Shown here: positions 1 through 214 of the stretch, piece after piece
Numbering within the stretch: the first letter of the stretch is position 1
How the letters are laid out: every line of letters starts with the position of its first letter
Source: Escherichia coli
Lineage (GTDB): Bacteria > Pseudomonadota > Gammaproteobacteria > Enterobacterales > Enterobacteriaceae
Length of the DNA stretch: 214 bases
Reading direction: 5' to 3' (one strand)
Assembly (NCBI RefSeq): GCF_003334405.1
Contig: NZ_QOWM01000077.1
Translations under genes and position numbers: made by a program
Notes under the pieces: model-generated
The model's database searches: none
The model's input: only the letters and a program-made list of their open reading frames with translations
What the model was told of the DNA's origin: nothing

Positions 1-46
1 TCATCCTCATGAGCTGCAGATGCAAAAAAGCCTGCTCGTTGAGCAG
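1..46. repeat. Direct repeat copy 1 (exact 46/46 match to 169-214; period 168 bp); abuts the window start, so true repeat length is at least 46 bp
   Basis: Base-by-base comparison of 1-46 with 169-214 gives zero mismatches. Seen directly in sequence. Confidence 0.95.
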
Positions 47-214
47 GCTTTTCGAATTTGGTCGGTGATAGAGGATTACTCGCCACTTCGTGGCTCGCCC
101 TGCGGGCCGTTGCTGGCGCAACGTTCTCTCGCTTCGCTCGAGTCGAACCTCCCTGCCCCCGGAGGTTCTCATCCTCATGAGCTGCAGATGCAAAAAAGCC
201 TGCTCGTTGAGCAG
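2..214 (+). CDS. Stop-free reading frame spanning the whole window (register of ATG at 20-22 and 188-190); an open-frame observation, not a supported gene call
   Basis: All 71 codons in this register (2-4 through 212-214) are sense codons. Plus-strand stops occur only in the other two frames (TGA at 10, 40, 178, 208; TGA at 66 and TAG at 69). One unit from ATG 20 translates to MQKSLLVEQAFRIWSVIEDYSPLRGSPCGPLLAQRSLASLESNLPAPGGSHPHELQ (56 aa). Against coding: third-position GC is 33/56 (59%), the same as bulk GC; the frame runs through the terminator hairpin; no resemblance to any protein family I recognise. Confidence 0.12.
24..52. terminator. Intrinsic (rho-independent) terminator-like hairpin, bidirectional: A6, 8-bp GC-rich stem, 3-nt loop, T4
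   Basis: aaaaaa(24-29) gcctgctc(30-37) gtt(38-40) gagcaggc(41-48) tttt(49-52). The stem arms are perfect reverse complements, and with the flanking A/T the inverted repeat is 12 bp perfect (26-37 with 41-52). Minus-strand reading gives hairpin then U6 (complement of 24-29), the stronger orientation. Plus-strand reading gives hairpin then UUUUCGAAUUU, a weaker interrupted U-tract. Confidence 0.6.
82..123. other. Cluster of three adjacent short perfect stem-loops (potential structured RNA segment; strand undetermined)
   Basis: gccac-ttc-gtggc (82-94; 5-bp stem, 3-nt loop); gccc-tgc-gggc (97-107; 4-bp stem, 3-nt loop); cgttgc-tggc-gcaacg (108-123; 6-bp stem, 4-nt loop). All arms are perfect reverse complements. 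Function is inferred only. Confidence 0.4.
146..167. promoter_or_regulatory. 7-bp stem-loop pairing CCTCC (anti-SD-like) with GGAGG (Shine-Dalgarno-like), upstream of ATG at 177
   Basis: aacctcc(146-152) ctgccccc(153-160) ggaggtt(161-167), perfect 7-bp stem with 8-nt loop. GGAGG at 161-165 lies 11 nt upstream of ATG 177-179 (the copy of ATG 9-11). The structure is seen directly; a regulatory role is speculative. Confidence 0.3.
169..214. repeat. Direct repeat copy 2 (exact match to 1-46); abuts the window end
   Basis: Identical to 1-46 at offset 168. The window therefore holds 1.27 copies of a 168-bp unit. Confidence 0.95.
192..214. terminator. Second copy of the terminator-like hairpin, truncated by the window end (A6, left arm, loop, 6 nt of right arm)
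   Basis: aaaaaa(192-197) gcctgctc(198-205) gtt(206-208) gagcag(209-214), identical to 24-46. Lies inside the terminal repeat. Confidence 0.5.

Follow-up and report, generated by a model that had tools for sequence, protein, structure and literature searches.

A 214-nt Escherichia coli contig with perfect terminal redundancy is very probably the proK-linked RtT repeat as delimited by a short-read assembly graph

The window considered here, the whole 214-nt stretch of DNA that was analysed, is very probably ordinary Escherichia coli chromosome, carrying the proK member of the RtT or tRNA-linked repeat (TLR) family and obtained by way of a short-read assembly graph. The RtT element of proK is already known, and the family to which it belongs has been on record since 1978. 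The first 46 nt of the window (1-46) recur with 100% identity as its last 46 nt (169-214) at a start-to-start spacing of 168 nt, such that the window holds 1.27 units (214/168). The chance expectation for exact 46-mer pairs within 214 nt is approximately 3e-24. This comparison bore out the terminal identity and the 168-nt period on which the original prediction had been built. Tandem Repeats Finder reported no repeat when run on the window because fewer than two copies are present.

By exact string search the window was found to be colinear with, and 100% identical to, positions 1501-1714 of locus L001 of E. coli K-12 MG1655 (NZ_CP032667.1). The rendering of this match by BLAST as “2 pieces over 245 bp” reflects the joining of repeat pieces by that program. 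Read along the minus strand of the window, the gene order is eptB, proK (tRNA-Pro, anticodon CGG), “RtT sRNA”, a REP-type element and dppA. Related sequence is present in all of the complete E. coli genomes (5426 of 5426). In 2716 of them a single place holds 80% or more of the window, so that approximately half of the genomes possess one complete unit or more. An exact 40-nt spacer pattern was also seen in five metagenome contigs of 5-111 kb.

At the chromosomal locus a 108-nt repeat is present in two exact copies (L001 1470-1577 and 1638-1745), the period being 168 and the whole block measuring 276 bp or 1.64 units. Between the copies lies a spacer of 60 nt (L001 1578-1637, corresponding to window 78-137), and no other part of the 1.64-unit K-12 locus is single-copy. 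The proposal that the copies in the window are ended by its edges and not by divergence proved correct. Divergence right outside positions 1-214 had been set beforehand as the refuting observation; taken literally this is not what was found, as the chromosomal repeat extends for a further 31 nt on each side, and beyond those 31 nt lies single-copy chromosomal sequence. On the tRNA side the repeat boundary falls inside the proK T-loop, 19 nt before the 3' end of proK, and upstream of this point there is complete divergence between the body of the tRNA and the TLR core. On the far side a REP-like element, which has a match to Rfam naRNA4, lies 4 nt from the repeat boundary. In starting within the T-loop of the tRNA, the boundaries of the 108-bp repeat resemble the att sites of tRNA-targeting integrases.

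On either side of the 60-nt unique spacer the window extends for exactly 77 nt. Compacted de Bruijn graphs, with k-mers as nodes and (k+1)-mers as edges, were simulated for the K-12 locus and for a 2.64-unit locus. At k = 77 the repeat edge measured 108 nt and the loop edge 214 nt, the latter being base-for-base the window. Loop edges of 102, 126, 170 and 258 nt were produced at k = 21, 33, 55 and 99 respectively, so that an edge identical to the window was seen with k = 77 only, and at k = 127 the K-12 repeat was resolved. The window would then be a loop edge in which the 60-nt unique core is preceded by the final 77 nt of the repeat and followed by its initial 77 nt, and its terminal redundancy is 46 nt long because two 77-mers are taken out of a 108-nt repeat (2x77-108 = 46). 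For reads of 150 nt, SPAdes by default uses k values up to 77, with 77-mers as nodes by the convention of that assembler, and a contig of 214 bp exceeds the usual 200-bp cut-off. From this exact geometry we infer, on quantitative grounds, that the terminal redundancy was produced by the assembly graph from a short tandem duplication that is itself real. The earlier suggestion of an assembler artefact is thereby upheld in one respect, since the ends of the copies at the window edges are those of a 77-mer graph loop edge, and fails in another, the sequence being real and its joins correct. The features of the window and of its chromosomal locus are collected in the table.

Table. Features of the 214-nt window and of the corresponding K-12 MG1655 locus (L001). 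Coordinates are those of the window unless marked L001.
Feature	Coordinates	Strand	Basis or remark
Distal copy of the proK intrinsic terminator	24-52	-	Inverted repeat with 12-nt arms, 100% complementary
Trailer AATTCG, 6 nt, between CCA and terminator	53-58	-	Same as the trailer of proK; within the 108-nt exact repeat
Complete RtT/TLR RNA element	59-192	-	Full-length match to Rfam RF00391 and RefSeq annotation in place
Copy of the tRNA-Pro(CGG) 3' end, 19 nt, AATCCTCTATCACCGACCA	59-77	-	19/19 identical to the last 19 nt of proK
TLR core, 65 nt, short hairpins	78-142	-	Homologous to the tyrT TLRs; compensatory changes in hairpins
Sense copy of the 5' half of the tRNA-Pro T-arm, GGAGGTTCGA	143-152	-	10/10 match to the tRNA
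5' module antisense to the tRNA T-arm, TGAGGATGAGAACCTCC	161-177	-	14/17 against the reverse complement of the proK T-arm
Proximal terminator copy, that of proK itself, cut by the window edge	192-214	-	Identical to 24-46; 6 nt after proK in the genome
Last 77 nt of the distal 108-nt repeat copy	1-77		Node shared with the repeat edge
First 77 nt of the proximal 108-nt repeat copy	138-214		Overlaps the other 77-mer by 46 nt
“RtT sRNA” ncRNA	L001 1559-1692	-	RefSeq annotation
proK tRNA-Pro(CGG)	L001 1727-1803	-	Same strand as RtT, 35 nt upstream

The minus strand of the window matched the Rfam RtT model (RF00391) over positions 1-130 of 130 with a score of 101.3 bits (gathering score 45, E 6e-22). 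The tRNA copy AATCCTCTATCACCGACCA is made up of the end of the T-loop, the 3' strands of the T-stem and of the acceptor stem, the discriminator base and CCA. ARAGORN found no tRNA in the window because the tRNA copy there consists of these last 19 nt only. The T-arm of the tRNA is represented in both orientations. In the predicted fold the sense copy GGAGGTTCGA is the 3' strand of the first TLR hairpin and pairs, as an inverted repeat, with positions 161-168. The antisense module TGAGGATGAGAACCTCC, whose degree of match to the T-arm was equalled in 2 of 20000 shuffles, is predicted to supply the 5' strands both of the closing helix and of hairpin 1. Folding of the single sequence gave a multibranched structure (-52.6 kcal/mol, z -2.2) that agrees with the Rfam consensus and in which the 5' module is predicted to close the fold by pairing with the tRNA-derived 3' strand.

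The RtT element is flanked by two identical terminators. In K-12 the second of these is succeeded by the beginning of another unit, after which comes the REP element. The distal terminator has an 8-bp G+C stem, extendable by A-U pairs, that is followed by a run of six U, and its hairpin folds with -18.2 kcal/mol (z -4.9). A pattern-based terminator scan gave no match at the proK terminator because the A/U extension of the stem uses part of the U run. With regard to coding potential, 168 nt corresponds to 56 codons and three of the six frames are open through the unit, one of them resembling the arginine-rich ‘tpr’ frame of tyrT. A coding reading was rejected on the grounds that the region is a structured RNA in which compensatory changes occur, and that a G+C content of approximately 60% makes open frames expected.

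The first TLR to be seen was the repeat of 178 bp x 3.14 that follows tyrT (Egan and Landy, 1978), and 22 TLRs at ten K-12 loci were later catalogued by Rudd (1999). TLRs have been defined as elements whose last 18-19 nt are identical to those with which the upstream tRNA or rRNA ends (Stenum et al., 2021, PMC8144298). At proK the element lies on the same strand after the tRNA, ends in the identical 3' sequence, scores well above the Rfam gathering value, has a compensated structure and is repeated head to tail with a period of 168. In a survey with a 21-base core pattern, covering one genome per species, 65 loci were found, mostly in Enterobacteriaceae, the genera including Escherichia, Citrobacter, Klebsiella, Salmonella, Kluyvera, Kosakonia, Franconibacter and Trabulsiella. 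These loci and five from E. coli yielded 93 TLR copies with a 3' end (nhmmer and ARAGORN). Where the upstream tRNA is present in the locus, the copies follow tRNA-Pro(CGG), tRNA-Pro(UGG) or tRNA-Tyr(GUA), the single exception being a Marinobacter locus with tRNA-Val. [quoted passage not shown] The proK-type arrays of other species (n=28) have 1-3 copies at a spacing of 161-169 bp.

Evidence that the fold is conserved came from an alignment of 48 distinct TLRs from tRNA-Pro(CGG), tRNA-Pro(UGG) and tRNA-Tyr loci. The RNAalifold consensus of these has 32 pairs, 11 of which show compensatory changes on both sides. Paired cells amounted to 97.9%, compared with 36-46% when the partners were slid by 1-3 columns, and the observed covariation score was reached by 0 of 500 shuffles. 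The closing helix and the first hairpin (helices 1 and 2) switch jointly with the identity of the host tRNA, and the last hairpin shows repeated changes inside the Tyr group. This pattern argues for selection acting on the fold of the TLR RNA, with a signal that comes partly from two or three lineages (Tyr versus Pro).

The number of units at proK differs among strains. LD39-1 (locus L002) has 0.64 units and no complete RtT element; K-12 MG1655 (L001) has 1.64 units and one complete element; UTAK-8 (L003) and 675SK2 (L004) both have 2.64 units and two complete elements, the units being 98% alike in the former and 100% perfect in the latter (444 bp, Tandem Repeats Finder score 888). In O157:H7 strains and in the K-12 derivative EPI300 the match spans 533-535 bp, against 701 bp, and carries no RtT annotation; both the span and the missing annotation are as would be expected of a locus with 0.64 unit. 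The proK locus is thus a short polymorphic tandem duplication and not a long array. At the DNA level, the number of units could be altered by unequal recombination, or by slippage during replication, with the long exact repeats as partners. Either process would account for the alleles of 0.64, 1.64 and 2.64 units and would be the most economical cause of the variation.

The period of 168 nt and the exact terminal redundancy are formally compatible with a real closed circle of 168 nt or 168 bp (a viroid-like RNA, a mini-replicon or an excised DNA unit) linearised with a 46-nt overlap. Recombination of the 108-nt direct repeats would free a 168-bp circle, strains do gain and lose units, and a mobilome preprint described exonuclease-resistant coverage that was raised at the tyrT TLR region under stress, although this was not attributed to circles. 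Against such a molecule stands the presence of the same sequence on the chromosome, with unique flanks, in thousands of complete genomes, where the repeat has the body of proK on one side and the REP element on the other. A double-stranded circle of 168 bp would also be without replication functions. Furthermore, the overlap and both ends of the window are exactly predicted by a 77-mer graph built from linear DNA; that graph accounts for both window ends and for the length of the overlap, whereas a circle accounts for neither. In a permissive Rfam scan of both strands no ribozyme reached threshold, the best match being a partial HDV-like one of 11.9 bits against 44 (E 6.9), and when a rod-like fold was sought in both polarities a series of local hairpins was seen instead. 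Plasmid and phage collections contained no genuine occurrence, the matches being megabase ‘plasmid’ records, Salmonella genome contigs and short pieces; the megabase records that cover most of the window are mislabelled chromosomes. Viroid-like and other small circular RNA replicons thus share with the window just the length of the unit and the terminal redundancy, in a formal sense, and the proK sequence differs from them in being chromosomal DNA with linear flanks and in having no ribozyme, rod fold or independent occurrence. The 168-nt circular molecule put forward in the original prediction has therefore been set aside, for want of a ribozyme and of a plasmid or phage home in a sequence colinear with a chromosomal locus, and a circle of this kind is exceedingly improbable. 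It is likewise very unlikely that non-replicating 168-bp circles are excised by recombination between the 108-bp direct repeats and that the contig reflects these and not just the graph loop.

A perfect tandem array had also been suggested, and this is right insofar as the tandem duplication in the chromosome is genuine; the loci are short (0.64, 1.64 and 2.64 units), and no long array was seen. A long, perfect array of the satellite type, with many 168-bp units of which the window would be a sample, draws support from the period of 168, the 100% identity and the 2.64 perfect units of one complete genome, but the complete E. coli genomes examined have 0.64-2.64 units between proK and the REP element and the range in the 28 proK-type arrays of other species is as low, which makes this origin very improbable. 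Suppressor-tRNA plasmids commonly carry cassettes with the promoter and terminator of proK, and an engineered construct with such a cassette in tandem would suit the double occurrence of the proK terminator and the PstI, XhoI, BspHI and BstBI sites in the window sequence. The whole 214 nt, restriction sites included, are however native K-12 chromosome at 100% identity, the RtT core, which vectors lack, is part of the window, and the plasmid records that cover most of it are the megabase-sized mislabelled chromosomes referred to above. A construct is hence scarcely credible as the source of the window.

For the chromosomal proK TLR a route to a discrete RNA can be proposed. RNA polymerase would read through the first proK terminator, which by analogy with the rrn TLRs would be the sole condition for transcription of the element, and transcription would end at the second, identical terminator. 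Since the tRNA 3' end, the trailer and the terminator are duplicated exactly, the steps of pre-tRNA-Pro maturation should act on the read-through transcript. The RNase E and exonuclease pathway that matures tRNA-Pro would trim this transcript at its tRNA-like 3' end and the product would be a structured RNA of approximately 135 nt. Read-through and processing of the proK TLR transcript are thus suggested by what is known of the rrn and tyrT TLRs. Transcription and release as a discrete RNA have been shown for members of both the tyrT and the rrn TLRs (for rrn, Stenum et al., 2021). The same study presented the dual-terminator read-through model and mapped RNase E ends for RrB: the 5' end of this RNA is an RNase E site 3 nt after the 5S rRNA and its 3' end lies 3 nt past the repeated 18-mer, which the authors propose recruits RNase E (Stenum et al., 2021). 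With regard to function, the sole claim for a TLR of a tRNA operon, an effect of tyrT rtT on the stringent response, was later withdrawn (see Stenum et al., 2021). That the antisense module, with its 14/17 match to the T-arm, pairs in trans with tRNA-Pro(CGG) or its precursor is an unlikely reading.

The nearest known systems are the TLRs of tyrT/tyrV (rtT, rttR; 178 bp x 3.14; RF00391) (Egan and Landy, 1978; Bosl and Kersten, 1991). [quoted passage not shown] In our analysis the tyrT repeat was reproduced as 178 bp x 3.1 units with four RtT matches of 133-138 bits, compared with 101 bits at proK. The proK repeat differs in its host tRNA, which is Pro(CGG) and not Tyr, in its period of 168 instead of 178, and in the Pro-specific sequence of its 3' end, its T-arm-derived strands and its antisense module. 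Each proK unit also has a full intrinsic terminator, and K-12 has just one complete unit.

Two further groups of RNA bear comparison with the proK element. The TLR sRNAs rrA, rrB and rrF, at the ends of rrnA, rrnB and rrnD, lie between two terminators, as does the proK element, and repeat at their 3' end 18 nt of the upstream stable RNA; read-through and RNase E have been proposed for their production (Stenum et al., 2021). They differ from it in that the upstream gene is that of 5S rRNA and in that they bind Hfq and CsrA, whereas the 19 TLRs of tRNA operons had CsrA-binder scores below 0.01 and were thus non-binders in that study (Stenum et al., 2021). 3'ETS-leuZ is a functional RNA that is released by RNase E from a tRNA primary transcript and acts as a sponge for RyhB and RybB (Lalaouna et al., 2015, in Stenum et al., 2021). 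Its sequence is unrelated to the proK TLR, it has neither a repeat nor a copy of a tRNA 3' end, and it lies before the operon terminator whereas the proK TLR lies beyond a terminator.

These findings carry a caution, in that short exact tandem duplications, in genomes that are well known, give tiny short-read contigs with perfect terminal redundancy that mimic circles. In any screen for circular replicons of very small size, repeat-loop edges should be removed first; their length is that of the spacer plus 2k, and their overlap is 2k less the length of the repeat. Neither the covariation with the identity of the tRNA, nor the layout with two terminators, nor the unit-number polymorphism at proK amounts to a new kind of system. 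For work on the function of the TLRs of tRNA operons, this covariation, the layout of the terminators and the 0.64/1.64/2.64-unit polymorphism may be of help.

The number of 168-bp units differs between K-12 derivatives. The laboratory strain E. coli EPI300 (NZ_CP189566.1) is 100% identical to the MG1655 proK locus (L001) with a span of 533 bp as against 701 bp, and so carries one unit fewer. This suggests that laboratory lineages can lose a unit, or else that EPI300 differs in parentage over this region. At its distal end the MG1655 array is followed by a REP/BIME-type element, which in the genome occupies roughly the stretch 35-115 nt left of window position 1. The gap between this element and the 108-nt repeat's distal end is 4 nt, and the last, truncated TLR unit therefore stops almost exactly at the REP. 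The same is true of the truncated last unit of strain 675SK2.

Features of the proK locus and a TLR-like element elsewhere
Feature	Location	Strand	Basis
TLR 5' module, antisense to T-arm	window 161-177	-	14/17 identity to reverse complement of own tRNA's T-arm
REP/BIME-type element	L001 (MG1655 proK locus) 1386-1465	+	Rfam naRNA4 (RF02564), 69 bits vs threshold 59.5
TLR-like element, Marinobacter halodurans	L052 166-280	-	48.9 bits; 3' of tRNA-Val(GAC)

The 168-bp unit corresponds to 56 codons, and three of the six frames are free of stops over its full length (window 1-168, both strands; L001 1320-1852), such that a circular reading of the unit would give 'endless ORFs'. One minus-strand frame (…RLERSERTLRQQRPAGRATK…) is similar to the tpr ORF of the tyrT repeat (MRSFDQGSTRAPARERCRRQRPEGRSAQR), an arginine-rich, 'protamine-like' frame of 29 aa that is annotated within that repeat.

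In RefSeq the proK-linked copies too (L001 1559-1692, and those of UTAK-8 and 675SK2) bear the ncRNA note 'rtT sRNA, processed from tyrT transcript'. On these copies the wording is a transferred family label and says nothing of the proK locus. Matches to the window in the plasmid collection (H56-H63) are mostly to records of 0.8-4.9 Mb, and at that size these 'plasmids' look like mislabelled chromosomes. A 24.8 kb Klebsiella oxytoca plasmid (NZ_CP069933.1 6513-6620) holds 108 bp that are 100% identical to the repeat; this stretch comprises the tRNA 3' end, the terminator and the start of the TLR.

The Marinobacter element has 19 nt in common with the 3' end of its tRNA-Val(GAC). Core matches in Marinobacterium and in Ectothiorhodospiraceae MAGs (L034, L035, L036) were partial only, and two further pattern matches, in a Gammaproteobacteria MAG (L024) and in a MAG labelled Verrucomicrobia (L032), had neither a TLR profile match nor a tRNA. 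Several proK-type TLRs of other species match the adjacent tRNA-Pro(CGG) exactly over only 9 nt (L044 328-461, L026, L039, L043, L058, L021); these copies have ...CTCTGGCACCGACCA where the tRNA has ...CTCTATCACCGACCA. The same form recurs across different genera. It may go back to a different tRNA-Pro allele or to an earlier state, and not to random decay.

With its antisense 5' module, the proK TLR holds both an antisense T-arm and a sense T-arm, the latter split by the core. The tyrT TLR shows the same antisense match to tRNA-Tyr. Alternative folds of the TLR, or pairing of the TLR with the tRNA in trans, are conceivable.

Follow-up and report, generated by a model that had tools for sequence, protein, structure and literature searches.

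A second copy of the proK terminator hairpin in the RtT repeat unit downstream of tRNA-Pro(CGG) in Escherichia coli

Highly expressed stable-RNA operons are followed by tandem fail-safe terminators, as exemplified by rrnB T1–T2, and tRNA precursors are a source of 3′ external transcribed spacer RNAs such as 3′ETS-leuZ. Repeats of the RtT family also lie downstream of tRNA genes. At the founding RtT locus of K-12 (tyrT/tyrV), four RtT copies are arranged at a 178-bp period, and the RtT copies of this tyrT type end in a copy of the tyrT 3′ end.

The terminator of proK, a widely reused part in suppressor-tRNA plasmids, is the closest described relative of the hairpin reported here. The proK gene, which encodes tRNA-Pro(CGG), is monocistronic, and its primary transcript of about 113 nt has a Rho-independent terminator at its end (Mohanty, Petree, Kushner 2016, PMC5291269). 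RNase E strips this terminator by one cut directly 3′ of CCA (GACCA|AAUUCG; PMC5291269, Table 1), and in rne-1 strains 59–86% of the cloned proK RNAs carry an intact terminator (PMC5291269). With tRNA and terminator probes, the species of about 113 nt was the largest one detected even without RNase E (PMC5291269), and the trailer/terminator fragment of 30–35 nt was just very weak (Mohanty et al., PMC5291269).

Here we analyzed a 214-nt stretch of E. coli DNA (the window), in which the hairpin at positions 24–52 corresponds to an exact distal duplicate of the proK terminator. We refer to the terminator next to the tRNA gene as T1 and to its distal duplicate as T2.

The hairpin and its repeat unit at the proK locus

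The window exactly and colinearly matches the K-12 chromosome (L001 1501–1714; NC_000913.3 3,708,390–3,708,603), and a BLAST search found it in 5426 of the 5426 complete E. coli genomes, where the matched features carry the labels 'RtT sRNA' and 'tRNA-Pro'. Transcription of proK runs along the minus strand of the window, and the gene order is eptB–proK–RtT–REP–dppA, on one strand throughout. In the direction of transcription, eptB is followed by the proK promoter (TTGACG-17-TAAGAT, upstream of the tRNA gene), tRNA-Pro(CGG), the spacer AAATTCG, a hairpin with T6 (T1) and RtT. After RtT, which ends with a 19-nt copy of the tRNA 3′ end, come AAATTCG, a hairpin with T6 (T2), a truncated third unit, the REP and dppA. 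The features of the window are as follows.

1–46, no strand assigned: exact re-read of 169–214, which sets the 168-nt period (repeat finder)
24–52, minus strand: T2, exact distal duplicate of the proK intrinsic terminator (inverted repeat, energy, shuffles, identity, conservation)
29 to 24, minus strand: U6 of T2, whose minus-strand reading is AAAAGCCUGCUC-AAC-GAGCAGGCUUUU, then UU (U6 in total), then GCAU (sequence)
53–58, minus strand: trailer AAUUCG, 6 nt, between CCA and the hairpin (sequence)
59–77, minus strand: 19-nt copy of the tRNA-Pro(CGG) 3′ end, AATCCTCTATCACCGACCA, forming the 3′ end of RtT (sequence)
59–192, minus strand: RtT element (Rfam RF00391), full length, 'RtT sRNA' of PGAP (101.3 bits)
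145–168, minus strand: RtT internal hairpin, GAACCTCC / GGAGGTTC (repeat finder, Rfam match)
192–214, minus strand: partial T1, the proK terminator proper, directly downstream of the tRNA gene (locus match, PMC5291269)

Positions 1–46 are exactly repeated at 169–214, yielding a 46-nt direct repeat with a spacing of 168. The window spans just 1.27 units, and thus TRF called no tandem array in it. The second hairpin copy is cut at the end of the window; the full T1 hairpin would occupy 192–220, and the window stops 6 nt early. In the source genome, both hairpin copies are complete and reside in a 108-nt exact direct repeat at an offset of 168, in agreement with the earlier proposal, made from the sequence alone, that the hairpin recurs once per 168-nt unit. 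Each 168-bp unit combines the 19 terminal nucleotides at the 3′ end of the tRNA with the 6-nt trailer, the terminator, and RtT sequence that comprises its 5′ part and core.

The match to RtT on the minus strand (192–59) scores 101.3 bits (E = 6e-22) over the full model (1–130/130), against an Rfam gathering score of 45 for RF00391. The element lies downstream of a tRNA gene, and its terminal 19 nt are identical to the 3′ end of proK (19/19). In addition, the 3′ arm of its internal hairpin equals the 5′ half of the proK T-arm (GGAGGTTCGA). The trailer AAUUCG matches the RNase E cleavage context of proK, GACCA|AAUUCG; judging from this sequence, RNase E would be expected to cut on the T2 side as well. 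ARAGORN found no tRNA gene inside the window, which holds just the 19-nt 3′ fragment. In the K-12 tyrT/tyrV array, neither a hairpin nor a T-run was found in the spacers between the tyrT-type copies. The embedded terminator is thus inherited from proK and not from RtT.

At T2, window positions 26–37 and 41–52 form a perfect 12-bp inverted repeat with a 3-nt loop, as detected by a repeat finder (arms AAAAGCCTGCTC / GAGCAGGCTTTT), with A6 at 24–29 and T4 at 49–52. The plus strand of window 21–56 reads tgc-AAAAAA-GCCTGCTC-gtt-GAGCAGGC-TTTT-cgaa. Among 5000 dinucleotide-preserving shuffles of the 168-nt unit, a perfect 12-bp stem appeared in none and an 11-bp stem in one. Folding of both strands, which the sequence-only reading had suggested as a check, gave –18.4 kcal/mol on the plus strand and –18.2 kcal/mol on the minus strand, with z-scores of –3.7 and –4.3, respectively. 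An intrinsic terminator is expected to have a GC-rich stem-loop of about 5–14 bp with a short loop. T2 possesses a stem of 12–13 bp with six G:C pairs and a 3-nt loop, directly followed by U6 when read in the proK sense (minus strand). The proK promoter and the tRNA gene have the same orientation and lie 200–320 nt upstream.

The sequence-only reading had described a perfect 12-bp inverted repeat with A6/T4 flanks in intrinsic-terminator architecture, with a minus-strand tail of U6 and a plus-strand tail of U4-CGAA-UUU. All of these points were borne out, and the Rho-independent proK terminator that has been validated experimentally is its identical proximal twin (PMC5291269). It had further considered the hairpin stronger on the minus strand, which holds for the U-tract (tail score 4.38 for the minus T6 versus 3.32 for the plus T4-CGAATTT) and fails for the stem (GC-core energy –12.0 on the minus versus –13.4 on the plus strand). 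A simple terminator scan returned a single match, the truncated copy at 214–200, and none in L002. The scan missed the full hairpin because extension of the stem through A:U pairs consumes the T tail; the miss is an artefact of the rule and not counter-evidence to a terminator.

Several further properties of the locus were recorded. The window matches each E. coli genome a median of 7 and a maximum of 16 times. The 11 matches in K-12 exceed the proK and tyrT copies examined, indicating more RtT-like copies at other loci. The RtT core (window 78–143) is present once at the proK locus of K-12, and tyrT has core copies as well. The REP next to the array (L001 1386–1465, plus strand) matches Rfam naRNA4 (RF02564) at 69 bits, above threshold; this naRNA4-like REP is located about 35 nt left of window position 1 and oriented toward the hairpin. 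On both strands, long ORFs of 166–230 aa stay open across the array (L002 1152–1852; whole window), a mechanical effect of 168 = 56 × 3, or 56 codons. Such run-through is not evidence for a gene, and no sign of coding was seen in the array. An annotated tpr gene sits within the tyrT array. The window also holds the palindrome CTCATGAG at 6–13, a PstI site (CTGCAG) at 16–21 and an XhoI site (CTCGAG) at 139–144. An engineered construct, as these two restriction sites and the plasmid-borne 'proK terminator' might imply, was ruled out by the exact chromosomal match in all E. coli genomes.

Conservation and unit number

A search of the species genomes with a 14-nt motif from the RtT core returned 120 stretches, most of which were chance matches in unrelated phyla, and about eight enterobacterial loci were usable. 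These scanned genomes provided proK-type loci in Citrobacter werkmanii, Enterobacter sp. Bisph1, Escherichia albertii and Superficieibacter electus. When metagenome contigs were then searched with a longer pattern, built so as to leave out the E. coli variant, 24 loci were obtained. A hairpin plus T-run follows CCA in 29/29 tRNA genes, 5/5 internal RtT copies and 26/30 array-terminal RtT copies; after RtT it is thus retained in 31/35 instances. The failing copies (L037, L134, L144 and L139) are all array-terminal, and the difference between terminal RtT (26/30) and T1 (29/29) is a trend only (Fisher p = 0.11). When a terminator was defined by a stem of 9 bp or more, no fewer than five G:C pairs and at least five T in the 8 nt past the GC core, 38 of the 42 unique post-CCA 42-mers, from about 30 loci, qualified.

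The stem sequence varies, with at least eight versions among the loci (for example GCCTGCTC, CCCTGCTC, CCCAACC, GCCTGACC, GCCAGCC, GCCCGCTC, CCCCGCC and GCCCTGCTC). In six loci (L022, L128, L130, L131, L135 and L139) the stems of T1 and T2 differ from each other, and five of these six T2 hairpins pass the full definition, the sixth (L139) having one mismatch. Compared to E. coli T2, the C. werkmanii T2 has a G:C pair replaced by C:G. Pairing is retained even as the adjacent spacer diverges freely. MAFFT misregistered hairpins with 3-nt and 4-nt loops, and we therefore used a loop-anchored alignment. Across 23 distinct stems, 97.0% of the cells were paired, as against 31–66% with the 3′ partner slid, figures that are favoured by the alignment in that each sequence is anchored on its own predicted loop. 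Double-sided (compensatory) changes occur at 6 of the 12 pairs (22 cells), and the covariation score was reached in 0/500 shuffles, in a comparison including metagenomic sequences whose relatedness to one another is unknown. Compensatory substitution, as expected of an intrinsic terminator, is thus seen in a loop-anchored alignment that favours structure. In an Enterobacter MAG (L082 6371–6620), tRNA-Pro(TGG) replaces CGG at the syntenic site; downstream of this tRNA come a terminator, an RtT truncated to its 5′ half and then a different hairpin with a T-run, GGGTTAACC-GTAA-GGTTGGCCC.

The number of units varies among strains. K-12 carries one full RtT and two terminators, and strain 219 carries two RtTs and three terminators. 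Searching 5423 E. coli genomes with the two-RtT allele gave matches 185 bp long (no RtT unit, one terminator), 353 bp long (one full unit, two terminators) and 521 bp long (two full units, three terminators). The 185-bp allele (no RtT, one terminator) is present in, for example, Nissle 1917, UPEC 536 and O55:H7, and was confirmed by direct reading of the sequence. At least one RtT at proK was found in 2682 of the 5423 genomes, and two RtTs in about 4 of 60 evenly sampled rows. Given that about half of the E. coli genomes are without T2, T2 is dispensable. Furthermore, the MG1655-derived assembly NZ_CP107553.1 (L150, 'MG1655_insertion') equals K-12 minus exactly one 168-nt unit, with 0/300 mismatches; the loss is either a recombinational deletion between the 108-nt repeats or an assembly collapse. 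With its exact 108-nt repeat, the locus is liable to lose or gain units, or to be collapsed in assembly.

Transcript ends and the role of the distal hairpin

In the published Northerns of proK, which used tRNA and terminator probes, there is no species larger than about 113 nt (PMC5291269). The terminator probe also hybridises to T2, and read-through into RtT and T2 is thus below Northern detection. The Term-seq tables (Adams 2021, PMC7815308) list one strong 3′ end at the locus, 3,708,616(–), which corresponds to the mature CCA end. No 3′ end was called at T1 or T2 (PMC7815308), and short reads cannot be assigned to either copy because both lie in the 108-nt exact repeat; the TERMITe supplements hold no entry at the locus. 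Given this ambiguity, the silence of Term-seq is weak evidence on T2, and the absence of ends at the hairpins fits rapid removal of the terminator. At the terminator U-tract, 3′ ends are established for the identical T1 (PMC5291269), and for T2 the Term-seq data hold no call, with ambiguous reads. High-throughput 3′-end maps are in this respect blind here, the reads of T1 and T2 being indistinguishable.

No promoter was found within the 168-nt unit, as the sequence-only reading had anticipated; the proK promoter sits upstream of the tRNA gene. Its corollary, that recurring terminators imply read-through or processed multimeric transcripts, found no support in the maximum of about 113 nt (PMC5291269) and in Term-seq, where the CCA end is the only one. 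So multimeric proK transcripts, if any, are rare.

In E. coli, T1 and T2 are identical. The two copies share the trailer, the hairpin and the U-tract on the same strand, in a common context after ...CACCGACCA|AAUUCG. T1 (window 192–214 and beyond) abuts the tRNA, whereas T2 follows the pseudo-tRNA end of RtT 168 nt on. T2 is a second copy of the Rho-independent terminator of proK, tandem-duplicated within the 168-bp unit, and we consider it probable that it serves as a competent backup stop. T2 exists because the 168-bp unit was tandemly duplicated downstream of proK, and units are probably gained and lost by recombination between the 108-nt direct repeats. T1 ends the transcript of about 113 nt, after which RNase E trims right after CCA (PMC5291269). 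In the proposed model, T2 would meet just the few polymerases that escape T1 and, lying between a very strong tRNA promoter and dppA in the same orientation, may provide a backup stop. Any RtT RNA arising from read-through has a CCA|AAUUCG site of its own, at which it would be processed as the tRNA is. Identity with T1, the strand and conservation of the structure across genera suggest that T2 is competent as an intrinsic terminator; together with the lack of a transcript longer than about 113 nt and of a Term-seq end at T2, they make it most likely a competent, rarely used backup. The same two observations speak against the model, in that neither shows T2 being reached or used. Moreover, selection is not needed to account for the identity of T1 and T2 in most genomes, for which recent duplication or gene conversion would suffice.

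This last point leads to the reading of the hairpin as a neutral passenger, kept intact by the youth of the unit or by gene conversion with T1, with no role of its own in termination. It accounts for the identity of T1 and T2 in most genomes, for an array that is polymorphic and dispensable, and for decay that is confined to terminal copies. However, it is weakened by the genomes in which T1 and T2 differ and both are intact: in the six loci with differing stems, five T2 hairpins retain a perfect stem and a T-run of 5 or more (the exception, L139, having one mismatch), C. werkmanii T2 shows the G:C to C:G swap, and pairing persists beside a freely diverging spacer. We therefore regard the passenger reading as unlikely. 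By analogy with the release of RtT from the tyrT transcript, T2 might instead be the working 3′-end signal of a separate RtT RNA; regulated read-through of T1 would yield a tRNA–RtT co-transcript with its end at T2, to be processed to an RtT RNA with a CCA end, a possible but rather improbable reading that overlaps the backup-stop model and makes this role of T2 the primary one. RtT is of full length with a strong family match, it ends in the tRNA-like CCA|AAUUCG context, the 31/35 post-RtT hairpins with T-runs include genomes in which T1 and T2 are different, and both hairpins form independently in the minimum-energy fold of a hypothetical read-through RNA. Against a separate RtT RNA, the largest RNA of the proK locus is about 113 nt even in rne-1 strains, Term-seq has just the mature tRNA end, half of the E. 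coli genomes lack RtT at proK, and tyrT-type RtT copies need no hairpin.

A bidirectional terminator would in addition halt antisense transcription on the plus strand, arising for instance from the REP/naRNA4-like element or as antisense to dppA, and so shield proK and eptB. The symmetric arrangement of A-tract, hairpin and T-tract, a plus-strand hairpin as stable as that of the minus strand, and the naRNA4-family REP match on the plus strand, about 60 nt upstream and facing the hairpin, are in line with it. However, the plus-strand tail consists of U4 followed by CGAA, with a score of 3.32. Among 39 folded variants, the median T-run downstream of the GC core on the sense strand is 6, with at least 5 in 38 of them. 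The antisense U-run, which corresponds to the A-run upstream of the core, has a median length of 4 (range 0–6; 0–3 in nine variants). In 36 of the 39 the sense run exceeds the antisense one, and in none does it fall short of it. Neither a promoter-like site on the plus strand near the hairpin nor a convergent gene at the locus was found, eptB, proK and dppA being co-directional. The convergent units with U-tracts on both strands that are expected of a bidirectional terminator are missing here. The bias toward the sense run and the lack of a convergent gene and of a plus-strand promoter argue against a selected bidirectional role, to which we assign very little probability, and the earlier description of the hairpin as functional in both directions found no support. 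An upstream A-tract is common in strong intrinsic terminators.

The form of the window, one unit with a 46-nt overlap, would by itself also suit a small circular or satellite-like 168-nt replicon with its own terminator. The colinear chromosomal match in 5426/5426 E. coli genomes and the unique flanks (the tRNA gene at one end and REP with dppA at the opposite one) leave this reading practically no chance, and refute a circular, viroid-like or satellite element. Accordingly, of the earlier alternatives of a tandem or a circular unit, the tandem one stands, with K-12 carrying about 1.6 units in a short array, and the circular one falls. Matches on phage and plasmid records do not place RtT on mobile elements, since they are chromosomal DNA under wrong labels. 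NZ_CP018654.1 (L151) is a 34-kb Salmonella 'plasmid' record with the chromosomal purU–tyrT region, and the proK–RtT region is found in OR850888.1 (L152), a Salmonella phage record of 7.4 kb that is labelled 'UNVERIFIED_ORG' and has 3.7x coverage; both look like mislabelled chromosomal DNA.

Comparison with known systems

The hairpin is an ordinary textbook intrinsic terminator that is already known and annotated. It has little import for new biology, given that its twin has been dissected experimentally and that RefSeq labels the element RtT. The small descriptive additions are the presence of a terminator in each proK-type unit versus none in the tyrT type, and the polymorphism of 0, 1 or 2 units. 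The curated K-12 record NC_000913.3 (3708000–3708900, L148) annotates proK and eptB and omits the proK copy of RtT, whereas PGAP/RefSeq records of the K-12 sequence do label the locus 'RtT sRNA'.

Apart from the terminator, RtT itself (window 59–168, minus strand; L003 700–1500) resembles the 3′ half (T-arm and acceptor strand) of the adjacent tRNA, its T-loop holding a core of about 65 nt. tRNA-Pro reads GGAGGTTCGA|ATCCTCTATCACCGACCA, and RtT reads GGAGGTTCGA|CTCGAGCG...GGCGAGTA|ATCCTCTATCACCGACCA; the T-loop junction is identical in tyrT-type copies. The 5′ segment of RtT is complementary to the tRNA-specific 3′ end, with GAGGAT/ATCCTC at proK and GGGGAAGGAT/ATCCTTCCCC at tyrT. In the predicted minimum-energy fold of the hypothetical read-through RNA (L001 1515–1808, minus strand), the 5′ acceptor strand of the tRNA pairs with the acceptor copy at the 3′ end of RtT and not with its own. 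A speculative idea, to which we give a low probability, is that proK-type RtT units are self-contained pseudo-tRNA cassettes that rebuild a tRNA-like 3′ half, an RNase E site and a terminator round the core of about 65 nt. The rebuilt half may comprise the T-arm, the acceptor 3′ strand and CCA, with the core exactly at the T-loop position. If this were true and read-through were inducible, CCA-ended tRNA mimics would be made, which could be, for example, decoys for tRNA-3′-end enzymes or toxins, or provide a link to the stringent response. A link of RtT with the stringent response has been reported. It is also conceivable that a tRNA-targeted insertion mechanism left its mark in the T-loop junction.

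The tyrT 178-bp repeats (RF00391; rttR in K-12) and the proK-type repeats belong to the same family, lie downstream of a tRNA gene in tandem, and in both types each unit ends with a copy of the 3′ end of the neighbouring tRNA. They differ in that the proK-type units (168 bp) hold a terminator each and the tyrT-type units (178 bp) hold none, a contrast on which no statement was found in the searchable literature. Moreover, processing of the tyrT transcript has been reported to yield the rtT RNA, whereas an RtT RNA from the proK copy is putative. To 3′ETS-leuZ, the proK trailer is similar in being a short RNA of trailer plus terminator hairpin that is released by RNase E from a tRNA precursor; we know of no sponge or regulatory activity of the proK trailer. 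Finally, two or three serial intrinsic terminators behind a very strong promoter are reminiscent of rrnB T1–T2. Unlike those, the proK terminators are exact duplicates within a repeat unit, separated by a structured pseudo-tRNA, and their number varies from strain to strain.

Follow-up and report, generated by a model that had tools for sequence, protein, structure and literature searches.

The window analysed here, a stretch of 214 nucleotides, occurs uninterrupted and at 100% identity in the Escherichia coli K-12 MG1655 chromosome, where it corresponds to the reverse complement of positions 3032-3245 of the locus L001. Its features lie on the minus strand, just downstream of proK, the gene for tRNA-Pro(CGG). 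The gene order in MG1655 is eptB - proK - RtT - REP - dppA. The + strand of L001 carries both proK (2943-3019) and RtT (3054-3187), and a promoter-like site (TTGACG-17-TAAGAT) is found upstream of proK. Following the transcribed strand, proK is succeeded by a terminator hairpin, RtT, an identical second hairpin, a truncated second unit, REP elements and dppA. Native contiguous 100% matches include the MG1655, C, B and ATCC 8739 chromosomes. All 8002 matching places are chromosomal and plasmid matches number 0, while at least 80% of the window is present in 2712 of 5410 E. coli genomes, about half. RefSeq already annotates an 'RtT sRNA' at L001 3054-3187. ARAGORN found no tRNA gene in the window, in which only T-arm strands and a 3' end are tRNA-like.

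A complete RtT RNA unit occupies positions 59..192 of the window, on the minus strand as are all features below unless stated otherwise, and corresponds to the RefSeq 'RtT sRNA'. It matches the full Rfam model RF00391 (model 1-130 of 130, 101.3 bits against a gathering threshold of 45, E = 6e-22). RtT finishes at its 3' end with ATCCTCTATCACCGACCA (59..76), which duplicates the final 18 nt of tRNA-Pro(CGG). This tail is identical to proK at L001 3002-3019 and spans the end of the T loop, the 3' strand of the T stem, the 3' strand of the acceptor, the discriminator and CCA. Within this tail lies the 3' strand of the outer stem, AUCCUC (71-76), which pairs with the 5' strand GAGGAU (171..176). 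The 5' strand overlaps the conserved GGAUGAGAAC motif and is placed by both the Rfam model and the fold. Across tRNA types the outer stem shows compensatory changes at 7 of its 10 pairs. An ATG inside the GGAUGAGAAC motif (170..172) corresponds to the codon at which tpr starts in the tyrT repeats.

The arm hairpin GAACCUCC-GGGGGCAG-GGAGGUUC (145..168) is recovered both as inverted repeat I4 and in the fold. Its 3' strand consists of the 5' strand of the tRNA-Pro T stem and the start of the T loop (UUCGA), and its sequence tracks the cognate tRNA at other loci. The conserved RtT core of three small hairpins (95..139) was identified by a core pattern match with 0 expected by chance, and occupies the T-loop position between GGTTCGA and AATCC. 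A further hairpin, GCCAC-GAA-GUGGC (82..94), shows the clearest covariation in the RtT RNA. In the minimum-free-energy fold, five hairpins branch from a loop that the outer stem closes; the energy is -50.9 kcal/mol and the z-score only -1.96.

The RtT unit is bracketed by two copies of a predicted terminator hairpin. The complete copy in the window, AAAAGCCUGCUC-AAC-GAGCAGGCUUUU followed by more U (24..52; inverted repeat I2), is the second in the genome. The first copy lies directly after proK and enters the window with its 3' two-thirds, cut by the window edge, at 192..214; this segment is an exact repeat of 24-46 and corresponds to L001 3032-3054. The arms of I2 are 12 nt long and 100% complementary, and each hairpin has a folding energy of -20.1 kcal/mol, with a T run downstream. 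A 13-bp stem with 8 G-C-rich pairs, a 3-nt loop and a UUUUUU tract are as expected of a predicted intrinsic terminator. A consensus terminator scanner flagged no terminator in the window, although folding shows a clear hairpin, because this simple scanner counted the U tract into the stem. A terminator hairpin between tRNA and RtT is found in Pro-, Arg- and some Lys-linked loci, conserved in position and with diverged stems, whereas Tyr-linked loci are without one. Given this intervening hairpin, expression of proK-type RtT copies may be low.

The window also captures part of a tandem repeat. Positions 1..46 are identical to 169-214 and belong to a 108-nt perfect direct repeat of the chromosome at 168-nt spacing. 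The genome sequence identifies positions 1..23 as the start of a second, truncated RtT unit, made up of the linker and the 5'-arm GAGGAUGA. This second unit extends to GGTTCGACTCGA (L001 3276), after which REP elements replace the remainder. The tandem unit measures 168 bp and comprises terminator, linker and RtT; MG1655 carries approximately 1.6 copies of it. Alignment of three strains revealed 0 full units in Origami2-DE3, 1 in MG1655 and 2 in P50, with copy-number steps of exactly 168 bp and identical flanks. Whole units would be added or removed through unequal homologous recombination, or through slippage, at the 108-bp perfect repeats. Tandem repeats are known to change copy number by unequal recombination, as in the tyrT-tyrV duplication, and the proK unit resembles duplications of that type in its exact whole-unit gain and loss (168 bp for proK); there is nothing unusual in this. 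The proK copy of RtT is dispensable, because about half of E. coli genomes are without a full unit, as is at least one laboratory strain that seems healthy, Origami2-DE3, and it may have no function of its own.

Relatives of the proK unit are spread across several tRNA operons. A core-pattern scan of one genome per species, using a pattern that fixes many core positions, recovered at least 120 further stretches and at least 152 further core matches (at least 156 with the K-12 loci). Among the matches listed, the first same-strand tRNA upstream is Tyr in 60, Pro-CGG in 34, Lys in 18, Pro-TGG in 16, Arg-ACG in 6 and Arg-CCG in 2, counts that are not to be read as frequencies of tRNA types. In 103 of the 134 RtT copies from other genomes among the matches listed, the 3' tail and the final 18 nt of the upstream tRNA are identical, and this correspondence is seen there for Tyr, Pro-CGG, Pro-TGG, Lys, Arg-ACG and Arg-CCG. 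The 5' arm likewise scores highest against the cognate tRNA among the matches listed, and in Arg-linked units of Yersinia the match to the tRNA reaches from the anticodon to the T loop, with 26 of 27 nt identical. RtT cores were checked in eight loci, and every one passes the Rfam threshold with 74-132 bits. Hosts among the matches listed comprise Enterobacterales, Gilliamella, a Marinobacterium and a Cellvibrionaceae genome. Hybrid tRNA-Tyr genes, in which a tRNA-Tyr-like sequence is complete apart from the core in its T loop, occur in Citrobacter sp. MGH106 and Phytobacter massiliensis. The tyrT locus of K-12 holds the classical units, rttR, together with the annotated 29-aa tpr ORF and one copy between tyrT and tyrV. 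The proK unit shares its core and its GGATGAGAAC motif with these tyrT units but differs from them in having arms that match tRNA-Pro and indels of +5, -1 and -1.

These comparisons suggest a model for the family, which we offer tentatively and regard as possible rather than probable. RtT would be a partial copy of the neighbouring tRNA that carries a module of approximately 66 nt in its T loop, perhaps spread by recombination, with arms maintained by gene conversion and with the behaviour of an RNA switch. The anatomy at its base, a predicted structured module of this length inside the T loop flanked by tRNA-copied arms, is seen in the aligned sequences. The remaining steps are speculative. 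Recombination at the near-universal GGTTCGAATCC may have spread the module among at least six tRNA operons, and gene conversion would keep the arms matched to the local tRNA. The RNA could switch from a T arm like that of a tRNA to the closed Rfam fold and back, since its four arm segments are mutually complementary.

The same anatomy might be ascribed to insertion, with the tRNA 3'-end repeats representing attL/attR-type scars left by an integrase in the T loop of proK and the window a remnant of a decayed mobile island. The T loop is a preferred crossover site of tyrosine integrases, and it is in the T loop that the repeated tRNA segment begins. The placement of the conserved core exactly between TTCGA and ATCC would also fit, as would the hybrid tRNA-Tyr genes of Citrobacter sp. 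MGH106 and Phytobacter massiliensis. However, no integrase or mobile-element gene lies nearby, the neighbours being eptB and dppA, and the repeats are 168 bp apart. The same core of approximately 66 nt, with covarying helices, stands beside six tRNA species, and the exact unit steps fit homologous recombination between long repeats. An att scar also leaves unexplained the T-arm-complementary sequences that the unit holds. We consider an insertion origin very unlikely and retain the reading of the window as proK trailer DNA with an RtT element.

The initial annotation had drawn attention to the distribution of stop codons, reporting that they are confined to three of the six frames, and a recount over all 214 nt agrees with it throughout. 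All minus-strand stops (plus-strand TCA at 1, 7, 169 and 175; TTA at 76) share one register, two minus frames and one plus frame are fully open, CTA is absent, and TA dinucleotides occur only twice, at 69 and 77. Plus-strand stops fall in two frames, one with TGA at 10, 40, 178 and 208 and the other with TGA at 66 and TAG at 69, and the open plus frame is the one that starts at base 2. The window consists of one 168-nt unit (56 codons) and an exact 46-nt repeat of the start of that unit. The stops at 169 and 175 are forced into the register of those at 1 and 7, because 169-214 copies 1-46 at a distance of 168 = 3 x 56. Each unit thus holds only 3 independent minus-strand stops, and the chance of three stops sharing one register is 1 in 9.

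Shuffled controls, which the annotation had proposed as a check, taking three or more open frames at the same frequency as a sign of pure composition, show that such frames are common. Dinucleotide shuffles were made of the 168-nt unit, and each shuffled unit was lengthened by a repeat of its own 46-nt start (n=20,000). At least three open frames were obtained in 15.5% of these unit-level shuffles, so that no excess of open frames over composition was found, and at least two open minus frames in 14.4%. A naive shuffle of all 214 nt as independent bases yields 3.3%. The total of 11 stops is close to the dinucleotide expectation of 10.5. Set against base composition, TA depletion is real: the unit has 2, and mononucleotide shuffling gives P = 0.011. 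Homologous units are depleted as well, with a mean of 2.6 observed against 4.3 expected. The annotation's attribution of the pattern to composition and TA avoidance, as opposed to proof of coding, therefore stands given how common open frames are in shuffles, while its description of the DNA as GC-rich mildly overstates a G+C content of 56.5% in the window (58% in the 168-nt unit). Its cautious non-coding interpretation is also supported by the homologues, which have no conserved reading frame, and by the E. coli RefSeq records listed, which have no CDS. The three stop-free frames carry no coding meaning and arise from composition and a repeat length divisible by three. They stem from a purine-rich, TA-poor structured RNA sequence and from very few independent stop codons, and any open frame continues into the next copy because the unit is exactly 56 codons long. 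The functional strand can be assigned as the minus strand, as indicated by RNA homology to the Rfam RtT family and by the position of proK upstream.

The structure was assessed in an alignment of 72 distinct homologous units, located beside five kinds of tRNA gene and taken from the matches listed. Pairing is present in 88.7% of cells in these 72 units but in 31-49% once partners are shifted by 1-3 columns. The covariation score is 0.200, against 0.05-0.07 in the shifted controls. Changes on both sides are seen at 16 pairs, and folding of the single sequence arrives at this structure as well. The hairpin at 82..94 (helix 6) is outside the search pattern, and all 5 of its pairs are compensatory with 94% of cells paired. 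The invariance of the three small core helices carries no weight, because the search pattern had largely fixed them. An alternative pairing of the arms, comprising a 5' hairpin and a T-arm-like stem, is supported by covariation equally to the outer stem and hairpin, because all four strands follow the tRNA. The alignment indicates that conservation acts at the RNA level, with no conserved ORF.

Reading frames in the region make poor candidates for a protein. Over the region K-12 has ORFs of 120 and 174 aa in the sense direction and of 110 aa in the antisense direction, and none of the three has an NCBIfam match (best E = 0.17). The ATG at 172..170 opens a 114-codon arginine-rich frame in K-12, or 120 aa if counted from an upstream TTG, and the 174-aa ORF, the longest in sense, passes through the tRNA-Pro gene itself. 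Translations anchored on the ATG in Pro-linked homologues give at least three unrelated peptides, such as MRTSGGREVRLERSERTLRQQRPAGR..., MRTSGGKRFDSSVARERC... and MRTSGGRGSTRAKRENVA..., because the length of the hairpin loop varies by non-multiples of three. After this loop the frame switches among all three phases in the Pro-linked homologues, and no conserved start-to-stop frame was found among them. In-frame stops are present in 14 of the 23 Pro-CGG homologues, and several are without the ATG (AGT, AAT or ATT instead). No CDS is annotated at this site in the E. coli RefSeq records listed. The plus-strand frame from base 59 is open in 63 of 72 homologues among the matches listed. We attribute this openness to a pyrimidine-rich antisense strand: the sense strand is 60% purine, which leaves its complement poor in stops.

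A real small-protein gene, encoding either an arginine-rich Tpr-like peptide from the ATG in GGATGAGAA (minus strand) or a plus-frame protein, is even less probable than an insertion origin. It would draw on the homologous tyrT repeat, which has the annotated 29-aa tpr ORF (NC_000913.3) and the same ATG, and on the K-12 frame MRTSGGREVRLERSERTLRQQRPAGR..., which shares MR and RQRP.GR with Tpr. The frame also continues from unit to unit (168 = 56 x 3), and the plus-strand frame is the one largely open in homologues. Relative to the tyrT units, however, the +5, -1 and -1 indels fall inside the ORF, and the phase switching, the stops in Pro-CGG homologues and the missing ATG codons are difficult to reconcile with a gene. 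Variation is compensatory in RNA helices and not synonymous, family matches and RefSeq CDS annotation are lacking as above, the longest sense ORF crosses a tRNA gene, and open frames at such density are expected by chance, as the shuffles show. Least credible of all, to the point of being negligible, is that the window derives from a synthetic vector or from misassembly of a circularised repeat: CTGCAG, CTCGAG and TCATGA sites (PstI, XhoI and BspHI) are present with a terminator hairpin, the proK terminator is used in suppressor-tRNA expression plasmids and the window looks like one unit plus overlap, but the sites are native, the 214 nt are contiguous and 100% identical in native chromosomes, 8002 of 8002 places are chromosomal, and the synthetic vector was rejected because the stretch is native to E. 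coli and lies solely on the chromosome across 5410 genomes.

We hold with high confidence that the window is non-coding DNA of the proK 3' trailer, containing one full RtT element with a copy of the terminator hairpin on each side, as part of a tandem unit. The finding is ordinary, non-coding and already known, because the coding reading fails the shuffle, conservation and family tests and because RefSeq annotates the element. The proK unit shows all of the features that define the RtT family and are open to analysis in silico. In common with tyrT RtT/rttR (RF00391) it matches the full model, directly follows a same-strand tRNA gene, carries that tRNA's final 18 nt with the CCA at its 3' end and is tandemly repeated, and it shares the core, the GGAUGAGAAC motif and the helices. 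The proK unit differs in adjoining tRNA-Pro(CGG) instead of tRNA-Tyr, with arms re-tuned to the T arm of tRNA-Pro, and in its unit length of 168 bp compared with about 178 bp. It also has a predicted intrinsic terminator, which tyrT units are without, the three indels (+5, -1 and -1), and only approximately 1.6 copies in MG1655. RNA release is described for tyrT in the literature, in which we found no specific description of a proK-linked RtT copy.

In the passages of PMC3318445 and PMC4986893 that cite Bosl and Kersten (1991), tyrT RtT RNA is described as a stable RNA released by processing and is linked to the response to amino-acid starvation or limitation. A mobilome preprint attributes raised tyrT/rttR coverage to RNA/DNA heteroduplexes and not to circles. 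Following the tyrT RtT RNA, we infer that the proK copy is likewise transcribed and released. Some transcripts from the strong proK promoter would read through the first terminator. The RtT segment would then be trimmed or released by tRNA 3'-processing enzymes, because it ends exactly like tRNA-Pro, and would accumulate as a structured RNA. The 3' external transcribed spacers of tRNA operons, such as 3'ETS-leuZ, are stable RNA by-products of tRNA-precursor processing. RtT is similar to 3'ETS-leuZ in being encoded just 3' of a tRNA gene, but differs in being repeated, highly structured and a mimic of the tRNA's own 3' end. To our knowledge RtT has no base-pairing target or sponge role.

In the tyrT repeats, tpr (b1229) is the ORF for a 'protamine-like protein' (Altman et al. 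1981, as listed in PMC11623569). Its start codon lies in the same motif as that of the proK frame, and both translations are arginine-rich, begin with MR... and contain RQRP.GR. Unlike tpr, the proK frame has no equivalent of the tpr stop in its unit, and indels that are not multiples of three break colinearity between the two. The resemblance arises because nucleotide homology extends over patches that happen to be in frame, and we treat it as a probable side effect of RNA-level homology.

Our results remove a possible false gene call downstream of proK. They also illustrate how stop counting misleads in short repeats, where copies are non-independent and a unit length divisible by three extends an open frame across copies. 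In E. coli the proK unit represents a natural presence/absence and copy-number polymorphism, and provides near-isogenic material for asking what RtT does. For the family as a whole, the tracking of the adjacent tRNA by the arms across six tRNA species constrains how these elements, long known but functionally obscure, arise.

The conserved core of RtT, a structured module of roughly 66 nt, was found within a tRNA gene in Citrobacter sp. MGH106 (L099 6611-7360, minus strand): behind a tandem array of three intact tRNA-Tyr genes lies one more full-length copy of tRNA-Tyr, the fourth, which carries the core within its T loop (GGTTCGA|...|ATCC). Rfam still calls RtT on this core-bearing copy (100.8 bits). 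A degenerate counterpart is present in Phytobacter massiliensis (L024 1-543, minus strand). Judged from the sequences, the arrangement in these two genomes looks as though the T arm of a tRNA had recombined with the part of an RtT unit that resembles a T arm. In the Yersinia units linked to tRNA-Arg(ACG) (L031, L032, L049, L072 and L102), the 5' arm matches the tRNA itself along a 27-nt stretch that begins at the anticodon and reaches the T loop; in the L072 alignment 26 of the 27 positions are identical. The Yersinia unit is thus a copy of the 3' half of the tRNA whose T loop holds the RtT core.

The arms of RtT consist of four segments, GAGG, CCUCC, GGAGG and CCUC, which lie on the minus strand at window 145-176 and 59-76 (columns 35-67 and 143-152 of A2, our alignment of 72 distinct RtT units) and allow two alternative pairings that exclude each other. 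One pairing gives the closed Rfam fold, and the other a 5' hairpin together with a tRNA-like T arm closed around the core. In A2 the two receive equal support from covariation. Rfam also gives a weak match across the core, below threshold, to the family Aggregatibacter sRNA 22 (AaHKsRNA22; window 65-153, minus strand, 21 bits, E = 0.049); this is probably a relative of RtT from the Pasteurellaceae that has been entered as a family of its own.

Among the matches listed for the loci from other genomes (L003-L122), an intrinsic-terminator hairpin separates the tRNA from the first RtT at Pro-CGG, Pro-TGG, Arg-ACG and some Lys loci; its position is kept, but the sequence of its stem differs between loci, changes on one strand being matched by changes on the other. 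No such hairpin was found in the tRNA-RtT spacers of the Tyr-linked loci among these matches. The window holds a complete copy of the terminator hairpin at 24-52 and part of another at 192-214.

In MG1655 (L001), the region that on the transcribed strand lies just past window position 1 (L001 3265-3370) contains the point where the second RtT unit breaks off, at GGTTCGACTCGA (L001 3276). Only five bases of the core are left there, and REP/BIME sequence comes next. Rfam matches naRNA4 (CssrE) on the opposite strand, with 69 bits at L124 1107-1186 in strain P50, corresponding approximately to L001 3281-3360.

In Moellerella wisconsensis an entire 272-nt contig (L016) consists of little more than one RtT unit, which suggests that RtT repeats break short-read assemblies. 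Among E. coli strains the 168-bp unit is readily gained and lost: the whole unit is absent from the laboratory strain Origami2-DE3 (L123), the flanks of which are 100% identical to MG1655, and two units are present in P50.

Follow-up and report, generated by a model that had tools for sequence, protein, structure and literature searches.

A 214-nucleotide stretch of Escherichia coli DNA, referred to here as the window, contains a dense run of short perfect inverted repeats between positions 82 and 167. Does this run encode a structured RNA, and is that RNA a new one? The original prediction proposed a folded, noncoding RNA that would be read from the minus strand as far as a U6 terminator, and it recognized no known RNA in the sequence.

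We counted nonoverlapping, perfect hairpins with stems of at least 4 bp and loops of 3 to 8 nt. Positions 82 to 167 hold five such hairpins with 26 stem base pairs, compared with 6.7 ± 4.0 bp in dinucleotide-preserving shuffles, none of which (0/5,000) reached 26. The predicted density of hairpins is therefore genuine. The hairpins found were the following.

82-94: GCCAC/GTGGC, 5-bp stem, loop of 3
97-107: GCCC/GGGC, 4-bp stem, loop of 3
108-123: CGTTGC/GCAACG, 6-bp stem, loop of 4
133-147: TTCG/CGAA, 4-bp stem, a weak hairpin
145-168: 8-bp stem, loop of 8

The first four lie exactly where they had been placed; the last, given previously as 146-167, actually spans 145-168. Folding energy was far less striking. 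Compared with shuffled sequences, the minimum free energy (MFE) of 82-167 had a z-score of -1.76 for the minus strand and -0.86 for the plus strand; the z-score was -2.24 for the whole Rfam match described below and reached about -3.9 only with the terminator included. Because folding energy alone is so much less distinctive, the question of RNA structure was decided by the Rfam match and by covariation.

Identity and genomic position of the hairpin-rich stretch

When both strands were scanned with Rfam cmscan, a full-length match to the RtT RNA family (RF00391) was found on the minus strand at positions 59-192. It covers model positions 1-130 of 130 and scores 101.3 bits (E = 6.3e-22), against a gathering score of 45 for the family. 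Scanning the genomic locus against Rfam recovered the same match, and its MFE fold consists of the same set of helices as those discussed below: an outer helix, an arm helix, and four core hairpins. The orientation of the match supports the earlier choice of the minus strand.

Many E. coli genomes, K-12 MG1655 among them, contain the window with 100% identity; it is the reverse complement of positions 2532-2745 of the K-12 locus that we call L001, between eptB and dppA. The tRNA-Pro (CGG) gene at this locus, which we take to be proK, occupies L001 2443-2519, and the window begins 12 nt past it. The RtT match itself begins 35 nt after the tRNA and on the tRNA's strand, which is the distal position in a tRNA operon. 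RefSeq already carries a feature named "RtT sRNA" at L001 2554-2687 in K-12. The RtT properties found here are the score, the tRNA-distal position, the tRNA 3' end, the tandem repeat, and the conserved structure. We conclude that the hairpin-rich stretch is the catalogued RtT element of K-12 behind proK; it is real, but it is not new.

Hence, the earlier statement that no known RNA is present was wrong, since an Rfam match and a RefSeq annotation both exist. Hairpin density and covariation would suit a previously unknown structured RNA, but the match to a curated Rfam family is full length and scores over twice the gathering threshold, and the site is annotated as "RtT sRNA," which leaves that reading with practically no chance. 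The part of the prediction that called the stretch noncoding and folded fared well, with the RtT match, covariation, and frame-shifting indels in relatives all in agreement. So did the proposal that the unit runs to a U6 terminator: a 12-bp stem is found with its U6 at 24-29.

Other families were considered for the same DNA. ARAGORN found no tRNA genes in the window, the Rfam tRNA model had no match there, and a cloverleaf with an anticodon arm is absent; the tRNA reading was rejected. The Rfam scan also gave no REP/BIME match inside the window; the REP element (naRNA4, 69 bits) lies outside it, at L001 2781-2860. AaHKsRNA22 (RF02902), from Aggregatibacter, resembles the element in its order of hairpins and in the motifs GAACGUUG..CAACGGCCC..GGGCGAG..GAGUA of the cmscan alignment. 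The proK RtT is nonetheless not a member of that family, because the window's score of 21 bits falls short of the family's gathering score, 39.8.

Architecture of the proK unit and its relatives

The window is written on the strand opposite the gene and contains one and a quarter units of the RtT repeat behind proK. The period is exactly 168 nt, such that positions 1-46 and 169-214 are a direct repeat; the K-12 proK locus as a whole has 1.6 units of 168 bp. Each unit joins a 5' arm, antisense to the T-arm, to the T-arm's 5' half, a four-hairpin core of 66 nt, and a copy of proK's final 18 nt together with its trailer and terminator. Read along the minus strand, the parts are as follows.

192-214, minus strand: 3' part of proK's own intrinsic terminator; hairpin cut by the end of the window, U-run at 192-197, reported as a terminator-like site in the scan
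177-191, minus strand: RtT leader, GCAUCUGCAGCUCAU; poorly conserved between genera in the alignment
161-176, minus strand: 5' arm, GAGGAU-GA-GAACCUCC (DNA GAGGAT-GA-GAACCTCC); near reverse complement of the tRNA-Pro T-arm
143-152, minus strand: GGAGGUUCGA (DNA GGAGGTTCGA); 10 nt identical to proK, comprising the 5' strand of the T-stem and the first five bases of the T-loop
77-142, minus strand: RtT core, 66 nt, from the Rfam alignment, fold, and covariation; four consecutive hairpins at 126-142, 108-123, 97-107, and 82-94
59-76, minus strand: AUCCUCUAUCACCGACCA (DNA ATCCTCTATCACCGACCA); identical to the final 18 nt of proK
24-58, minus strand: copied proK trailer (53-58) and intrinsic terminator (arms 41-52/26-37, U6 at 24-29); identical to the terminator after proK
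1-23, minus strand: truncated next unit, a direct repeat; it continues in the genome as far as GGAGGTTCGACTCGA, where a REP element cuts it off

The proK gene itself ends in ...GGAGGTTCGA/ATCCTCTATCACCGACCA, followed by a 6-nt trailer and a terminator with a 12-bp stem and U6. The copy in the window, at 26-52, has a perfect 12-bp stem (inverted repeat, 100%) with U6 and is an intrinsic terminator. Our pattern scan detected the second, cut copy at 192-214 but missed this one at 24-58, only because its U-run is taken into the stem by A-U pairing. In the genome the next unit continues over L001 2723-2777 and gives way to REP/naRNA4.

Inverted repeats and the MFE fold agree on how the arm pairs: 171-176 with 71-76, forming the outer helix, and 161-168 with 145-152. 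A loop of 8 nt separates the arm (161-176) from the T-stem copy (143-152). At the other end, the 18 nt at 59-76 comprise the end of the T-loop, the 3' strand of the T-stem, the 3' strand of the acceptor stem, the discriminator base, and CCA. The 10-nt and 18-nt identities to proK flank the core, and the core therefore sits where the T-loop of the tRNA copy would continue. The unit thus shares 10 plus 18 nt with proK, including the CCA end, but differs from a tRNA in having no D-arm, no anticodon arm, and no 5' acceptor strand.

Is this layout peculiar to proK? In K-12, four annotated RtT elements lie behind tyrT/tyrV, one behind proK, and one behind lysQ. Rfam-level matches also occur within the lysT operon. 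Every copy that we compared (Pro, Tyr, and Lys; E. coli, Klebsiella, and Salmonella) ends in the last 18 to 19 nt of its own tRNA, including CCA. The 5' arm follows suit. In Pro copies, the partners are GAGGAU with AUCCUC and GAACCUCCG with CGGAGGUUC; in Tyr copies, GGGGAAGGAU pairs with AUCCUUCCCC; in the Lys copy of Arsenophonus, GUACAGGAU pairs with AUCCUGUAC; and the arm of the E. coli lysQ copies reverse-complements GCAGGTTCGAAT exactly. The tyrT operon of Salmonella and Kosakonia opens with a "gene" that has decayed, a tRNA-Tyr with anticodon GCA and a broken acceptor stem that holds the core in its T-loop.

Among the closest known systems is the tyrT repeat (RtT/rttR). Repeats of 178 bp at tyrT were reportedly described by Egan and Landy in 1978, by Rossi et al. 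in 1981, and by Bösl and Kersten in 1991. Like the proK copy, the tyrT element is a full-model RF00391 match with the core hairpins, lies behind a tRNA gene on that gene's strand, ends in the last 18 to 19 nt of its cognate tRNA, and is tandemly repeated. The two differ in host tRNA (Tyr or Pro), in period (178 or 168 bp), and in copy number (3 to 5 at tyrT, 0 to 3 at proK). Each proK unit has a copy of the intrinsic terminator, whereas the tyrT units have none. The 82-94 hairpin is GCCAC/GUGGC at proK and AGCGC/GCGCU at tyrT, complementary in both cases, and both arm helices of the proK copy carry Pro-specific bases. In the lysT-valT-lysW-valZ-lysYZQ operon, the layout after lysQ is like that at proK (terminator, unit, and terminator copy), with a unit that ends in the 3' end of tRNA-Lys and of which one copy is annotated in K-12. 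The lysT-operon copies differ from proK in their lower Rfam scores (47 to 61 bits). The lysQ copies have GCCGC-UCG-GCGGC as the counterpart of the 108-123 hairpin and a 5' arm that is the exact reverse complement of the 5' strand of the T-stem plus the T-loop; the copies internal to the operon have no 5' arm.

From these comparisons, RtT units appear to be tRNA copies interrupted in the T-loop. One tentative reading, which we rate as less likely than not, goes beyond repeats confined to tyrT and sees RtT elements as a family of interrupted tRNA 3' halves that either spread as a cassette through GGTTCGAATCC or act as a decoy displaying an uncharged tRNA end. The 66-nt, four-hairpin cassette would be placed between T-loop bases A58 and A59 of the tRNA copy, behind an inverted T-arm copy that would re-adapt to each host tRNA (Pro, Tyr, or Lys). 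If so, either a small cassette would move between tRNA genes by way of the near-universal GGTTCGAATCC sequence, or the RNA would be selected as a decoy of an uncharged tRNA 3' end on a helix, for instance for RelA or for an enzyme acting on tRNA ends. We found no description of this interrupted architecture in the searchable literature, which does not take in the older papers. Literature on proK together with tyrT or repeats, and on rttR, offered only passing mentions.

Conservation, copy number, and covariation

At the level of sequence, RtT is more conserved between genera than the spacer next to it. Over the 118 nt that extend from the arm to CCA, identity to E. coli is 93 to 97% in Citrobacter, Enterobacter, Superficieibacter, Klebsiella, and Salmonella, whereas the adjacent 50 nt of trailer, terminator, and spacer are only 64 to 90% identical in the same genera; for the tRNA, identity is 100%. 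The terminator copy that follows RtT matches, in most species, the terminator of the species' own proK, which suggests that the repeats are still exchanging sequence. Superficieibacter has a decayed second terminator and an intact core.

Copy number varies within E. coli, in which the proK locus comes in three sizes, with 0, 1, or 2 units. K-12 has one full unit, CFT073 and O157:H7 have none, and NRZ95651 has two. CFT073 and O157:H7 are shorter by exactly 168 bp and keep the order proK-terminator-arm-GGAGGTTCGACTCGA-REP. Salmonella has two units at proK and Klebsiella three, for an overall range of 0 to 3. Unequal crossing-over between the 107-bp direct repeats probably accounts for such changes. 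The proK-type core is present in about half of 5,426 complete E. coli genomes, and RtT at proK is dispensable, since about half of the genomes lack it.

Does natural variation among copies preserve the hairpins? RtT copies were taken from E. coli (proK, tyrT, and lysT operons), E. albertii, two Citrobacter, two Enterobacter, Superficieibacter, Kosakonia, Shimwellia, Klebsiella, Salmonella, and Arsenophonus. A scan of genome contigs with the 15-base pattern GCGAGAGARCGTTGC returned at least 120 loci, which were mostly chance matches, including some in Vibrio and Moritella, because a 15-base pattern is too short; cmscan confirmed about a dozen of these loci as real. In phage and plasmid collections, the matches that we inspected were misfiled chromosome fragments or unverified low-coverage contigs and gave no sign of mobile carriage; the chromosome fragments served as extra species only.

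In a MAFFT alignment of 19 copies, 86% of the cells of a six-helix structure were paired, against 32 to 39% when partners were slid by 1 to 3 columns. The covariation score was 0.147, compared with 0.093 in shuffles, and none of 500 shuffles reached the observed value. With 46 distinct copies, 87% of cells were paired and 18 pairs changed on both sides, whereas shuffles averaged 10.1 such pairs (0/500 reached 18); these counts lean towards structure, because the alignment was model based and fitted to it. We conclude from the aligned copies that the hairpins covary across 46 relatives drawn from seven genera and three tRNA operons (tyrT, proK, and lysT).

The helix at 82-94 is the clearest case. 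All five of its pairs change on both sides, and the variants include GCCAC/GUGGC, AGCGC/GCGCU, GGAGC/GCUCC, GGCGC/GCGCC, GUCGC/GCGAC, and GAC/GUC. The 97-107 hairpin varies through G-C, G.U, and A-U pairs. The 108-123 stem is invariant in most copies, in part because the search pattern fixed one of its strands, and is replaced by GCCGC-UCG-GCGGC in lysQ copies. The weak hairpin at 133-147, although present in the window as predicted, is not kept in relatives, where CGAA becomes CGCC, CGTC, or similar. The hairpin that is conserved is the overlapping one at 126-142, which in RNA sense reads CUCGAGC-GAA-GCGAGAG with a tandem G.A; the tandem G.A/A.G occurs in 40 of 46 copies, and the hairpin is fully paired in Enterobacter asburiae. 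In the proK copy, 34 of 36 pairs are Watson-Crick.

When the Rfam consensus was laid on the 19-copy alignment, its outer helix was supported and its 108-123 hairpin was kept. Its two long-range helices showed no covariation in that alignment and were broken in the proK type. By covariation, the local-hairpin picture of the original prediction is therefore better supported than those two helices. Which strand carries the selected fold? Wobble pairs numbered 46 G.U in the sense strand against 36 A.C (that is, G.U on the other strand), and 18 against 17 in a second count. There is no strand bias, so that selection for pairing might in principle act on DNA or on the other strand. The sense strand is favored only by the tandem G.A, the GNA triloops, the orientation of the tRNA, and the terminators.

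Expression, function, and competing explanations

Our preferred reading is that the window is a tRNA-derived RtT repeat behind proK that is transcribed by read-through and processed to an RNA, which we consider likely. RNA polymerase reading through the first proK terminator would transcribe the unit, and transcription would stop at the second terminator copy. Enzymes of tRNA 3' processing would trim the transcript at the tRNA-like trailer or at CCA, giving an RtT RNA of about 135 to 170 nt. In this RNA, the outer helix would pair the antisense arm with the tRNA-derived strand and leave ...CACCGACCA-3' unpaired as a tail that resembles the end of uncharged tRNA-Pro. A product of ~170 nt is plausible by comparison with the tyrT rtT RNA, which is about 171 nt long. 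What counts against expression is that RtT at proK sits behind a strong intrinsic terminator (12-bp stem, U6); in addition, a pattern scan found no promoter-like site in the window.

3'ETS-leuZ is a regulatory RNA that is cut from the spacer of a tRNA transcript, lies before the terminator, and acts as a base-pairing sponge. The proposed proK RtT RNA would resemble it as an RNA released by tRNA processing from the trailing part of a tRNA operon transcript. It differs in position: 3'ETS-leuZ, the sponge, precedes its terminator, while the proK RtT follows one. 3'ETS-leuZ is listed as an sRNA (PMC12306157). For RtT itself, the tyrT rtT RNA is cited as experimentally shown in PMC3318445; a discrete RNA that processing frees from the tRNA operon transcript is reported for tyrT only. 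RtT RNAs have been seen by RNA-seq in Klebsiella (PMC4147364). Overexpression of RttR gave no biofilm or motility phenotype (PMC4606813), and the function of RtT has been called unknown (PMC7542023). A mobilome preprint ascribed a tyrT/rttR signal to RNA/DNA heteroduplex artefacts and not to circular DNA. Perhaps RtT RNA mimics the 3' end of a tRNA and titrates a factor that reads uncharged CCA ends? This idea is speculative, and we hold it to be doubtful. It would agree with the one phenotype reported for the tyrT rtT RNA, namely an altered response to amino-acid starvation (Bösl and Kersten, 1991, as cited in PMC7542023 and PMC3318445).

Might RtT at proK instead have no RNA function, being a DNA-level repeat left as a recombination or insertion scar in a duplicated tRNA 3' end? 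As proposed, gene conversion would keep the likeness to the tRNA, unequal crossing-over would vary the number of copies, and the hairpins would be inherited from the insert. The presence of 0, 1, or 2 copies per strain, with about half of E. coli lacking any, suits this explanation, as do the position behind a strong terminator with no promoter-like site and the wobble pairs without strand bias. In the 0-copy allele of CFT073, the arm that remains has drifted (3 changes), and the decayed tRNA-Tyr copies of Salmonella and Kosakonia hold the core in their T-loops. However, gene conversion within one genome cannot keep identity between genera, and the 93 to 97% identity of RtT across six genera, next to a spacer of 64 to 90%, therefore speaks against a mere repeat. 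Compensatory changes that preserve the helices, a 5' arm that in Pro, Tyr, and Lys copies alike matches the cognate tRNA, and the detection of RtT RNAs in Klebsiella weigh in the same direction, and we judge a DNA repeat unlikely. Another candidate is a remnant attachment site of an integrative element that targeted the T-loop of proK. tRNA integration sites do show a break in homology inside the T-loop and a duplicated tRNA 3' end, as found here. But no allele examined has an integrase or an island, and the same core stands at three tRNA operons with an antisense arm, a part that is absent from att scars; this origin is very unlikely.

A role in termination or insulation would also require no released RNA: the hairpins and second terminator would serve as a backstop against read-through from the strong proK promoter into the REP element and dppA. 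Each proK and lysQ unit does have its own copy of the host tRNA's terminator, one that at proK matches the species' own in most species. Yet the tyrT units have no intrinsic terminator, the second terminator of Superficieibacter has decayed though the core is intact, and natural 0-copy strains retain the first terminator; generic hairpins, moreover, would not need 93 to 97% sequence conservation. We think it quite improbable that insulation explains the element. Finally, could the unit encode a small peptide rich in arginine, as the tyrT repeats do with Tpr? A 120-amino-acid open reading frame (L001 2553-2915) runs through the unit in a frame homologous to the 33-amino-acid tpr frame, and it is open through the whole unit because 168 is 56 × 3. 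One-base indels shift this frame in Citrobacter (GGGGGCAAGAGG) and Superficieibacter (GCGCAGC), however, the start codon is not conserved in orthologues, and variation tracks base pairing and not codons. Given these indels and the lost start codon, the frame is not conserved; a Tpr-like gene was rejected, and we give a peptide almost no credence.

Hence, the feature is real, structured, conserved, and already known and annotated. Its value as a discovery is small, because it belongs to a curated RNA family that is annotated at this exact locus, and what interest remains lies in its function and in its tRNA-specific architecture. Among E. coli RNAs without a known function, RtT was one of the earliest to be described. 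Since strains carry 0, 1, or 2 copies, the proK RtT offers a natural experiment, and the comparison of copies yields a secondary structure with better support than the present consensus of Rfam. Each copy is organized around the T-arm and 3' end of its own tRNA, which narrows the candidate mechanisms to tRNA-end mimicry or recombination between tRNA genes.

Structure of the RtT core

We examined the RtT secondary structure in A1, a MAFFT alignment of 19 copies. Covariation was absent from the two long-range helices of the Rfam consensus (RF00391), and both helices are disrupted in the proK type. The same alignment showed covariation in two local hairpins that the consensus leaves unpaired. Since the local hairpins covary and the long-range helices do not, the Rfam structure may need revision.

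Three of the four loops in the RtT core, the 66-nt stretch at window 77-142, are GNA triloops with a C-G closing pair; such triloops are very stable in single-stranded DNA too. The hairpin at window 126-142 (minus strand) contains GCGAAGC, and its tandem G.A/A.G mismatch is kept in 40 of the 46 distinct copies of a separate, model-based alignment.

Reading frame and REP element at proK

Two features accompany the repeats at the K-12 eptB-proK-dppA locus (L001):

L001 2553-2915: 120-aa ORF spanning the RtT repeat
L001 2781-2860, strand opposite proK: REP element (Rfam match to naRNA4/CssrE, 69 bits)

The frame of the ORF is homologous to tpr, the 33-aa ORF of the tyrT repeats. It stays open across the repeat because the unit is 56 x 3 nt long and lacks a stop codon; orthologues do not conserve the ORF. 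The REP element lies about 35 nt past window position 1 in the genome. Immediately next to it is the third RtT unit, which is truncated, and the REP element may be the cause of this truncation.

RtT relatives at other loci

Nine PLSDB and INPHARED records (CP132641.1, CP018654.1, CP123491.1, CP088432.1, CP088669.1, LR134125.1, CP125156.1, AFYI01000003.1 and OR850888.1) are filed as plasmid or phage. We rejected this filing: they are unverified contigs or chromosome fragments, the latter covering the purU-tyrT-narI, tolB-pal-lysT and eptB-proK loci. Relatives were located as follows:

L126 3657-3805: decayed tRNA-Tyr with RtT core, Salmonella
L118 9854-10002, minus strand: decayed tRNA-Tyr with RtT core, Kosakonia
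L129 2898-3066, 3393-3559, 3823-3948, 3979-4104: RtT-family copies, E. coli lysT-valT-lysW-valZ-lysYZQ operon
L134 2774-2899: RtT-family copy, same E. coli operon
L012 ~1894-1935: terminator copy behind RtT, Citrobacter werkmanii

In Salmonella and Kosakonia, the tyrT operon opens with this decayed tRNA-Tyr copy, directly after the promoter. It has anticodon GCA, has lost acceptor stem complementarity and has a T-loop into which the RtT core is inserted.

The lysT-operon copies end with a tRNA-Lys 3' end. Two of them follow lysQ, at a period of 156, and each has its own copy of the lysQ terminator, an arrangement also seen at proK. The internal copies bear the Tyr-type arm remnant GAAGGAT, which suggests RtT transfer between tRNA loci. 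The C. werkmanii terminator copy resembles the E. coli proK terminator, unlike the species' own, and thus hints at horizontal replacement of the RtT unit.

AaHKsRNA22, an Aggregatibacter sRNA in Rfam, aligned with window 65-153 (minus strand) at a sub-threshold 21 bits. Because the two have an identical hairpin order and motifs in common in this alignment, RtT-like cores may occur in Pasteurellaceae under a different family name.
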